A stretch of DNA of 64,000 bases from Trueperaceae bacterium. Lineage in GTDB: Bacteria > Deinococcota > Deinococci > Deinococcales > Trueperaceae. The notes beneath the pieces are model-generated. The model ran no database searches, was not told where the DNA came from, and saw only the letters and a program-made list of their open reading frames with translations. Location: the NCBI GenBank assembly GCA_965213705.1, contig OZ243913.1, positions 2,016,001 through 2,080,000 on the forward strand, written 5' to 3'. Below, piece after piece: positions 1 through 64,000 of this stretch (the first letter of the stretch is position 1; every line of letters starts with the position of its first letter). Made by a program: the position numbers and the translations under genes.

Positions 1-1053
<1,053 letters not shown>

Positions 1054-1057
<4 letters not shown>

Positions 1058-2487
1058 GCGGGAACCTCAATGGTTTCAAAATAAAATTTCTCGAGCAAGT
1101 TCCCCACAAGGCGGTTGCGATAAGCGGCAGAGGCGCGCAGGTCGTCGAGCGGTTTGAAAGTAGTCTGCAAGCTCGCTTTTGCCTCTCGCACCGTTTTCTC
1201 GTTCCAGGGCTTGCCGACGAGTGAGGCTTCGACTGCTGTAGCTCGAGCCGGCGTCGCCGCCACACCGCCGTAAGCGAGCCGCGCCTGCACGACGCGGTCG
1301 TCCGCGTTCAAGTCGATGGCGAAGGCCGCCGCGACGATGCTGATGTCGTCGGTGCCCCGCTTGCCGACTTTGTAGGCGTTGCTCAGTCGGCGCACCGCGC
1401 CCTCGGGCAGCGTTTGGGGGATGAGGACGGAGACGATGACCTCCCCCTTCTGCAAGACGGTTTGGCGGTAGCCGGTAAAAAACTTCGCCAGTGGGACAAG
1501 ACGCTCGCTGCCCGCGTTGCGCAGCCGCACTTCGGCGCTAAGGGCCAGCAGCACCGGCGGCAAGTCGCCGATGGGCGAAGCGGTGCCTAAGTTGCCGCCC
1601 AGCGTGGCGCGGTTGCGAACCTGCCGCGCGGCGAACCAGTAGAGCATCGTGTCCAGAGCCGGGAACAGCCCGCGCAGCTTGGTTTCGATGTGGCTGAGCG
1701 GCAGCCCCGCGCCGACCTCTAAAAAGCTCGAGCCCGCTTTGACAACCTTCAACTCTTCTACGTCCTCGAGTGAGATGAGACAGGGAAAGTGCCCCGAGTG
1801 GTGCGACAGCTCGAGGCCCAGGTCGGTGCCGCCGGCTATCAAGACAGCGTCGGGATGGGTTTGCATGAGGCTGAAGACATCGTCTAGGCTCGAGGGGCGG
1901 AAAAAGGCCTCCTCTTCACGTTCAAAGGCTAGGGGCTCGAGCGGAGGCGCGTGTTGCAAAGTCCACAAATGTGGGTCGTCCTCGGCGGGTTCGCCGAGCG
2001 AGCGAGCGGCGCGGCGAATCGGCAGGTAGCCCGTGCAGCGGCACAAGTTGCCCTCGACGACGCTGTCAGTTAAACCAGTATCTCCCAGGGTGCCGTCGTC
2101 CAACTGCCCGCCGTAGTAGCCCGCAAACAGGCTCATCACGAAACCCGGCGTGCAGTAGCCGCACTGCGAGCCGCCCGTGTCGACCATCGCTTGTTGAACT
2201 GGATGCAGCATGTCGCCCGCCACGCCCTCGACCGTCACGACCGCGCGCCCGGCGACCGAACCCAGGGGGAGCAGGCAACTGTTCACCGCCTGGTACTGCG
2301 CCTTCCCCTCAACGTCCGTGCCGACGAGGGCGACGGTGCAAGCGCCGCAGTCGCCGTCGCCGCAGCCCTCTTTGGTGCCGACGCGGCCCGTGGCGCGAAG
2401 GTACTCTAAAAGCGTCGCCGTGGGCGCGGTGTTCCGAGGTGTTTCGGTCTCACCGTTGAGGGTGAAGGTCAAATTAGCTTGCGTCAT
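1054..2487 (-). CDS. xdhA: Xanthine dehydrogenase small subunit (2Fe-2S + FAD)
   Basis: GTKEGCGDGDCGAC, QCGYCTPGF, GNLCRCTGY, AGGTDL, RNRATLGGN; start moved to ATG 2487 behind a TAAACT box. Confidence 0.92.
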
Positions 2488-2608
2488 GAACCAGTTTAGC
2501 ACGGGGGTTTGGGCGGTCGGCAGGCGGAAAGTTACTCGTGAGAGGCTTGTGGCGAGTGGCTTGTAGCTTATAGGTAAAACCACGGGCTACAGGCTACGAG
2601 CCACCGGC

Positions 2609-3712
2609 TCACGGTTCGTTCAGCCGCCCGTGTCGCCGCAAAACCTCCTGCATTCTCTCTGTAGGCAGCGCGTGGACCGTGTTGCCGTCCACACCCGTCA
2701 TCGTTTCTGCCCCGGTGAGGGCGTTCAGGATGGCCTCTTCGGTGGCTTGGACGGACGCCTCGAAAAGCGGGTCCAAGCCGTCGTTCGGGAGCATGGTGAG
2801 GTTTACGGGGCCGGCCCTTGCCGCCGCTCCTGAGTTCGCCGTCGAAAAAGCGAGAAACAGGTCGCCCGAGCTGTTGCCGCCCACGCCGCCGACGCGGGCC
2901 ACTCCGAGCGGGGCGCGTTTGGCGAGGCGCTCGAGCTGGTGAGGCAACAGCGGCGCGTCGGTCGCGACGACGCCGATGATAGAGCCCGTTTCCCGTTGCT
3001 TGGGGCCGAAGTTCAACTCGGGCAAAAGGTCGCTGATTTCACGTCCGACCGGCACCCCGGCGACGGTGAGCTGTGCTCGGAGGCCGTAGTTCGCCTGGAC
3101 GAGCACGCCGACGGTGAAACTTTCGGTGCTGAAATCGACAACTCTCGAGGCCGTACCGATGCCGCCCTTGAAGCCGTGACAAACCATCCCCGTGCCGCCG
3201 CCCACGTTGCCCTCGGCGACGGGGCCGCTTGCGGCGCCGTCCAAGGCCTCGAGCACGTGCGTCTCTTTCACGTGAAAGCCGTTGATGTCGTTCAGCAGGC
3301 CGTCGAAAGTCTCGGCGACGACGGGCAGCAGGAAAAACTGGTCGGCGAAAAAGGGGTCGTACAGCCCCCGCTCGAACTGCCACTTGACAACAGCGTCGCG
3401 TACCACGCCGACGCTGTGGGTGTTGGTGAGGAGAACAGGGCCTTCCAAAAAGCCGGACTCTTGCAGCCAGTGGGTGCCGGTCATCTCGCCGTTGCCGTTC
3501 AGGGCGTAAAAGCCCGCAAAACAAGGGTCGTAGACCTTGCCACGCGGCAAAAGCGCGGTGACGCCCGTGCGCACCGGCCCCACGCCGACGTTGAGCTTGC
3601 CTTCGTCCTCGATAAGCGTGCAGTGGCCGACCTCCACACCGGCAACATCCGTAATGGCGTTGTTCGGGCCGGGTGTGCCGACGAGGGGGACGCCGAGGGC
3701 TCGAGCTTTCAC
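2609..3712 (-). CDS. P1/S58 family peptidase (DmpA-like aminopeptidase)
   Basis: NAITDVAGVEVGH, NGNGEMTG, EGNVGGGTGM, GSII, SSGD motifs. Confidence 0.88.
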   Translation of the reverse strand: MKARALGVPLVGTPGPNNAITDVAGVEVGHCTLIEDEGKLNVGVGPVRTGVTALLPRGKVYDPCFAGFYALNGNGEMTGTHWLQESGFLEGPVLLTNTHSVGVVRDAVVKWQFERGLYDPFFADQFFLLPVVAETFDGLLNDINGFHVKETHVLEALDGAASGPVAEGNVGGGTGMVCHGFKGGIGTASRVVDFSTESFTVGVLVQANYGLRAQLTVAGVPVGREISDLLPELNFGPKQRETGSIIGVVATDAPLLPHQLERLAKRAPLGVARVGGVGGNSSGDLFLAFSTANSGAAARAGPVNLTMLPNDGLDPLFEASVQATEEAILNALTGAETMTGVDGNTVHALPTERMQEVLRRHGRLNEP

Positions 3713-3721
3713 ACCCTCACT

Positions 3722-4816
3722 CTACCGCGTAGGTGCCAGCACCACCGCTTCGGGCAGGGCGACCGTGACCGCGCCGCTCGGCGCGGTGTTTGAACGTTGC
3801 GCCAAACTCAGCACGTCGTCGAAGCGGAGTACCAGGTCTTTGGTGCGCTCGGTAACGAACAAGTTCCGGCCGTCGAAGGCGATGCCCGTCGGGTTGCCCA
3901 GCAGCGTGCTCGGGCCGGTGAGTTGCAGGCGCACTTCGGTAGCGCCGTCCGCCAGGCTGGCGTTCTCGAGAACGAAGATGCTCCCGTCGGAGTCGAAACC
4001 GGGCTGGTCGGCGGTGGTGGCGCGGCCCACGTCCGAGGCGATGAGCAGGTCCCGGTCTGCCACATAAACGAGGTCGTGGGTGTTGGCCGAGACTTGTTCA
4101 CCGTCTAAAACCGGCGTGACGACGCGGTCGGGTCCGTCCCCACCCCGGTCGATGAGGAAGTCGTCGAACACGAGCACGGTGCCGTCGGTGCCGCCGACGA
4201 ACAGCCGGTCGTTCGCGGTGTCGAAAGCGACACCCCAAGGCCGGCGCGCTTCGCCTGCCGAAGTTGTGCCGAGGTCGTCCACGACGAACAGGGGTGCGGC
4301 GTCGCTACCGGCCTGCATGTCGAAAGTTGCCACCTTCGCCCCGGCAAAGTCCGCCACGACGACAACGCCCAACGTGTCCGCCACCGCGAGGTCTTTGGGC
4401 TCGAGCAAGCCCGTCGCCGCCCCGCTGATGAGCCGGTCTCTGGAAGCGTCGAAACTGCCGCCGTCGCGCTCCAAAAACTCGTCAATCACCATGATTCCGC
4501 CGGGAAACGTTTCGTCCGGCCCGTCGTCAAAGGTGATATAAGCGTCGCCCTGCGCGTCGAATTGAAGGTACTCGAGGCTTCGTGGCCCACCCGCGGTGTC
4601 GAACGCGGGGCTCGAGGCCGACATGCTCGGCGGCAACCCGAAAACAAGGCCCTGCGGCGGGTCACTCGGCACCACGGGTACAGGCGGTTTGCTGACCACC
4701 AAGACCTGAGCTTCGACCTGCGCTTCGACCTGTACAACGGCACCCGCAACCAGTGCGAGCGTCATCACTGTGCCTACACACAGCCCAAACCCCGCCCTCT
4801 TGCCGTTTCTTTTCAT
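3722..4816 (-). CDS. Secreted protein with one copy of the putative beta-propeller module found three times in the 7837-11157 lipoprotein
   Basis: N-terminal signal-like helix; shares FDASRDR, DRLFV..TDGTV, SDVG and GP.T.LGNP with 7837-11157. Confidence 0.75.
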   Translation of the reverse strand: MKRNGKRAGFGLCVGTVMTLALVAGAVVQVEAQVEAQVLVVSKPPVPVVPSDPPQGLVFGLPPSMSASSPAFDTAGGPRSLEYLQFDAQGDAYITFDDGPDETFPGGIMVIDEFLERDGGSFDASRDRLISGAATGLLEPKDLAVADTLGVVVVADFAGAKVATFDMQAGSDAAPLFVVDDLGTTSAGEARRPWGVAFDTANDRLFVGGTDGTVLVFDDFLIDRGGDGPDRVVTPVLDGEQVSANTHDLVYVADRDLLIASDVGRATTADQPGFDSDGSIFVLENASLADGATEVRLQLTGPSTLLGNPTGIAFDGRNLFVTERTKDLVLRFDDVLSLAQRSNTAPSGAVTVALPEAVVLAPTR

Positions 4817-4897
4817 TTTCGCACCCCCTTGACAAAAATGACCCCGACTCATCCTAACAAGTTGGAGGTCGGACGGGTTCCGGTCTCGTGCCGGGGG

Positions 4898-5920
4898 TCA
4901 ATCCGAAGGCTTGTAAACGACGGTGACGGACTGCGTTACGGGTTCACCCGTTGCCGTCGTCGCGGTGACCGTGAGCGTGTTTTCGCCTATGTTCAAGCCG
5001 GTGGCGGTAAAGGTGAAGCGGTTGTTGGCAACAGCGATGTCGGTCGGCTCACCGCCGTTGACCCGGTAACGTAAAGCACCGACGCCCTCTTCGAGCGTAC
5101 CGCTGACGATGACGCTGCTCGAGCCGGTTTCACCCCCCTGAACCGGGCTGCTAAGCTCGAGCACGTCGTTCGGCCGCGCCTTGAGCAGCGACACCTTGCT
5201 GAGCGGGTCGGTCGGTTGGGGACTGCCGCCTGCGGGTTCCAAGCTCACGTAAAGGGACGCAAATTCGCTGGAAGATACCTCGAACACCCCGCTGCGGGAC
5301 ACGCCCAACGAGGTGAGTTCTTCACCCCGGTCGGGGTCCCAGTCGCTGTTGGTGTGGCCCCACGCTTGGTAGGTGCGGCCTTGCGGCGCGGCGTCGGCTA
5401 GAACGAACAGCGCTGTCCCTGCGGGCGTCAACAAGACGCTGCCGGGCGACTCGGTGCGACTGCTGCCGATGACGTTCTCGAGAACGACTTTTTGCACCTG
5501 GGGCTGCGCTAGGAAGCTGCTCAGCAACTGCGTTTCGGCCCTGGCCTGCCGGTACGCGTCGTTGCTGCGGACGCCCCAAAAAAGGCTGCCGCCCGTGACG
5601 GCCAAGGCGAGGCAAGCCGCCAGCAGCCACGGGTAAACGGGGCGTGTGGACGCACGTGCGGGTTCGGCCAAGACGGTTACGTTCTCCGGCTCGTCGTCCT
5701 CAAGCTCTTGCGAGAAGCGCACCCGCAACGTTTCCCAAACGCGCTCGGGCGGGCGCGACTGCGGCAGCGCCTCGGTCAGTAGGGCGACGGGAGCGGCCAA
5801 CCGCGCTAATTCCTCGCGGCAGGCGGCGCAGTTTTCTAAGTGAGTTTCTATTTTCCGCACCTCTTCAGGGCTCAGTTCACCCAAAAGGTAGTCCGGCAGC
5901 AGGTCGGTGGGATGCGTCAC
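4898..5920 (-). CDS. Membrane-anchored anti-sigma factor (ZAS zinc motif, RskA-like) with an extra C-terminal Ig-like domain
   Basis: HLENCAAC (HxxxCxxC), one TM helix, YQAW and VSLEPAGGSPQPT motifs; GTG 5920 preceded by GGAGAAG. Confidence 0.85.
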   Translation of the reverse strand: MTHPTDLLPDYLLGELSPEEVRKIETHLENCAACREELARLAAPVALLTEALPQSRPPERVWETLRVRFSQELEDDEPENVTVLAEPARASTRPVYPWLLAACLALAVTGGSLFWGVRSNDAYRQARAETQLLSSFLAQPQVQKVVLENVIGSSRTESPGSVLLTPAGTALFVLADAAPQGRTYQAWGHTNSDWDPDRGEELTSLGVSRSGVFEVSSSEFASLYVSLEPAGGSPQPTDPLSKVSLLKARPNDVLELSSPVQGGETGSSSVIVSGTLEEGVGALRYRVNGGEPTDIAVANNRFTFTATGLNIGENTLTVTATTATGEPVTQSVTVVYKPSD

Positions 5921-5975
5921 GGCTTCTCCATTTTTTTCATCACGACGTTTGGCACAGTGTTGTTCATGGCGTCTT

Positions 5976-6509
5976 TCACAGCGTTTCCCAGTGGTCCCGC
6001 AGTTTGAGAAGTGCTCGGCGCAGTTTGCTCTTGACCGTGCCCAGGGGCAAACCGGTGTGTTCCGAGAGTTGCGCGTGGGTAAAGCCGTCGTAAAAATTTT
6101 GTTCGACCAAGGCTCGCTCGTCGTCGGCGAGGTGAGACAGCAACTTTTCGGCGAGTAAGACGGTCGTGGGGTCGCCGGGGTCGGGCGCGGCAAAGTTTGC
6201 GTGGGGGTCGTACACGTCTCGAGCCTCCGCTTTGAGCGGTCTCGCTCGACGCTTGCGCAGTTTTGACAGGGCCAAGTTGCGTGCGATGGTGTACACGTAA
6301 GCGCGCGGCGACTGACTGAGCGTGTGGTAGCTGTCCGCCCTGTAGAGCTTTAGAAACGTGTCTTGCACGACCTCTTCGGCCTCCTCGTGACTTTTGAGCA
6401 ACCTCAGCGCCAAGGTATAAACTTGCGTACCCAAGCGCTCGTAAAGTTCGGCCAATGCCTGCTCGTCCCCACGCTGTAGCCGCGCCACCAACGATGCTTC
6501 CGGCTCCAT
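5976..6509 (-). CDS. ECF RNA polymerase sigma factor (SigK-like)
   Basis: AEEVVQDTFLKL (region 2), GLPLGTVKSKLRRAL (region 4); directly upstream of the anti-sigma gene. Confidence 0.92.
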   Translation of the reverse strand: MEPEASLVARLQRGDEQALAELYERLGTQVYTLALRLLKSHEEAEEVVQDTFLKLYRADSYHTLSQSPRAYVYTIARNLALSKLRKRRARPLKAEARDVYDPHANFAAPDPGDPTTVLLAEKLLSHLADDERALVEQNFYDGFTHAQLSEHTGLPLGTVKSKLRRALLKLRDHWETL

Positions 6510-6613
6510 TACCCTCTATTCGGAGTGACGTGTTTCCTCATAACGGTACTCCGTCCCCTCGTCAACGTTTTACTTAAGCCAGCCCGAAAATACGGCGTCC
6601 CCAGACTACCGCG

Positions 6614-6970
6614 TTACCTGAACGAGGTGGGGAAAACCTCGTGCCACTGCCGCCTGGACAACTCTCCTTGGCAGAGAACGAACGCCTCGTAGTCCTCTAT
6701 TTGCGCCGTTCCCTTCGAGACCGCGTTTTCGATGCGGCGAACGGTGTCGAGCAACTCTTGGGAGCTGCGCCGCGCGACGCTTGCCGGTGTGGTGTCACTG
6801 GGTGGGTCGTTTTTACCTTCGACTTCGGCGGCTTCGTTTTTTACACCCACTTTTGCACCACCCACTTTTACACTGCCCACTTTTACACTGCCCACTTTTA
6901 CACCAACGCCGCCGGAGTTGGACACCGGGTCGCCCGTTTTGCTTGAGGGGTCGTTCGCAGTTCTACTCAT
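6614..6970 (-). CDS. Hypothetical protein with VKVGS-type tandem repeats
   Basis: GGAGG ribosome-binding site before ATG 6970; upstream ECF-type promoter; 15-bp repeats at about 6850-6905. Confidence 0.6.
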   Translation of the reverse strand: MSRTANDPSSKTGDPVSNSGGVGVKVGSVKVGSVKVGGAKVGVKNEAAEVEGKNDPPSDTTPASVARRSSQELLDTVRRIENAVSKGTAQIEDYEAFVLCQGELSRRQWHEVFPTSFR

Positions 6971-6988
6971 GCCTTGCCTCCACTTTAC

Positions 6989-7016
6989 GAAACGCCCTAC
7001 GGCGCGCTTTGGATGC
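6989..7016 (-). promoter_or_regulatory. Putative ECF promoter GCATCC-N16-CGTTTC
   Basis: Same motif and spacing as 7155-7182 and 7680-7707. Confidence 0.7.
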
Positions 7017-7154
7017 ATTTTGGTTCAACGACCCCGAAAACCGCGCGGCACCCCAAAACGAGACCTGTAAGAAGAGCCGGTGAGAAGGGCTGGTGAGAAG
7101 GACCGGGTGAAAGCGGAGCGACAGCGAACCCTTCCGGCCCGCGTTTGCGACCGT

Positions 7155-7182
7155 GCATCCAAATGTTGCGGGCGCACGTTAC
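7155..7182 (+). promoter_or_regulatory. Putative ECF promoter GCATCC-N16-CGTTAC
   Basis: GCATCC aaatgttgcgggcgca CGTTAC upstream of the 7241 ORF. Confidence 0.7.
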
Positions 7183-7240
7183 TTAGACCGGGAGTGGTGG
7201 GTATGGCTAAGCGTCGAACAGGCGACGAGTTGGGGACGGT

Positions 7241-7471
7241 ATGACTTTTGATACTTTGCGGGGCCGGCTGCAACGGCTCAAAACCTTGGCCGAAGTCGTA
7301 GCTGCGGACGACTACGCGACAACGTTGCGGGAGATTCTTGGAGAGTTGGAGAATGAGCTGGAGGGGGGGCTCGAGCCTTTTTCCTCCGGCAGTGCGCGCG
7401 AGGTCGACCCGGCGCTGCTGGGCAGTTTGCACCGCCGCCTGGTAAAAGCCGGGCGTCCCGGAGGCGCGTAG
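7241..7471 (+). CDS. Small hypothetical helical protein (76 aa)
   Basis: ATG ORF downstream of an ECF-type promoter; amphipathic helical composition. Confidence 0.6.
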   Translation: MTFDTLRGRLQRLKTLAEVVAADDYATTLREILGELENELEGGLEPFSSGSAREVDPALLGSLHRRLVKAGRPGGA

Positions 7472-7498
7472 CCGCGCTGAAGCGTCAGCGTCCTCGGT

Positions 7499-7624
7499 AA
7501 AACCGTGCTGCTGTAAAAAAGCTGTAAAAAACCGTGGTGCTGTAAAAAGTGCCGCCGTGTGAACAGGTCGTCTGTGTAAACAGGTCGCCTGTGTAAACAA
7601 GTTGTCCGTCCAAACAGCGTCGCG
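7499..7624. repeat. Intergenic degenerate tandem repeats: 3x GCTGTAAAAA and 4x 17-bp GTGTAAACAGGTCGYCT-like units
   Basis: Units at 7510/7521/7539 and 7557/7574/7591/7608. Confidence 0.8.
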
Positions 7625-7679
7625 CCAGAAAGCTCGAACACCCGTACGTCAATGCCAAAAGAGCTGCTCTGAGGTCGTT

Positions 7680-7707
7680 GCATCCAAACAACTACCACGC
7701 ACGTTAC
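7680..7707 (+). promoter_or_regulatory. Putative ECF promoter GCATCC-N16-CGTTAC
   Basis: GCATCC aaacaactaccacgca CGTTAC upstream of the large lipoprotein gene. Confidence 0.7.
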
Positions 7708-7836
7708 TAGAAACAGGAAGGGAGAAAGTATCGACCTCGATTATGGACGATACCGCCGAACCGGCTCGAGCCCTGCAACACCGCTGGGTTCTTGACTCGA
7801 AACTCCTATAAAAACAACCAGGGAGGTTGTAAATAC

Positions 7837-10800
7837 ATGACCGATAGTCCAAAGAGACCGAACGCAGCAAGGCTGTGGAGCTTGCTGGTCACGCTGATAC
7901 TTTTGGTCGGCGTGCTCGCGGCCTGCTCCGGCGCACCGACGCCCGGCCCCGACCCCGACGCGCCCGCCATCAACATCACGGGGCCGTCCGAAGAGTCCGT
8001 GGTCAGCCAAGACAACGTGGTGGTGACCGGCGTCCTCAACGACAACGTGACCGCGATGAACTACGCGCTCAACGGCGGCCAAGGGCAAGACGTGGCGTTT
8101 TCGGACAACGAGTACGCCTTTCCCATCACGGGCCTGCTCAACGGTAAAAACGAAATCACCGTCACGGTGAGCAACGCCGACGGCGACACCGTCGTCGTCA
8201 TCATTATCATCATCTTCAACCCGGACGCCGGGGGCGACGTGGCCGACACCTTTTACGTGTCGAACAACGGCCCTCAAAATGCCGGCGAGGTGGACACCTT
8301 CGACGAGGACTTCGACCAGCAAAACACCTTTTTCTCAGGCAACAACGAGGGTGTAGACCTAGACCGTTTCGGCGACCTCTACCACGCGGGCGACGGCGAC
8401 AACGGCCCGAGCATCCGCATCGTTTCGCAGTTCTACCTGCGCGAAGGCGGCTCGTTCGACCCAAGCCAAGACCGCGAAATCAAGGGCGACCAGACCGGCC
8501 TCGTCGCGCCCAAGGGCATCGACCTCGCCGAAGACGAAGGGTTCATCCTCGTCGCCGACTTCGGGGCGGACCCGGGCAGCGACAACCTCAAAATCTTCAA
8601 CACCTCAGACAGCGGCGACGTATCGCCCGTGGGAACGACCAGTTTGGCGGTCAAACCCTGGGACCTGGCCTATGACGGCGAGAGCGACCGGCTGTTCGTC
8701 GCGCTGACCGACGGCACCGTGGCGGTGTTCGACCGCTACTTGCAACAAGGCGACTTCGGCAGTGACGGCCCCGACGCCGTTTTGACCCCGGTCGACCGCC
8801 GTGGCGACAAGATTTCCGACAACCTCCACGGAATCGCTTACGACGCGCTGAAAGACGCGCTCGTCGTGACCGACGTCGGTGACGCAGCCGTAGCTGACGA
8901 CGGCGGCATCTACGTGATTCACGACGCGGGCAAAGCGGGCAAACGGGACGGCAAGGTCATTCCGGGGCGCACGATTTTCGGCCCCGACACCCTGCTCGGC
9001 AACCCGGTGGACATCATCCTGAACGGCGACGAAGCGCGTGTGATGGAAAAGGCTGGGGACAAGCTGCTCGTCTTTGACAACATCTTCTACGGCAAAAGCG
9101 GCGAGGTCGAGCCCGACCTCGCGGTGAACGAAACGAAACCTGAGTCGATTGTGGCCGCGCGAGACGACTACGACGCCAAGCCGGGCCAGCCGAACCCGCC
9201 CGCCGGCGGGTTCGATTCCGACTTCGACCTGAACGTTTACCTGTCCAACAACGGCCCCGACAACGCAGGCGACGTTGACACCTTCGACGAAGCGTTCAAC
9301 CTCAAGGACACCTTTGTCTCGGGCAACAACGAAGGCGTGGACCTGGACGTGTTGGGCAACCTCTACCACGCGGGCGACGGCGACAACGGCCCGAGCATCC
9401 GCATCGTCTCGCAAATTCGCAACCGGGACGACGGCGGCATGTATCAGGACAACGTCGACCGCGAAATCAAAGGCGACAAGACCGGCCTGGTCGCGCCTAA
9501 AGGCTTCGACATCGCCGACGAAGCGGGTTACCTCATCGTCGCGGACTTTGGCGACAAAAACCTCAAGGTCTACGGTAGCGCCGCAGACGGCAACGTCGCG
9601 CCCGTCGCCGTGACGCAGGTGCCGGCGGCAGCTTGGGACGTCGCTTACGACTCCGTGCACGACCGGCTGTTCGCCGCCCTGACCGACGGCACGGTCGGCG
9701 TGTTCGACAGGTACTTGGAGAAAAGCTTCGGCGCGGGCGGCCCCACCAAAATCATCACGCCCGTCGACGACGGCGGTAAAAAAATCTCCACCAACCTCCA
9801 CGGCGTCGCCTACGCGCAAGACCGCAACACCCTCGTCGTGACCGACGTCGGTGACGCAGGTGTTGCCGACGACGGCAGCCTTTACGTGCTGAGCAACGCC
9901 AGCAGGATAAACGGCAAGGTCAAACCCGACCGCGTCGTCCGCGGCCCCGCAACGATGCTTGGCAACCCGGTGGACGTCATCCTGAACGGGGACGAGGCGC
10001 GCATCGCTGAAAAAGCGCGCGACAAGCTGCTGATTTTCGACAAAGTTTTCAGCGGCGACAGCGGCGACGTCGCGCCCGACCTGATGGTGGACGAGCTAAA
10101 ACCCGAATCGCTCGTGGCTGAGGACGCCGCCTTCAGGCTGACCAATCCCGACGTGACCGACGTCGACGACGGCGGCACGATGCTCGACGCCGTCTTTGCG
10201 ACCAGCAACGTGCCCGACGCCGGGACCGACTTCGTGGTCGGGCTCGAGCCCGACCTGTCGGGTCAGACCAGCACCTTCGATACAACCGGCGCGACGGTGA
10301 ACCCCGAAAACATCACCTTCGACCTCTCGGGCGACGCCTACGTCACCTTTGACAACGGCATGACGCCGAGTGAGGGCGGGATTCTGGTTGTTAACCGCTT
10401 GGCGGGTAGCCGTGACGGCGGTAACTTCGACGCCTCACGCGACCGCACCATCCAAGGCGACCAGACCGGCCTCGTCGCGCCGAAAGGCTTAGACGTGGTG
10501 AGTGCGAAGGGCCTCGCCATCGTTGCGGACTTTGGTGACAAGAACGTCAAAGTGTTCAGCACCCAGACCGGCGGCAACGTCGCGCCGCTTTACGTCACCA
10601 ATGACCTTGGCAGTGACACGCGCAGCGTCTGGGACCTCGACTACGACCCCGGCAACGACCGCCTGTTCGTCGCCGCGACCGACGGCACCGTACTCGTCTA
10701 CGACGACTACACGGACGGCGGGGGCGCGAGCGGCCCCACCCGCGTCATCACGCCGACCGTGAACGGCGCAAAAGCGTCGGTCAACCTTCACGGCGTCGTT

Positions 10801-11157
10801 CACGTCTCGTCGGCCGCCGGTTACAGCGGCGACGTGCTCATCTTGTCGGACGTGGGCGACGCGGCCAGCAACGCGGACGGCCAGCTTTTCACGCTCGAGG
10901 ACGCCGGCACCGCGAGCGGCAACGTGGCGGTAAGGGCGCAAATCGGCGGCCCCAACTCGACCCTGGGCAACCCGGTCGACATCACCTTCGACGGTGACAA
11001 CCTCTACGTCGCCGAAAAGACCAAGGACACCGTGCTGCGCTTTGACAACATCCTCAACCAAACGGGTCAAAAGGATGTCAGCCCGGACAAGTCTGTGAAA
11101 GTCGACAACGTCGAGTCGGTGGCGCTCGCGCCCGAGTACCTCACCGACTTCCGCTAA
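7837..11157 (+). CDS. Large acidic lipoprotein: Ig-like domain plus three ~320-aa putative beta-propeller repeats
   Basis: GGGAGG before ATG 7837; lipobox LAAC; repeats begin near 8251, 9235 and 10195. Confidence 0.85.
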   Translation: MTDSPKRPNAARLWSLLVTLILLVGVLAACSGAPTPGPDPDAPAINITGPSEESVVSQDNVVVTGVLNDNVTAMNYALNGGQGQDVAFSDNEYAFPITGLLNGKNEITVTVSNADGDTVVVIIIIIFNPDAGGDVADTFYVSNNGPQNAGEVDTFDEDFDQQNTFFSGNNEGVDLDRFGDLYHAGDGDNGPSIRIVSQFYLREGGSFDPSQDREIKGDQTGLVAPKGIDLAEDEGFILVADFGADPGSDNLKIFNTSDSGDVSPVGTTSLAVKPWDLAYDGESDRLFVALTDGTVAVFDRYLQQGDFGSDGPDAVLTPVDRRGDKISDNLHGIAYDALKDALVVTDVGDAAVADDGGIYVIHDAGKAGKRDGKVIPGRTIFGPDTLLGNPVDIILNGDEARVMEKAGDKLLVFDNIFYGKSGEVEPDLAVNETKPESIVAARDDYDAKPGQPNPPAGGFDSDFDLNVYLSNNGPDNAGDVDTFDEAFNLKDTFVSGNNEGVDLDVLGNLYHAGDGDNGPSIRIVSQIRNRDDGGMYQDNVDREIKGDKTGLVAPKGFDIADEAGYLIVADFGDKNLKVYGSAADGNVAPVAVTQVPAAAWDVAYDSVHDRLFAALTDGTVGVFDRYLEKSFGAGGPTKIITPVDDGGKKISTNLHGVAYAQDRNTLVVTDVGDAGVADDGSLYVLSNASRINGKVKPDRVVRGPATMLGNPVDVILNGDEARIAEKARDKLLIFDKVFSGDSGDVAPDLMVDELKPESLVAEDAAFRLTNPDVTDVDDGGTMLDAVFATSNVPDAGTDFVVGLEPDLSGQTSTFDTTGATVNPENITFDLSGDAYVTFDNGMTPSEGGILVVNRLAGSRDGGNFDASRDRTIQGDQTGLVAPKGLDVVSAKGLAIVADFGDKNVKVFSTQTGGNVAPLYVTNDLGSDTRSVWDLDYDPGNDRLFVAATDGTVLVYDDYTDGGGASGPTRVITPTVNGAKASVNLHGVVHVSSAAGYSGDVLILSDVGDAASNADGQLFTLEDAGTASGNVAVRAQIGGPNSTLGNPVDITFDGDNLYVAEKTKDTVLRFDNILNQTGQKDVSPDKSVKVDNVESVALAPEYLTDFR

Positions 11158-11181
11158 CGTTTCAGCTTAGCTGAACTGTTC

Positions 11182-11217
11182 CCGGATACCGCGTCCTGCG
11201 CGGTGTCCGGCTTTTTG
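11182..11217 (+). terminator. Intrinsic terminator
   Basis: ccggataccgcg...cgcggtgtccgg stem followed by a T run. Confidence 0.8.
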
Positions 11218-11258
11218 TTGTCGGAGTTTACTTTGGAGTCTTTACTTGAATAAGGTGT

Positions 11259-12503
11259 TCAGGCGGCAAGCGCGGCAAGGGTTTGCGCCAGGGTCTGCAC
11301 GCCTTTTTCAATCGCTTCGGGCGAAACGTACTCGTCCGGGCGGTGGCTCACGCCGCCCCGGCAAGGAATAAAAATCATGCCGACCGGACACAGTCGCGCC
11401 ATAAAAAGCGTGTCGTGGTAGGCGCGGCTCACCATCGGTAAGCTGCCCAGACCGAGACTTTTGGCGGCGGCTTCGACGGCGTGAATCACCTCGGGCGCGC
11501 AAACTGCGGGCGGGTCGGCGTTCAGGACCTTTAGTTCAAGTCCGACGTTGCGACCTTCCGAGACCTCCTCCGCCGCCTTTTTGACACTTTCCACCACGCG
11601 GTCGCGCCGCGCCAAACTGGTGTCGCGGGCGTCGACGCTCATTGTCACGCGGCTCGGGATGCTGTTGACGGCGCGCGGATGCACGTCGAAAATACCGACC
11701 GTGGCGACCGTGTCGACGCTGCCGCTGCTGTGCGCGGCTTCTTCGGCGGCCAGGGCGATTTCAGCCCCGGCGAGGAGCGCGTCGCGGCGCTCCGGCATCA
11801 GCACCGCCCCGGCGTGCCCGCCGCTGCCCGTGAGGGTGAGGTGCAAGGTTGCCGGGGCCGCAATCGCGGTGACCACACCGATGTCCAAGCCTTTTTGTTC
11901 CAGGAGCGGTCCTTGCTCGATGTGCAGTTCGACGAAAGCGTGGTAAAAATCCTCGGCTAAGCGCACGTCTTCTAACCGCCCCGTAAAGCCGGCCGCGCGG
12001 CGCACGTCGTCCGGGTTGCGGCCGTCTTCGTCTGTGAGCTGCCGAACAGCGTCCGGACTGAGCGTGCCGGACATGGCCCTCGAGCCCAAACAGCCTATCC
12101 CGAAACGCGTCGGCTCCTCGCTCGTAAACAAGACGAGTTCGAGGCTGCGCCGCGGCGTAAAACCGCTTTCTTGCAACGCGCGAATCGCCTCGAGCCCGCC
12201 CAACACCCCGACCGTTCCGTCGTAGCGGCCAGAGTGGGGAATGGCGTCGATGTGCGACCCCGTGGCGACGGCGCTCGCTTCGGGTTCGCTGCCAACCCAA
12301 CGTGCGAACACGTTGCCGAGCGCGTCCTCACGCAGTTCGAAACCTGCTTCTCGACACAACGTTTTAAACCAAGCCCTGGCCGCCAAGTCCTGCGCGGTGT
12401 AGAGCACCCGCGTCACGGCGGGCGCGGGCGTGTCCGAAAAGGTGGCTAGGTGCTCGAGTTCGGCGCTCAGCCTAGTTGAATCGACCTCAACACCTTGAAT
12501 CAT
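11259..12503 (-). CDS. M20 Zn-dependent amidohydrolase (allantoate/ureidoglycolate or N-carbamoyl hydrolase family)
   Basis: GSHIDA, DGTVGV, SEEPTRFG, ELHIEQGP, SRAYHD, SHRPDE. Confidence 0.88.
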   Translation of the reverse strand: MIQGVEVDSTRLSAELEHLATFSDTPAPAVTRVLYTAQDLAARAWFKTLCREAGFELREDALGNVFARWVGSEPEASAVATGSHIDAIPHSGRYDGTVGVLGGLEAIRALQESGFTPRRSLELVLFTSEEPTRFGIGCLGSRAMSGTLSPDAVRQLTDEDGRNPDDVRRAAGFTGRLEDVRLAEDFYHAFVELHIEQGPLLEQKGLDIGVVTAIAAPATLHLTLTGSGGHAGAVLMPERRDALLAGAEIALAAEEAAHSSGSVDTVATVGIFDVHPRAVNSIPSRVTMSVDARDTSLARRDRVVESVKKAAEEVSEGRNVGLELKVLNADPPAVCAPEVIHAVEAAAKSLGLGSLPMVSRAYHDTLFMARLCPVGMIFIPCRGGVSHRPDEYVSPEAIEKGVQTLAQTLAALAA

Positions 12504-13951
12504 TCACCCAAAGCCTCTCTCGCTTTTTGCTCGAGTTCCGCCAACATATCATCTATAAGTCCTTGCACAAAAATAGCCAACCTCATCTGCACGGCGGCGC
12601 TGGGTTGAGGTAGCAGTTCTGATACGCGCACCTCAAACAAGCTTTTCTCTTTGGTGCTTCCGCCACGGGGGTCGGCAGTTTGGATGATGATGTCATCTTC
12701 AGTACCGCTGTTTTTTGGTACTGATACGGCATAAGCTCGCTGTAGGTAGATGTTCGTAGGTAGAGATTGGGTAGAGAGGTTAATGAATGCTCCCTTAATG
12801 CCTTGAATTTTCAAAGGCACTCTGTAGTTGGGGTACACAGGTTCATAAGAGCCTCCAAATCCATTGGCCTCTGCTTTCAAAATGCCATCACTATTGCTTG
12901 CTTGTCCCTTTAGCTCATTAGAGATTTTTTCATAAAATGACTGTGCCAAGTCTAAGGCCGCCTGGTCTATCTCGGCATGAGTGTAACCGCTTTGGGTGCG
13001 ATTCAAACTCCTCAAACCTTGTAAGCTTTCCTTCGATGAGCGGGGCTCGGCGGCGCGTAAGCTTTCTTCGACGAGTTGAACGGAATCCAGGGTTCGTTCC
13101 AAAACGAAATTGATAAAGGTTTGAGGCTTGCCTTGGTCGGCCTTCTCGAGCGCTTCGAGGTATTCGTCACGTTTTTCGAAGAGGATGAGGAGAGGAACCG
13201 ATTGTGCGCGGTAAGTAAAAACGGAAGCTAGGGCTCGAGCTACGCGGCCGTTGCCATCGGCAAAGGGGTGAATGACGACAAAAGCGTAATGTGCGTAGGA
13301 AGCTTGCAAAGCGGGGTGAGCGTTTACAAAGTTTTCTGAGCGAAGCTCTTGAATGAACCTGTACATTTCACTCGGTGTAATGTCGGCCGGAGCGTAGGCA
13401 TGAATGTCGCCACTCCGACCGCGCACGTGGTTGGGGGAGGACTTGTACTTGCCCTTTTTGAGCCGGACCTGTTGAGGGCCGATTTCGGTTATGGCACTAT
13501 ACGTTTCCTGATTGCGACACATAATTTCGTGCAGGCTGCGGATTGAAGCTTCGCTGATGGGCGTTTCTTCGGTAGCCAAGTTGAGAATGTATTCGTAGGC
13601 CTCGAGTTGCGCCTCGATGTAGCCGCGAGCCTCTTCACCTTTTTCTGCTAGGGCCGTTTCCCAAAAAGCGGCTTGGGTGGCGATGGTAAAGGTAAAGCCT
13701 CTGTCGACTTCGTACAAGCCTTCGATGGCCCCCGTGTCGACGGCGGCTGCGCGCCGGACGATGTCGTTCGCCTTTTTGAGCAATTCGGGGGAGGCTGTGT
13801 TCCGCCGCTGCTCCAACTGTTGAGTGTAGCGGTTCCACCTCGTCAGGTTGACTGGATATTTTGACCACGCCTCGAATGAGGGGAACGGCCTATAACTCGC
13901 GTCGATAGCACGAATGTCACCGGCAGTGAGCGACGTATTTTGTTCTGCCAT
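12500..13951 (-). CDS. Fic-domain protein
   Basis: HPFADGNGRVAR catalytic motif; TGAIEG inhibitory-type motif; GC lower than the flanks. Confidence 0.9.
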   Translation of the reverse strand: MAEQNTSLTAGDIRAIDASYRPFPSFEAWSKYPVNLTRWNRYTQQLEQRRNTASPELLKKANDIVRRAAAVDTGAIEGLYEVDRGFTFTIATQAAFWETALAEKGEEARGYIEAQLEAYEYILNLATEETPISEASIRSLHEIMCRNQETYSAITEIGPQQVRLKKGKYKSSPNHVRGRSGDIHAYAPADITPSEMYRFIQELRSENFVNAHPALQASYAHYAFVVIHPFADGNGRVARALASVFTYRAQSVPLLILFEKRDEYLEALEKADQGKPQTFINFVLERTLDSVQLVEESLRAAEPRSSKESLQGLRSLNRTQSGYTHAEIDQAALDLAQSFYEKISNELKGQASNSDGILKAEANGFGGSYEPVYPNYRVPLKIQGIKGAFINLSTQSLPTNIYLQRAYAVSVPKNSGTEDDIIIQTADPRGGSTKEKSLFEVRVSELLPQPSAAVQMRLAIFVQGLIDDMLAELEQKAREALGE

Positions 13952-13954
13952 TTC

Positions 13955-14355
13955 TCAGTCTACCTCACTATCCCCATCAACTTTCTCGAATGCGAACACA
14001 TCCCGGTTCGTTTCTTTGTAGAGCAGGTAAGACGAGACTTCCGTCCCCAGCGCCCCGAACCACTGCGGGCAGTACGGCCCCAACCACAGCGCGTCGCCCG
14101 CTTGAACCGGATACCAGGCGTCCCCAAGTCGGTGGACAGCATCAGCAGGCCGTGCTCCATAAAGTGCGTCTCGGCGAAGGGTAGGGTCGCGCCGGGGCGA
14201 AAGTTCATGGTGTTCACCGCCAGGTCGAAGCGCGGGTCGCCGGGGGAATCTTTTGACGGTGACGTTGGCGTCGCCCAAAAACGGCTCGCCCGCAACCTCG
14301 GCCTCGTCGCCGACGACGATGGGCAGGGGCTCGTCAGTTTCCGACGGAATGAAGC
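13955..14355 (-). pseudogene. allE: Degraded (S)-ureidoglycine aminohydrolase (AllE/YlbA cupin), 5'-truncated with two frameshifts
   Basis: Conserved blocks in different frames: [16 protein letters not shown] / [34 protein letters not shown] / [30 protein letters not shown]...[10 protein letters not shown]. Confidence 0.8.
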
Positions 14356-14431
14356 GGCGTAGCCCAAGATTGGAACCCGAAAGAAAGCCGGCTCGACAAA
14401 CTTCCGGGCCCCCTTTCGGTAGACTGACCTG

Positions 14432-15658
14432 GTGACCGCTACCTCTCCAACCATCGTCGTCATCGGGGGCGGCGCGGCGGGCTTTTTCGCCGCCGTGACC
14501 TGCGCCGAGGCGAATCCGCAGGCCCACGTCACCCTCCTGGAAAGAAGCGGTCAACTCCTCTCCAAGGTACGCATTTCCGGCGGCGGTCGCTGCAACGTGA
14601 CGCATAGTCTGTTCGACCCCGCCCTGTTGGTCGAGAACTACCCGCGGGGCGGGCGCGCTCTGCGCGGGCCGCTGACCCGGTTCGGCCCTCGAGACACCGT
14701 GCAATGGTTCGCGGCGCGGGGCGTCGAACTGGTAGCCGAGGGCGACGGGCGGATGTTCCCCGTTACGAACAGTTCCGAGACGATTGTAGATTGTCTGCTC
14801 GAGGCGGCGAAAACAGCCGGGGTCGAGATTCGCACCAAGGCTGCCGTGGCTTCTCTCGAGAAGAATCGAGAAGGCTTCTCAGTCGAGTTGGCAACAGGCG
14901 AGCTTTTACAATGCGAGCGGTTACTGTTGGCGACCGGCAGTAATGCCAAAGCCTACGCCTGGGCGCAAGCGCTGGGCCACTCGGTCGAACCTCCGGCTCC
15001 GTCGCTGTTTACTTTCAACGTTACCGACCCGCGGCTCGAGGGTCTAGCCGGAATCTCGGTGCCTCACGCTCGAGTGCGGCTTGACGGGACGAAGCTCGAG
15101 CAGCGCGGCCCCCTGCTCATCACGCACTGGGGGCTGTCCGGCCCCGCCGTGCTCAAACTGTCGGCGTGGGGGGCTCGCGAGCTTCAGGCGCGCAACTACC
15201 GGACGCCGTTGGAAGTCAACTGGTTGGGAGACGTTCAGCCGGACGAGGTGAAGCGCACCCTAGCGGCGTTCAAAGAGGCCGAAGCCCGAAAAACGGTCGT
15301 GGCGAACAGCCCGGTCGCCGTGCCGCAGAGGTTGTGGCGGTCGTTGGTTCAGGCCGCCGGGATTCTCGAGTCCAAACGCTGGGCGGACGTGTCCAAGCTC
15401 GAGCTGACCCGGCTTGCCGACGAACTGAGCCGCGGCTGTTACCAAATCACCGGCAAAGGCGTGTTCAAAGAAGAGTTCGTGACCTGCGGCGGCGTGAGCT
15501 TAAACGAGGTGAATTTCAAAACGATGGAAAGCCGCCTTTGCCCCGGCCTTTACTTTGCCGGTGAGGTTTTGGACATCGACGGGGTGACGGGCGGGTTCAA
15601 CTTTCAAAGTGCCTGGGCGACGGGTTGGTTGGCGGGGCGGGCGATGGCTGATGGTTAG
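14432..15658 (+). CDS. HI0933/BaiN family FAD-dependent oxidoreductase
   Basis: [43 protein letters not shown]. Confidence 0.92.
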
Positions 15659-15690
15659 GTGATTTGTGAGTGTTTGGAGAAGGAATTGCA

Positions 15691-16047
15691 ATGAGCAAAA
15701 TCAAAAGTTTTCCCAATAGCTTGATAGGTGAGCCGTGTAACGCAGTTTGCTTTGTCATGGATTACGTGCAATTCCAGTTTGATGAACAAGGTCTCACAAG
15801 TTTAAGCGACCCGATTATCCAAGTTGGTGCAAGTCGTTTCCAGTTTCCTCAAGAAGGTTCACGCGACGCTCTTTGCTCTCTGATAGGCAAAGAGGTTGAA
15901 GATATTTCAGTGGATGAGGCTTACGAAATTAGGTTTCTGTTTGCTTCCGGTGAAGTGCTTATCATTCCTTTAGATGAAAATAGGAGAACAGGGCCAGAGG
16001 CGGGATATTACTCCCCTGGCCCCAATCAGCCTATCGAAGTTTGGTAA
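15691..16047 (+). CDS. Hypothetical protein, low GC
   Basis: AGGA before ATG 15691; clearly AT-richer than neighbours. Confidence 0.65.
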   Translation: MSKIKSFPNSLIGEPCNAVCFVMDYVQFQFDEQGLTSLSDPIIQVGASRFQFPQEGSRDALCSLIGKEVEDISVDEAYEIRFLFASGEVLIIPLDENRRTGPEAGYYSPGPNQPIEVW

Positions 16048-16079
16048 CTACAGGCACTGAGCCGAATTTCTTCTGTCCT

Positions 16080-16205
16080 TCAGGCGAGCGGATACCCCCC
16101 GCCTCATACGCATCTTGCGCCAGCTCACGCCGCAGTTCGATAAGGTCTACGCCGTGCTCGGCCAGGTAAGTGTTCAGTTTGGGAATGTGGGTGTTGCCGC
16201 CACCG
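16080..16205 (-). pseudogene. Diverged, frameshifted duplicate of the acyl-CoA dehydrogenase 3' end
   Basis: Matches 17014-17140, including ctcacgccgcagttcgataaggtctacgccgtgctcggcca. Confidence 0.9.
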
Positions 16206-16229
16206 AGGGCAAGCAGAAACCGGTTGCGG

Positions 16230-16637
16230 TCAGCCCTTTAAGTGAGCCAAAAAGTTAATGGGTGAAGCGATGGGCTTGCCCTCAAAATTGCTGAGAGCTA
16301 GGAGCGCTTTGTCACCTGTCACCAGTCCTTCGGCGTCGCTGTCACGCAGCATCGCCAAGAGGTAACGGTCTTTGGGGTCTTCGAATTCGGGGAAGGGCTG
16401 CCGGGGCCGCACCACCTCACTGAATGCTAAAAGGTCGCGAACAAACTGGGCGCGGTCTTCTGCTGTCAGGTAGGGTACAAACTTAGCGCGGCCCAACACG
16501 TCTTCGACCTCGGCGAGCAGGTAAGGACTCATGAGCGACGAAAACCGCTTGGCTCTCCAAGCGTCTTGTAACGGCTTCAAGGCGCGGCTACGCAGGGCGA
16601 AGCTTACCAGCACGTTGCTGTCGAGGACGACCAGCAT
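16230..16637 (-). CDS. PIN-domain toxin (type II toxin-antitoxin system)
   Basis: VVLDSNVLVS, DPKD, LVTGDKALL. Confidence 0.88.
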   Translation of the reverse strand: MLVVLDSNVLVSFALRSRALKPLQDAWRAKRFSSLMSPYLLAEVEDVLGRAKFVPYLTAEDRAQFVRDLLAFSEVVRPRQPFPEFEDPKDRYLLAMLRDSDAEGLVTGDKALLALSNFEGKPIASPINFLAHLKG

Positions 16638-16640
16638 AGC

Positions 16641-16943
16641 TCAGGCGCTCGAGTCCCCTTTGGCGTGGCGCTCGGCGCGTACGTTTTGAACTTCCTCGAG
16701 GATCATCTCGTCCATCTCCTCGTCGGTGACGCCCTCGGCTCGCCACGCGGCCTCGGCTTTTTCGGCGATGGCGGCCATGCGGGTAAAAGCGGCGGCGCGG
16801 TCACTGACCTGTTTAGGTGTGTAGACGAGGCGGCCGTCTTCGACCTGGGCTTCCAAGATGTCACCCTCGCCGATTTGCAAAACGTCCCGAACTTCTCGCG
16901 GAATAACCACCTGGAACTTTTTTTTGACCGTCACGAGCGGCAT
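16641..16943 (-). CDS. AbrB/MazE/SpoVT family antitoxin
   Basis: KFQVVIPREVRDVLQIGEGD; directly upstream of the PIN gene. Confidence 0.88.
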   Translation of the reverse strand: MPLVTVKKKFQVVIPREVRDVLQIGEGDILEAQVEDGRLVYTPKQVSDRAAAFTRMAAIAEKAEAAWRAEGVTDEEMDEMILEEVQNVRAERHAKGDSSA

Positions 16944-16961
16944 GGTTTTGTCTCCTTTTTA

Positions 16962-16988
16962 TAAACGGTTTAGGCGATGAACCGTTCA
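16962..16988. promoter_or_regulatory. Likely toxin-antitoxin operator: two near-palindromic boxes TAAACGGTTTA and TGAACCGTTCA
   Basis: Directly upstream of the antitoxin start. Confidence 0.5.
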
Positions 16989-17013
16989 TAGGTTAACGCA
17001 TGGGAGTAGGCTG

Positions 17014-18768
17014 TCAGGCCAGCGAATACCCACCCGCCTCATACGCATCCTGCGCCGCCTCACGCCGCAGTTCGATAAGGTCTACGCCGTGCTCGGCCAA
17101 GTAAGCGTGCAGCTTGCCCATGTGCTTGCCGCCGCCGGGAATCCGCCGCAACGCCTCGAGCCCCCACGCCCTCGCCTCGTCCACGGCTTCAAACGTGTAC
17201 AGCCGAGCGAGTCTGGCGGCCTTCGCGCCTTTGCCCCCGTTCAACAACCGCTCTGCCCGCAGCAGCGCGGACTCGGACAGGTAGACCGCGGCTATCATAT
17301 CGGCGGCTCGAGCCATGATTTCTTGTTCTTTCTCGAGGGCCTGCATGTACGTCATCGCTCCCAAGCCAGCGACGAGCAGCACCGCCTTTTTCATGTTTTC
17401 GACGGCTAAAAAGGCGTCTTTCAGTTCGTCGGGAGCATCTGTTTCTGTAACCGGCTCGCCCTGCGCTGCCCCCTGTGCGGCGCTCATTATCTCGAGCTTG
17501 CCCTTCATAGCGCGTTTCAGGAGTTGGCCGCTCGTGAGCATCCGGTTGATTTCGTTCGTGCCTTCGAAAATGCGGTTGATGCGCGCGTTGCGGTAGGCGA
17601 GTTCGATTGGGTACTCGGCGCTGAAGCCGTTGCCGCCGAAAATTTGCAGCGTTTCGTCGACGGTGTCGCCTAAGATTTCCGAGCCCAACACCTTGATGAG
17701 CGAATACTCGACCACGTACTCGTCGATGGCGCTCAGCTTGGATTCTTGGTTTTCTTTACCGGCCAAGTTCGCGTCCAGGTCGCCGGTCATGCGGTAGACG
17801 GCGCTCTCGAGGGCGTAGGTATCCGCCGTCATCCGGCCGACCTTTTCTTTAATCATCCCGAAGTTCGCAATCGGCGTGCCGAACTGCTCACGGTCTTGGG
17901 CGTAGGTGCTGGCGAGGCGAATCATCTCCTTGCAACCGCCGACCGCGCCCGCCGCGAGTTTGAGGCGGCCCACGTTGAGAATCTGAAACGCGATGACGTG
18001 CCCGCGCCCCGCCTCGCCGAGCAAGTTTTCTTTGGGAACGCGGGCGTTCTCGAGAATGACCTGCCGCGTCGAGGAACCCTTGATGCCCATTTTCTTTTCT
18101 TCCGCGCCGAAGCTCAAACCCAGCGTGTCCCGCTCGACCAAAAAGGCCGTAAACTGCTCGCCGTCGATTTTGGCGAACACCGTGAATAAGTCGGCGAAAC
18201 CCGCGTTGGAAATCCACATCTTCGTGCCGTTCAGGACGTAGTGCGTGCCTTCGTCGTTCAGCACCGCCTTTGTTTTCGCCCCGAGCGAGTCCGAGCCGCT
18301 GCCGGGTTCGGACAGGCAGTAGGCCGCCACCCACTCGCCGTTGGCGAGCTTGGGGAGGTACTTTTCTTGCTGCTCCGGCGTGCCGAAGTAGACCAGCGGC
18401 AAAGTGCCGATGCCCGTGTGCGCGTTGAAGGTGACGTTGAACGAGCCCGCCCCAGCGAGCTTTTCGGTGACGAGCATCGAGGCGGCCTTGCTCGAGTCCA
18501 GCCCCCCATACGCTTCCGGCACATCGACGCCGAGCAAGCCCTGTTCGCCCGCTTTGCGCATCGCTTTTACAGACAATTCATAGTCGAGCTTCTCGAGGTC
18601 CTCGAGCACAGGTTTGATTTCGCGCTCGACAAACTGCTGCGCGGTCTGCCCGACCATTTTCAACTCGTCGTCAAACGCCTCGGGAATGAGAACGTTTTCG
18701 GCGGGGTGGCGCTCGAGCAGGAAACTCCCGCCCTTGTTCGGTGTGGTGGACTTTTCTGCGATTGCCAT
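17014..18768 (-). CDS. Long-type acyl-CoA dehydrogenase
   Basis: CLSEPGSGSD, NGTKMWISN, EKKMGIKGSST, REQFG, RIFEGTNEINR. Confidence 0.95.
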   Translation of the reverse strand: MAIAEKSTTPNKGGSFLLERHPAENVLIPEAFDDELKMVGQTAQQFVEREIKPVLEDLEKLDYELSVKAMRKAGEQGLLGVDVPEAYGGLDSSKAASMLVTEKLAGAGSFNVTFNAHTGIGTLPLVYFGTPEQQEKYLPKLANGEWVAAYCLSEPGSGSDSLGAKTKAVLNDEGTHYVLNGTKMWISNAGFADLFTVFAKIDGEQFTAFLVERDTLGLSFGAEEKKMGIKGSSTRQVILENARVPKENLLGEAGRGHVIAFQILNVGRLKLAAGAVGGCKEMIRLASTYAQDREQFGTPIANFGMIKEKVGRMTADTYALESAVYRMTGDLDANLAGKENQESKLSAIDEYVVEYSLIKVLGSEILGDTVDETLQIFGGNGFSAEYPIELAYRNARINRIFEGTNEINRMLTSGQLLKRAMKGKLEIMSAAQGAAQGEPVTETDAPDELKDAFLAVENMKKAVLLVAGLGAMTYMQALEKEQEIMARAADMIAAVYLSESALLRAERLLNGGKGAKAARLARLYTFEAVDEARAWGLEALRRIPGGGKHMGKLHAYLAEHGVDLIELRREAAQDAYEAGGYSLA

Positions 18769-19166
18769 GTTGGGCTCCTAAGTCTTTGGAATTGTTTTGT
18801 GACGGCTGCTTAGGAACAGTATAGGCGATAAGGTTGAACCGAGTACAAGATTGTGGGGCTCGAGGGCAAACGCAAGGTCGGCTTCCATCCACCTTTGTCT
18901 TTGTGTTCACGCAGTCGGGCGTAGCCTTGGGCGCGGAAAGCTTTGAGGCAACCTTACGCACACTCCACTGCACTGCCAAACTGTACTGCCAACGCACTTC
19001 AAAGGTTGAGATTGCCGCGCTTCACTACGTTACGCTCGCAATGACGGACGGTTTTGCTCGGCTTAACAACTTTGCCTCAGGCTGAACTCGAGGGTTTTCG
19101 TCTAACATCGTTCACCCTGTGGAATGCTTCATCTTTTTTACCCGCAAACTTGATAGCCTTGGCCTA

Positions 19167-20231
19167 GTGATTCGCTCGGAAATTACCCTGCCCGTCATCG
19201 CCGCAGTTTTGCTGGCGGCGGGCTTGTTGACGCTCAGCACCGCCGCGCCCGAGGGCGCGTTCGTGGTGCGGCAAGTCGTTTACATGGGCATCGGGTTGGT
19301 TTTGTGCGGGGTCGTTCTGTGGCTGGGCCGTGAACGCATCATGGCCGCCGCCTACCCGCTCTACGGCCTCAGCCTCGGCCTGCTCGTGCTGACTCAACTC
19401 GTCGGCACCGAGAAAAACGGGGCGAAGTCCTGGCTGAACTTGGGCCCGCTGCCCGAGTTTCAGCCTTCGGAGTTGGCGAAAATCGCGCTCATTTTGGCGT
19501 TGGCGGTGACCCTGCACGAGCGGCCCATCCGGGGGCTGCTGAGTTACGTGCGGCCTGTGCTTACGATTCTGATTCCGTTCGCCCTGGTGTTTTTAGAGCC
19601 CGACCTGGGCAGCGCCCTCGTGTTGGCCGCCGTCGGCGGCGGAATGATGCTGGTGCGGGGTTTGCCTTGGAAACACCTCGTTTTCTTGGGTGTGGTGTTT
19701 GTGGTGGCACTGCCGACGGTGGTGTGGCCGCAACTCAAACCGCACCAGAAAGAGCGTCTCGTCATCTTTTTGAACCCCGAAGCCGACCCGCAAGGCAGCG
19801 GTTACCAGGTTATCCAGTCGCGCATCGCCATCGGCTCGGGCGGGATTTTCGGCAAGGGGTACAAGCAAGGGACGCAAGCCCAGTTCGGTTTTATCCCTTA
19901 TCGTTACGCCGACTTTATCTTTCCGGTTCTGGCCGAAGAAGGCGGTTTCGTCGCCGCGGCAAGTTTGCTGTTGCTGTACGGACTGCTGTTCTGGCGGCTC
20001 ATCGGCATGGCGGCGGAATGTCCTTTTGAACGAGACCAACTTGTCATTGCGGGGGTGCTGTCGCTTGTTGGCTTTCAAGTCCTGGTGAACGTGGGCGTCG
20101 CCCTGGGCCTCGCCCCGGTCACGGGCATCACGTTGCCGTTGGTATCGTTTGGCGGGACGAGCCTTATCTCCACGATGCTAGCGCTGAGCTTGGTGTACCT
20201 GGTTCACCGGGACAGGTTTAAGGATTGGTAA
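19167..20231 (+). CDS. rodA: SEDS family peptidoglycan polymerase (RodA)
   Basis: QPSELAK, EPDLG, GYQVIQSRIAIGSGG, GITLPLVSFGGTS. Confidence 0.88.
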   Translation: MIRSEITLPVIAAVLLAAGLLTLSTAAPEGAFVVRQVVYMGIGLVLCGVVLWLGRERIMAAAYPLYGLSLGLLVLTQLVGTEKNGAKSWLNLGPLPEFQPSELAKIALILALAVTLHERPIRGLLSYVRPVLTILIPFALVFLEPDLGSALVLAAVGGGMMLVRGLPWKHLVFLGVVFVVALPTVVWPQLKPHQKERLVIFLNPEADPQGSGYQVIQSRIAIGSGGIFGKGYKQGTQAQFGFIPYRYADFIFPVLAEEGGFVAAASLLLLYGLLFWRLIGMAAECPFERDQLVIAGVLSLVGFQVLVNVGVALGLAPVTGITLPLVSFGGTSLISTMLALSLVYLVHRDRFKDW

Positions 20232-20249
20232 CGCAGTGGGGGAGAAGTG

Positions 20250-21563
20250 TTACACGTCTTGGGGCAGGTCGTCGGGCGGAGGCAACACGATTTTGACCTC
20301 GCGGATGGCGAGGCCGTCGACGGCTTCGACGTTCATTCTCAACCCCGCCGCTTCGGCCGTGTCGCCGACAGTGGGCGGGCGACCGAGTTCGTCGACGATA
20401 AAGCCGCCGACCGTCTCACTGCGGTCGGTAGCCAGCTCCAGGTCGTAAAGCCGGTTGAGGTCGGTCAGCAACACGTCGCCCCGCACTCGGAGCACGCCGG
20501 GCTCGAGCAAGGAGACAGTGTCGTCTTCGTCTTGCACCTCGCCCACGACCTCCGCCAGCAAATCTTCCAAGGTGACGATGCCCGCGGTGCCGCCGTACTC
20601 GTTCATGACCACGGCCATGTGAATTTTGAGGCGTTTGAAGGCTGCCAACAAACTCTCGGCGGGCAGGTGCTCGGGCACACGGGGCGCGCGGCGCATAAGG
20701 TGACGCAGGTCGGTGTCAACCCCGGTTGTCTGCGCCTTGATGTAGTCCTTGACGTGCAAGATGCCGACGATGTCGTCTAAGTCTTTTTCGAACACCGGAA
20801 AGCGGCTGTACCCCTCTTCCAGCAGGTGCATCACGTCTTTTAAGTTCCCGTCGACCCCTAAGCCGACCACGCGAGGACGCGGCGTCATGAGCTGCCCGAC
20901 CTCGCGCTCGCTGAAGCTGAAGATGTTGTCGATCAGTTCGTGTTGCCGCTCTTGCACCTCACCCTCCTCAGCGCTTTCATCGACGAGGTGCTCGAGTTCC
21001 CGTACCGAGTAAAACTGCCCGTGCCCAGCTATTGGAATACCCAGTGCTCGCAGGCACAGGTTGCCCAGGGCGTTCAGCAGCCACACCAGGGGCGCGAACA
21101 CCGTGCCGAACACGGCCATCGGCGGTGACACGCGCAGCGCCGTCTTTTCAGGTGCTATAAGCGCCATCGCCTTGGGCACCATCTCGCCGATAACCACGTG
21201 CAGGTAGGTCATGAGCGCCACGGCGACGACGACGGCGACGGTGTGAGCGAGCGCCCCGCTGCCCGCAACGCCCCAACGTTCCAAGGGGGCCAGCAGCCAC
21301 TCGGCGATGACCTCCTCGCCGTACATGCCCAGTCCGATGCTTGCCAGGGTAATCCCAAGCTGTGCGGTGGCGATGTAGCGGTCTTGGTTGGCGGGGCTTG
21401 CGAGGACGCGGCGCACCCGCACGGCGGCGCGGTTACCCGCCTCTACAAATTTGTCCATACGCGCCTTGCGCGCCGCGACCAGTGCGAATTCGGCCGCCAC
21501 GAACAGTCCGTTTATAACGACCAGGGCCAAGATTATGAGGCTGGGGATAAGGTAGGTCGTCAC
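20250..21563 (-). CDS. CNNM/CBS/CorC (hemolysin family) membrane protein
   Basis: NGLFVAAEFALV, GEMVPK, NEYGGTAGIVTLED. Confidence 0.9.
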   Translation of the reverse strand: MTTYLIPSLIILALVVINGLFVAAEFALVAARKARMDKFVEAGNRAAVRVRRVLASPANQDRYIATAQLGITLASIGLGMYGEEVIAEWLLAPLERWGVAGSGALAHTVAVVVAVALMTYLHVVIGEMVPKAMALIAPEKTALRVSPPMAVFGTVFAPLVWLLNALGNLCLRALGIPIAGHGQFYSVRELEHLVDESAEEGEVQERQHELIDNIFSFSEREVGQLMTPRPRVVGLGVDGNLKDVMHLLEEGYSRFPVFEKDLDDIVGILHVKDYIKAQTTGVDTDLRHLMRRAPRVPEHLPAESLLAAFKRLKIHMAVVMNEYGGTAGIVTLEDLLAEVVGEVQDEDDTVSLLEPGVLRVRGDVLLTDLNRLYDLELATDRSETVGGFIVDELGRPPTVGDTAEAAGLRMNVEAVDGLAIREVKIVLPPPDDLPQDV

Positions 21564-22843
21564 GGTTCGTCCTCGGCGCTGTCGGGCAAAGTGAAGCTGA
21601 CCCCGGTTACCGCGTTGCCGCTGACTCCGGTTACCTGCAAGGTCACGTCGCCGACCGTCACCTCGTCGCCCACCTCGGGGGCTCTTTCCAGCTCTTCTAG
21701 CGTCATCCCGCCGACGGTGTCGGCCTCGTCCTCGGGCAAGTGCAGCAAAAACTGCCGGTTGAGGGTGGTAACGAGGACGTCGCCACGCACGCTCACCCGG
21801 TCACCGCGCCGCTCGAGCCGCTGCTCCTCGTTGTCGAACTCGTCTTGCACCTCGCCGACGATTTCTTCGATGATGTCCTCTAAAGTAACCAGCCCGACCG
21901 TGCCGCCGTACTCGTCGAACAGCACCGCCATGTGGTTTTGACGCTGTTTGAGCGTGTCCCAAACCTCGCTGACGGTGTTGGTCTCGGGCAGCAAGGGCAC
22001 CTCACGCAATACGTCGTGCAAGGTGCCGCTCGTGCCGGATTGCACAAAACCGAACAGGTCTTTCAGGTTGAGGACACCTACGACGGTGTCGATGGCGCCT
22101 TCGTAGACGGGAAAGCGCATGTGCGGCGTCTGTACCAAGCGGGCGAGCGCCGCGGCGGGGGGTTCGGACACGTCCGCGCTCACCATGCGGTTGCGCGGGA
22201 CCATGATTTGGCGGGCGAGGCGGGTCTCTAACTGCAAGACGTTGGCGAGCATCTCTTTTTCGTCCGAGTCTAAAAAGCCTCCCTGGGCACTTTCGCTGAA
22301 AACAAGCTCGAGCTCTTCCGGGGAGTGCGCGTGCGTCTTTGTTTTGGACTCAACGCCGAACAAGCGCAGCAGCAGCAGCGCCGAGCCGTTAAAGAGCGCG
22401 ATAAAGGGGTACAGGATAAACAGCGACCAGCGCAGCGGCCTGACGGTGACCAGCGCCAAACGCTCGGGGTAGCGCAGCGCGATGGACTTGGGTACAATCT
22501 CACCGAAAATAACCTGTAGGGTCGTCAGAAAGGCTAAGACGACAAGTGCCGCTACCCCGGTCGAGAGCCCAAAGCCCAAATAGGGTGACAACTGCGCTTG
22601 ACCGTAAAAGCCCACCATCAGGCTGGACAAGGTGATGCCGACCTGACACGCCGCGATGTAACGGTCAAGCTCGCGGGGGCTCTCTAAGTAGGGCAGCAGC
22701 GCTCTTGCCGCGCGGCTGCCGTCGTCGGCAAGGTTGGAAACGCGAGCACGCCGAGAGCTGATTGCTGAGAACTCGGCGGCGACGTAAAGGGCGTTCAAAC
22801 TTAGAAGAAGAACGACGACGGCTATGACAACGACTAGACCCAC
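21560..22843 (-). CDS. CNNM/CBS/CorC membrane protein, tandem paralog
   Basis: NALYVAAEF, GEIVPK, DEYGGTVGLVTLED; AGGAG before GTG 22843. Confidence 0.88.
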   Translation of the reverse strand: MGLVVVIAVVVLLLSLNALYVAAEFSAISSRRARVSNLADDGSRAARALLPYLESPRELDRYIAACQVGITLSSLMVGFYGQAQLSPYLGFGLSTGVAALVVLAFLTTLQVIFGEIVPKSIALRYPERLALVTVRPLRWSLFILYPFIALFNGSALLLLRLFGVESKTKTHAHSPEELELVFSESAQGGFLDSDEKEMLANVLQLETRLARQIMVPRNRMVSADVSEPPAAALARLVQTPHMRFPVYEGAIDTVVGVLNLKDLFGFVQSGTSGTLHDVLREVPLLPETNTVSEVWDTLKQRQNHMAVLFDEYGGTVGLVTLEDIIEEIVGEVQDEFDNEEQRLERRGDRVSVRGDVLVTTLNRQFLLHLPEDEADTVGGMTLEELERAPEVGDEVTVGDVTLQVTGVSGNAVTGVSFTLPDSAEDEP

Positions 22844-23067
22844 ACCTACGTGTCTCCTGTCTGTCTTTTTGGCAAAAGGATAGCGCAGTTGTAAAGAAAA
22901 TACATACAAAGGTAAGGAGGGGGCATGAACATTTGCAAGGGTAGTATACCGGAGTCGCAAACGTGGGCGCTCGACTTGCAAAGCCGAGCGCTCGAGCCAG
23001 CCCGAAAGAGGTGACTCAACCCGCGATTCGGTTGCTTTACTTCAGCGCCGCCGGCTCCGTGGGCGCT

Positions 23068-23628
23068 CTAAGGTGCCGGGGAAGAGGGTGCCACCGCCCG
23101 GAGCGAATAAACCGGCGCAGGCGCTTCGGGTAGGGGGATAAGCACGCCCTGTTGTTTGGGCTTGGGCACGCGGTAGCTCTCGAGCAGGGGTCGTTCTTCG
23201 GCAAGAAGCAGTTCAAGCTCTTCGAGGCCGCGTTCGTGCATGGCCTCGCCCTCGATGACGCTTTCGGCCAGCGCGGCCTGCGTTTGCGCGCTCGAGGCCG
23301 CAATCATGCCCCTGGCCGTAAACAAAAACGACAGAGCGATAAACGTCCCCATCGCGATGACGATGCCGCTGCTGAAAAAGCCGGTGTAGATGGGGTCGTC
23401 GTCGCGCAGGTGCATGTAGATGGCGATGACGAGCGCGAACTTGAGCAGCGACATGCCGACGAGCAAAACGAGGGTCGCGAAGCCGTTCAACCAGGCGACG
23501 TCGTACTCGACGATGGCGAATTCTAGGTAGGTAATAGCCATCAAAACGAACGCGATGACGTAGTAAAACGAGGTACCGCCCTTGTGGTGGCCCGCTTCTA
23601 CGTCTTGGTCTTGGTTGGTTTTTGCCAT
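23068..23628 (-). CDS. Cytochrome c oxidase subunit IV family protein with a C-terminal extension
   Basis: KFALVIAIYMHL motif; last gene of the oxidase operon. Confidence 0.8.
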   Translation of the reverse strand: MAKTNQDQDVEAGHHKGGTSFYYVIAFVLMAITYLEFAIVEYDVAWLNGFATLVLLVGMSLLKFALVIAIYMHLRDDDPIYTGFFSSGIVIAMGTFIALSFLFTARGMIAASSAQTQAALAESVIEGEAMHERGLEELELLLAEERPLLESYRVPKPKQQGVLIPLPEAPAPVYSLRAVAPSSPAP

Positions 23629-24248
23629 CAGACGAACTCCACAAGGTAGATGACCGTAAAAATCACGATCCAGACGATGTCGACAAAGTGCCAATAGAGC
23701 GCCGCCACGTCGAAGTAGACCTCGTCACGGCTACTTATCGGCCGTATGTAAGAGGTGACGAGAATCGACAACAACCACAGCACGCCGATGGTGACGTGAA
23801 TTCCGTGGGTGCCGGTCAACACGAAAAAGGTCGTGCCGAACAGGTTTTGTTGCAGGGTCAGGCCTTCGTGGACGAAGTGCCTGAACTCGTAAATCTGAAA
23901 ACCCAGAAAAACCGACCCGAAAAAGCACACGCCGAAAGTGAACAACCTGAACTTGGGAATGTCGTTGTTGCGCAAGTAGTAAAGCGCCACGACCATAAAC
24001 ACGCTCGACATGAGCAGCACGAACGAACTCAGGGTCGTCAGCGGAATGTCCAAAATGTCGCGGGGGTAAGGCCCCTGGATGCTGCGGTCTTTGTAAACGA
24101 GGTACGTCCCGATGAGCGACCCGAAAAACATGCAGTCCGAAGCCAGGAACACCCACATGAGCAGTTTGGGGTCGGGCAGCTTGGTACTGCGGTAACCGTG
24201 GTTGGTTACCGCAGCGTGGGGGTTGGGGATGATGGCGGGTTCACTCAT
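23628..24248 (-). CDS. coxC: Cytochrome c oxidase subunit III
   Basis: WVFLASD, LTGTHGIHV, YWHFVDIVW. Confidence 0.92.
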   Translation of the reverse strand: MSEPAIIPNPHAAVTNHGYRSTKLPDPKLLMWVFLASDCMFFGSLIGTYLVYKDRSIQGPYPRDILDIPLTTLSSFVLLMSSVFMVVALYYLRNNDIPKFRLFTFGVCFFGSVFLGFQIYEFRHFVHEGLTLQQNLFGTTFFVLTGTHGIHVTIGVLWLLSILVTSYIRPISSRDEVYFDVAALYWHFVDIVWIVIFTVIYLVEFV

Positions 24249-24283
24249 AAAAGCTCCAGCACGGCTTTAAGCTTCGACACGGC

Positions 24284-26248
24284 TCAGTCTCCGACCGCGT
24301 CGACGGCGCGGCGTGACGGAAACACGTGGGTGCCGCCCACGCCTTCCAGGGCCCAGCCGTACGTCCCGGCCAGGATAATGAGGGCGCAGACCGACCCTAA
24401 CAGCCAGTTGTGGTAGATGACTGCGTAACCGCCGACGAACATGGCTGCGCTCATCACAAAGGGGTACCAGGACTGGCCCGGAATGTGAATGCCGTGGGCG
24501 TCGTAGTCTTCGGCGAATTCGCCCGCGTCTTCGACCGCCTCGACGTTGTTCTCGTGACCGTCCTCGAGCGGCGCGAACGGGTCGCGGTCGGTTTCATAAA
24601 AGTGCAGTTCGGGGTGTTTGGTGTGCCAGTAGGGGTCGCGGTCGAGGACGATGGGCATGGTGTCGAAGTCGTGCTCGGGCGGCGGCGAAGTCGTGCTCCA
24701 CTCCAAGGTGCGGGCGTCCCAGGGGTCGTTGCCCGCAGGCGCGCCGTTTCTGAGCGAGCGGAAAAAATCGTAGGCGAACAGCAGCGCGCCGGTAAGGGCG
24801 ACGAACACGCCCAGGGTTGAAAGCAGGTTGTAAATCTCGAAGCCGTAGCCCGGAAAGTAGGTCTGCGTGCGCCGCGGCATCCCCAGCAGCCCGACGATGT
24901 GCTGCGGGAAGAAAATCAGGTGCAAACCGCCCGCCACAAAACCGAACACCCACTTGCCGAGTTTTTCGGACAGCATCTTACCGGTGATTTTAGGGAACCA
25001 ATAGTAGGTCCCGGCAAAAAAGGCCAACAACGCGCCCCCACCCATCACGTAGTGGAAGTGGGCGACCACAAAGTAGGTGTCGGTGGCTTGGCGGGTGAAA
25101 GCCGGCATGCCCAGCATAACGCCCGTGACGCCGCCCATTGTAAAAGTGATGATAAACGCGATGGCGAAAAGCATCGGCGTGGTGAAGCGCAGTTTGCCGC
25201 CTACCATCGTACCCAACCAGTTGAAAATCTTTGCGCCGGTCGGGATGCCGATGATAATGGTTGTTACCGAGAACGCGGCGTTGGCGACCGCGCCCAGGCC
25301 GGTCGAGAACATGTGGTGGCTCCACACCGCAAAGCCCATAAAGCCGATAAAAATGCCGGCCAAAACCATGATGGGGTAGCCGAACAAGGGTTTGCTCGAG
25401 AAGGTTGGAACAATCTCGTTGATGACGCCGAAGGCGGGCAAAATGATGATGTACACCTCGGGGTGGCCGAAAATCCAGAACAAGTGCTGCCACAGTATGG
25501 GCATCGCCCCCGCCTCGGGCACGTAAAAGAGTGTGCCGAACGAACGGTCCATGATGACTTGGAACAGCGCGATGGTTAGGGCCGGGAAAGCGAAAACGAT
25601 CAAGAACATCGTCACTAGAATCATCCAGGTGAAAAGCGGCATCCGCATGAAGGTCATGCCCGGCGCGCGCATGTTGATGATGGTGACAATTAAGTTCATA
25701 GCCGTAATCAAGGTGCCGATGCCGCCGATAAACAGCGCGACCATGTAAAAGTCGGTGCCGTGGCCGGGGTTGTTGCTCAAGGATGTCAGGGGCGAGTAGG
25801 CGAACCAACCCACGTCCGGCGCGCCGCCCAAGAGCCAGCTCGACAAAAACAGCAAACCGCCGAACAGGTAAATCCAGTAGCCGAAAGCGTTGAGCCGCGG
25901 AAAAGCCAAGTCCCTCGCGCCAATTTGTAGCGGGACAAGGTAGTTAGCAAACCCTATCCCCATCGGCATGATGGCGAGAAACACCATCGTCACGCCGTGG
26001 GCGGTGAACATCTCGTTGTACAAGTCGGGGTTTAGGAGTTTCATGTTCGGCGCGATGAGTTGCAGGCGAATCAGGGTTGACTCGATGGTGCCGACACCCA
26101 GAAAGAAAAAGCTCGAGACCAGGTACAAAATACCCAGCTTTTTGTGGTCGATGGTGGTGAGCCAACTCAGCGCCCCCGTTTTCCAGGTGGGCCGTTGTAA
26201 CAAGCCCGTTTGGCTCGCGGGTCTGCTGGGCTGCCGACTAATCGCCAT
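24284..26248 (-). CDS. coxA: Cytochrome c oxidase subunit I (A-type)
   Basis: DHKKLG, WIFGHPEVY, VWSHHMF, VAHFHY, GMPRR. Confidence 0.96.
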   Translation of the reverse strand: MAISRQPSRPASQTGLLQRPTWKTGALSWLTTIDHKKLGILYLVSSFFFLGVGTIESTLIRLQLIAPNMKLLNPDLYNEMFTAHGVTMVFLAIMPMGIGFANYLVPLQIGARDLAFPRLNAFGYWIYLFGGLLFLSSWLLGGAPDVGWFAYSPLTSLSNNPGHGTDFYMVALFIGGIGTLITAMNLIVTIINMRAPGMTFMRMPLFTWMILVTMFLIVFAFPALTIALFQVIMDRSFGTLFYVPEAGAMPILWQHLFWIFGHPEVYIIILPAFGVINEIVPTFSSKPLFGYPIMVLAGIFIGFMGFAVWSHHMFSTGLGAVANAAFSVTTIIIGIPTGAKIFNWLGTMVGGKLRFTTPMLFAIAFIITFTMGGVTGVMLGMPAFTRQATDTYFVVAHFHYVMGGGALLAFFAGTYYWFPKITGKMLSEKLGKWVFGFVAGGLHLIFFPQHIVGLLGMPRRTQTYFPGYGFEIYNLLSTLGVFVALTGALLFAYDFFRSLRNGAPAGNDPWDARTLEWSTTSPPPEHDFDTMPIVLDRDPYWHTKHPELHFYETDRDPFAPLEDGHENNVEAVEDAGEFAEDYDAHGIHIPGQSWYPFVMSAAMFVGGYAVIYHNWLLGSVCALIILAGTYGWALEGVGGTHVFPSRRAVDAVGD

Positions 26249-27356
26249 TTACGCCTCCTACTTGCGCCTGCGGCGCTCGTTCTGTGCCTAAACTCTCTAA
26301 GTAAGCGACCAACGCCGTGATTTCCTCATCCCGCTTGGGGTCGTCGGGACTCCACAGGGTCGGCATGTAGTTACCCGGCTTGACCGCTTGCGGGTTGGCA
26401 AGCCACAAGGCCAAGTTGTCCGGCGTGTTGTCTATAACGCCCGCCGCCAGCGACGTGCGCAACCCGAAGTTCGTCAGGTCGGGTTTGTCGGGTGCGCCGC
26501 CCGCATACCCCCGCACGCTATGACAAGACGCGCAGCCTTTTTGCTTGAACAGTTGCTGTCCCGCCTCGACGAGCGGGTCGGCCTGGACTCGCTGCACCGG
26601 GGGTTGGCCGACTTGTTGCTGCAGCGGCGTGATGTCTTGAAACGAGGCCAGCCACGCGTCGTAGTCGGCGGGTGTGTCGACGACGACGCGCATCCGCATG
26701 TAGGCGTGCGCGCCCAAACACAGTTCGGCACACTCGCCGTAGTACACGCCCAACGGTGTATTTTCGTCGGTGGTGAACCAGAGTTGGTTTTGCTGGTTGG
26801 GGATAAGGTCCGTTTTGCCCGCGAGTTTGGGCACCCAAAAGCTGTGGAGCACGTCGCCCGAGTCGAGGTTCAAGATGACTCGAGCCCCCTGCGGAACGTG
26901 GATTTCGTTGGCGGTAAGCACACCCTCGTTGGGATACTCAAAAGCCCACCACCACTGCCAGCCGGTCACGTTGACGACCACGTCTTCGTCGGTCGGAACG
27001 GCGCGTACCCCGGTCGTAAAGTTGGTGCGTACCGACGGTATGGCGACAGCGACGGCGATGCCCGTCGCCGCCAAAATCAAACTTATCTCAATAAACGCGT
27101 TGCCGTGAACTTGCTTTGGAATGCTGTCGTCACCGGGCTTGGCGCGGTAGCGGACGATGGCGTAAACCAGCACGCCGCCCACGCCGACCAAAACCGGTAC
27201 GCTCCACCATAATGCGTACCAAAATAGCCCCATCTGCTCCCTGGCGACAAAAGCTTGGGGGTCGAGCGCCGACTGAACGGTATCGAGCGCACAGCCCCCG
27301 AGCAGCGCCACGGCAACGAGGGCGACGCCGAACGTCAGCCACCTCTTTTTTAGCAC
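26238..27356 (-). CDS. coxB: Cytochrome c oxidase subunit II with fused cytochrome c (caa3 type), lipoprotein
   Basis: Lipobox LGGC; DVLHSFWVP; CAELCLGAHAYM (CuA); CASCH heme c; GGAGGAG before GTG 27356. Confidence 0.93.
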   Translation of the reverse strand: MLKKRWLTFGVALVAVALLGGCALDTVQSALDPQAFVAREQMGLFWYALWWSVPVLVGVGGVLVYAIVRYRAKPGDDSIPKQVHGNAFIEISLILAATGIAVAVAIPSVRTNFTTGVRAVPTDEDVVVNVTGWQWWWAFEYPNEGVLTANEIHVPQGARVILNLDSGDVLHSFWVPKLAGKTDLIPNQQNQLWFTTDENTPLGVYYGECAELCLGAHAYMRMRVVVDTPADYDAWLASFQDITPLQQQVGQPPVQRVQADPLVEAGQQLFKQKGCASCHSVRGYAGGAPDKPDLTNFGLRTSLAAGVIDNTPDNLALWLANPQAVKPGNYMPTLWSPDDPKRDEEITALVAYLESLGTERAPQAQVGGVNGD

Positions 27357-27491
27357 ATTCTCCTCCTTTTTCCACTTCGAGATACCCAACGCTGAAATAC
27401 CTGCAAGGCGTGACCAACCCGAGTCTTTGGGCTTAAATGTAACACAGGTTTTGGCAGCGTGTCGTAGGGCATTTGTCCCGTCGGCAACACC

Positions 27492-28997
27492 CTAAACGAC
27501 TTCTCGGTAGCTTACGGCTTCGGCCAGGTGACTTTCCGTAATGGCGTTTTCATTTGCTGAACTTTCACTCGACAGGTCGGCGATGGTCCGCGCCACGCGC
27601 AGCAAGCGGTCGTAGCCGCGGCCCGACAGGGAGAGTTGCTTGATAATCGCGCGTGCGAACGCTTCAGGGCCTGCACCTAAACGCGCGTGTTTGCGCAACG
27701 CTTGCCCCGTCAGGTGCGCGTTCGCCACGCCTTGGCGCTCGACGGCCAGGGTGCGCGCCGCGGCGACGCGAACCCGCAACGTTTCGCTACTTTCGCCCGG
27801 CGGCGCGCGCAACAGGTCGTCGGCCGATAGGCGCGGCACGCTGAAACGCAGGTCGATGCGGTCGAGGAGCGGCCCGCTGATGCGGTCGCGGTAGCGCTGG
27901 CGCAACGTCGGGGTACACGAGCAGGCTTGCTGGCTGTCGCCGAAATAGCCGCACTGGCAGGGATTTTGGCTGGCGACAAGCATGAAGCGAGCCGGAAAGG
28001 TTAGCGAGGCTCGAGCCCGGCTGATGGTGACGATGCCGTCTTCTAAGGGTTGGCGCAGGACCTCCAGGGCCTTACGGCTGAATTCGGGAAACTCGTCCAA
28101 AAACAGCAAACCGCGGTGGGCCAGGCTCACCTCGCCGGGTTTGGGAATGTTGCCGCCGCCGATAAGCCCGGCGTCCGACACCGTGTGGTGCGGCGCGCGA
28201 AAGGGCGGGTGCTGGACGAGGCCGTGGCGGCTGAGCAGCCCGGCTGTGGAGTGGATGCGCGTGACCTCGACGGCCTCGGCGCGGTTTAGGGGCGGCAAGA
28301 TGCCGGGCAGTCGCCGCGCCAACATCGTCTTGCCCGAGCCGGGTGGGCCGGTCATGAGGACGTTGTGACCGCCGGCGGCGGCAATCTCGAGCGCCCGTTT
28401 GGCCGCCGCCTGGCCCTTGACGTCTTGAAAGTCTTGAAAGCGTTCTTCTTGCACGGCCGCGTCGGGGTGAGCGGGCTCGAGCCTTTTCTCACCGCGCAAA
28501 AACTGCACGACCTCCAACAGGGTCGCCGGCGCGTACACCTCGACCTCGTCCAGAACCGCGGCTTCGGCGGCGTTGTCGGGCGGCACCAGCAGACGCCTTA
28601 TGCCGGCCCCGGCGCAGTACAGGGAAATGTTGATAGCGCCCCGCACGGGCCGAATCGCCCCGTCGAGCGCAAGTTCGCCGGCGATAATCGTGGCCTGCAG
28701 CGCCGCCTGCGGCACCACGCCCTGCGCCGCCAACACCGCCACGGCTATGGGCAGGTCGAAGGCGGGACCCTCTTTGCGCACGTCGGCGGGGGCTAAGTTG
28801 ACGACGATGCGGCTCGCAGGAAAGGGAAAACCGGCGTTTTTGATGGCGGCGCGCACGCGCTCTTTGGACTCTTGCACGGCCGCGTCCGGCAGGCCGACGA
28901 CCATGACGGCAGGTAAACCGCCCGCGACGTCGACCTCGACCTGAACCTCGTAAGCGTCGACGCCGAAAACCGCGGCGGACGTGACTTTGGCAAGCAT
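27492..28997 (-). CDS. comM: YifB/ComM family AAA+ ATPase
   Basis: [49 protein letters not shown]. Confidence 0.92.
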
Positions 28998-29127
28998 GGT
29001 TTCAGCCTATCGTGAACGGTCTCTTTCTACAGCGCGACCTTTTCACACTGCGAGTTTGATTCACACTGCGACTCTAACGGTTTAATTTGATTAAAAGCGC
29101 GCGCAGCCGTACTTCTGTTTAAGCGTG

Positions 29128-29589
29128 CTATTGCTTGATAATGTGGCTGAGGATACAAGGCGGCTTACCCCTGACCTCGACACCCTCGAGGCAGGGCGAA
29201 CTGAAATAAGGTTCGTTATAAACCACGCCGACACTAACGCTCGGCACCAGCACACCCTCCGCTGAGATGTAACCTATCTCTTCGCCCGCTGCACCGTAGC
29301 ACCACGCTTCCGCTTTGACTCGGTCCCCTTGGTCTATGCCGTCCCGAAGTTTATTCTCGGCATAGTTTTCGCCGAGCGGCACGACGGGACTCGCGAACAT
29401 GACTGTAGCTCCAGACATCAAGCGACCTTTTAAGCCCCCTGTGCAGATAGTCGCATTGGCCTCCGGCCCATTGAATACTTGATAGCCGATGGTGCCACCC
29501 AGCTCTGTCGGCCCTATACAGCCGGAGAGCATAAGCAGGAGCAGACTGATAAGTGCTGACAAACTAAAGAGAACACTTTTCCATTTCAC
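29128..29589 (-). CDS. Hypothetical lipoprotein with additional cysteines
   Basis: Signal peptide ending in LSGC; somewhat lower GC. Confidence 0.65.
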   Translation of the reverse strand: MKWKSVLFSLSALISLLLLMLSGCIGPTELGGTIGYQVFNGPEANATICTGGLKGRLMSGATVMFASPVVPLGENYAENKLRDGIDQGDRVKAEAWCYGAAGEEIGYISAEGVLVPSVSVGVVYNEPYFSSPCLEGVEVRGKPPCILSHIIKQ

Positions 29590-29720
29590 GCTGAATCCAA
29601 TCTCGCGTTCCTGTTCCGTGTTGACGTGGTGAGTATCTTACACTACACTCTAACTGCCCCCTGTCCGTAGTAGGCAGTGACTTCAAGCAACGGGGGCGCG
29701 CACTATGGAAGGTTTTAACA

Positions 29721-30017
29721 ATGATTAAGAAGCAACACGTCAAAAGCCGCAACGTCACCAAAGTAACTTTCGAACTTCCCGCCGACCTAGAAGCCGACGC
29801 CGTTCACCTGCTCGCCGACTTCAACAGCTGGCAACCCGTCGCTTTTGAAAAACTGAAAAGTGGTAAGTGGAAATTGCTGCAAGAAGTCACGGAAGGCAGC
29901 TACCAGTTTCGCTACATGGTCGACCACGAAGGCCACCACCACTTTATGAACGACCCCGAGGCCGACGACACCGTACCCAACGACAAGGGCACCGAAAACG
30001 CCGTCCTGAACTGCTGA
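29721..30017 (+). CDS. Stand-alone glycogen-binding (isoamylase early set / CBM48-like) protein
   Basis: KVTFELP, ADFNSW, YQFRY, NDPEAD. Confidence 0.85.
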   Translation: MIKKQHVKSRNVTKVTFELPADLEADAVHLLADFNSWQPVAFEKLKSGKWKLLQEVTEGSYQFRYMVDHEGHHHFMNDPEADDTVPNDKGTENAVLNC

Positions 30018-30213
30018 ACCTGGTAACGGCTGTGAACAAGACGTTGGACGTGCATAGGATGTTGGCGCAGCGTCTTTGCAAGACTTTTCTTTTGGAAGCG
30101 CCCTGAAACTTTCAGTGCCGCGCAAGCCGCTCCGATAAGTTCTTAACACCCTGTACGACGTCCGAGCCTTTTTAAGGCGTTCGGTCGAGAGTGTTGCTGA
30201 GCTTGATGTGAGG

Positions 30214-30570
30214 TCAACTCGAGTCGCCGCTTTTTAGGCTGCGCCATACCTTAAAAGCGGCGACGGCCTTGGGGAAACCGACGAACATGGCCGCGTGCAG
30301 CAGGGTCTCCTTGATTTCTGTTGGCGTTGCGCCGCAGTTGAGCGCGCCGTAGAGGTGCGTTTTCAGCTCGGCCTCGCTGCCCACGCCGACCAGGTGCGCA
30401 ACCGCTAGCAATTCTTTTGTTTTCAGCTCGAGCCCGGGCCGGTCAAACACACCGTAAGCGACGTTGACGACGAGGTCGGCCAAGTCCGGGTCGAGGTCGT
30501 ACAGTGCGGCCTCCAGGGCTTTAGCCTTTTCTCCCCAAACCTGCGTTTTGACGCTCTCAGCGGTTTGTGC
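30214..30570 (-). CDS. Carboxymuconolactone decarboxylase (AhpD-like) family protein; start codon unclear
   Basis: RPGLELKTKELL, HLYGALNCG, FVGFPKA; frame is open up to the thiN stop, first ATG/GTG/TTG is TTG 30483. Confidence 0.7.
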   Translation of the reverse strand, partial: AQTAESVKTQVWGEKAKALEAALYDLDPDLADLVVNVAYGVFDRPGLELKTKELLAVAHLVGVGSEAELKTHLYGALNCGATPTEIKETLLHAAMFVGFPKAVAAFKVWRSLKSGDSS

Positions 30571-31221
30571 TTACCTAAACTCGGCTCTTAAAGTGGGTTC
30601 GATAACCAGGGTGACGAGTCCGGCGTCCACGGTGACCCTGAGCGGCGGCTCGGCGACGCGGTTGGACACACCCAAACCGACGCCAAAGGGGAGAGGGGCG
30701 CGCTCGAGGTCGAACTGAGACCCCCGCACGCTCACCGTCGACGTTTCGGCCAAGCTGAGCAGGCTGAAGAGTTGGCCGGGTTCCAAGGGGCTTGAGTGCG
30801 AGCTGCCTCCCGCCAGCAAAAAAACCTCTTGCCGACCGTTGTGGAGAGACACCGTCAAGCCGTCTCGAGCGTACCTAGCGCCAATAAAAACGGCGGCGAG
30901 CGACTGGTCGAAGCGTTCGCCCAGCGTCCCGACGAGTACAAGGTCTTTCGCGCCGCGCGCCACGGCTTGCGCGATAGCGAGTTCTAAGTCGAGTTCGTCC
31001 TTGTCGACAGGGTGGCGCAGACGCGGCACCTCCGCAAACCTCGTCAGCACCTCCGGTGACACCGAATCGAAGTCGCCGACGACGAGGTCGGGACGCAAAC
31101 CGAGGGAACCGGCGTGCCGCAGACCGCCGTCGGCAGCTACGACGAAGTCGGCTTGCCGGGTCTGCGCCACAAGCCGAGGCGTCACGACGACGTCGCTGCC
31201 CGCCAAGATGACGGCTTTCAT
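30571..31221 (-). CDS. thiN: Thiamine diphosphokinase
   Basis: AADGG, VGDFDS, DKDELD, GLGVSN. Confidence 0.9.
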   Translation of the reverse strand: MKAVILAGSDVVVTPRLVAQTRQADFVVAADGGLRHAGSLGLRPDLVVGDFDSVSPEVLTRFAEVPRLRHPVDKDELDLELAIAQAVARGAKDLVLVGTLGERFDQSLAAVFIGARYARDGLTVSLHNGRQEVFLLAGGSSHSSPLEPGQLFSLLSLAETSTVSVRGSQFDLERAPLPFGVGLGVSNRVAEPPLRVTVDAGLVTLVIEPTLRAEFR

Positions 31222-31242
31222 ACCGTTACGTCCAGACTCTCA

Positions 31243-32241
31243 CTACACCGTCTCGGCAGCGGCTTCGGGCAGCTCGAGCCAGGCCTGCGCGGGGATGTCC
31301 AGTGCAACCCGGTCGCCGACCTTGAGTGCGGAGGGCAGTTCGCGGGTGTAGCCCTGCCAGCGCAAACTGAGCCCGAGTTGCGGGACGTTGAGCCACAGCT
31401 GGTGGACGCCCCCCAACACCTGGTGGGCCTGCACGTCCGCGGTATACGCGCCGCGGCCCAAACCGACCAAGTCGGTGCGCAAGACCGCCGGGCCGCCGAG
31501 TTGCGGCACGCGCTCGAGCTGCCGGGCGCTGTAGAGGTTGGGGTGACCCAAAAACTGCGCGACCCAGCGCGTCGCGGGTTGGTGGTACAGCTCGTTCTGG
31601 CGCGCCACCTGGATGATTTCACCCCGCCGCATAACAGCGATGCGGTGGGCCAGGGCGAACGCCTCGCCCTGGTCGTGGGTTACGTAGACGGCGCGGATGT
31701 CAAGCTTGGACAGGATAAAACGCAGTTCCCGTTTGAGGTTCTCGCGCAGGGTCATGTCGAGGTTGGAAAGCGGCTCGTCGAGCAGTAGGATGGGCGGGCG
31801 CGGCGCCAAGGCTCGAGCCAGGGCGACGCGCTGCTGTTCGCCGCCGGACAGCTCATAAATGCGCCGGGCACCGTAGTCCTTCAGGCCGACGAGGTCCAGG
31901 AGTTCCGCGACCCGCTCCCGCTTGACCGCGCCGCTCATACCGGTCAGTCCGAACATGACGTTCTTGGCTACGCTCAGGTGGGGAAACAGGGCGTAGTCCT
32001 GAAACACCATCCCAAAACCGCGCGCTTGCGGGGTGGCGTGGGTGATGTCGTCGGTCCCCAAGCTTATTCGGCCCCCGTCTACGTCTTCCAAACCCGCGAT
32101 AAGCCGCAACAACGTACTCTTGCCGCAACCCGACGGGCCGAGCAAGGCCAAGGTTTCACCCTCGGCCAACTCTAAAGACACGTTGCGCACGGCCTGGACC
32201 GCACCGTACCGTTTGCTGACGTTGTCTAAACGCAGGCTCAT
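31243..32241 (-). CDS. ABC transporter ATP-binding subunit (Fe3+/thiamine/polyamine class)
   Basis: GPSGCGKS, FQDYALFPH, LSGGEQQR, LLDEP; no permease adjacent. Confidence 0.9.
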   Translation of the reverse strand: MSLRLDNVSKRYGAVQAVRNVSLELAEGETLALLGPSGCGKSTLLRLIAGLEDVDGGRISLGTDDITHATPQARGFGMVFQDYALFPHLSVAKNVMFGLTGMSGAVKRERVAELLDLVGLKDYGARRIYELSGGEQQRVALARALAPRPPILLLDEPLSNLDMTLRENLKRELRFILSKLDIRAVYVTHDQGEAFALAHRIAVMRRGEIIQVARQNELYHQPATRWVAQFLGHPNLYSARQLERVPQLGGPAVLRTDLVGLGRGAYTADVQAHQVLGGVHQLWLNVPQLGLSLRWQGYTRELPSALKVGDRVALDIPAQAWLELPEAAAETV

Positions 32242-32747
32242 AAGAGGATTCACTATAACGCCAAGTCCGGGCGGCAACGCGCACGCTCCAACACAGTCCC
32301 TAAGCGCAACCTAGTTTTAGAAATCCACCGTCAGCGTGACTATTTCTGCAGAAATGCAAACTTTACCCTCCGTTTTGTAAATTTTCTAACTTCGTTGTGG
32401 TAAAGCGGTGTAGGCTTTTGCACACGACGGCTGTTTTTCATGTTCTTCATAAATTTCCAAGATAGGGTCGAATTCGGTTTGGGTCCGCACCTGCGAGCCC
32501 TACAAAACTCATGAGGAGGACGCCTGTAGAACACTTTTAGACGACAAAGCGTGTAGGGGATCTTCCCCGAGCGGCGACGACACCTGTCCTTCTACATGGG
32601 CGCTTAAGAACAGGTCGAGCCAGTAGCGCAACCGGCTGGGGCACACTCGTACCGCTGTCTTTTCACCCCAGATTGTTTCACGCGCGAGCGTGTTGTAAGC
32701 GAGCGTCCAGACCGTAAGGTTTGGGCTTTTTCACGAGGAGTTTGGTC

Positions 32748-34997
32748 ATGTCTGATAAGTTACGTCGGCGCTGGTGCGAAAGCGTGTTCTGTTTGGTTCT
32801 TGTGGCATTTTTGAACGCTTGTGGCGGTGCACCGCAAGAAACCGTACTGCAAGAACCTATATTCGACGGTCTGGAGGTGCAAGCACGCGTCGGCGACTTG
32901 CTGGTGAGTCGGACGGCTGACCGCGGTGCCCCACAAGTGCTCGACGCGAGCCAGGTGGCGGGCAAAATTTACACCCACCTCGGTCTGAAAGACGTGCGCG
33001 AAGTCAGCTATTACCTCAACGACTTAGAACGCTCCGGCGCGCCTCACCAGCATGAAACCCTGGCGCCTTTCGACGTAGGCGGCACGCTGGGCAACGGTCA
33101 GGCCGGCGGCTTCGACACGCGTGTCTTGAAAGACGGTATCAACACGCTGACGGCGGCCGTAACCCATCAAAACGGACAAACCAAAGTCGTCACCGCAACC
33201 TTTTTGGTAACGAACGAGCCGGGTTCGAACCTGAGCGAAACCCTGCTGCTGAGCCGTTCGGCCCGGCGCTTGGACGCCGTCGCCCTGGACGGGCAAACGG
33301 TCAAGGGCAAAATGTACGTCTTCTTTGTGCCCCGCGAGCCCGTTCGGCAAGTCGACTTCTACCTGGACGGCCGGCACACCACGCGCGAGCGCCATCCCTT
33401 TTTCGACTTCGGCACGACCGCTCGAGACGGAACGTCGCACCCTTTCGACACCTCGGCCCTCACAAAGGGCGAGCACACGCTCCGCGCGGTCGTCACCCGC
33501 ACGTCCGGCAACCAAGACGAGGTGACGGCGACGTTCAATGTCGGTCAACCGAAGCCCGCCGACCCCGGCCCGACCGACCCTGCTCCTGACGACCCGACCC
33601 CGAACGACCCGAACCCAAACGACCCGAGCCCGAACAACCCGACCCCAAACGACCCTACACCCGAGCCCGAGCCGACCCCCGAGCCGGCTCCCGAGCCCGA
33701 AAGCCCGGTGCCGGGCAAGATGGCGCGGCTGCAAGTCTCTGACAACGGCCGTTACCTCCAAACCGCTTCGGGCGCGCCGCTGTTCGTCTTGGCGGACACG
33801 ATGTGGGGTCTAGCGACCCTGAGCGAGTCCGAAGCCGACTTCTACTTCAAAACTCGCAAAGAGCAAGGCTTCAACACCATCCTCGGCCCGGTCGGCTGGG
33901 GCAGCCACTTCAAAACCCCCGCGGGCGACGACCTGGACAAGCCCAAACAGGGCGACGACGCCTACTACCGCCACCTCGACATGCTCGTCGCCAAGGCCAA
34001 AAAGCACGGGCTGTACCTCGGTTTCGTGGTGCAATGGGGCAGCGCCGACCGCATGAAAAAGTTCAAAAATCCGGAAGAGGCTTACGACTACGGCCGTTTT
34101 ATCGGCAACCGTTACAAAAGCGAGCCGCACCTGTTCTGGCTCGGCGCAGGCGAGTACACCCTGGCCGACAAAAAATTCTTCAAGCACCACGCAGCGGTCG
34201 GCCGTGGCGTCAAAGACGCGGTCGGCTCGCGCCAACTCGTGACGCTCCACCCGGCCGGCGGCGAGGGTTACAAAAAGCAGTCGAGTTCTGACTTTTTCCA
34301 CGACGCCGACTGGCTCGACTTCAACTCGGTACAAACCTGGACCCACGACGCCAGCACCTTTAAGAAAATTAAAGACGACTGGAATTTGAGCCCGACCAAA
34401 CCCGTCTTTATGTCCGAAACGAAGTACGAGGGCGAAGGCTCGGACGCTTTCCGGGTGCGCCGGCTGGCCTACTGGTCGACTTTCTCAGGCTCGCTCGGCT
34501 TCGGCTACGGCCACGGTAACATCTGGTCGGGCAAGCGCGACGGCAAAGACTGGCGCGGCGCGCTGCAAGCGCCCGGGGCCAACGACCTGCGCCACCTCTC
34601 GAGCCTCGTGCGCAGCCGCAGCGAAACGCCCAACGGCAAGGTCATCTACTTCGACCGCCGCCCCGACGACGGCCTGGTCAAGCGGGTCGACGGCGGTAAA
34701 AACTCGGACAAAGCCAGCGAGCGCGGTCACGTCGCCGCCATGCGCGACGACGACGGCAGGTACCTGATGGCTTACGTGCCGACCGACGGTTCCACGCGCA
34801 GCCTCACCGTCGACATGGGTGCCATCAAGGGTGCCAAAGCCAAAGCCTGGTGGTACAGCCCGAATTCGGGCGACGCCCGCGAAATCGGCGTTTACGACGC
34901 TTCGGGCTCACGCACTTTTGACACGCCGAAAAGTGGCAAAGACTGGGTGCTCGTCGTCGACGACGCTTCCTACAACTGGACTGCGCCGGGACGGTAA
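32748..34997 (+). CDS. Lipoprotein: two Ig-like repeats, Pro-rich linker, DUF4038/GH140-like glycoside hydrolase domain and C-terminal domain
   Basis: Lipobox LNAC; SDNGRYL, LADTMW, RKEQGFN, LVTLHP, WLDFN, KPVFMSE.KYE, GYGHGNIW, AWWYSP, DWVLV. Confidence 0.75.
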   Translation: MSDKLRRRWCESVFCLVLVAFLNACGGAPQETVLQEPIFDGLEVQARVGDLLVSRTADRGAPQVLDASQVAGKIYTHLGLKDVREVSYYLNDLERSGAPHQHETLAPFDVGGTLGNGQAGGFDTRVLKDGINTLTAAVTHQNGQTKVVTATFLVTNEPGSNLSETLLLSRSARRLDAVALDGQTVKGKMYVFFVPREPVRQVDFYLDGRHTTRERHPFFDFGTTARDGTSHPFDTSALTKGEHTLRAVVTRTSGNQDEVTATFNVGQPKPADPGPTDPAPDDPTPNDPNPNDPSPNNPTPNDPTPEPEPTPEPAPEPESPVPGKMARLQVSDNGRYLQTASGAPLFVLADTMWGLATLSESEADFYFKTRKEQGFNTILGPVGWGSHFKTPAGDDLDKPKQGDDAYYRHLDMLVAKAKKHGLYLGFVVQWGSADRMKKFKNPEEAYDYGRFIGNRYKSEPHLFWLGAGEYTLADKKFFKHHAAVGRGVKDAVGSRQLVTLHPAGGEGYKKQSSSDFFHDADWLDFNSVQTWTHDASTFKKIKDDWNLSPTKPVFMSETKYEGEGSDAFRVRRLAYWSTFSGSLGFGYGHGNIWSGKRDGKDWRGALQAPGANDLRHLSSLVRSRSETPNGKVIYFDRRPDDGLVKRVDGGKNSDKASERGHVAAMRDDDGRYLMAYVPTDGSTRSLTVDMGAIKGAKAKAWWYSPNSGDAREIGVYDASGSRTFDTPKSGKDWVLVVDDASYNWTAPGR

Positions 34998-35008
34998 ACA
35001 CTTCCTAG

Positions 35009-35042
35009 CACGAGAGGACATCGGCTTCGGCGTCCTCTCGTG
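35009..35042. terminator. Hairpin between convergent genes
   Basis: cacgagaggac ... gtcctctcgtg. Confidence 0.6.
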
Positions 35043-35044
35043 TC

Positions 35045-35815
35045 TCACTCCAACCGCCCGTAATACACCTGCGTCCGGTAACGAAACGCGACCGTGGCTT
35101 TTTCAGGACCCTCTTCAGAAAATCGTTCGAACAAAGCCTCCAACGCGGAGGTCATCTCCGAATAGCGGGCGTGCTGGGGCGTCGGCATGTACGAGGACGA
35201 GGTGACGCGGCCCAGCAAGCTTTCAAAGTCGAAACTCTGCACGTTTTCAAAGCTTGCCAGGTTGAACCCTCCGGGCGCAAAAAAGTCGGTCAGTGCCTCG
35301 TCGCCGACGTTTTTGTGTGACACCTCCGCGTAGTCGGTCGCGTAGGTTTGGGTGAACGTTTCGTAACTCTCCAAAAACGGGGTGTCGGTCAGGCGCTCGT
35401 TCCAGACGAGCACGGTCCAGCCGCCGCGTTTGAGGACGCGGGCGAACTCAGGCCGCGCCCGCTCTCGGTCGAACCAGTGAAACGCCTGGCCCGCCGTGAC
35501 GAAGTCGGCGCAGGCGTCGGGCAGCGCCGTCGCCTCGGCGGTGGCGTCCACACTTGTAAAAGCGGGGTGGCCGGAAAGCAGGCGCTCACCCGCCGCGCGC
35601 ATCTCCCGGTTGGGCTCGACGCCGTAAACGGGGTTGCCGTTCTGCAAAAAAAGTTCGCTCAGCTTGCCCGTACCCGAGCCGACGTCGGCGACGACGCTCT
35701 GCGGCGTCAGGCCGCACTCGCTTTGCAGCAGCCCCAGCACCCCACGCGGGTAGTCGGGGCGGTACTTCACGTAAACATCGACGCGGTCGGAAAAGCGTTC
35801 TAGCGGGTTGAGCAT
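35045..35815 (-). CDS. Class I SAM-dependent methyltransferase
   Basis: ADVGSGTG, VEPN, AGQAFHWFD. Confidence 0.9.
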   Translation of the reverse strand: MLNPLERFSDRVDVYVKYRPDYPRGVLGLLQSECGLTPQSVVADVGSGTGKLSELFLQNGNPVYGVEPNREMRAAGERLLSGHPAFTSVDATAEATALPDACADFVTAGQAFHWFDRERARPEFARVLKRGGWTVLVWNERLTDTPFLESYETFTQTYATDYAEVSHKNVGDEALTDFFAPGGFNLASFENVQSFDFESLLGRVTSSSYMPTPQHARYSEMTSALEALFERFSEEGPEKATVAFRYRTQVYYGRLE

Positions 35816-35821
35816 CCTGAT

Positions 35822-36349
35822 TTATACCTCGAGAGCCTCGAGCCAACGCCTCATAGCCTCAGGCGAAGGCAGCCGCACGAAATTGAGATGACTATACTCG
35901 GGGTTGTTCAGAAGCGCCGTGTACCTCTCGCGTTTAGCCCGGTGCGTGCGCAAAGCCCACAAGAATAGCGAGTCGCGGCTCAAAAACTGTTCCCAAAAAC
36001 GTTCTTTGTTGCCGTTGTAAAGCTCTTCGCGCAAAAACACCCTGCGAAACGTGCGCGGGGTGAGCTGTTTGAAAACAGCAAGAAGCGGGTAGTCGAGCCA
36101 GACAAGTGTGTCGGCCCGCGCCAGCACGAGGTCTTGAACGGCGCTATAGTTTCCGTCGGTCACCCAGGCATCGCTGTCCAGAGCGGCGTCGACGCGGCGA
36201 CGGAACTCGTCGGTTGGGAGCGCTTGCCAGCCGGCTTGCCAGTGGACAGCGTCGAGTTCGATGTGCTTTACGCCAAGCGTACCCGCCAGCCGCCGGGCCA
36301 ACGTCGTCTTGCCCGAGCCGGTTTGGCCGACAACCGAGATACGTTTCAT
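35822..36349 (-). CDS. Adenylate-kinase-like P-loop protein (topology modulation protein family)
   Basis: MKRISVVGQTGSGKTT, WVTDGNY, ADTLVWLD; ATG overlaps the upstream stop. Confidence 0.85.
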   Translation of the reverse strand: MKRISVVGQTGSGKTTLARRLAGTLGVKHIELDAVHWQAGWQALPTDEFRRRVDAALDSDAWVTDGNYSAVQDLVLARADTLVWLDYPLLAVFKQLTPRTFRRVFLREELYNGNKERFWEQFLSRDSLFLWALRTHRAKRERYTALLNNPEYSHLNFVRLPSPEAMRRWLEALEV

Positions 36350-37230
36350 TCCAATAGGATAGTGGGCTCGAGCGCGACCTCCGCCTTTTCTCCGTCCGAC
36401 GTTTTCCAGGCGTAGGCCATGTGCGGTGCGTTGAAGCCCACGCACACGCGCCCGTCGGCGGTCGCGCAGATGAGGCCGCCGCTGCCGCCGAACCGCTTCA
36501 CGTCCGCAAGCGCCCTCGCCACGGCTTCTTCTAAAGCTTCGCCGCGCTCGAGCCGCAGCGCCACGTCCTTGGCCGTCACCGCCTTCATAAAGGCCTCGCC
36601 CTTGCCCGTGCAGGAGATGGCAATTTGCGGCGTCGCGTAAGTCCCCACACCGATGAGCGGCGAGTCGCCGACCCGCCCCGGCCACTTGCCCAAGACGCCG
36701 CCCGTGCTCGTCGCGGCGGCTAAGTTCCCCGCCTCGTCCAGCGCCACCGCGCCTACTGTCGCCGAGCCGACCGGCCCGGCGTTTTGTTCCCGCCAGCGCT
36801 CCAAGGCGGCCCTCGTCCGCTCGGTCAGCAACACGGCGTTGTCAACGGGATTAGCAACGAGCGCGTCCGCCCCCGCGCCGACGAAAAAAACGTGCGGCGT
36901 CTCGGAACGCACCTTGTCGGCGACGAGAACAGGGTTTTTAGCCTTCGTCACACTCGCGACCGCGCCGCAAGACCCGTCCGAGAGCATGACGGCCGCGTCG
37001 CACTCCACCACGCCCTCGCTCGTCGGTGAGCCGCCCGTGCCCGCGTTGAAAGCGAGCGGGTTGTCCTCCATCAGGGTGATGGCTTTGAGGACGGCCTCGA
37101 GCGCGCTGCCGCCGGACTCGAGTACAGAAAAGCCCGCGTTTCTGGCCTCGAGCAGGCCTGCTTGGTAGTTGTCTCTGTCCTCTTCCCGAATGGTGCCGGA
37201 GCCGCCATGGATGAGCAGGGTGATGGGCAT
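36346..37230 (-). CDS. iaaA: Isoaspartyl peptidase / L-asparaginase (Ntn hydrolase)
   Basis: IHGG, FNAG, TVGAVA, ATSTGG, GRVGDSP, TGKGE. Confidence 0.9.
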   Translation of the reverse strand: MPITLLIHGGSGTIREEDRDNYQAGLLEARNAGFSVLESGGSALEAVLKAITLMEDNPLAFNAGTGGSPTSEGVVECDAAVMLSDGSCGAVASVTKAKNPVLVADKVRSETPHVFFVGAGADALVANPVDNAVLLTERTRAALERWREQNAGPVGSATVGAVALDEAGNLAAATSTGGVLGKWPGRVGDSPLIGVGTYATPQIAISCTGKGEAFMKAVTAKDVALRLERGEALEEAVARALADVKRFGGSGGLICATADGRVCVGFNAPHMAYAWKTSDGEKAEVALEPTILLE

Positions 37231-37298
37231 GAATGATTGTACTAAAACTTTGCATAAATGAAAGAAAACGCTAAAACATACTTATGTTAAAATGAGCT

Positions 37299-37562
37299 AT
37301 GGCAACCACAACTGATAAAAAACGCACCACCGTCTATATGGCCCCCGACGTGCTCGAGTTCCTCGGCATTCGCCGCGCTAAAGGCGCGGGCAGCGTCTCG
37401 CAACAGCTCGAGGACTTAGTCCGCGAACAAATGCCCCGCCGCCTCAGCGCTGAAGAGGTTAGCGCGTTGGAAGCTCGAGACATAGGGGGCTATCAGGCGC
37501 AACCGCAAACACAGGACGAACTCGCCGCCTGGCTCGGGGAGCAGGTCTGGGCCGAGGAGTGA
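37299..37562 (+). CDS. Putative antitoxin (ribbon-helix-helix-like)
   Basis: KKRTTVYM N-terminus, acidic Trp-containing tail; GTGA overlap with the toxin gene. Confidence 0.75.
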   Translation: MATTTDKKRTTVYMAPDVLEFLGIRRAKGAGSVSQQLEDLVREQMPRRLSAEEVSALEARDIGGYQAQPQTQDELAAWLGEQVWAEE

Positions 37563-37882
37563 AGCGCGGCGAGGTCAGGTGGTATACCTTCAAAGCCCCC
37601 GACAAACGCCGCCCCGTGCTGGTATTGACCCACAACAGCAGCATCGGAGTCTTGAGCGCTCTAACCGTGGCACCCATCACCTCGACCGTTCGCGACGTGC
37701 CTTCGGAAGTTCTGCTCGACGAGGATGACGGGCTTACGAACGAGTGTGTGGCTAACCTCCACAGTTTGCAAACGGTGCCGAAGGCTAACCTGGGACCGCT
37801 CGTCACGACGCTATCTGAAGAGCGGATGCGGGAGGTCGAAAGGGCTGTTCGGTTCTCTCTCGGATTCGAAGAAGTGTTGTAG
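37559..37882 (+). CDS. mazF: MazF/PemK family endoribonuclease toxin
   Basis: MKRGEV, KRRPVLVL, VAPITS. Confidence 0.9.
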   Translation: MKRGEVRWYTFKAPDKRRPVLVLTHNSSIGVLSALTVAPITSTVRDVPSEVLLDEDDGLTNECVANLHSLQTVPKANLGPLVTTLSEERMREVERAVRFSLGFEEVL

Positions 37883-37942
37883 TTGCTTGCGGAAACCAGC
37901 TTAGCGAAAATCACAAGCCACTCTCGCCACCACTTGCAACCC

Positions 37943-39091
37943 TCAGGTCAGCGCGTGCGGGTCGAACAGCCGCGCGTACTCGTCGCCGGCAAAGCGGTCG
38001 GTCATGCTCGCTAAGTAGTCGGTCACCGCCCGCACCAGCCCGCGCACCTCGGCGGCCTGTTGTACGTCGGTCGGCAGCATCGTCGGCGCGGCCACGTAAG
38101 CCTCGAAGATGCGCGCCAGGATGTGGTCGGCCTTTTTGGTCATGCGGATGAGCCGGTAGTGAAAGTAAAAGTTCTGGTAGAGAAAGTTCTTCAACTCGCG
38201 CAGCCGCTCGCGCATCTCGGGCGAGGAGGCGACGATTTTGTGCTCGGCCCCGCGCACGTCGTCGATAGAAGCGATGTTCAACTCTTTTAAGCAAGCGTCC
38301 GTATGGTAAATCGCGTCTTCGATGACTTTACCCAGCAGTTCACGGACGAGGACGTAGCGCTCCTGGTTGGTAAAGCTGCCGGGGTTTATCTCGAGTTCGG
38401 CCAGCAACGCCCCGACGAGTGGAATATCGGCAATCTGTCCCGGCGTCAAGATGCCGCTGCGCAAGCCGTCGTCGAGGTCGTGCGCGTTGTAGGCGAGTTC
38501 GTCGGCGATGTTGACGACCTGCGCTTCTAAACTCGGCTGTTTGTCGGGCTCCCAGTCCGGGGCGGGCAGGTCGTACTCGGTTTCGTGTTTCATGATGCCC
38601 TCTAAGGTTTCCCAGGTCAGGTTGAGGCCCGGAAAGTCCGGGTAGCGCTCTTCGAGTTCGGTTACCACGCGTAGAGACTGTTTGTTGTGGTCGAAACCGC
38701 CGACCTCTTTCGCCAGCCGGTCGAGCGTTTTTTCCCCGGCGTGGCCGAAGGGCGGGTGGCCCAGGTCGTGGGCCAGCGCGATGGTCTCGGTCAGGTCCTC
38801 GTTCAGCCCGAGCGCCCGCGCCACGCTTTTGCCGACCTGGACGACCTCTAAGGTGTGCGTCAGGCGGGTGCGGTAGTAGTCGCCCTCGTAGTTCACAAAG
38901 ACTTGCGTCTTGTACTCGAGCCGCCGGAACGCCGAGGTGTGAACCACGCGGTCGCGGTCTTTTTGGTAAGCGGTCCGGTAGCCGCTCTCGCTTTCGGCGT
39001 GAACGCGGCCCCTGGTGCGACCGGCCAAACTCGCGTAGGGCGCGAGCGTGATTTGTTCGTTGGCCTCGAGCTTCTCCCTGGTGTAGAGCAT
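37943..39091 (-). CDS. dgt: Deoxyguanosinetriphosphate triphosphohydrolase (HD domain)
   Basis: FRRLEYKTQVF, RTRLTH, HDLGHPPFGHAGE, DYLASMTD. Confidence 0.93.
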   Translation of the reverse strand: MLYTREKLEANEQITLAPYASLAGRTRGRVHAESESGYRTAYQKDRDRVVHTSAFRRLEYKTQVFVNYEGDYYRTRLTHTLEVVQVGKSVARALGLNEDLTETIALAHDLGHPPFGHAGEKTLDRLAKEVGGFDHNKQSLRVVTELEERYPDFPGLNLTWETLEGIMKHETEYDLPAPDWEPDKQPSLEAQVVNIADELAYNAHDLDDGLRSGILTPGQIADIPLVGALLAELEINPGSFTNQERYVLVRELLGKVIEDAIYHTDACLKELNIASIDDVRGAEHKIVASSPEMRERLRELKNFLYQNFYFHYRLIRMTKKADHILARIFEAYVAAPTMLPTDVQQAAEVRGLVRAVTDYLASMTDRFAGDEYARLFDPHALT

Positions 39092-39190
39092 GAATTATCG
39101 TAGCAGACAGGACGGGAATGGGTAGGGGCGCACCCGAGAAAAGGATACGGGTTGGACAAAACCCCTTGTCGGGGATTGACATAACTCTTT

Positions 39191-39307
39191 CGCGTGACAT
39201 TGAGACAAATCGGTTTTGACCTTACCTCCCTTTTTAGGGGAGGTGGCCCTGTGGGGGTCTGCTTCTGAGCTTGCGCGTTTATCACGTCTCAATCGCTCTT
39301 GGAACCG
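39191..39307. repeat. Dispersed ~115-bp intergenic repeat, copy 1
   Basis: Aligns with 52112-52218. Confidence 0.85.
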
Positions 39308-39386
39308 CTGATAAATGTAGCCGCGTTTTTGCTTGAGCCAAGCTCGAGACTTCATCGTCTTCTCGAGACTCGTTACACTGGACCCT

Positions 39387-40163
39387 ATGAGCGAACTCAC
39401 CGACCTGCTCGACTTTGCCACCGAAACCGCGTTCCAAGCCGGACAGCTCACGCTCCGCTATTTTCAAACCGGCGTCGCGCCCGACACCAAGGCCGACGAC
39501 TCGCCCGTGACGGTAGCGGACCGGCAAGCCGAAGAACTTATCCGGGCACGCATCGAAAAAACTTATCCAAACCACGACGTGCTCGGCGAAGAGTTCGGGG
39601 GCAGCGGCGAGGGCGCAAGCCACCGCTGGGTCGTCGACCCCATCGACGGGACGAAGTCGTTCGTGCGCGGCGTGCCGCTTTACGGGGTGTTGCTGGGGCT
39701 CGAGATAGACGGCGTCGTCCAGGCCGGCGTCGCCTACTTTCCCGCCCTCGGCGACATGGTTTATGCCGCGACGGGCGAGGGTTGCCGCTGGAACGGGCGG
39801 CGCTGTTTTGTGAGCGAGGTCAAAACGCTGGACCGCGCCGTCGTCTCGTTCACCGACACGGGGAGTTTCAAAAAGTTTGGGCGCGGGCCGGCTTGGGAAC
39901 GCGTCCAGGACGCCTCATACCACCGCGTCGGCTGGTCGGACGCATACGGGCACGCCCTCGTCGCCACCGGTCGCTGCGACGTGATGCTCGACCCCGTCAT
40001 GAACCCCTGGGACTGCGGCCCGTTCCCGGTGCTGCTCCGCGAGGCGGGCGGCTACTTCGGCGACTGGGTCGGGAACGAGACGATTTACGGCGGCGAGGCG
40101 CTGAGTACGACGCGGGCGCTGTTGCCGGAGGTGCTCGAGGTTTTAGGAGAAAGGGGAGAGTAA
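39387..40163 (+). CDS. Inositol monophosphatase family protein (HisN-like histidinol-phosphatase)
   Basis: SPVTVAD, GEE, DPIDGT, WD. Confidence 0.88.
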   Translation: MSELTDLLDFATETAFQAGQLTLRYFQTGVAPDTKADDSPVTVADRQAEELIRARIEKTYPNHDVLGEEFGGSGEGASHRWVVDPIDGTKSFVRGVPLYGVLLGLEIDGVVQAGVAYFPALGDMVYAATGEGCRWNGRRCFVSEVKTLDRAVVSFTDTGSFKKFGRGPAWERVQDASYHRVGWSDAYGHALVATGRCDVMLDPVMNPWDCGPFPVLLREAGGYFGDWVGNETIYGGEALSTTRALLPEVLEVLGERGE

Positions 40164-40171
40164 GCCCCGCC

Positions 40172-40258
40172 TGTCATTCTAAACGCAGTGCAGCAAAGTG
40201 AAAGAACCTCTTTTTCGTTACCGCTCGAGAGTTTCTTTCGCTGTAGTTCAGGTTGACA
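40172..40258. repeat. Degenerate REP-like inverted repeat (TGTCA...TGACA ends)
   Basis: tgtcattctaaacgcagtg...aaagaacctc pairs imperfectly with gagtttctttcgctgtagttcaggttgaca. Confidence 0.55.
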
Positions 40259-40318
40259 AAAAGTTTGAGTCAGTTCCCGATCAGCCGACTAAAAAAGAAC
40301 GACGAACAACGTCTACCT

Positions 40319-41152
40319 TTACCGTCCAAACCGCCGCTCGCGCTCTTGGAAGTTGCGAATCGCCCGCAGAAAGTCGACCTTGCGAAAGCTCGGCCAATAG
40401 GCGTCGCAAAAGTAAAACTCGCTGTAGGCCGTTTGCCACAGCAAAAAACCCGACAAGCGCACCTCGCCCGAGGTGCGAATCACGAAGTCGGGGTCGGGCG
40501 TGCCGGCGGTGTAGAGGTAGCTGTGAATCGCGTCGGTCGTAACTTCTTCGATGAGACTGTCCAGGCTCATCGCCCCGTCCGACTTGTGGTGGAGCAGCTT
40601 GCGCACGGCGCTGATAATTTCCTCGCGGCCACCGTAGCCGAGGGCGATGTTGAGGTGCATTCCGCGGTAACTCTCTGTGGCAGCTTCGATGTTGCGCAGC
40701 GCCTCTTTGGTCTCGTCGGGAAAGTCGTCGACGTTGCCGATGACGCGCACCTGGACTTTGTTGGCGTGCAGCTTGGGGTCGTCCAGCAACTCTTTGGCCT
40801 GCCGGGCGAACAGGGTGTGCAGGTGCGCCACCTCGTCGGAACTCCGGCCCTTGTTGTCGCTGCTGAAGCCCCACAGCGTCACGTGGTTGATGCCGAGTTC
40901 CAGGCACCAGTCGAGCACTTCGCGCGCTTTGCCCGCGCCGTAGTCGTGGCCCGCCTTAACGTCTAGGTTGAGCGTCCTGGCAAAACGCCGGTTGCCGTCC
41001 ATGATGATGCCGATGTGTTTGGGCAGTTTGTCGTTTTTGGCGATGTCGCTTAAGAGCTGGCGTTCGTAGAACCAGTACAGCGGGGCGGTGGCCTTGTCCC
41101 ACACCTTGAGGGCACGCTTCGTGCTCGAGAAAGTACCGGTGACGCTGCTCAC
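40319..41152 (-). CDS. cis-prenyltransferase (UppS family)
   Basis: IIMDGNRR, YGGREEI, IRTSGEVRLSGF, RRFG. Confidence 0.92.
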   Translation of the reverse strand: MSSVTGTFSSTKRALKVWDKATAPLYWFYERQLLSDIAKNDKLPKHIGIIMDGNRRFARTLNLDVKAGHDYGAGKAREVLDWCLELGINHVTLWGFSSDNKGRSSDEVAHLHTLFARQAKELLDDPKLHANKVQVRVIGNVDDFPDETKEALRNIEAATESYRGMHLNIALGYGGREEIISAVRKLLHHKSDGAMSLDSLIEEVTTDAIHSYLYTAGTPDPDFVIRTSGEVRLSGFLLWQTAYSEFYFCDAYWPSFRKVDFLRAIRNFQERERRFGR

Positions 41153-41236
41153 AGCTTAAATGTACCCCAGTCGGCGTGAGAAGGTGATGAAATAGACACA
41201 GTCCCGCGGGGAGTCGAAACTGCTATCCTGAGCCCT

Positions 41237-41563
41237 ATGAAGCGCCGTGTCACCGCTGCAGAAGCGTTCGAGAAGCTACCCCCTGAAGGCGGAACGCGCT
41301 TTGTTTCCACGTTCGAGCACGGCACCCTTTCTGTCGAACTCTACGCCCCGCGCGGCCACGACCCGCAGACGCCGCACACGCGCGACGAGGTCTACGTGGT
41401 GGTGAGCGGGACGGGCACGTTTTTTCACGGGGGCAAACGCGAACCGTTCGGCCCCGGCGACTTCTTGTTCGTTGAGGCGGGTTTGGAGCACCGTTTCGAG
41501 AACTTCAGCGACGACTTTGCAACCTGGGTCCTGTTCTACGGCCCCGAAGGTGGCGAAGCGTGA
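41237..41563 (+). CDS. Cupin domain protein
   Basis: QTPHTRDEVY, HRFENF. Confidence 0.85.
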   Translation: MKRRVTAAEAFEKLPPEGGTRFVSTFEHGTLSVELYAPRGHDPQTPHTRDEVYVVVSGTGTFFHGGKREPFGPGDFLFVEAGLEHRFENFSDDFATWVLFYGPEGGEA

Positions 41564-42048
41564 GCGAGTTGCGGGTTGTACAGGCCGGGCTTCAGCATTT
41601 GGGCGCGTTGGTTCCCCTGTTCGACGCCTACCGCGTCTTTTACGAGCAAGAGAGCGACGTCGCAAAGGCCGAAGCTTTTTTGCGGGAGCGGCTGACGGGG
41701 CTCGAGTCCATCGTCTTTCTGGCTTTTCAGGACGACGTGCCCGCCGGTTTTACCCAACTCTACCCAAGTTTTTCGTCGGTTTCGCTCGCCCGTGTCTGGA
41801 TTCTCAACGACTTGTTCGTGACGCCCGCACTCCGCGGCCGGGGCGTTGCGGAAGCACTTTTAAAACGCGCCGCGACCTTTGCCGAGAACGCGGGCGCGCT
41901 GCGGCTCGACCTGGCGACGCAAGTGGAGAACGAAACCGCACAACGTCTCTACGAACGCCTGGGCTGGCAACCCGAGGACGGGTTTTATCATTACAGCTTG
42001 CCACTACAACTTGCCAATCGGGAAGTAGATGATGCTCGAGAGGGCTGA
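41560..42048 (+). CDS. GNAT acetyltransferase
   Basis: FDAYRVFY, LNDLFV, RGRGVA, AQRLYE. Confidence 0.9.
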   Translation: MSELRVVQAGLQHLGALVPLFDAYRVFYEQESDVAKAEAFLRERLTGLESIVFLAFQDDVPAGFTQLYPSFSSVSLARVWILNDLFVTPALRGRGVAEALLKRAATFAENAGALRLDLATQVENETAQRLYERLGWQPEDGFYHYSLPLQLANREVDDAREG

Positions 42049-42051
42049 ACC

Positions 42052-42768
42052 ATGAACCGACAAAACGCGTTCGGGCAAGTTGTCGGTGAGCCCGTACCGG
42101 CTTGGCGAGCGCCGCCACGCCCGCAACCGACTGTACTCACAGGGCGGGCTTGCACTTTGGAGCCGTTGCAACCGGAGCGCCACGCCCCCGACCTCTTTGA
42201 AGCTAACCGCGCCGACGACGGGCGCATGTGGACTTACCTGCCTTACGGACCTTTCGATTCGCTCGCTACTTACTGCGCTTGGCTGGCAACCTGTCAAGGA
42301 AACGGCCCCCTTTTCTACGCCGTTTTGCCTCGCGAAACCGGAAAAGCTGCGGGGCTCGCCAGCTATTTGCGGATAAGCCCGGAGTCGGGTTCGCTCGAGG
42401 TTGGACACCTCGCCTTTTCCCCGGCGCTGCAAGCCACCACGGCGGCGACCGAAGCCCTGTACCTGCTGCTGAAGTACATCTTCGAAACAGGCTACCGCCG
42501 CTGCGAGTGGAAGTGCGACGCGCTGAACCAGCCGTCACGCCGCGCCGCCCAACGTCTCGGCTTTTCCTTTGAGGGAATTTTTCGCCAGGCGACCCTGTAC
42601 AAAGGGCGCAACCGCGACACCGCCTGGTACGCCGTGACCGACAAAGATTGGCCTGAGGTGAAACGAGCGTTCAAAACGTGGTTACAGCCTGAGAACTTCG
42701 ACCGGGACGGTGAGCAGCGCACGCGTCTGAGTGAGTTGACAGCGCCTTTGCTCGAGCAAGCCGGTTAG
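42052..42768 (+). CDS. GNAT acetyltransferase (RimJ/RimL-like)
   Basis: YRRCEWKCDALN, GFSFEGIFRQ, KGRNRDTAW. Confidence 0.9.
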   Translation: MNRQNAFGQVVGEPVPAWRAPPRPQPTVLTGRACTLEPLQPERHAPDLFEANRADDGRMWTYLPYGPFDSLATYCAWLATCQGNGPLFYAVLPRETGKAAGLASYLRISPESGSLEVGHLAFSPALQATTAATEALYLLLKYIFETGYRRCEWKCDALNQPSRRAAQRLGFSFEGIFRQATLYKGRNRDTAWYAVTDKDWPEVKRAFKTWLQPENFDRDGEQRTRLSELTAPLLEQAG

Positions 42769-42781
42769 TGGGGAATCACGC

Positions 42782-43408
42782 ATGTACCTACCTAAGTATT
42801 ACCAAGAAGACGACTTAGCCACCCTCGTCGCGTTTATGCGGCAAAACAGCTTCGCCGCGCTCGTGTCGACGCTGGAGGGCGAACTCGTCGCCACGCACTT
42901 GCCCCTCGTTCCGGTCGTGAAAGACGAAAAAGTAACCTTGCTCGGCCACGTGGCGCGGGCCAACCCGCACGCGCTCTCGTTCGGCGCGGGCGAAGCCCTC
43001 GCCATCTTCAGCGGCCCGCACGCCTACATCTCGCCCACGCTCTACGAAAAAGAGGAGAGCGTGCCCACCTGGAACTACGTCGCCGTCCACGCGCACGGCG
43101 TCCCACAGGCGGTTACGTTCAAAGACGAGCCCGAAGCCATGCAGGCGTTGATGGACGTGACGATGGACGCTTATGAACCGAGCTACCGGGCGCAGTGGGA
43201 CGCTTTAAGCGAGAAGTACCGCCACGGCATGATGAACGGGATCGTAGGTTTTGAGCTGAAAGTCGATAAGCTTTACGGCAAGTACAAACTTAGCCAGAAC
43301 CGCAGCCGTACGGACCGGGAAAGCGCCGCCGCCGCCCTCGTTGGTCAGGACAATCCCGTCACAGCCGGAGTCGGCGCGTTGATGAAGAAGGGGCTCGAGA
43401 CCGGCTAA
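42782..43408 (+). CDS. PaiB-like FMN-binding negative transcriptional regulator
   Basis: GHVARAN, GPHAYISP, VPTWNY, KLSQNR. Confidence 0.9.
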   Translation: MYLPKYYQEDDLATLVAFMRQNSFAALVSTLEGELVATHLPLVPVVKDEKVTLLGHVARANPHALSFGAGEALAIFSGPHAYISPTLYEKEESVPTWNYVAVHAHGVPQAVTFKDEPEAMQALMDVTMDAYEPSYRAQWDALSEKYRHGMMNGIVGFELKVDKLYGKYKLSQNRSRTDRESAAAALVGQDNPVTAGVGALMKKGLETG

Positions 43409-43444
43409 AAAGTAGAGCCGAACCGTACGGTTCGGCTCTACTTT
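43409..43444. terminator. Perfect 36-bp palindrome, probable bidirectional terminator
   Basis: aaagtagagccgaaccgt|acggttcggctctacttt between convergent ORFs. Confidence 0.75.
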
Positions 43445-43460
43445 GCTGGCTGGGGCCGCT

Positions 43461-43649
43461 TTAGACGCGCCGTGCGGTTTGCCGTGTGGCAGTTTGCGAC
43501 GGGTTGACGGCGACGCGGGTGACCTCGAAAAAGGTTTCGCGTTCTTGAAGCGCGGCCGTGTTGACTATTAAGCCTTTGTCGTTGTGCCAAAGCCCCGGCT
43601 CGAGGGCGTCCTGGTACCAAACTTCGCTTACTTTGTGAAACTGAGTCAT
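43461..43649 (-). CDS. Small hypothetical protein (62 aa)
   Basis: GGGAGG ribosome-binding site before ATG 43649; stop lies just before the terminator. Confidence 0.55.
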   Translation of the reverse strand: MTQFHKVSEVWYQDALEPGLWHNDKGLIVNTAALQERETFFEVTRVAVNPSQTATRQTARRV

Positions 43650-43768
43650 CGTTTCCTCCCAATGTCCAGACAGTTTATGTCGCCGCCGTGCGGCCGTCAT
43701 CAGACTTTTGTAGGACTCGTAAGAGGACGTCAGTAAGGTGCAACGAGTACCCGGACGTATACTGGATT

Positions 43769-44707
43769 ATGCGTCCCTCCACGTCGCCGCCGACCGGCCT
43801 TTACGGCCGACCTTACTGGCTCTTAACGTTGGCCGTGCTGTTTTGGGCCGGTAACTTCGTGCTCGGTCGGGCGGTGCGCGCGGAGATTCCGCCGGTCGGC
43901 CTGGCGTTTTGGCGCTGGTGCGTCGCGACGCTTATCCTGTGGCCGTTCGCCTGGCCGCACCTGCGCCGCGACTGGGCTACTGTCCGGCGGCACGGCGGCG
44001 TCATCTTGTTGCTCGCCGCGCTGGGTGTGGGCTCGTTCAACACGCTCGTCTACTCGGGCTTGCAGTACACGGTCGCGCTGAACGCGTTTTTGCTGCAGTC
44101 GCTCATGCCCCTGGGGGTGGTGCTGTTTTCAGCGCTGTTTTTTCGGGACGTGGTCGGTCCGCGGCAACTCGGCGGCATCTTTTTGTCGCTTTTGGGCGCG
44201 GCGCTCATTATTTTCCGCGGGGACCTGGCGACGCTTCTAGCGTTCACGCTCAACCCCGGCGACGCGCTCATTGTCGTCGCGGTGGTGGTCTACGCGGCCT
44301 ACACCGCCTTTTTGCGCAAGCGGCCCGCGCTGCACCCGCTGAGTTTTTTGCTGGCGACCTTCTGTTTGGGCACCCTGATGATTCTGCCCTTTTACCTTGC
44401 CGAGACGGCGGCGGGCCGCTTTGTCACGGCGAACCTGCCGACGGTCTCAAGCATTCTTTACGTGGCGGTGTTTCCCTCCATCGTGTCCTTTTTGTTTTAC
44501 AACCGCGGCGTCGAACTGCTGGGCGCAAACCGGGCGGGGCTGTTCGCGCACCTCATGCCGCTGTTCGGCGGGATTTTGGCGGTGCTCGTGCTGGGTGAAA
44601 CGTTCAAGTGGTTTCACGCGCTCGGCGCGGTCTTAATCCTGTCGGGAATAGCGCTGGCGACGGTGCTGCAACGGCCGCGCTCGCCTTCTTTTCGGGGCTT
44701 GAAGTGA
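43769..44707 (+). CDS. DMT/EamA family transporter
   Basis: About 10 TM helices; FWAGNF, LAFWRW, GANRAGLF. Confidence 0.9.
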   Translation: MRPSTSPPTGLYGRPYWLLTLAVLFWAGNFVLGRAVRAEIPPVGLAFWRWCVATLILWPFAWPHLRRDWATVRRHGGVILLLAALGVGSFNTLVYSGLQYTVALNAFLLQSLMPLGVVLFSALFFRDVVGPRQLGGIFLSLLGAALIIFRGDLATLLAFTLNPGDALIVVAVVVYAAYTAFLRKRPALHPLSFLLATFCLGTLMILPFYLAETAAGRFVTANLPTVSSILYVAVFPSIVSFLFYNRGVELLGANRAGLFAHLMPLFGGILAVLVLGETFKWFHALGAVLILSGIALATVLQRPRSPSFRGLK

Positions 44708-45741
44708 GGGCCGCCGTGTTTGGCGCGTTCGGTGAACGCTTAGAAGTCCGCAACGTGCCCGACCCCGCAGTGCCGCGGGACGGCGTTGTCATCGAGGTGC
44801 GCGCCAACGGCGTCTGCCGCAGCGACTGGCACGCCTGGCAGGGCCACGACCCCACCATCCGGCTGCCGCACGTGCCGGGCCACGAACTCGCGGGCGTCGT
44901 CGCGGCAACCGGCGCGGACGTGACCAACTGGCGGGTGGGTGATCCTGTGACCACGCCGTTTTGCGGCGGTTGCGGCACCTGCGCGCAGTGCTCGAGCGGA
45001 CACCAGCACATCTGCGACCGGGACTATCAACCCGGCTTTTCGGGCTGGGGCTCGTTCGCGCAATTCGTGATGATTCCCAAAGCCGACATCAACCTGGTGC
45101 GCCTGCCGGACACTCTGGGTTTTGTCGAGGCGGCGAGTCTGGGCTGCCGTTTTGTCACCGCGTTTCGCGGCGTGGTCGACCAGGGGCGCGTTCGGGGCGG
45201 CGAGTGGCTGGCGGTTCACGGCTGTGGCGGCGTGGGGTTGTCGGCGGTGATGATCGGGGCGGCGCTGGGCGCGCAGGTCGCCGCGGTCGACATAGACGCA
45301 AGTAAGCTCGAGCTGGCTAGAACTCTAGGTGCGGTCGCCACCGTCGACGCCTCTAAAGAAAACCCCTGGCGCGCGGTCCAAGAGCTGACCCAAGGCGGCG
45401 CGCACGTCTCCGTCGACGCGCTCGGTTCTCAGAAAACGTGCCGTAACTCCGTAAAGTCCTTACGCAAACGCGGCCGGCACATCCAAATCGGGCTGCTGTT
45501 GGCCGCCGAGGCGAATCCCAAACTGCCCATGCACGAGGTTATCGCCAAGGAGTTGACCCTGCTGGGTTCGCACGGGATGCCGGCGCACCGCTACCCGGAG
45601 ATGTTGGACATGATCGTTTCGGGCAAGCTCGAGCCCGCCCGTTTGGTAGGCAAAACGGTTTCCTTGGACGAGGCGGGGGCGGAACTAGAGGCGATGGGGC
45701 ATTTTGCACAGCAAGGCGTGACAGTGATAGATAAATTTTGA
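44704..45741 (+). CDS. Zinc-dependent alcohol dehydrogenase family protein
   Basis: CRSD, GHE, CGTCAQC, GCGGVG. Confidence 0.92.
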   Translation: MRAAVFGAFGERLEVRNVPDPAVPRDGVVIEVRANGVCRSDWHAWQGHDPTIRLPHVPGHELAGVVAATGADVTNWRVGDPVTTPFCGGCGTCAQCSSGHQHICDRDYQPGFSGWGSFAQFVMIPKADINLVRLPDTLGFVEAASLGCRFVTAFRGVVDQGRVRGGEWLAVHGCGGVGLSAVMIGAALGAQVAAVDIDASKLELARTLGAVATVDASKENPWRAVQELTQGGAHVSVDALGSQKTCRNSVKSLRKRGRHIQIGLLLAAEANPKLPMHEVIAKELTLLGSHGMPAHRYPEMLDMIVSGKLEPARLVGKTVSLDEAGAELEAMGHFAQQGVTVIDKF

Positions 45742-45743
45742 GT

Positions 45744-46427
45744 TCAAACCTCACTTGGGCTGTCGCTGGTCAAGGGCGCGAGCGTGACGCGCGCCAAATA
45801 GTTCTGCGGCCCGCGCTTTTGGCCGTACTTTTGGATGAGGGCGTAGAGTTCTTTCTGAAAAGCCTTGGCGTCTTGGAAGGTCAGCGAAAACGTGTACCAA
45901 TCCATGAGCAGGGCCGGCGAGTCGGGCTCGAGGGCGATTTCGTTCAGGGTGCGGCCGTCCTCGGGGGTCGGGGTAACGTCGGTGTAAAGGACGTCGCCTT
46001 CTTGGTAAACGGCCATGCCCCAGCGGTGCAGGTCGGGAAAGGTATCGCTGCCGACTTGCACTAAGCTGTGCGCCAAAAGGCGCTGCCAGGGTTCCTCTTG
46101 CTGGTGCAACAGGGTTTCCAAACTGCTGTCGGGCACGGCTGCGAACGGGACGAAAAAACCGTCTTGGGCGGTCGCGTAGTGTTTGACCGCTCGGCCGCCA
46201 CGTTTCACGGTGCGCGTGACGTGGAGCAGCCCCAACCCGGTAAAACGCTTCGTCCAGTACGACAGCGCGTGTGTGCTCACGCCGAGCAGCATGGCCGCCT
46301 CGCCCAAGCTGCGCTCTCGGCCCATAAACGGCCCGAGGTGCCGCGCCGCCCTGGGGTCGGCGAGCAGTCGGGCCGTACCGGGTTGGTCGACCCGCTCGAG
46401 CGTTCTACGTAAAAGATGTTCACCCAT
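45744..46427 (-). CDS. Putative winged-helix (ArsR-like) transcriptional regulator
   Basis: LGPFMGRERSLGEAAMLLGV..ALSYWTKRF..LGLL..KRGGRAVKHY; divergent from 46524. Confidence 0.65.
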   Translation of the reverse strand: MGEHLLRRTLERVDQPGTARLLADPRAARHLGPFMGRERSLGEAAMLLGVSTHALSYWTKRFTGLGLLHVTRTVKRGGRAVKHYATAQDGFFVPFAAVPDSSLETLLHQQEEPWQRLLAHSLVQVGSDTFPDLHRWGMAVYQEGDVLYTDVTPTPEDGRTLNEIALEPDSPALLMDWYTFSLTFQDAKAFQKELYALIQKYGQKRGPQNYLARVTLAPLTSDSPSEV

Positions 46428-46523
46428 TTTGCCTAGCCTACCTCTATTCTTGAGGTTGAGCGTGAGGTGCGTTCCTTTAGGTAAGAACGGCTCACAAAGG
46501 TTAAACCTCGTAAGGAGGAAATA

Positions 46524-47597
46524 ATGAGTGCAAAAACCGGAACCGTACCGCGGGAGAAAAATGCCGAGCCGGCGGCCGACCTGTGGCGCAGCGGACTGTT
46601 GCCCGTGTTGGCGCTGGGCGCGCTGGCGGGCTTGCTTGGGATTTACTGGGACATCGCCTGGCACATCGACAAGGGGCGCGACAGCTTTTTTACGCCGCCG
46701 CACAACTTCATCTACCTGTCTATTCTTATCGTTTTGCTGATGAGCGTGTACGGGTTGGTTCGTGACCGCCGGCAAAGCCCGCTGCACCTGCGGTTGGGGC
46801 GGTTCCTCGTACATCCGGGCGTGTTGATCGTGGCGGTCGGGGCGGGGTTGGAACTGTTTTTCGCACCCGCCGACGAACTCTGGCACCGCGTCTTCGGCTT
46901 GGACGTGACGCTCTGGGCACCGATGCACCTCATCGGCGTGACCGGCCTGACGCTCTACGCTTTTGGCGGTCTGGTAACGAGCTGGGTCGAGCGGCGCTTG
47001 GCCCTAACCGAGAAACGCAAGCGCCTGTTCGGCTACGTGACCGTGTTCTTCGCGGTGGCGCTCCTCGGTTGGACGATGTTGCTGCTCGCCGAGTTTGAGT
47101 TCGGCACGCCCGCCTTTCCGATGTTTTGGCAACCGCTGCTGCTGATGGGGTTGCCGGTCTTCGTCTTAGTGCTGCTGGCGCGGTTGAAACCCGTTCCTTG
47201 GGCGGCGACCTGGACGGCCGTCGCTTTTACGGGTTTGCGCCTGTTATTGGCGGGCCTGCTGCTCACGACCTCGCGCTTCGACCTGGCCGGGGACAGTCGG
47301 CCGGCGATTCCGCTGCTCGTCTTGTCCGGCGTGGCGGCGGACCTGCTGGTGCGGCGCGGCGCGCCGACGTGGTTGACCGGCTTGGTCGTCGCGGCGGTCA
47401 CGCTGGCGTCCAACCTGCCGCTCACGGCGCTGAGCGAACTGAGCTGGTACGCGGGCGCGCTTGTGCGGGGCGTGCCGGCGGGCTTCGTCCTGGCAATCGT
47501 CATGGCCTACCTCGGGCGGGCGACGGCGGACGCGCTCGAGCCCGCGCCGAACCCAGAGCCCCGCCGCGCCCCGACCGCCGAGCGGGTGCCGGCGTGA
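46524..47597 (+). CDS. Polytopic membrane protein with PmoC/AmoC-like metal-binding motifs
   Basis: WDIAWHIDKGRDSFFTPPH and DELWHRVFGLDVTLWAPMH; AGGAGG ribosome-binding site. Confidence 0.75.
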   Translation: MSAKTGTVPREKNAEPAADLWRSGLLPVLALGALAGLLGIYWDIAWHIDKGRDSFFTPPHNFIYLSILIVLLMSVYGLVRDRRQSPLHLRLGRFLVHPGVLIVAVGAGLELFFAPADELWHRVFGLDVTLWAPMHLIGVTGLTLYAFGGLVTSWVERRLALTEKRKRLFGYVTVFFAVALLGWTMLLLAEFEFGTPAFPMFWQPLLLMGLPVFVLVLLARLKPVPWAATWTAVAFTGLRLLLAGLLLTTSRFDLAGDSRPAIPLLVLSGVAADLLVRRGAPTWLTGLVVAAVTLASNLPLTALSELSWYAGALVRGVPAGFVLAIVMAYLGRATADALEPAPNPEPRRAPTAERVPA

Positions 47598-48151
47598 AGC
47601 GCTTCGGTGCGCTGTTCCTGGCGCTCGTGGTCTCAGCACCGCTGTTCGGGTTCGCCCTGGGCCAAGCCCGACCCGGCAGTACGGCGGACGTTACCGTCGT
47701 TGAGCGCGGGCCAGGCCGGCCGACCCTTATCGAGGTGCGCACCAATCCCGAACTGACCAAAAACGGCGAGATGATGCTCTACATCCGCGGGCGCGACGTG
47801 GGGCACGACCGCGGCTACATCAAGCGGCTCGAGCCGCCCGTCGAGCCGGGGCTGTACCGCTTCGAGGTGACGTTGCCGCACGCGGGCACTTGGGGCGTCA
47901 ACCCGCGCTACGGCGTCGGCCTCGACCTGTACTACGCTTCGTTCAGCGGACATTTCGACCCGGCGGGGAAGGACACGTTCACCTTCCGAACGCGGTTTCG
48001 CGGCGAGTTGGGCGCGGGTACGCCCGCTTACCTCCAACCCCTGGGCTTCGGCATTTTGGGCGTGGTGCTCCTCGTCGCGTTCGGGCTGGTGGTGGCGGTT
48101 TTGCGCTCTTTGGGGCGGCAGGGGGAGTCCGCAACGACTCACCTCGTATAA
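47594..48151 (+). CDS. Exported beta-rich protein with a C-terminal membrane anchor (YtkA/FixH-like motif)
   Basis: GTGA overlap with the upstream stop; signal peptide; PGLYRFEVTLPHAGTW; C-terminal TM helix. Confidence 0.6.
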   Translation: MKRFGALFLALVVSAPLFGFALGQARPGSTADVTVVERGPGRPTLIEVRTNPELTKNGEMMLYIRGRDVGHDRGYIKRLEPPVEPGLYRFEVTLPHAGTWGVNPRYGVGLDLYYASFSGHFDPAGKDTFTFRTRFRGELGAGTPAYLQPLGFGILGVVLLVAFGLVVAVLRSLGRQGESATTHLV

Positions 48152-49401
48152 ACGCGCGTGTCCGGCTTGAAAGCGGCCCAGGCGAACCACAGGGTGTTGT
48201 CGTGGACGACTTTGCTAAGTTGCGCGCCGGCCAGCGGTCCGGCCGTGGCTGCGCCGAGGATGTTCCAAGTGCTGCCGGTTTCCTCGTCGACAAAGGCGTC
48301 CCCGTCCGCTCGGAACGTTAAGTTTCGGCCGTCTAACGTGCGCTCGAACACGCCGACCGCGCCCACGTCGCGGCTCGCGGCGATGCTGGCGGCGTCGAGC
48401 GCGCTCGTCGTCCCGGCCTGCCAAAAGAGGGTCACGGGCGTGTTGCCTATCCTGTCGTTGACGACCCCGGCTTCGCTGAGGGTTTCCACTGGGTAAGCCA
48501 CCGCCTCGGCGGGCGCGTCGATGCTGACGACTCGAGCTTTCGGGGGTAAGCGGCCGTCGGGCGTCCCGGCGAACAAAAAGGCCGGGCTGTCCGCGTCGTC
48601 GTAGCCGACGTAAGGGTTTTGCCCGTAGGCCCGCGTAAAACCGGTATCGCGCGACAACACGTGAGCCTCCGGCGCGGCGGCGCGCGCCTCGGCAAAGCTG
48701 ACAATCTGGGCCGGGTAGCGCAGGAGTTGCGTTCCGCTCAGCGTCCCGACGCTGCCGACGCCCAACAGTTGCGACCAGAGCGTACTCGTTGCAGTATCGA
48801 ACATGAGCAAGTTGGAGTTGTAGAGCGTGCCTGACACGCCGAAGGTGACGGGGAGCAGGGCGGTCACGTTGGCGGCCTCGCCTTGAACCCGGTAGGCCTC
48901 AAGAAACGCCTCATCCGGTTCCGTCGGTGCAGCTTCGGGGTTCATTTCGCTCACTTCGCCTTGCTGTTCGGTCGTCAGCGGTAACCGCCTATCGAAAGCG
49001 AGCGCGCTGTTGCAGAGCGGGCAAAAGGTGACGGCCACCGGCACGCTGCCTACCGTGTCGTTGACGATTTCGTGCCAGGTGAGGATTTGCAGCGGGTAGA
49101 CGCGGGTTTCGCCGTTCAAACTGAACACGATGACGGGCTCCTGGGGCTCTATCCAGTCGGCCGCCTCGCCTTGCGACACGAAAATGGGGGCTTGGGTCGG
49201 CGCGGCGGCGTTTTGCCAGTCGCCCGTAAACCCGAGCGCGGGGATGCCGTTGGGCGGCGGGCCGCCGCTCATGACTTCGGCCAGGGGAATCTCAGCCTGC
49301 GACGTGTCCACGCCGATGGCGCGCAGTTGCGACGGCGTTTGCTGAGCTACGGCGGCACCTAAAAAACTCAGTCCTAGCAGCGTCCGAAAAAGTCTTTTCA
49401 T
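48139..49401 (-). CDS. DUF3179 family secreted protein
   Basis: GGPPPNGIPAL, WHEIVND, TFCPLCNS, LYNSNL, WFAW. Confidence 0.85.
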   Translation of the reverse strand: MKRLFRTLLGLSFLGAAVAQQTPSQLRAIGVDTSQAEIPLAEVMSGGPPPNGIPALGFTGDWQNAAAPTQAPIFVSQGEAADWIEPQEPVIVFSLNGETRVYPLQILTWHEIVNDTVGSVPVAVTFCPLCNSALAFDRRLPLTTEQQGEVSEMNPEAAPTEPDEAFLEAYRVQGEAANVTALLPVTFGVSGTLYNSNLLMFDTATSTLWSQLLGVGSVGTLSGTQLLRYPAQIVSFAEARAAAPEAHVLSRDTGFTRAYGQNPYVGYDDADSPAFLFAGTPDGRLPPKARVVSIDAPAEAVAYPVETLSEAGVVNDRIGNTPVTLFWQAGTTSALDAASIAASRDVGAVGVFERTLDGRNLTFRADGDAFVDEETGSTWNILGAATAGPLAGAQLSKVVHDNTLWFAWAAFKPDTRVYTR

Positions 49402-49498
49402 ACCTCCGAGCTTAAAAGTTGGAAGTGAGGCGTGCGGTCAAGCAGTGTACGGGGCTCGAGCCCTCCACGTTACAGCCGCCGAACCCAAACGCCAGAAC

Positions 49499-50131
49499 CT
49501 ACCGACCCCCAGCGGCGAGTGCGGCGGCCAGCCTGTCGGCCAACTCGCGTAGCGGCTGCTCGAGCTCTTCGTGGTAACGCACAAAGGTGTCTTGGCGCAC
49601 GGTCTCGACACTTCTCGCGATGAGCCTACGCCCTTCGGAACTGTCCGGTTCGACTCCGCCCGGCAGCTCGAGCGGAACGACTTGGGTCACCCGAGTGGCG
49701 AATGCGGGTGACAGGTAAGTGCCGAGAACCTCGGCATTTTCGGGCGCGACGAGCACGGCCTGGACTTGCCCGGTCAAGGTGACCTCGACCTCCAACACGT
49801 CCGTCAGGGCGACCGGCCGCGCCGTTTTGACGCCGCGCAGACCCACCATGACTCCGTAAGCAGCGCCCTGTGAACGCGCAATCAAGGAGGTTCGTACAGG
49901 CGCGCGACCGCCGAGCATGTCGTTGTGGGTTTCTTGAAAGCGGAGCGTCGCTGCTGGGCTGAACCGGTAGGTGCGAGCGACCTTTTTCTCGAGGGCCGCG
50001 GCAAAAGCGTCGGCCAGGCCTGGAAAGCGGAGTTCGGTGGGCGCGTTGACGACGACAATTTTGGACCTGGCGGTTTGGTGGGCGGGCGCGCAAGCTGTCA
50101 GCAGCAGCAAGCTCAACAATATTTTTTTCAT
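49499..50131 (-). CDS. Hypothetical lipoprotein
   Basis: MKKILLSLLLLTAC lipobox. Confidence 0.7.
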   Translation of the reverse strand: MKKILLSLLLLTACAPAHQTARSKIVVVNAPTELRFPGLADAFAAALEKKVARTYRFSPAATLRFQETHNDMLGGRAPVRTSLIARSQGAAYGVMVGLRGVKTARPVALTDVLEVEVTLTGQVQAVLVAPENAEVLGTYLSPAFATRVTQVVPLELPGGVEPDSSEGRRLIARSVETVRQDTFVRYHEELEQPLRELADRLAAALAAGGR

Positions 50132-50212
50132 GCGCGTGAGTATAACGCTTCCGCACAGTTGAAACTGTGGCTTTGCCAACGTGTGAAGGGCCAGCGTGTG
50201 AAGGATTTTGCC

Positions 50213-51355
50213 TTACGCTTCTGCGAAAGCGCGGCAACGCGCCACCGCTTCGGCAAAGTGCGCGGCGGCTTTTGTCAGCACGCCCTCGCTCAGCCCGTAG
50301 CCGAGCGAAAACCGCACGCTCGCTTTGGCCGCTTCGCGGGACAGGCCCATCGCCGTGAGGACGTGGCTCGGCTCTATACTGCCCGCCGCGCACGCCGACC
50401 CGGCGCTGACAAAAAGGCCGAGCGCGTCTAGGTTCATGAGCAACGCCTCGCCGTCCACGCCACGCACGAAAACGTTGCTGTGCTTGGGGCCGCGCGGCGC
50501 GCCCGCACCGTTGACGCTCACGCCGTTGACGCTCAGCAACTTGCGCTCGAACCCGTCTCGCAACGTTCTCAAGGCGCGGGCCTCATTCAAACGCCCTCCG
50601 GCCAGTTCCGCCGCGCGGCCCAGCCCGACGATGCCCGGCACAGGGTGCGTACCCGCCCGCAAACCGCGCTCTTGTTCGCCGCCGTAGAGAATAGGCGAGA
50701 GGTCCAGCCCCTCCCGCACATAAAGCGCCCCCACCCCTTTGGGGCCGTAGACTTTGTGACCCGAGACGCTCAATAGGTCGACACCCCACTCGTCGACGTT
50801 CACCTCTTCGAACCCGAAAGCCTGTACGGCGTCGCAGAAAAAGAGGGTGTCCGTGCCTCGCAACAGGTCGCCGACGGCGGCAACGTCGGTGCGCACGCCG
50901 GTTTCGTTGTTGACCGCCATGAGCGCCACGAGCAGGGTGTCGTCGCGGAGCACCTCGGCGACTTGGCCTACCGAGACTTCGCCACGCTCGTTCGGTGCCA
51001 AATACGTGACGTCGTACCCTTGGGTTTCCAAAACCCGGCAGGTGCTCAGCACCGCCGCGTGCTCTATGCGGCTCGTGACGAGGTGACCGCCCGGACGTTG
51101 CGCGGCGGCCCCCCGGATAGCCTGGTTGTCGGCCTCGGTCGCGCCGGAGGTAAAGATGATTTCTTTGGGCCGCGCCCCGAGCGCCGCGGCGACCTGGTCG
51201 CGTGCGGTCGCAACGGCTTTTCTGGCGGCCTGCCCGGGCCGGTGCAAGCTCGAGGGATTGCCGTAAACCTCTCTAAAAAAAGGCAGCATCGCCTCTAAAA
51301 CGCGCGGGTCGAGCGGTGTGGTGGCGGCGTAGTCAAGGTAGAGTTCCATTTTCAA
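50213..51355 (-). CDS. iscS: Cysteine desulfurase (class I)
   Basis: YLDYAATTP, GNPSS, TSGATEA, SGHKVYGPKG, SAGSAC. Confidence 0.93.
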   Translation of the reverse strand: MKMELYLDYAATTPLDPRVLEAMLPFFREVYGNPSSLHRPGQAARKAVATARDQVAAALGARPKEIIFTSGATEADNQAIRGAAAQRPGGHLVTSRIEHAAVLSTCRVLETQGYDVTYLAPNERGEVSVGQVAEVLRDDTLLVALMAVNNETGVRTDVAAVGDLLRGTDTLFFCDAVQAFGFEEVNVDEWGVDLLSVSGHKVYGPKGVGALYVREGLDLSPILYGGEQERGLRAGTHPVPGIVGLGRAAELAGGRLNEARALRTLRDGFERKLLSVNGVSVNGAGAPRGPKHSNVFVRGVDGEALLMNLDALGLFVSAGSACAAGSIEPSHVLTAMGLSREAAKASVRFSLGYGLSEGVLTKAAAHFAEAVARCRAFAEA

Positions 51356-51486
51356 CCTCGGCGCATCCCGTCCCGGGCGGGAAGGTGGGTGCGTTTGCTT
51401 TCTACTCGGTACTTGTTACTCCGTACTCGGCGCTTTTCACGGTCCCGCTCCCGGCTCGTCGCGTCCAGTATTTGGGGCCGCAAAAG

Positions 51487-51933
51487 CTAGTTGGCCGCGA
51501 AGTGTTCGGGCAGCGCCTCGAGCTGCAACAAACCTCGCTCGGCTACTAGGTCGGCCAAGGTGGTCGAGCGCAGCACTTCGCGCACGGCGGTGTCCACACG
51601 CCGCCACAAGCCTTCGGTCGAGCAGTTGCCGGTGCGCTCGCAAGTTTCTTCGTCGTCGATACAGGTGACGGGGGCCAGGCTGCCTTCTAGCAGTTCGACA
51701 ATCTCGAGCGCGTCTATTTTGTCCAGCGCCCTGGTGACCCGGTAGCCGCCGTGCGCCCCGCGCAACGCCTCGACGTAACCGGCGCGGCGCAGCACCGCGA
51801 CAATCTGCTCCAAGTAAGGCTGACTGATGAGCTGCCGTTCGGCGACTGTTTTTAAGCTCACCGGCTCGTTGCCGCTTAAAGCAATCTCGACCAGGGCGCG
51901 CATTCCGTACTGCGCTTTAGTTGAAATCCACAA
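51487..51933 (-). CDS. Rrf2 family regulator (IscR/CymR-like, three cysteines)
   Basis: YLEQI, RGAHGGY, CIDDEETCERTGNC. Confidence 0.9.
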   Translation of the reverse strand: MWISTKAQYGMRALVEIALSGNEPVSLKTVAERQLISQPYLEQIVAVLRRAGYVEALRGAHGGYRVTRALDKIDALEIVELLEGSLAPVTCIDDEETCERTGNCSTEGLWRRVDTAVREVLRSTTLADLVAERGLLQLEALPEHFAAN

Positions 51934-52111
51934 GGTTCACCGCCGTAAACTGTCGCTCGTCTTAAGTGTAGCAGTTGTGTGTGGCAAGCCAGCCACACCC
52001 CGTCCCGACGTCAGTATAGCGAAGCCGGGGCGCAGGATACGCTTTTTACGGACATGGCTTTTGACGCGCCCTGGAAAACGGCTTTGCGCTTGCTTGTTTT
52101 GTTTAGTCTTC

Positions 52112-52218
52112 CGCGTGACATTGAGACAAATTGGTCTTGACCTTACCTCCCTTTTTAGGGGAGGTAAGGTCTGCTTCTGAACTTGCGCGTTGGTTACGTC
52201 TCAGTCCTCTTGGAACCG
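52112..52218. repeat. Dispersed intergenic repeat, copy 2, with a 13-bp hairpin at 52139-52171
   Basis: Aligns with 39191-39307. Confidence 0.85.
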
Positions 52219-52470
52219 TTGGTTGATGCTTGCCGGACGTTCGCGGTTGGCAGTTTTAGAGGGATTTCACTACTACAGCTCGTAAACCTTGGAAGAGACT
52301 TTATCTTTATAGAAATCCGTATTTTTCTCGCTCTGCTCGCATTTAATCCCGAGGGAACCAAAAGGAAAGGGTATGAGTTGGCATCTGCAAACGACGGCGA
52401 AAGATGAAAAACGGTTTGGTCGTCGGCGTTCAGGGCGTGGCGCGGGGCTCACGCGTACGGCTGGGTTTTG

Positions 52471-52860
52471 TCAGGCGCTCGCTATGGCTTTGCGGGCGAG
52501 TTCGACGAGTTGGCTGGGCCGAAAGGGCAGCTTGAGTTGGGCGACGTCCAGGACGACCTCGCCGAACTCGCCGGCCGCTTCGCCACCCGCCAACTCGCCA
52601 CCGGTCAATTCGCCACTGGTCAACTCGCCACCCATCAAAAGGATGACCGGCACGGAGCGCGCGCCGAGGTTGGTCAAGCTGCCATACGTTTCAGTCGGCT
52701 GCTTGCCGACCACGATGAGGTCAACGCTGTGCCGTGAGACTTGCTCGCTCGAGCCTTCTCCGGTAGTGGTCGACACCACCTCGAACCCTTCTTGTTCGAA
52801 ACGGCTTTTGAGCAGCGCCAGCATGTGAGGTTCGGCGTCGACGAGTAGGATTCGTGGCAT
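52471..52860 (-). CDS. Degenerate stand-alone receiver-domain protein
   Basis: RILLVD, DLIVVG, LPF; internal GELT/GELA repeats. Confidence 0.65.
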   Translation of the reverse strand: MPRILLVDAEPHMLALLKSRFEQEGFEVVSTTTGEGSSEQVSRHSVDLIVVGKQPTETYGSLTNLGARSVPVILLMGGELTSGELTGGELAGGEAAGEFGEVVLDVAQLKLPFRPSQLVELARKAIASA

Positions 52861-52950
52861 AGCGTTTTTTACTTTAGCGCGCCCTTTCGCCCCCGTCTGT
52901 GCAATTTGCCGAGCGCCCCGGCTGACGGCGCGACTCAAGTACGACCGCCG

Positions 52951-54039
52951 CTACTGCAAGTAGCCAAGCGGGTCGACGGTGCGGCCCTCAAAGCGGATTT
53001 CGAAGTGCAAGTGGGGTCCGGTGGACGCGCCCGTACTGCCCACCAACCCGAGCGGGTCGCCCTGTTCCAGCACCGACCCGACGCTCGTCAAAACTTGACT
53101 GAGGTGGCCGTAGCGCGTTTGGCTGCCGTCCGCATGTTCTACGAACACGACGTAGCCGTAAGCGCCGCCCCAACCCGCACGGCTCACCACACCCGCCCTG
53201 GCCGCGCCGACCGCCGTGCCGGGCGCGGCGGCGATGTCGACGCCGCCGTGAAACGTATTGCCGCCGACCGAGACGTTGCGCCGCCCATACCCGGAGCTGA
53301 CGCGGCCCTGCAAGGGCCAGCGAAAACCCGGAGGAGCTGGCTCGTAAGCGGCCAACAGCGCCCCGGCCCCTTCCAAAAGTTGGCGTTGCCGCGCCAAATG
53401 CACCTTGCGGGCGTCGGCCGGGGTGGGGGCCAAGGTGGGGACGGGGGTGTAGGCCGGGGCGGGTGTGGGCACGGGCGCCGCTACCACGGTAGGGATGAAC
53501 ACCCTTTGTCCCGCCGCGACGTAGCGCAGGTCGCCGAGCGCGTTGACCCGGCTGAGTTCGGCCGGACTGACGCCGTAGCGCAGCGCCACAGTTAAGACGC
53601 TTTCGCCGGTTGCCAGCGCGACGACCTCACCCTCGCCCGGCGGGACGAGTACGAGGGTGTCCACGGTGAGGCGGGCGTCGCTTGAGAGGTTGTCAAGCGC
53701 GGGGTTGGCGCGGCGCAACGTCGTTTCGGGCAGCCGGTAAGCAGCAGCCAAACCGCCCAGCGTGTCGCCCGCGACAACCCGGTGCTCGGCAACACCCACC
53801 TGCTCTCCCGGTACGCGCAACGTTTGACCGGCGAACAGCGCGGAGCTTGTCAAGCCGTTTAACTGCTTAAGGTCGGCGACCGACGTGTCGAACGCCTTGG
53901 CGATGGTCTCGAGGGTGTCGCCCGTCGAAATCACGTAAGTTTGACTGCCTTGCGCCGCCGCGAAAGCGCTCAGCACGACCCCCAACAGCAAGGCGGCTCG
54001 CCCTAAAAAGAGCCAGCCGCCTTTAGGCACTGCGTTCAC
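52951..54039 (-). CDS. LysM-repeat M23 family metallopeptidase
   Basis: Three LysM-like repeats; HGGVD, YGHL, STGPHLHFE. Confidence 0.92.
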   Translation of the reverse strand: MNAVPKGGWLFLGRAALLLGVVLSAFAAAQGSQTYVISTGDTLETIAKAFDTSVADLKQLNGLTSSALFAGQTLRVPGEQVGVAEHRVVAGDTLGGLAAAYRLPETTLRRANPALDNLSSDARLTVDTLVLVPPGEGEVVALATGESVLTVALRYGVSPAELSRVNALGDLRYVAAGQRVFIPTVVAAPVPTPAPAYTPVPTLAPTPADARKVHLARQRQLLEGAGALLAAYEPAPPGFRWPLQGRVSSGYGRRNVSVGGNTFHGGVDIAAAPGTAVGAARAGVVSRAGWGGAYGYVVFVEHADGSQTRYGHLSQVLTSVGSVLEQGDPLGLVGSTGASTGPHLHFEIRFEGRTVDPLGYLQ

Positions 54040-54054
54040 GCGTTCAGGCTAGCA

Positions 54055-55842
<1,788 letters not shown>

Positions 55843-56156
55843 GCTCTCTCCCTCTTCTACAAGACGACGCTTCGAACAAAGCTCAACGCCCGGTTCCAAG
55901 CCGACGACTTGTGATGGTTCGGTATTTTTAAGTGGTTCACGAACATCCTTTACCACTGCAAAGGCATACTCAGGTTAGGTCGCACTCGCCCAAGAAAACT
56001 TTTCGAAACGTCTGCGGTTCACCCAGGGGGTAAAACCAGGTTGTCAGGGGAGAGTGCAGCAAGTGTGATTGACTGTTGAGTCGACTGCTGCGTCAAGTAT
56101 ATGCAAGTTTTAGCCCCCTTGTAAAGCGAGCTTGGACACGGCCTGGTTTTTTTCAC

Positions 56157-56185
56157 TTTACAAAAAGACCTCGCGGGTCTATCCT
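56157..56185 (+). promoter_or_regulatory. Sigma70-type promoter TTTACA-N17-TATCCT for the T-box leader
   Basis: Canonical spacing upstream of Stem I. Confidence 0.6.
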
Positions 56186-56220
56186 GGTTGTAGCACCCCC
56201 GACCCTTACGGTCGGGGCGA

Positions 56221-56580
56221 ACAGGCGACGACGGGAACAGTAACTCGCCCGCACGGCGACAGCGAGCCGAGGACGGTGAAAGCTCGGCGGCACGGCGGCA
56301 AGCGAATATCCTCCCCGAGCCGTTTCCTGAACGGGGTCATTGGTATCATCAATGATTCATTGATGATACCAATGACCCCCACTAAGCGAAACCGCGAGCC
56401 GCGCGTGACAGCGGCGCACTCTCCGCACCGGCCTTGCGCCGTGCGGGCGGTGACGGAGGTCGGCGTTGTAAGGCGTCGGCGAAGTTGGGTGGCACCACGT
56501 TAAAGACACAAAGTGTCGCTGACGTCCCAACCTTAAAGCGTTCGCCCTATAGGGCGGCGTGGACGGGAGTCGGGACGTGC
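56221..56580 (+). ncRNA. T-box riboswitch with an Ile (AUC) specifier
   Basis: AGTA and GGTGAAA Stem I motifs; ATC at 56308-56310; T-box AAGTTGGGTGGCACCACG at 56482-56499; complementary CGTCCC and a downstream competing hairpin. Confidence 0.88.
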
Positions 56581-58064
56581 GTTTACGTTTAACCCTTACT
56601 GTAGTGGCACTTTTGGTGGGCGCTTTGGTGAGCGCACAAGATTACCGGGAAACCTCATGTCCGCGCCTGCTCATCCTGGGCGAGACCGAGGGCGACACCG
56701 TCACTTGCGGCTTTTTGAGCGTGCCCGAGAGCCGGAGCCGTGAGAACTCGCCGACCGTAGAGCTTGCCGTCATGGTGTTGCACGCGCGCTCGAGCACGCC
56801 ACTGGCCGACCCGCTCCTGTTTTTACAGGGCGGCCCCGGCGGCGCGGCGCTCTCGACCGCCGAGCTGTGGCGGGCGTCCGTGTGGCGCGACACGCGCGAC
56901 ATCGTCTTGTTCGACCAGCGCGGGACGGGCTACTCGAGGCCGAACCTCAAATGCCCCGAGTTGTACCAGGACCTGTACGCCGGTTTGGACACCTGCCGGG
57001 CTCGTCTCGCCAGGGCGGGTGTCGACCTGCGCGCCTACAACAGCCGCGAAAACGCCGCCGACGTCGAAGCGTTGCGGCAGGCTCTGGGCGTCGAAGCCTG
57101 GAACCTCTACGGTGTCTCTTACGGCACGCGCCTCGCCCTCACCGTGCTGCGCGACCACCCCATAGGCGTGCGGAGCGTCGTGCTGGACTCGACCTACCCG
57201 CCGCAAGTGCGGCGTTTTGCCGAGTTCGGCGCGAACTTCGAGCGGGCGCTCAACCAAGTTTTTACAACCTGTGCGGCAGATGCCGCTTGTACCGCGGCGT
57301 TTCCCGACTTGAAGCGCAAGTTCAGCACCCGCATCTCGGTGGCGAACGGCATCCCGTTCGAACTGTTCGACGGCTTCGAGGTCGACGGCGACGACCTGCT
57401 GTCCCTCTACTTTCAGAGCATGTACAGCGAGGCGGTGCTGCCCAACCTGCCCTACAGCATGAGCAAACTTGCCGAGCGCGAGGTGGGCGACGCGCTGCTG
57501 CTGCTGAGCGGCGTCGTCAGCGGGGAAGAGGTGGACGCCGGGCGCGCGGGCGGCCTGGCGATTTATAGGGTGGTGCTCGAGGCCCTGCAGTGGTTCTGGC
57601 GCGAGGTCCAGTCCGAGGGCGTCTTTTTCTCGACCGAGTGCCAAGAGGACGTGTCTTTCGAACGCCTGAGCGACGTGACGGCGGCGTCGGAAAGTTTGAG
57701 CGCCGTCGTGCGTCACCTCGTCGAGACCACGGGCCGCGACATGTTCGACGACTGCCGCGCCTGGCGCGTGGGGCGCGGGGACACTGTTGAAAGTCAGGCC
57801 GTCGTCAGCGACGTGCCGACCCTCGTGCTGGCCGGCAGCTTCGACCCCATTACCCCGCCGAGCTGGGGCAAGTTGGCGGCCGAAACCTTGCAGAACAGCT
57901 TCTTTTTCGAGTTTCCCAACGCCGCCCACGGCGTCTTTCTGAGCGGTGACTGTCCGGTCGGGATGGTTCAGGACTTTTTGGACGCCCCCGAAAGTGAGCC
58001 TGATTCAGGGTGTATTGCAGACATCAAGCTCGAGTTTTACATCCCGGAAGCGAGCGGAAATTGA
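56577..58064 (+). CDS. Secreted alpha/beta hydrolase (tripeptidyl-aminopeptidase-like)
   Basis: Signal peptide; GGPG, DQRGTG, GVSYG, DPITP, AHG. Confidence 0.88.
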   Translation: MRLRLTLTVVALLVGALVSAQDYRETSCPRLLILGETEGDTVTCGFLSVPESRSRENSPTVELAVMVLHARSSTPLADPLLFLQGGPGGAALSTAELWRASVWRDTRDIVLFDQRGTGYSRPNLKCPELYQDLYAGLDTCRARLARAGVDLRAYNSRENAADVEALRQALGVEAWNLYGVSYGTRLALTVLRDHPIGVRSVVLDSTYPPQVRRFAEFGANFERALNQVFTTCAADAACTAAFPDLKRKFSTRISVANGIPFELFDGFEVDGDDLLSLYFQSMYSEAVLPNLPYSMSKLAEREVGDALLLLSGVVSGEEVDAGRAGGLAIYRVVLEALQWFWREVQSEGVFFSTECQEDVSFERLSDVTAASESLSAVVRHLVETTGRDMFDDCRAWRVGRGDTVESQAVVSDVPTLVLAGSFDPITPPSWGKLAAETLQNSFFFEFPNAAHGVFLSGDCPVGMVQDFLDAPESEPDSGCIADIKLEFYIPEASGN

Positions 58065-58106
58065 GTTTTTTTCGGTTTGGGTCCGTGCTGAGTGGGCCGC
58101 ACCAGA

Positions 58107-58146
58107 CCCCTCAGTCACTTCGTGACAGCTCCCCTGAAAGGGGAGC
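58107..58146. repeat. REP-like double hairpin
   Basis: gtcac-ttc-gtgac followed by gctcccct-gaa-aggggagc. Confidence 0.55.
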
Positions 58147-58259
58147 GGGGGGCAAGGTCAAAGTGTGTCGCGGATTTCCAACCTGTTCTCAACGCTTTTG
58201 ACTCGGTACTTTCAACTCGGTCCTCGGTACTTTTTCCATCCTACCTTTGGGAGGTAGCC

Positions 58260-61200
58260 ATGTTCGACGAAGTTAGCGCCAACGTCAACTTTCCGGAATT
58301 GGAGCAGCGCGTCATAGAATTCTGGAACGCTTCGGACATTTTTAGAAAGTCCCTGCACAAAGACGCGCCGCAAGGTGATTACGTCTTCTACGAAGGCCCG
58401 CCGACCGCGAACGGGCGGCCCGGCGTTCACCACGTCATCTCGAGGGCGTTCAAAGACCTCTTTCCCCGTTTCAAGACGATGCAGGGCTACCACGTGGGCC
58501 GCAAGGGCGGCTGGGACACGCACGGCCTGCCGGTCGAGTTAGAAATTGAGAAAAAACTCGGCTTCAAGGGCAAAAAGGACATCGAGGACTTCGGCGTCGC
58601 CGAGTTCAACAAGCTCGCCAAAGCCTCGGCCTTCGAATACATCCAGGAGTGGAACGAGATGACCGAGCGCATCGGCTTCTGGCTCGACCTGGACGACGCT
58701 TACATCACCTACGAAAACGACTACATCGAGTCCTGCTGGTGGGTGATGAAGTCCTTGTGGGAGCGCGGATTGCTGTTCGAGGACTACAAGGTGACGATGC
58801 ACTGCCCGCGCTGCAACACGAGTTTGGCCGACCACGAAGTTTCGCAAGGCTTTGAGGACGACGTGGACGACCCTTCGGTGTACCCGAAGTTTCCGCTGCA
58901 CAAAGACAAGGTTGTAGCCAGTGGCTTGTGGCCTGTGGAGGACGGGCGGGACGTTTACATGATGGCCTGGACGACGACGCCCTGGACGTTGCCCGCGAAT
59001 ACTGCTCTGGCGGTCAAAGAAGACGCCGAGTACGGGCTGTTCGAAGCGCCTCGAGCGCATGGCTCTGAAGGAGATAAAGACCTCTACATCCTGGCGACGG
59101 CTTTGGCCGAGCGCGTTTTCGGTGAGGGCAACTACGAAACTCTCAAAACATTCCAGGGCGGCGAACTGGTCGGCCTCACCTACGACCCCATCCTGCAAGG
59201 CCGCGTGCCGGGTGGGGAGGACGTCTCGAAAGGTTTCCGCGTGCTCGCCGATGAGATGGTGAGCCTGGACGACGGCACGGGCGTGGTTCACTTAGCGCCC
59301 GCCTACGGCGACCTCGAACTTGGCACAACCTACGGTTTGCCGACGCTCTTCTCGGTCGATTTGGCGGGGGAAGTGTTTCCGGAGGTGCGGGCGCTACCCG
59401 GCGACCCGACCCCCGGCCCCTACACCGGCCAGTTTTTCAAAGAGGCGGACAAGGCGATTGCTAAAGACCTGCTCGAGCGCAACCTCCTCTACCGCGAAAC
59501 CCGCATCAAACACGCCTACCCGTTTTGTTGGCGCTGCCACACGGCGCTGCTTTACTACGCCAAAAGCTCCTGGTACGTCCGCACCACGGCGGTGAAAGAC
59601 AAGCTCCTGGCGAACAACCAAAAAATCGACTGGTACCCCGAGCACATCAAGGGAGGGCGCTTCGGCAAGTGGCTCGAGAACAACGTCGATTGGGCGCTCT
59701 CAAGAGAACGTTACTGGGGCGCGCCGCTGCCCGTTTGGGTGAGCGAGGACGGGCAGGAAAATCACTGCGTCGGAAGCGTGAGAGAGTTGGAAGAGTTGAC
59801 CGGGCAGGACTTTTCAGACCTCGAGCTGCACCGTCCTTATGTTGACGACATCACCTTCGAGAAAAACGGCAAAACCTTCCGCCGGCTGCCCTACACGGTC
59901 GACGTGTGGTTCGAGTCCGGCGCGATGCCCTACGCGCAGTGGCACTATCCGTTCGAAAACCGGGACAAGCTCGCCCCAAACTTTCCGGCGGATTACATCT
60001 GCGAGGCCATCGACCAAACGAGGGGCTGGTTTTACAGCCTCCACGCCATCGCCACGCTGCTGACCGACTCTGGCGCTGATGACGATGCTGGGGGACGTGA
60101 ACCGGGCGCGCTCGCCGCGGCGGGCGTGGCCGTGGACACCTCCTCGTTCAAAAACTGCATCGTGCTCGGGCATATCCTGGACGAAAACGGCGAGAAGATG
60201 TCGAAGTCCAAGGGGAACATCGTCAACCCGTGGGACGTCCTTAACGCCCAGGGGGCCGACGCGCTGAGGTGGTACTTGTACAGCTCGAGCCCGCCCGGTA
60301 ACTCGAAGCGGTTTTCGGAAAGCTTAGTTGACGAAACCTTGCGCGACTTTTTGCTGACGCTGTGGAACACTTACAGCTTTTTCGTCCTGTACGCCAACCT
60401 AGACAAACCGGACTTGAGTCGGGATGTTCCCGTAGCGGAGCGCAGCGAAATCGACCGTTGGCTCGTCGCCAAAACGAACACCCTCGTGCGGGATGTGACG
60501 GCGATGCTCGAGAACTACGACCCGACCGGGGCAACGAGGGCGATTCGCGACTTCGTGGTCGACGACCTTTCGAACTGGTACGTGCGCCGCAACCGCCGCC
60601 GCTTTTGGAAATCGGACACCGACACAGACAAGCTCGCCGCCTACACCTCACTTTATGAGGCCCTTGTTACCGTTGCGAAGTTGATGGCCCCGATGGCCCC
60701 GTTCGTAAGCGAAGAGCTGTACCGCAACCTCGTCTTGAATGTAGACAGCGCCGCGCCGGAGTCCGTCCACTTGGCACAGTGGCCGTCTTTCGACGCCGAC
60801 CTCATCAACGAAGCGCTGCTGCGCGACATGGGTGCGCTCGTGCGCGTGGTCGAACTCGGGCGGAGCGCGCGCAATGCGTCGGGAATTAAGACTCGGCAGC
60901 CCCTGAGTGAAGTGAAAATTGGGGCGCGGACTAATGAGTTGGTAGAAGGACTTCAACAGTTTGAACGGCAAATTGCTGAAGAACTTAATGTCAAAAACGT
61001 TGTTTTCTTGCTCACAACAGAAGATTCTATCGCGCGAAGCTACGTCGTTCGCCCCAATCTTCGCAAACTAGCTAAACGTCTTAAAAAGGGGAAGACTGTC
61101 CCAGCATTTCAAGAGTGGTTAAGGGCTTTAACACCAGAACAATTAAAGCTTCTTGCGATAAACATTCATAACGACTTTCCTTACACGTATAATTACATGC

Positions 61201-61745
61201 TTTTGACCTTAAATGGTGAGGATTACTGGTTTACTTCAGAGGATTTCGATGTGACACCTCCGCAAGAACCCACTTATATTGATATCACGGAGCAAGAATG
61301 GAGAGTAAACAACATCCAGAAAGATGAAGCAAGAATTCGAGCTACTCCCGTAGGAAATTTCATCTATGCTGAGGATGTGCTAATTGACGTTACTACTCCA
61401 GAAGGACAAGCTTCAGCAGAAAGTGATGGGTTTTATGTTGTCTTTGATGAGCAACTTACTCCCGAACTCGAGCAGGAAGGACTTGCCCGCGACGTCATCC
61501 GTCTCATCCAAAACGCCCGCAAGAACGCCGGGTTAGAGGTGTCGGACTTTATCCGGGTGGGGCTCGAGACCTCGAGCAGTTTGCAAAACGCCGTCGAAGC
61601 GCACCGGGAAACAATTGCCAAGGAAGTGCTCGCACGTGAACTGACGACCACACGCCTTGCTGATGCTTACGAAGAAAGCGCCGAGGTCGAGGGTACGCCG
61701 CTCACCCTCACGCTCAAAAAAGTGGCGGTTGCCGAGGCGGTTTAG
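58260..61745 (+). CDS. ileS: Isoleucine--tRNA ligase (type 2, long C-terminus)
   Basis: EGPPTANG, GWDTHGLP, WTTTPWTLP, DQTRGWF, KMSKS, SNWYVRRNR; GGAGG before ATG 58260. Confidence 0.96.
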   Translation: MFDEVSANVNFPELEQRVIEFWNASDIFRKSLHKDAPQGDYVFYEGPPTANGRPGVHHVISRAFKDLFPRFKTMQGYHVGRKGGWDTHGLPVELEIEKKLGFKGKKDIEDFGVAEFNKLAKASAFEYIQEWNEMTERIGFWLDLDDAYITYENDYIESCWWVMKSLWERGLLFEDYKVTMHCPRCNTSLADHEVSQGFEDDVDDPSVYPKFPLHKDKVVASGLWPVEDGRDVYMMAWTTTPWTLPANTALAVKEDAEYGLFEAPRAHGSEGDKDLYILATALAERVFGEGNYETLKTFQGGELVGLTYDPILQGRVPGGEDVSKGFRVLADEMVSLDDGTGVVHLAPAYGDLELGTTYGLPTLFSVDLAGEVFPEVRALPGDPTPGPYTGQFFKEADKAIAKDLLERNLLYRETRIKHAYPFCWRCHTALLYYAKSSWYVRTTAVKDKLLANNQKIDWYPEHIKGGRFGKWLENNVDWALSRERYWGAPLPVWVSEDGQENHCVGSVRELEELTGQDFSDLELHRPYVDDITFEKNGKTFRRLPYTVDVWFESGAMPYAQWHYPFENRDKLAPNFPADYICEAIDQTRGWFYSLHAIATLLTDSGADDDAGGREPGALAAAGVAVDTSSFKNCIVLGHILDENGEKMSKSKGNIVNPWDVLNAQGADALRWYLYSSSPPGNSKRFSESLVDETLRDFLLTLWNTYSFFVLYANLDKPDLSRDVPVAERSEIDRWLVAKTNTLVRDVTAMLENYDPTGATRAIRDFVVDDLSNWYVRRNRRRFWKSDTDTDKLAAYTSLYEALVTVAKLMAPMAPFVSEELYRNLVLNVDSAAPESVHLAQWPSFDADLINEALLRDMGALVRVVELGRSARNASGIKTRQPLSEVKIGARTNELVEGLQQFERQIAEELNVKNVVFLLTTEDSIARSYVVRPNLRKLAKRLKKGKTVPAFQEWLRALTPEQLKLLAINIHNDFPYTYNYMLLTLNGEDYWFTSEDFDVTPPQEPTYIDITEQEWRVNNIQKDEARIRATPVGNFIYAEDVLIDVTTPEGQASAESDGFYVVFDEQLTPELEQEGLARDVIRLIQNARKNAGLEVSDFIRVGLETSSSLQNAVEAHRETIAKEVLARELTTTRLADAYEESAEVEGTPLTLTLKKVAVAEAV

Positions 61746-61762
61746 GTACGAACCAGCATAGG

Positions 61763-61788
61763 GGAGAAGGTGAAATTTCACCTTCTCC
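61763..61788. repeat. Perfect 26-bp palindrome downstream of ileS
   Basis: ggagaaggtgaaa|tttcaccttctcc. Confidence 0.7.
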
Positions 61789-61807
61789 TCAAACCTTAAG
61801 GAACTGA

Positions 61808-62626
61808 ATGAGCGAAACGAAGTTGGACGAAAACATCCTCTTCTACTACAACCGCGGACGCGAACAAAGCCGCCTCGAGCGCGACCTCAGCCGGGTCGAA
61901 TACCTGCGAACCCTGGACGTGCTCGAGCGCCATTTGCCCGGATTTCCGGCGACTGTGCTCGACATCGGCGGCGGGCCGGGGCGCTACGCGGTCTGGCTCG
62001 CGGCGCGGGGCTACACGTTTTCTTTGCTCGAGCCCGTACCCTTGCACGTCGAACAAGCTCGAGCCGCGCTGCAAGAATTCGAAGATGCCGAGGCCGAGTT
62101 GGGGGACGCTCGAGCCCTCCCTTACAGGGACAACTCGGCCGACGCCGCGCTGCTGTTGGGGCCGCTCTACCACCTCACCGAGCGCGCCGACCGGCTGGAG
62201 GCGTTGCGGGAGGCGAAACGTGTTCTCAAACCCGGTGGAAAGCTCTTTGTCGCAGTCATTTCGCGGTTTGCTTCGCTGCTGGACGGTTTGTCGTTCGGCT
62301 TTTTGGATGACCCAGCTTACAAAGAAAGTGTGGAGTACGTCTTAAAAACTGGCGTTCATCAAAATCCGCAACGCCGCACGGGTCTTTTCACCACCGCTTA
62401 CTTTCACCGGCCGGAGGATTTGGAACTGGAAATGGAAGAAGTTGGTTTAAAGCTCGAAGCGTTGCTGGGGCTCGAGGGGCCGGCGCGCTACCTCACCGAC
62501 TTGGACGCGACCTTGGCCGACGCCGAGAAAACGACGACCTTGCTGAACCTGCTACGCACGACCGAATTTGAACCGTCGCTGTTGGGCGTGAGCCCGCACG
62601 TCTTAGCCGTGGCGACCGCAACGTAA
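61808..62626 (+). CDS. Class I SAM-dependent methyltransferase
   Basis: LDIGGGPG, GDAR, LGPLYHL. Confidence 0.9.
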   Translation: MSETKLDENILFYYNRGREQSRLERDLSRVEYLRTLDVLERHLPGFPATVLDIGGGPGRYAVWLAARGYTFSLLEPVPLHVEQARAALQEFEDAEAELGDARALPYRDNSADAALLLGPLYHLTERADRLEALREAKRVLKPGGKLFVAVISRFASLLDGLSFGFLDDPAYKESVEYVLKTGVHQNPQRRTGLFTTAYFHRPEDLELEMEEVGLKLEALLGLEGPARYLTDLDATLADAEKTTTLLNLLRTTEFEPSLLGVSPHVLAVATAT

Positions 62627-62630
62627 AAAA

Positions 62631-62915
62631 TCAGAGGTCGAAAGCCGGCTGGTACGTCCACAAAACCGGCTCCGGCGCAAAAAAGGCACCGAACAGCAGG
62701 GTCAGGTCGTCGAGGGCGGCGCTGGTGAGTTCGGGGTCGAACACCGCCCAGCTCGTGCCGCGGTGCGGGTCGTCGCCACGCCTGTCAAACTCGCTGTCGA
62801 TAAGCCCGCCGTGACACGCGTTCCAAAAGCGCAGGGCGTCCTGCAAAAAACGGTGAGCCCCCAACTTTGTGTCGACGGCGATGAGGATGTGGTCTTCCAG
62901 GTAAGCTGCGTTCAT
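62631..62915 (-). CDS. Hypothetical protein (94 aa)
   Basis: ATG ORF with ordinary globular composition. Confidence 0.45.
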   Translation of the reverse strand: MNAAYLEDHILIAVDTKLGAHRFLQDALRFWNACHGGLIDSEFDRRGDDPHRGTSWAVFDPELTSAALDDLTLLFGAFFAPEPVLWTYQPAFDL

Positions 62916-63051
62916 GACTCAGGGTAAAACGCGAGGTGTCACGAAATTCTTACGTACCTGCCGTAGTTGCGGGCTCGAGCCGCCCCATTCTGCGTGAGAA
63001 AAGCTACTTTTATCTTTGAGGAGTGACCGCTCAGGCAATCCGAGGCGTTCG

Positions 63052-64000
63052 TCATTCCTCGAAAAGCCGCTCCCGCCCAACCTCCCGGACGCTCCGGCAG
63101 CCCGCCAAGGCAAGCGTCAGGTCGAAGTCGGCCGCAAAGTTTCTTATCATCTCCCGCACACCCCGCTCACCCGCGACGGCCAGGGCGTAGACGTAGGGCC
63201 GCCCCACGCAGACCGCCGTAGCGCCCAGGGCGAGCGCCTTGAACATGTCCGCGCCGCCCCGAACCCCGCTGTCCAGCAAGACGGGCCGACCCTGGGCGGC
63301 CGCCACGACGTGGGGCAGGGCGTCGAGCGCCGCGACGGCCCCGTCCACCTGCCGCCCGCCGTGGTTTGAAACGACAAAACCGTCCACGCCGTGCTCGAGC
63401 CCTTCCTTGGCGTCGTCCGGGTGCAACACGCCCTTGAGCAAGATGGGGAGGTCGGTGTGCGCCCGCAAGAAGTCGATGTCTGACCAGCTCAACGACGGTT
63501 TGGAATAGCCCTGGATAAACCGCTGCACCGCCGCGACGGGTTTGCCGGAGCGCAAATTGGCGCGGAACGAGCCGGGGTGAGCCCGCGTCATCTGCAGGAG
63601 TGCCCGCAGAGAGGCGAGGGTAACCCTGCGCTTGCCCCTCTGGGGCGGGTTGTCCTCGAGCCACGCGTTGAAAACGGGGTCGCTCGTGTACTGGGCGATG
63701 CCCTTGCCGCGCAAAAAGGGCAAGTAGGCGAGGTCTAAGTCGCGGGTGCGCCAGCCGAGCAGCGTCGTGTCGAGGGTCACCACGATGGCGGTGCAACCGC
63801 ACGCTTCGGCGCGCGCCACAAAACTGAGGACCAGGTCGTCGCTCCGGCTGTAGTAGAGCTGAAACCAGCGCGGCGCGCCGCTCGTCACCTCGTCCATCGC
63901 GGCGGCGCACTGCTCCATCGGCACCGAGGCTTGGCTCGAGAAGATGAACGGCACGCCCTCGGCCGCGGCGGCCCTGGCGACGGCTAAGTCGGCTTCGCGG
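63052..64000 (-). CDS. FMN-dependent alpha-hydroxy acid oxidase (lactate 2-monooxygenase-like); 5' end outside the window
   Basis: [31 protein letters not shown]. Confidence 0.92.

Follow-up and report, generated by a model that had tools for sequence, protein, structure and literature searches.

An Ig-tailed RskA-type anti-sigma factor, its predicted beta-propeller partner and their relation to a likely target lipoprotein in a Trueperaceae bacterium

Why should an anti-sigma factor carry, as its extracytoplasmic tail, a domain that resembles part of a lipoprotein encoded nearby? The question is raised by a locus in a 64,000-nucleotide stretch of contig OZ243913.1 of a Trueperaceae bacterium (GCA_965213705.1), here called the window. 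An earlier note on this DNA proposed that the two immunoglobulin-like (Ig) domains touch or exchange a strand, so that the anti-sigma factor senses its own target.

The sigma factor of the locus (177 aa, 5976..6509, minus strand) is a SigK-like ECF protein (ECF18/19) recognised by the Pfam Sigma70_r2 and r4 models, and its match to the NCBIfam SigK model (E 1e-26) falls under the cut-off. ECF18 is defined by two conserved sigma-4 cysteines and occurs in Proteobacteria only, while ECF19 does not require these cysteines and has Deinococcus-Thermus members (PMC7826278 supplement). The window's protein contains no cysteines, and without the sigma-4 pair it is not ECF18 proper in the sense of the 2021 classification. 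At position +1 lies an RskA-like anti-sigma factor of 340 aa with an inferred GTG start (4898..5920, minus), in which a zinc finger (PF13490) is followed by RskA_C (PF10099, E 4e-10) and then by the Ig tail. The zinc-binding motif HxxxCxxC (5819..5845, minus) is cytoplasmic, and a single transmembrane helix is predicted at 5576..5632 (minus), where the structure model also has a helix; both gene position and topology are those of SigK/RskA-type pairs. The Ig tail stands outside the canonical RskA architecture, as the earlier note held, and 42 full-length Ig-bearing relatives of the protein were found, itself counted. Ig-bearing RskA proteins alone also have a Trp-containing loop inserted in RskA_C (5333..5362, minus), which was seen in 12/12 Ig-bearing rows against 0/25 Ig-less rows listed, a count that includes some duplicate rows and whose pattern missed three loci. 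An ESM Atlas search with the anti-sigma ectodomain gave no usable match.

The lipoprotein (1106 aa, 7837..11157, plus) consists, from profile matches and a fold model, of a lipobox, an Ig domain (7969..8223, plus; single-chain pLDDT 80, pTM 0.71) and three beta-propellers. The earlier suggestion that it is the anti-sigma factor's own target gains support from a predicted promoter for the sigma factor, GCATCCAA-N14-CGTT, ahead of its gene (7680..7705, plus), and on this sequence evidence it is a predicted target that the sigma factor likely controls. The motif scan found two further sites, one (7155..7180, plus) upstream of a 76-aa ORF of no family (7241..7471, plus) that is conserved at 6/19 related loci searched, and one (6991..7016, minus) ahead of a small ORF, the sigma factor, the anti-sigma factor and a propeller gene, through which the sigma factor would regulate itself. 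The small ORF (118 aa, 6614..6970, minus) belongs to no family in profile and conservation searches, and its C-terminal part is conserved. The three sites score 28-33 bits against a shuffle maximum of 18.6, are confined to this locus, and match the ECF18 motif TGCATC(T/C) ... CGTA (PMC7826278 supplement), as expected of a SigK/RskA-type system.

The homology of the two Ig domains is well founded. Translation of 4907-5161 (minus) and 7969-8223 (plus) reproduces the 27 identities over 85 aa, without gaps, that had been counted by hand; the local score of the pair is 158, and the maximum among 5000 shuffles is 63. Glucodextran_B (PF09136), the glucodextranase domain B or bacterial Ig family, is the best Pfam match of both, with 28 bits for the anti-sigma Ig (cut-off 27) and 24.7 bits, slightly below, for the lipoprotein Ig. 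Superposition on 1ulv (VIA Z 12.6, rmsd 1.5, 81 residues) identifies the anti-sigma Ig as the seven-stranded sandwich of this fold. The DNA of the two copies is identical at only 132/255 positions, which argues for an old split; this 52% identity, together with their separate clades, rules out a recent local duplication. The two are also mutually close, which had been put forward as a check: best scores were to the other class for 47/53 anti-sigma Igs and 16/17 lipoprotein Igs. A first tree left their relation undecided. In the later one, which keeps 64/123 rows (15 long-branch rows and redundant rows left out), anti-sigma Igs form a single clade (96/91) whose sister group comprises the canonical lipoprotein Igs (93/82); the sister relation is unstarred in the trimmed tree, and five diverged lipoprotein Igs fall elsewhere. 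From these comparisons of sequence we conclude that the tail shares ancestry with the neighbouring lipoprotein Ig. The domain is not unique to this pair, since in the source genome an unrelated lipoprotein (C1:664712) carries a third copy N-terminally, with 40% and 39% identity to the pair over about 70 aa. That lipoprotein has no promoter site and was rejected as a member of the regulon.

The gene next downstream of the anti-sigma factor encodes a secreted, NHL-like single beta-propeller (364 aa, 3722..4816, minus; signal peptide end near EAQ), the predicted partner of the Ig tail. The order sigma factor, Ig-bearing RskA, propeller is conserved: among 364 Deinococcota genomes scanned (the unpublished G049 left out), a single propeller lies downstream at 16/16 Ig-bearing RskA loci, in 12 genomes, within about 400 bp of the anti-sigma gene at 15 loci and at 3.8 kb in one, and it occurs in 0/69 of the genomes with only Ig-less RskA. 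Because Ig-bearing RskA is one clade (91/93), this co-occurrence amounts to one gain without observed loss and not to 16 independent events, and operon linkage by itself could produce it. In a tree that leaves aside one row (G043_dn), single propellers cluster with the last propeller of the lipoproteins, away from the first and middle ones (97/100), which rules out copying of the Ig and first propeller as one block. Single propellers (19 rows, 18 distinct; two single propellers missed) conserve A349 and segment 45-53 (4658..4684, minus), the latter part of the predicted interface, and the last propeller of the lipoprotein has other residues at both places. Profile matches of the propeller are to NHL/propeller families only, and its ESM Atlas matches are unnamed or NHL clusters.

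A predicted complex joins the two neighbours. The anti-sigma factor and propeller reached a score of 0.89 in three runs, the best of three controls 0.02, with at least 51% contact agreement between runs and partner pLDDT of at least 83. The score mark is reached by 116/157 solved complexes and 2/215 mismatched pairs, a calibration set that had neither the three chains nor the custom alignments of our prediction, and 7/44 blindly chosen neighbours also passed. In the model, Ig strand 298-302 (RFTFT; 5006..5020, minus) runs antiparallel to residues 349-353 of propeller strand 346-354 (3755..3781, minus), with additional contacts from RskA_C; the top propeller-Ig residue pairs are 349-302, 351-300 and 349-268, the last involving Ig strand 266-270 (5102..5116, minus). 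These contacts coincide with residues that set anti-sigma Igs apart, which we count in favour of docking: I268 (94%), R298 (94%) and T302 (100%) are conserved there, and lipoprotein Igs have T/V, E and P/D at the same positions. Mean conservation over all named residues of the predicted interface is no higher than elsewhere (0.65 vs 0.63 in the Ig; 0.67 vs 0.68 in the propeller). By sequence, neither ectodomain has a close solved relative, so a score gained by memorisation of known structures is less likely.

Our best reading is a three-part switch of the SigK/RskA type built from pieces of its own target. We judge it somewhat probable that the Ig tail docks the propeller from the next gene and that this keeps the anti-sigma factor in its off state until it is released by a signal from outside. 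RskA's C-terminal portion restrains activation, and the signal and site-1 protease of SigK/RskA are stated to be unknown (PMC7509140). The propeller likely gates cleavage of the anti-sigma factor, and would do so by shielding the RskA C-terminal region against site-1 cleavage; if the propeller bound a ligand that the target propellers also bind, or if the envelope were damaged, the tail would be set free, and release would follow by regulated intramembrane proteolysis after the SigK/RskA model. Both the signal and the sign of the propeller's effect are what we infer for such a switch. Because the operon predicted for the sigma factor itself includes the propeller gene, induction of that gene would complete a negative loop. 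Both parts may derive from a single recruitment from the regulon's Ig-propeller lipoprotein, the Ig becoming receptor and the last propeller a free co-sensor. A more specific form, in which the sensor was rebuilt from its own output gene with the Ig copy as receptor tail and the freed last propeller as ligand-binding co-receptor, is possible but tentative; if true, the system would read the molecule handled by its target lipoprotein.

In RseA-RseB of E. coli and MucA-MucB of Pseudomonas, a soluble periplasmic product of the third gene of an ECF operon binds the anti-sigma ectodomain and gates proteolysis as an inhibitor. The RseA ectodomain is mostly unfolded and RseB has a LolA-like fold, whereas here a folded Ig and a beta-propeller, both apparently derived from a target gene, would meet; the third gene, with its NHL/propeller matches only, does not belong to the RseB/MucB family, and the likeness would be one of working alone.

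It is rather unlikely, though co-occurrence and the complex model serve this equally well, that the docked propeller is instead an activator which, ligand-loaded or newly secreted, triggers RskA cleavage or an activating state; RskA can also activate SigK (PMC7509140). An activator within the sigma factor's own predicted operon would make a positive loop, and RseB and MucB are inhibitors.

An alternative in which the Ig serves as a generic stalk or as a module binding cell wall or glycan, and the propeller is a co-transcribed target, without binding between the two, we consider unlikely. PF09136 domains are usually stalks behind a lipobox, common in Trueperaceae, or stand in tandem arrays; they occur in 70/121 genomes of the family (G049 included) and number 26,803 cluster representatives, many as long arrays. 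The average conservation of the predicted interface and the single origin of Ig-bearing RskA would also suit a stalk. The exposed residues specific to anti-sigma Igs nevertheless coincide with the predicted interface, as if this anti-sigma appendage had a specialised face, and the propeller is never absent from loci whose other targets (DUF4394, CHRD, Lipoprotein_15 and Big_9 proteins) vary.

The Ig-Ig contact or strand exchange proposed earlier is improbable, despite the nearest-class relation of the two Igs, the lipoprotein's place as predicted target, its conserved hydrophobic last strand, an Ig-bearing DUF4394 lipoprotein in the equivalent place at one locus (L057; 6/9 strand) and Big_9 Ig lipoproteins near some others. 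The lipoprotein was not found in 4/12 genomes that keep Ig-bearing RskA (G144 and G159, 99% completeness; G043, 96%; G102, 86%), and G144 has neither a second Ig of the family nor a multi-propeller lipoprotein; the constant companion of the Ig tail is the propeller. Similarity is no higher in cognate than in non-cognate pairs (p=0.15, 11 pairs), and at one locus (L063) the lipoprotein strand is ordinary while the anti-sigma Ig is intact. All strands of the anti-sigma Ig, including 324-333, are present in its model with pLDDT above 90; with its own last strand complete it needs no donor, and it is not the strandless acceptor that defines donor-strand complementation or exchange. The lipoprotein Ig was present as chain 2 in the complex model, which named no confident contact to this chain; the control in which the propeller was exchanged, leaving the anti-sigma factor with the lipoprotein Ig, scored 0.00, a value that does not count as evidence against binding. 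Of the earlier note, the homology, the non-canonical tail and the predicted target link are supported, and its view that the anti-sigma Ig exists for contact with the lipoprotein Ig is not. Its feedback idea may survive through the propeller gene in the sigma factor's own predicted operon.

The strand itself, VVVIIIIIF, lies at 8191..8217 (plus) as had been noted. At least 7/9 of its residues are hydrophobic in 16/17 lipoprotein Igs, at most 5/9 in 53/53 anti-sigma Igs and at most 6/9 in 53 other Igs. Triplet slippage is rejected as its cause, since the strand has the same length and register in different genera. Our best explanation of the locus does not account for this strand, and the leading guess is a homo-oligomer of the lipoprotein Ig. 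Three outward Ile/Val form a stripe, and gammaproteobacterial two-propeller lipoproteins have a Gly-X-Y stalk in the equivalent position, the two features behind this guess.

Those lipoproteins, from Pseudoalteromonas, Catenovulum and Marinobacter plasmids, have homologous first and last propellers and a short collagen-like Gly-X-Y stretch where the Ig would be; two of three share the promoter motif, the third adjoins an Ig-less RskA and DUF3455, and no single-propeller gene was found near them in the stretches read. SigK-RskA of Mycobacterium and groups ECF18/ECF19 likewise have an ECF sigma factor followed by a one-TM zinc-finger RskA and promoters near TGCATC...CGTA, and their targets, DUF4394, fasciclin and DUF4397 proteins among them, are likewise secreted or lipoproteins (PMC7826278 supplement). 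What differs here is the added Ig tail, the Trp loop, the dedicated downstream propeller and the missing sigma-4 cysteine pair. Literature searches found no published description of a sigma/RskA-Ig/propeller system; the Deinococcus deserti orthologue appears only as a table row, Cys-less, assigned to ECF18, with a 316-aa 'hypothetical protein' (PMC7509140 supplement).

A dedicated soluble partner, as predicted, would add a third, extracytoplasmic component to the poorly understood SigK/RskA family. D. deserti is a cultured carrier of the triad, on plasmid 3 (L152), and the system offers experimental handles in two small proteins with a predicted interface of specific residues, a small local regulon and a defined promoter. 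If the tentative co-receptor form is true, identifying the propeller's ligand would for the first time define an input to any system of the SigK/RskA type, an idea that can be put to the test in D. deserti, and the locus would be a clean case of a regulator that recruited both halves of a receptor pair from a gene under its own control.

The anti-sigma gene at this locus (4898-5920, minus) encodes an RskA protein with a zinc finger, a TM helix, an RskA_C domain and an Ig tail, and lies between the gene of its ECF sigma (5976-6509, minus) and that of a secreted single beta-propeller of 364 aa (3722-4816, minus). Divergent from these three genes is that of a lipoprotein of 1106 aa containing an Ig domain and three propellers (7837-11157, plus). 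An inverted repeat with a T run after it (4826-4900) separates the anti-sigma stop from the propeller start and could reduce propeller expression; the terminator scan made no call there. Two ORFs without a Pfam or NCBIfam family, one of 118 aa (6614-6970, minus; paralogue at genome coordinate C1:2118927) and one at 7241-7471 (plus), stand behind predicted sigma promoters and are conserved in related loci. Tandem repeats occur within the former (15 nt x4, 6844-6905) and in intergenic DNA (17 nt x3.8, 7557-7622). Visual inspection picked out a Fic-like HPFxDGNGR motif in a 483-aa ORF (12500-13951, minus).

Across the 4.25-Mb genome, the promoter motif GCATC(C/T)AA-N14-CGT(T/A), derived from 28 sites of related loci, has three high-scoring occurrences (28-33), and this locus contains all of them: 7016 (minus), 7155 (plus) and 7680 (plus). 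The best score elsewhere in the genome is 15.4, and the shuffle maximum is 18.6. Among ten related loci having the lipoprotein, eight carry the strict motif at most about 750 bp upstream on the same strand. Because of the high-scoring upstream motif and its resemblance to the ECF18 promoter, as given in part of the supplement of PMC7826278, the lipoprotein is a predicted sigma target, as the earlier note had assumed. At Ig-less RskA loci (L064, L065, L194, L199) the -10 element is CATA rather than CGTT/CGTA. At locus L057 (2470-4572, minus) a lipoprotein with an Ig and two DUF4394 domains occupies the target's place; the promoter site is present and its last Ig strand is 6/9 hydrophobic.

RskA matches were found in 82 of 364 Deinococcota genomes and extend to the Ig in 13. 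Those 13 genomes are also the ones in which the propeller family was found; the remaining 351 gave no match to it. Leaving out the unpublished genome G049, 12 genomes hold 16 Ig-bearing RskA loci, and the single propeller is downstream of the anti-sigma at all 16 (within ~400 bp at 15 of them, at a distance of 3.8 kb at the other). In eight of the 12 genomes the search also found the multi-propeller lipoprotein. The 99% complete genome G144 has one propeller, and its single Ig of the family is the anti-sigma's own. Plasmids of Deinococcus aetherius and D. deserti carry sigma, Ig-bearing anti-sigma and propeller, and there, as in genome G043, the triad adjoins DUF4394 proteins without this Ig. 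Among the rows listed, a Trp loop in RskA_C accompanies the Ig tail in 12/12 Ig-bearing versus 0/25 Ig-less proteins. Ig-bearing RskA proteins form one clade (91/93; 19 versus 20 rows), and the association of Ig, propeller and Trp loop therefore represents one gain, not many.

Over three runs, a three-chain model of propeller, lipoprotein Ig and, as partner, anti-sigma ectodomain reached a score of 0.89, against 0.02 for the best of 3 controls, with at least 51% contact agreement between runs and partner pLDDT of at least 83. The calibration mark was reached by 116/157 solved complexes and 2/215 mismatched pairs, counts that apply only roughly because three chains and custom alignments were used. 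The predicted contact is an antiparallel pairing of Ig strand 298-302 with propeller strand 346-354, the most confident propeller-Ig pairs being 349-302, 351-300 and 349-268. I268 (94%), R298 (94%) and T302 (100%) had been singled out as anti-sigma-specific ahead of the model; lipoprotein Igs have T/V, E and P/D there. Single propellers keep segment 45-53 and A349, and the last propeller of the lipoprotein differs at both. One point against the contact is that interface conservation, taken as a mean over all named residues, is no higher than in the remainder. A sequence search revealed no closely related solved structure for either ectodomain.

On balance, the propeller probably docks on the Ig tail, shielding the C-terminal region of RskA. 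A ligand or envelope change would free the docked propeller and thereby expose the anti-sigma to proteolysis, as for SigK. RseB/MucB offers a working analogy for the propeller's role. The sigma in the window is without redox cysteines. In the portion of PMC7509140 consulted, altered RskA is commoner in the class of such sigmas, the RskA C-terminal region restrains activation, and the RskA signal and site-1 protease are stated as unknown. That the docked propeller acts instead as an activator is unlikely.

The Ig might also be a generic stalk, which we consider a little less likely still. The domain is widespread (26,803 cluster representatives; 70 of 121 family genomes, counting unpublished G049), mostly behind lipoboxes, and the one additional copy in this genome follows the lipobox of an unrelated lipoprotein. 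Glucodextran_B is the best Pfam match of both Igs, and glucodextranase domain B superposes on the modelled tail (Z 12.6, rmsd 1.5, 81 residues). Propeller-lipoprotein Igs are nevertheless the best-scoring class for 47 of 53 anti-sigma Igs when set against 53 other Igs, and anti-sigma Igs for 16 of 17 lipoprotein Igs.

The earlier note's translations of the two Igs (4907-5161, minus; 7969-8223, plus) were reproduced, and its gapless homology holds: 27/85 residues are identical, with a local score of 158 (5000 shuffles: mean 29, maximum 63) and 132/255 DNA identity. A first quick tree left their relation open. In a trimmed tree of 64/123 rows anti-sigma Igs form a single clade (96/91), with canonical lipoprotein Igs as sister (93/82, not starred) and diverged ones placed elsewhere. 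A diverged form of the lipoprotein Ig (L051, L052, L054, L059, L061) carries an insert with two cysteines within its first strands and keeps the hydrophobic last strand. This strand, VVVIIIIIF at 8191-8217 here, is a real and conserved trait of the lipoprotein Ig: at least 7/9 residues are hydrophobic in 16/17 lipoprotein Igs, against at most 5/9 in anti-sigma and 6/9 in other Igs. It is modelled as an ordinary last Ig strand, and in a comparison with 11 pairs, cognate Igs are no closer to each other than non-cognate Igs (p=0.15); feedback through Ig-Ig contact or strand exchange, the note's model, is the least probable explanation.

The closest relatives of the Ig tail and the single propeller, the two additions to the switch, lie in its target lipoprotein. 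In unrooted trees, the single propellers group as one clade (98/99) that lies on the last-propeller side of the lipoproteins, and single and last propellers separate from first and middle ones (97/100); from these we infer the order of events. Two-propeller lipoproteins of Gammaproteobacteria carry a Gly-X-Y stretch instead of the Ig; the promoter motif is the same in two of three, and the third stands beside an Ig-less RskA, so the target is an old member of an RskA-type regulon.

At paralogous sigma-RskA-Ig-propeller loci (L053:9174, L055:9249, L056:9246, L058:9192) the promoter is a variant, GCATACAA, and the genes alongside are different ones (Big_9 lipoproteins, CHRD, Lipoprotein_15), which suggests insulated parallel switches within one cell. 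The D. deserti pair figures in the part of PMC7509140 consulted just as one table row, and neither an Ig-tailed RskA nor a propeller partner was found described in the freely accessible literature searched. The Ig-tailed RskA with its predicted propeller partner is a new version of the known SigK/RskA-type switch.

Follow-up and report, generated by a model that had tools for sequence, protein, structure and literature searches.

A distant two-gene relative of the copper membrane monooxygenase core in a Trueperaceae genome

A pair of overlapping genes in a Trueperaceae bacterium appears, from sequence comparison, to be a real and well-supported distant relative of the membrane core of the copper membrane monooxygenases (CuMMOs). 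By profile cut-off, the pair is a member of no canonical CuMMO subunit family. The source genome is one contig and 98% complete, and its closest relatives carry the label of that family; the window is the whole stretch of DNA analysed, 64,000 nucleotides. ORF calling resolves three genes in the region. Gene A (46524-47597, + strand) is an intact ORF of 357 aa with ten predicted membrane helices, preceded by a strong ribosome-binding site. Gene B (47594-48151, + strand; 185 aa) encodes a signal peptide, an Ig/fibronectin-III-like domain of YtkA/FixH-like character and a C-terminal anchor helix. Gene R (46427-45744, - strand) is a real ORF of 227 aa, a divergent helix-turn-helix regulator gene.

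The coupling of gene A to an exported partner, proposed in an earlier sequence-only reading, is borne out. The stop of gene A and the start of gene B overlap as GTGA, gene B comes after gene A in all 18 close loci with downstream DNA, and in relatives its counterpart is often fused to gene A. A and B are thereby shown to be co-inherited, whether side by side or fused into a single protein. The divergent regulator likewise exists, with weak MerR/MarR helix-turn-helix matches (E 0.009-0.08), but the three-gene unit suggested earlier does not hold. A same-genus genome that can be aligned to the window on either side of R lacks the R stretch between adh and gene A, which places R outside the conserved unit; no divergent R occurs in the 20 close loci that come with 1.2-6 kb of upstream DNA. 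Among loci L001-L055, an R homologue occurs only in L004, 1.7 kb upstream and on the strand of gene A. Genes A and B are a two-gene unit, with R outside it. Gene R, present or absent between same-genus genomes, has four paralogues elsewhere in its own genome (32-39% identity; near C1 2967546, 3016826, 3119583 and 3758931), a five-member family with no Pfam match above cut-off. On the other side, a DUF3179 gene (48139-49401, - strand) converges on gene B with a 13-base overlap; among the compared loci, only the same-genus genome keeps this neighbour.

An AmoC/PmoC-like bundle with two metal-site motifs

Residues 25-159 of gene A (46596-47000, + strand) correspond to a four-helix AmoC/PmoC-like bundle with two-fold repetition: helices 1-2 repeat helices 3-4 with a probability of 98% (E 5.5e-14). 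Controlled comparisons used 10 archaeal AmoC, 31 AmoA and 30 AmoB sequences from metagenome loci and a bacterial set from four plasmid-borne xmo operons. A profile of residues 15-162 recovers every one of the 14 C subunits, archaeal and bacterial, at E<=1e-7, upholding the PmoC/AmoC likeness noticed earlier from the sequence alone; in the same test, the best of 9,023 other ORFs of the genome reaches E 0.83. With hhalign, the N-terminal half scores 88.9% against archaeal and 93.9% against bacterial C subunits, and a reversed control 0.08%. The top three PDB sequence matches of the family profile are AmoC chains (9cl6_C, 9pxf_G and 9leg_C; E 0.003-0.008). These align with gene A motif on motif and, at site 1, residue for residue; site 2 aligns with the NExxH of AmoC/HmoC. 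For the gene A protein itself, no Pfam or NCBIfam model reaches its cut-off and PF04896 gives no match at E<=1, whereas 5 of 62 close family members match PF04896 at E<=0.1 (best E 3.7e-4). Profile comparison thus shows the predicted helices 1-4 to be homologous to AmoC/PmoC, with all six ligand positions kept.

Site 1, CuC-like, lies at 46650-46703 (+ strand) and reads D43-x3-H47-x12-H60, including RDSFFTPPH with R52-D53. The RDxxFTPxH motif described previously is present there and aligns with the CuC ligands of AmoC. Site 2, CuD-like, is D117-x3-H121-x13-H135, ending in APMH and with D127 and W131. It occupies 46872-46928 (+ strand), its last base being one short of the 46929 given before. 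Its equation with CuD stands for both histidines and their spacing, but Asp117 falls where seven C subunits have Asn. The ligands of AmoC are given as D136/H140/H153 plus D146 for CuC and N207/H211/H225 plus E218 for CuD in the accessible part of PMC12804982; D53 of gene A sits at the D146 offset. The Methylococcus PmoC ligand numbers quoted earlier were not found in the available text of PMC11725843. The first ligands of the two sites are 74 residues apart in gene A, compared with 72-73 in seven C subunits. A short subunit is seen in archaeal AmoC as well, where the first ligand falls at residue 41-44.

The double motif at the spacing of gene A occurs in one of 9,024 ORFs of the genome (stop-to-stop, at least 150 aa), namely gene A itself. 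Conservation was read from 150 aligned rows: gene A, 38 of the 120 listed close matches and 111 of the 150 listed representatives, the latter picked for broad coverage. Eight columns (D43, H47, H60, D117, H121, W131, H135 and E190) are invariant in all 150, part of this invariance being selection, since the rows were recruited with a profile containing the motifs. R52 is kept in 148 rows, D53 in 137 and D127 in 147. The His-His spacing of site 2 is 13 in 150 of 150, and Asp117 is equally constant where the canonical CuD ligand is Asn. All six ligands and E190 are predicted to lie on the outer membrane face.

Canonical xmoA, xmoB and xmoC were not found anywhere in the 98%-complete genome with Pfam or XmoA/B/C profiles, so that the reported lack of pmoA/pmoB extends from the window to the whole genome. 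Controls of the Pfam searches were silent, but PF04896 did match a known hmoC plasmid. With profiles built from real XmoA/B/C sequences, gene A was the sole match in the genome.

The C-terminal half and the partner protein

Beyond the bundle, the extra C-terminal helices remarked on earlier number six by prediction. Residues 163-338 (47010-47537, + strand) form a putative six-helix domain with a fold like PmoA/AmoA or like the S-components of ECF transporters. In structure alignments of an AlphaFold2 model of gene A (mean pLDDT 93.9) against 999 chains, the first five ranks go to PmoA chains and the sixth to a PmoC chain. AmoA profiles give two family members 24.5 and 19.2 bits against a control maximum of 8.8. 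A global profile alignment with AmoA/PmoA, of low probability, is colinear, placing E-x-E-F on D-x-D-F and pairing A-T and P-x5-A-x3-D. The acidic pair E190-x-E192 (47091-47099, + strand), which is predicted to face outwards, corresponds in this alignment to the GDxxF/GDWDF of AmoA/PmoA; residue 192 is acidic in 142 of 150 rows, and the PmoA counterpart is D47-W-D49, counted from 1yew_B. The last six helices are likely to be the PmoA/AmoA counterpart, on weaker evidence than for the N-terminal half. The suggestion that this half resembles PmoA thus gains moderate support from structure ranks and AmoA profile scores.

PmoA resembles S-components in fold, a likeness also seen in the structure alignments here, and ECF S-components match the C-terminal fold of gene A equally well. 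It could be argued that this half is an ECF-type S-component for micronutrient transport to which a metal-binding domain has been attached N-terminally. Solitary S-components exist. However, the genome yields no match to EcfT/CbiQ (PF02361), for which the control was positive in 11 of 14 genomes; there is no S-component Pfam match, and no ECF ATPase occurs among the scanned neighbours. A transport role of this kind is scarcely credible. To call gene A an 'orphan' PmoC/AmoC is misleading: a PmoA-like part is likely present in the same chain and gene B stands in the place of a B subunit. Given the homology of the N-terminal half, the probably PmoA-like C-terminal half and the gene B partner, gene A is likely a C-A fusion and no orphan C subunit.

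Gene B is an exported Ig-like beta-sandwich of generic fold, whose tied structural matches include 9g6b_C and CrdA. The YtkA/FixH-like motif once noted in it survives as weak matches under cut-off: YtkA is reached at E 0.0017 (19.4 bits; cut-off 25.9), and the best YtkA/FixH matches among 16 gene B family members have E 5e-4 and 3e-5. No AmoB/PmoB homology is detectable (hhalign 2.5%), and the CuB set (N-terminal His plus H-x-H, on a cupredoxin domain) is absent. Prediction of the A-B complex scores 0.91 against 0.01 for the best control, with at least 89% of contacts agreeing between runs and a partner pLDDT of at least 83. Of 157 solved pairs, 116 reached the score mark, compared with 2 of 215 mismatched ones; these counts apply here only roughly. 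In the predicted complex, the gene B anchor packs on helices 3, 4 and 10 of A, and the Ig domain caps the loop of site 2. At locus L027 (genome G174), gene B (2514-3062) has an in-frame stop near 2879.

The weak YtkA/FixH likeness of gene B belongs to the main rival of an enzymatic role. Under copper trafficking, the CuC/CuD-like sites at the outer membrane face would bind, buffer or import copper or change its redox state, with the YtkA/FixH-like partner passing it to cuproproteins such as heme-copper oxidases. Precedent is at hand: YtkA domains help CuA assembly in Bacillus, and YcnJ combines a His-capped CopC, a membrane CopD and a YtkA domain (PMC13344008, in the part available). Against it, residues 15-36 of gene B contain no His, and the same holds for 13 of 19 close partners; in the close clade no His, Met or Cys of B is conserved. 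Trafficking is considered rather unlikely; its further evidence lies in the fused relatives and the neighbourhoods.

Distribution, fusions and neighbourhoods

A word-indexed search returned 153 proteins, the 120 listed having 49-97% identity. An exhaustive profile search found 2,048 clusters at E<=0.001, 925 of them at E<=1e-10. Language-model neighbours, which serve as a lead only, are unnamed clusters from Nitrososphaerota, Actinomycetota and Bathyarchaeota. Within Deinococcota the family is patchy, with matches in 38 of 301 genomes (a tally that includes the unpublished genome G251, which enters no other result). In an unrooted tree built from 34 rows of the family and eight archaeal and bacterial C subunits, without Angelarchaeales and Aerovita sequences, the family lies on one side of a long branch with 100/100 support. 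The family, about 2,000 clusters in all, stands outside the sampled CuMMOs. One close-clade A-B pair (L018, 2637-4249), on a contig labelled as Thermoplasmata archaeon, is divergent from a ferric-reductase-like membrane gene.

It is very improbable that A and B oxidize methane, a short alkane or ammonia as canonical CuMMOs do, even though A keeps all six ligand positions of a C subunit as well as the R-D loop, and the C-A-B order is retained. The long branch and the patchy occurrence speak against it, and no recurring oxidation-pathway gene or conserved downstream pathway gene appears among the 118 script-picked neighbour ORFs of the context scan. One plasmid points the same way: on NC_018022.1 of M. 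chubuense NBB4, a fused member in a copper island (L050 11905-13374) lies about 165 kb from a real hmoCAB (L057 4036-7099). The substrate is probably neither methane nor ammonia. The NBB4 strain is a ready host for genetics on the family.

Fused members (tails of P0160-P0285; L037 1435-2904) contain an internal signal-peptide-like segment that ends in AxA-HDPGQG, which suggests cleavage freeing an N-terminal His. The tails have two conserved Cys and one conserved Glu. In 41 of 101, the tail starts with HDPG[QF]G after the signal-like stretch, a point in favour of trafficking. Permuted fusions with the Ig-like partner N-terminal (B-C-A order; P0223, P0227, P0244, P0249, P0264, P0277 and P0280) have a His after the signal peptide in six of seven cases. 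A second Deinococcales subfamily (L038-L048) reads WDxQWHxDVGPD / FDQxWH..SPPH in the four members read, with Pro replacing the conserved Arg of the R-D loop. Its members come with a signal-Ig-anchor partner of their own and with TetR or two-component genes in divergent orientation, and several genomes have two to four matches.

Copper genes occur around some relatives. Two of 20 close loci adjoin a Cu-type P1B-ATPase (CPC, YN and MxxSS motifs); at one, A directly follows copZ and a CsoR-type gene, and at the other it follows the ATPase. One close locus diverges from ctaA/ctaB/SURF1, one has a YtkA gene nearby, and the remaining close loci have unrelated neighbours. Copper-homeostasis genes surround five of eight plasmid relatives, one case being ambiguous and two having none (eight of 11 plasmid records with a relative were sampled). 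These settings would suit copper trafficking, but 18 of 20 close loci have no copper efflux gene nearby, the HMA-domain genes of the source genome are about 1 to 2 Mb away, and the copper-island figure for actinobacterial plasmids is a raw count. Divergent TetR genes are found in six loci and two-component genes in four. In two Trueperaceae genomes (L007 4279-5859; L012 547-2100), a 520-aa lipoprotein-like gene without Pfam match is located directly upstream of A.

Many plasmid relatives have envelope genes around them too (lnt, lgt, sortases, NlpC/P60 and M23 peptidases). This agrees with A as a two-metal enzyme using zinc, iron or manganese to modify or hydrolyse a lipid or envelope component, as do the two symmetric Asp-His-His sites of the internal repeat. 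A set of two Asp and four His suits harder metals. However, CuMMO C subunits are the only significant sequence relatives of known function, and no envelope genes appear near the close Deinococcota loci. The term 'monooxygenase' has no match in the accessible text of the Lipocone and S-component fold papers, so that such proteins go unmentioned there under that name. An enzyme of this type is regarded as improbable.

Proposed function and relation to known systems

The preferred reading, given slightly less than an even chance, is that A and B form a minimal CuMMO-like enzyme that activates O2 at a two-metal centre and acts on a small lipophilic substrate. The metal would be copper. Helices 5-10, the putative PmoA/AmoA counterpart, would close a hydrophobic pocket in which the lipophilic molecule is oxidized, and electrons may come from membrane quinol, which has been proposed as the AMO reductant (bioRxiv 10.64898/2026.08.31.748207, available portion). 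Gene B would be a structural cap and, where it starts with His, possibly a copper donor. The oxygenase reading is supported by the domain order C-A-B, which repeats xmoCAB; by ligands of A that match those of AmoC, with the R-D of the CuC loop retained; by the N-half profile, PDB, structure-rank, AmoA-profile and complex scores; and by the copper genes flanking five of eight plasmid relatives and two of 20 close loci. Regulation by a lipophilic molecule would agree with the TetR genes that stand divergent in six loci. Precedents without CuB add to this support: verrucomicrobial pMMO lacks CuB ligands, and a CuB-mutated HMO keeps some activity (PMC13058606, in the text available). Archaeal AmoC needs two AmoD helices to resemble the six-helix bacterial subunit, and AmoB has one cupredoxin domain, as far as the accessible part of bioRxiv 10.64898/2026.08.31.748207 goes; both make the compact A-B layout plausible.

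A wider proposal is held more tentatively still. The family may be an overlooked sister branch of the CuMMOs, thousands of clusters strong, with C and A joined in a single chain, two copper sites that still mirror each other as copies, and an Ig-like cap standing in for PmoB. This copy, whose B has lost even the N-terminal His, would then be a natural two-gene, CuB-free copper oxygenase performing C-H or N-H oxidation by its CuC/CuD centre alone. The clean internal repeat of A suggests duplication of a helical hairpin as the origin of the CuC/CuD pair. If true, the sister-branch proposal would provide a tractable model for the pMMO active site. Debate continues over the catalytic copper site of pMMO/AMO and the need for CuB (PMC13058606, PMC12804982), and activity is lost once the enzymes leave their native membranes (PMC11725843), according to the accessible parts of these sources. 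Two-gene or single-chain relatives that have both C-subunit sites, with and without a His-capped partner, would permit direct tests of both questions in a laboratory host. If the role is instead copper trafficking, a CuMMO core would serve in a non-catalytic job and a new copper-handling system would come into view. In either role, a large unannotated family gains a testable assignment.

A description of a fused C-A family was not found in the literature covered, largely without subscription journals or supplements; 'fusion' has no match in the available text of PMC6215863, PMC9038741 and PMC12533140. The closest known counterparts of the N-terminal half are AmoC, PmoC and HmoC (PF04896; 9cl6_C, 9pxf_G, 9leg_C, 7s4m_C). 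They share the four-helix core, D-x3-H-x12-H with R-D and a second site with x3-H-x13-H, and archaeal AmoC also shares the short N-terminus. Gene A differs by having Asp instead of Asn in site 2, a more evident two-fold symmetry, a score below the Pfam cut-off, six more helices in the chain and a separate tree branch. PmoA/AmoA (PF02461, PF12942; 7ev9_B, 6cxh_B, 7s4h_B, 3chx_B) have a helix arrangement similar to that of the C-terminal half and colinear motifs. Unlike them, this half is joined to a C-like part, has 7-10% structural identity and weak sequence evidence, and is shorter, the long periplasmic hairpin region missing as far as the alignment goes. ECF S-components (5edl_A, 6zg3_H, 4dve_A) resemble residues about 160-350 of A in fold, but this part of A is fused to a metal-site domain, and no ECF module was found in genome or neighbourhood.

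Gene B resembles AmoB/PmoB (PF04744) of the archaeal type in its signal peptide, single beta-sandwich domain, C-terminal anchor and third place in the gene order, and many of its relatives have an N-terminal His. It differs in its Ig/FnIII-like matches, with no cupredoxin among those listed, and in having no H-x-H. With the assembly domains YtkA/CtaK and FixH/CcoH (PF13115, PF05751) and with YcnJ it shares an exported Ig-like domain and weak profile matches, and one tied structural match, 9g6b_C, is the 'NOH' chain of a cbb3 structure, taken as CcoH from its title. In contrast to these, gene B scores under cut-off, is coupled to a PmoC-like protein rather than to CopC/CopD or an oxidase operon, and has no conserved metal ligand in the close clade. 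Finally, CuMMO-like proteins in hosts that, as here, are not known methane or ammonia oxidizers have been described for Ca. Angelarchaeales (PMC9038741) and Ca. Aerovita (PMC12533140). As far as the accessible text of both sources goes, those systems differ from A-B in having separate A, B and C genes and, in Aerovita, the CuB histidines.
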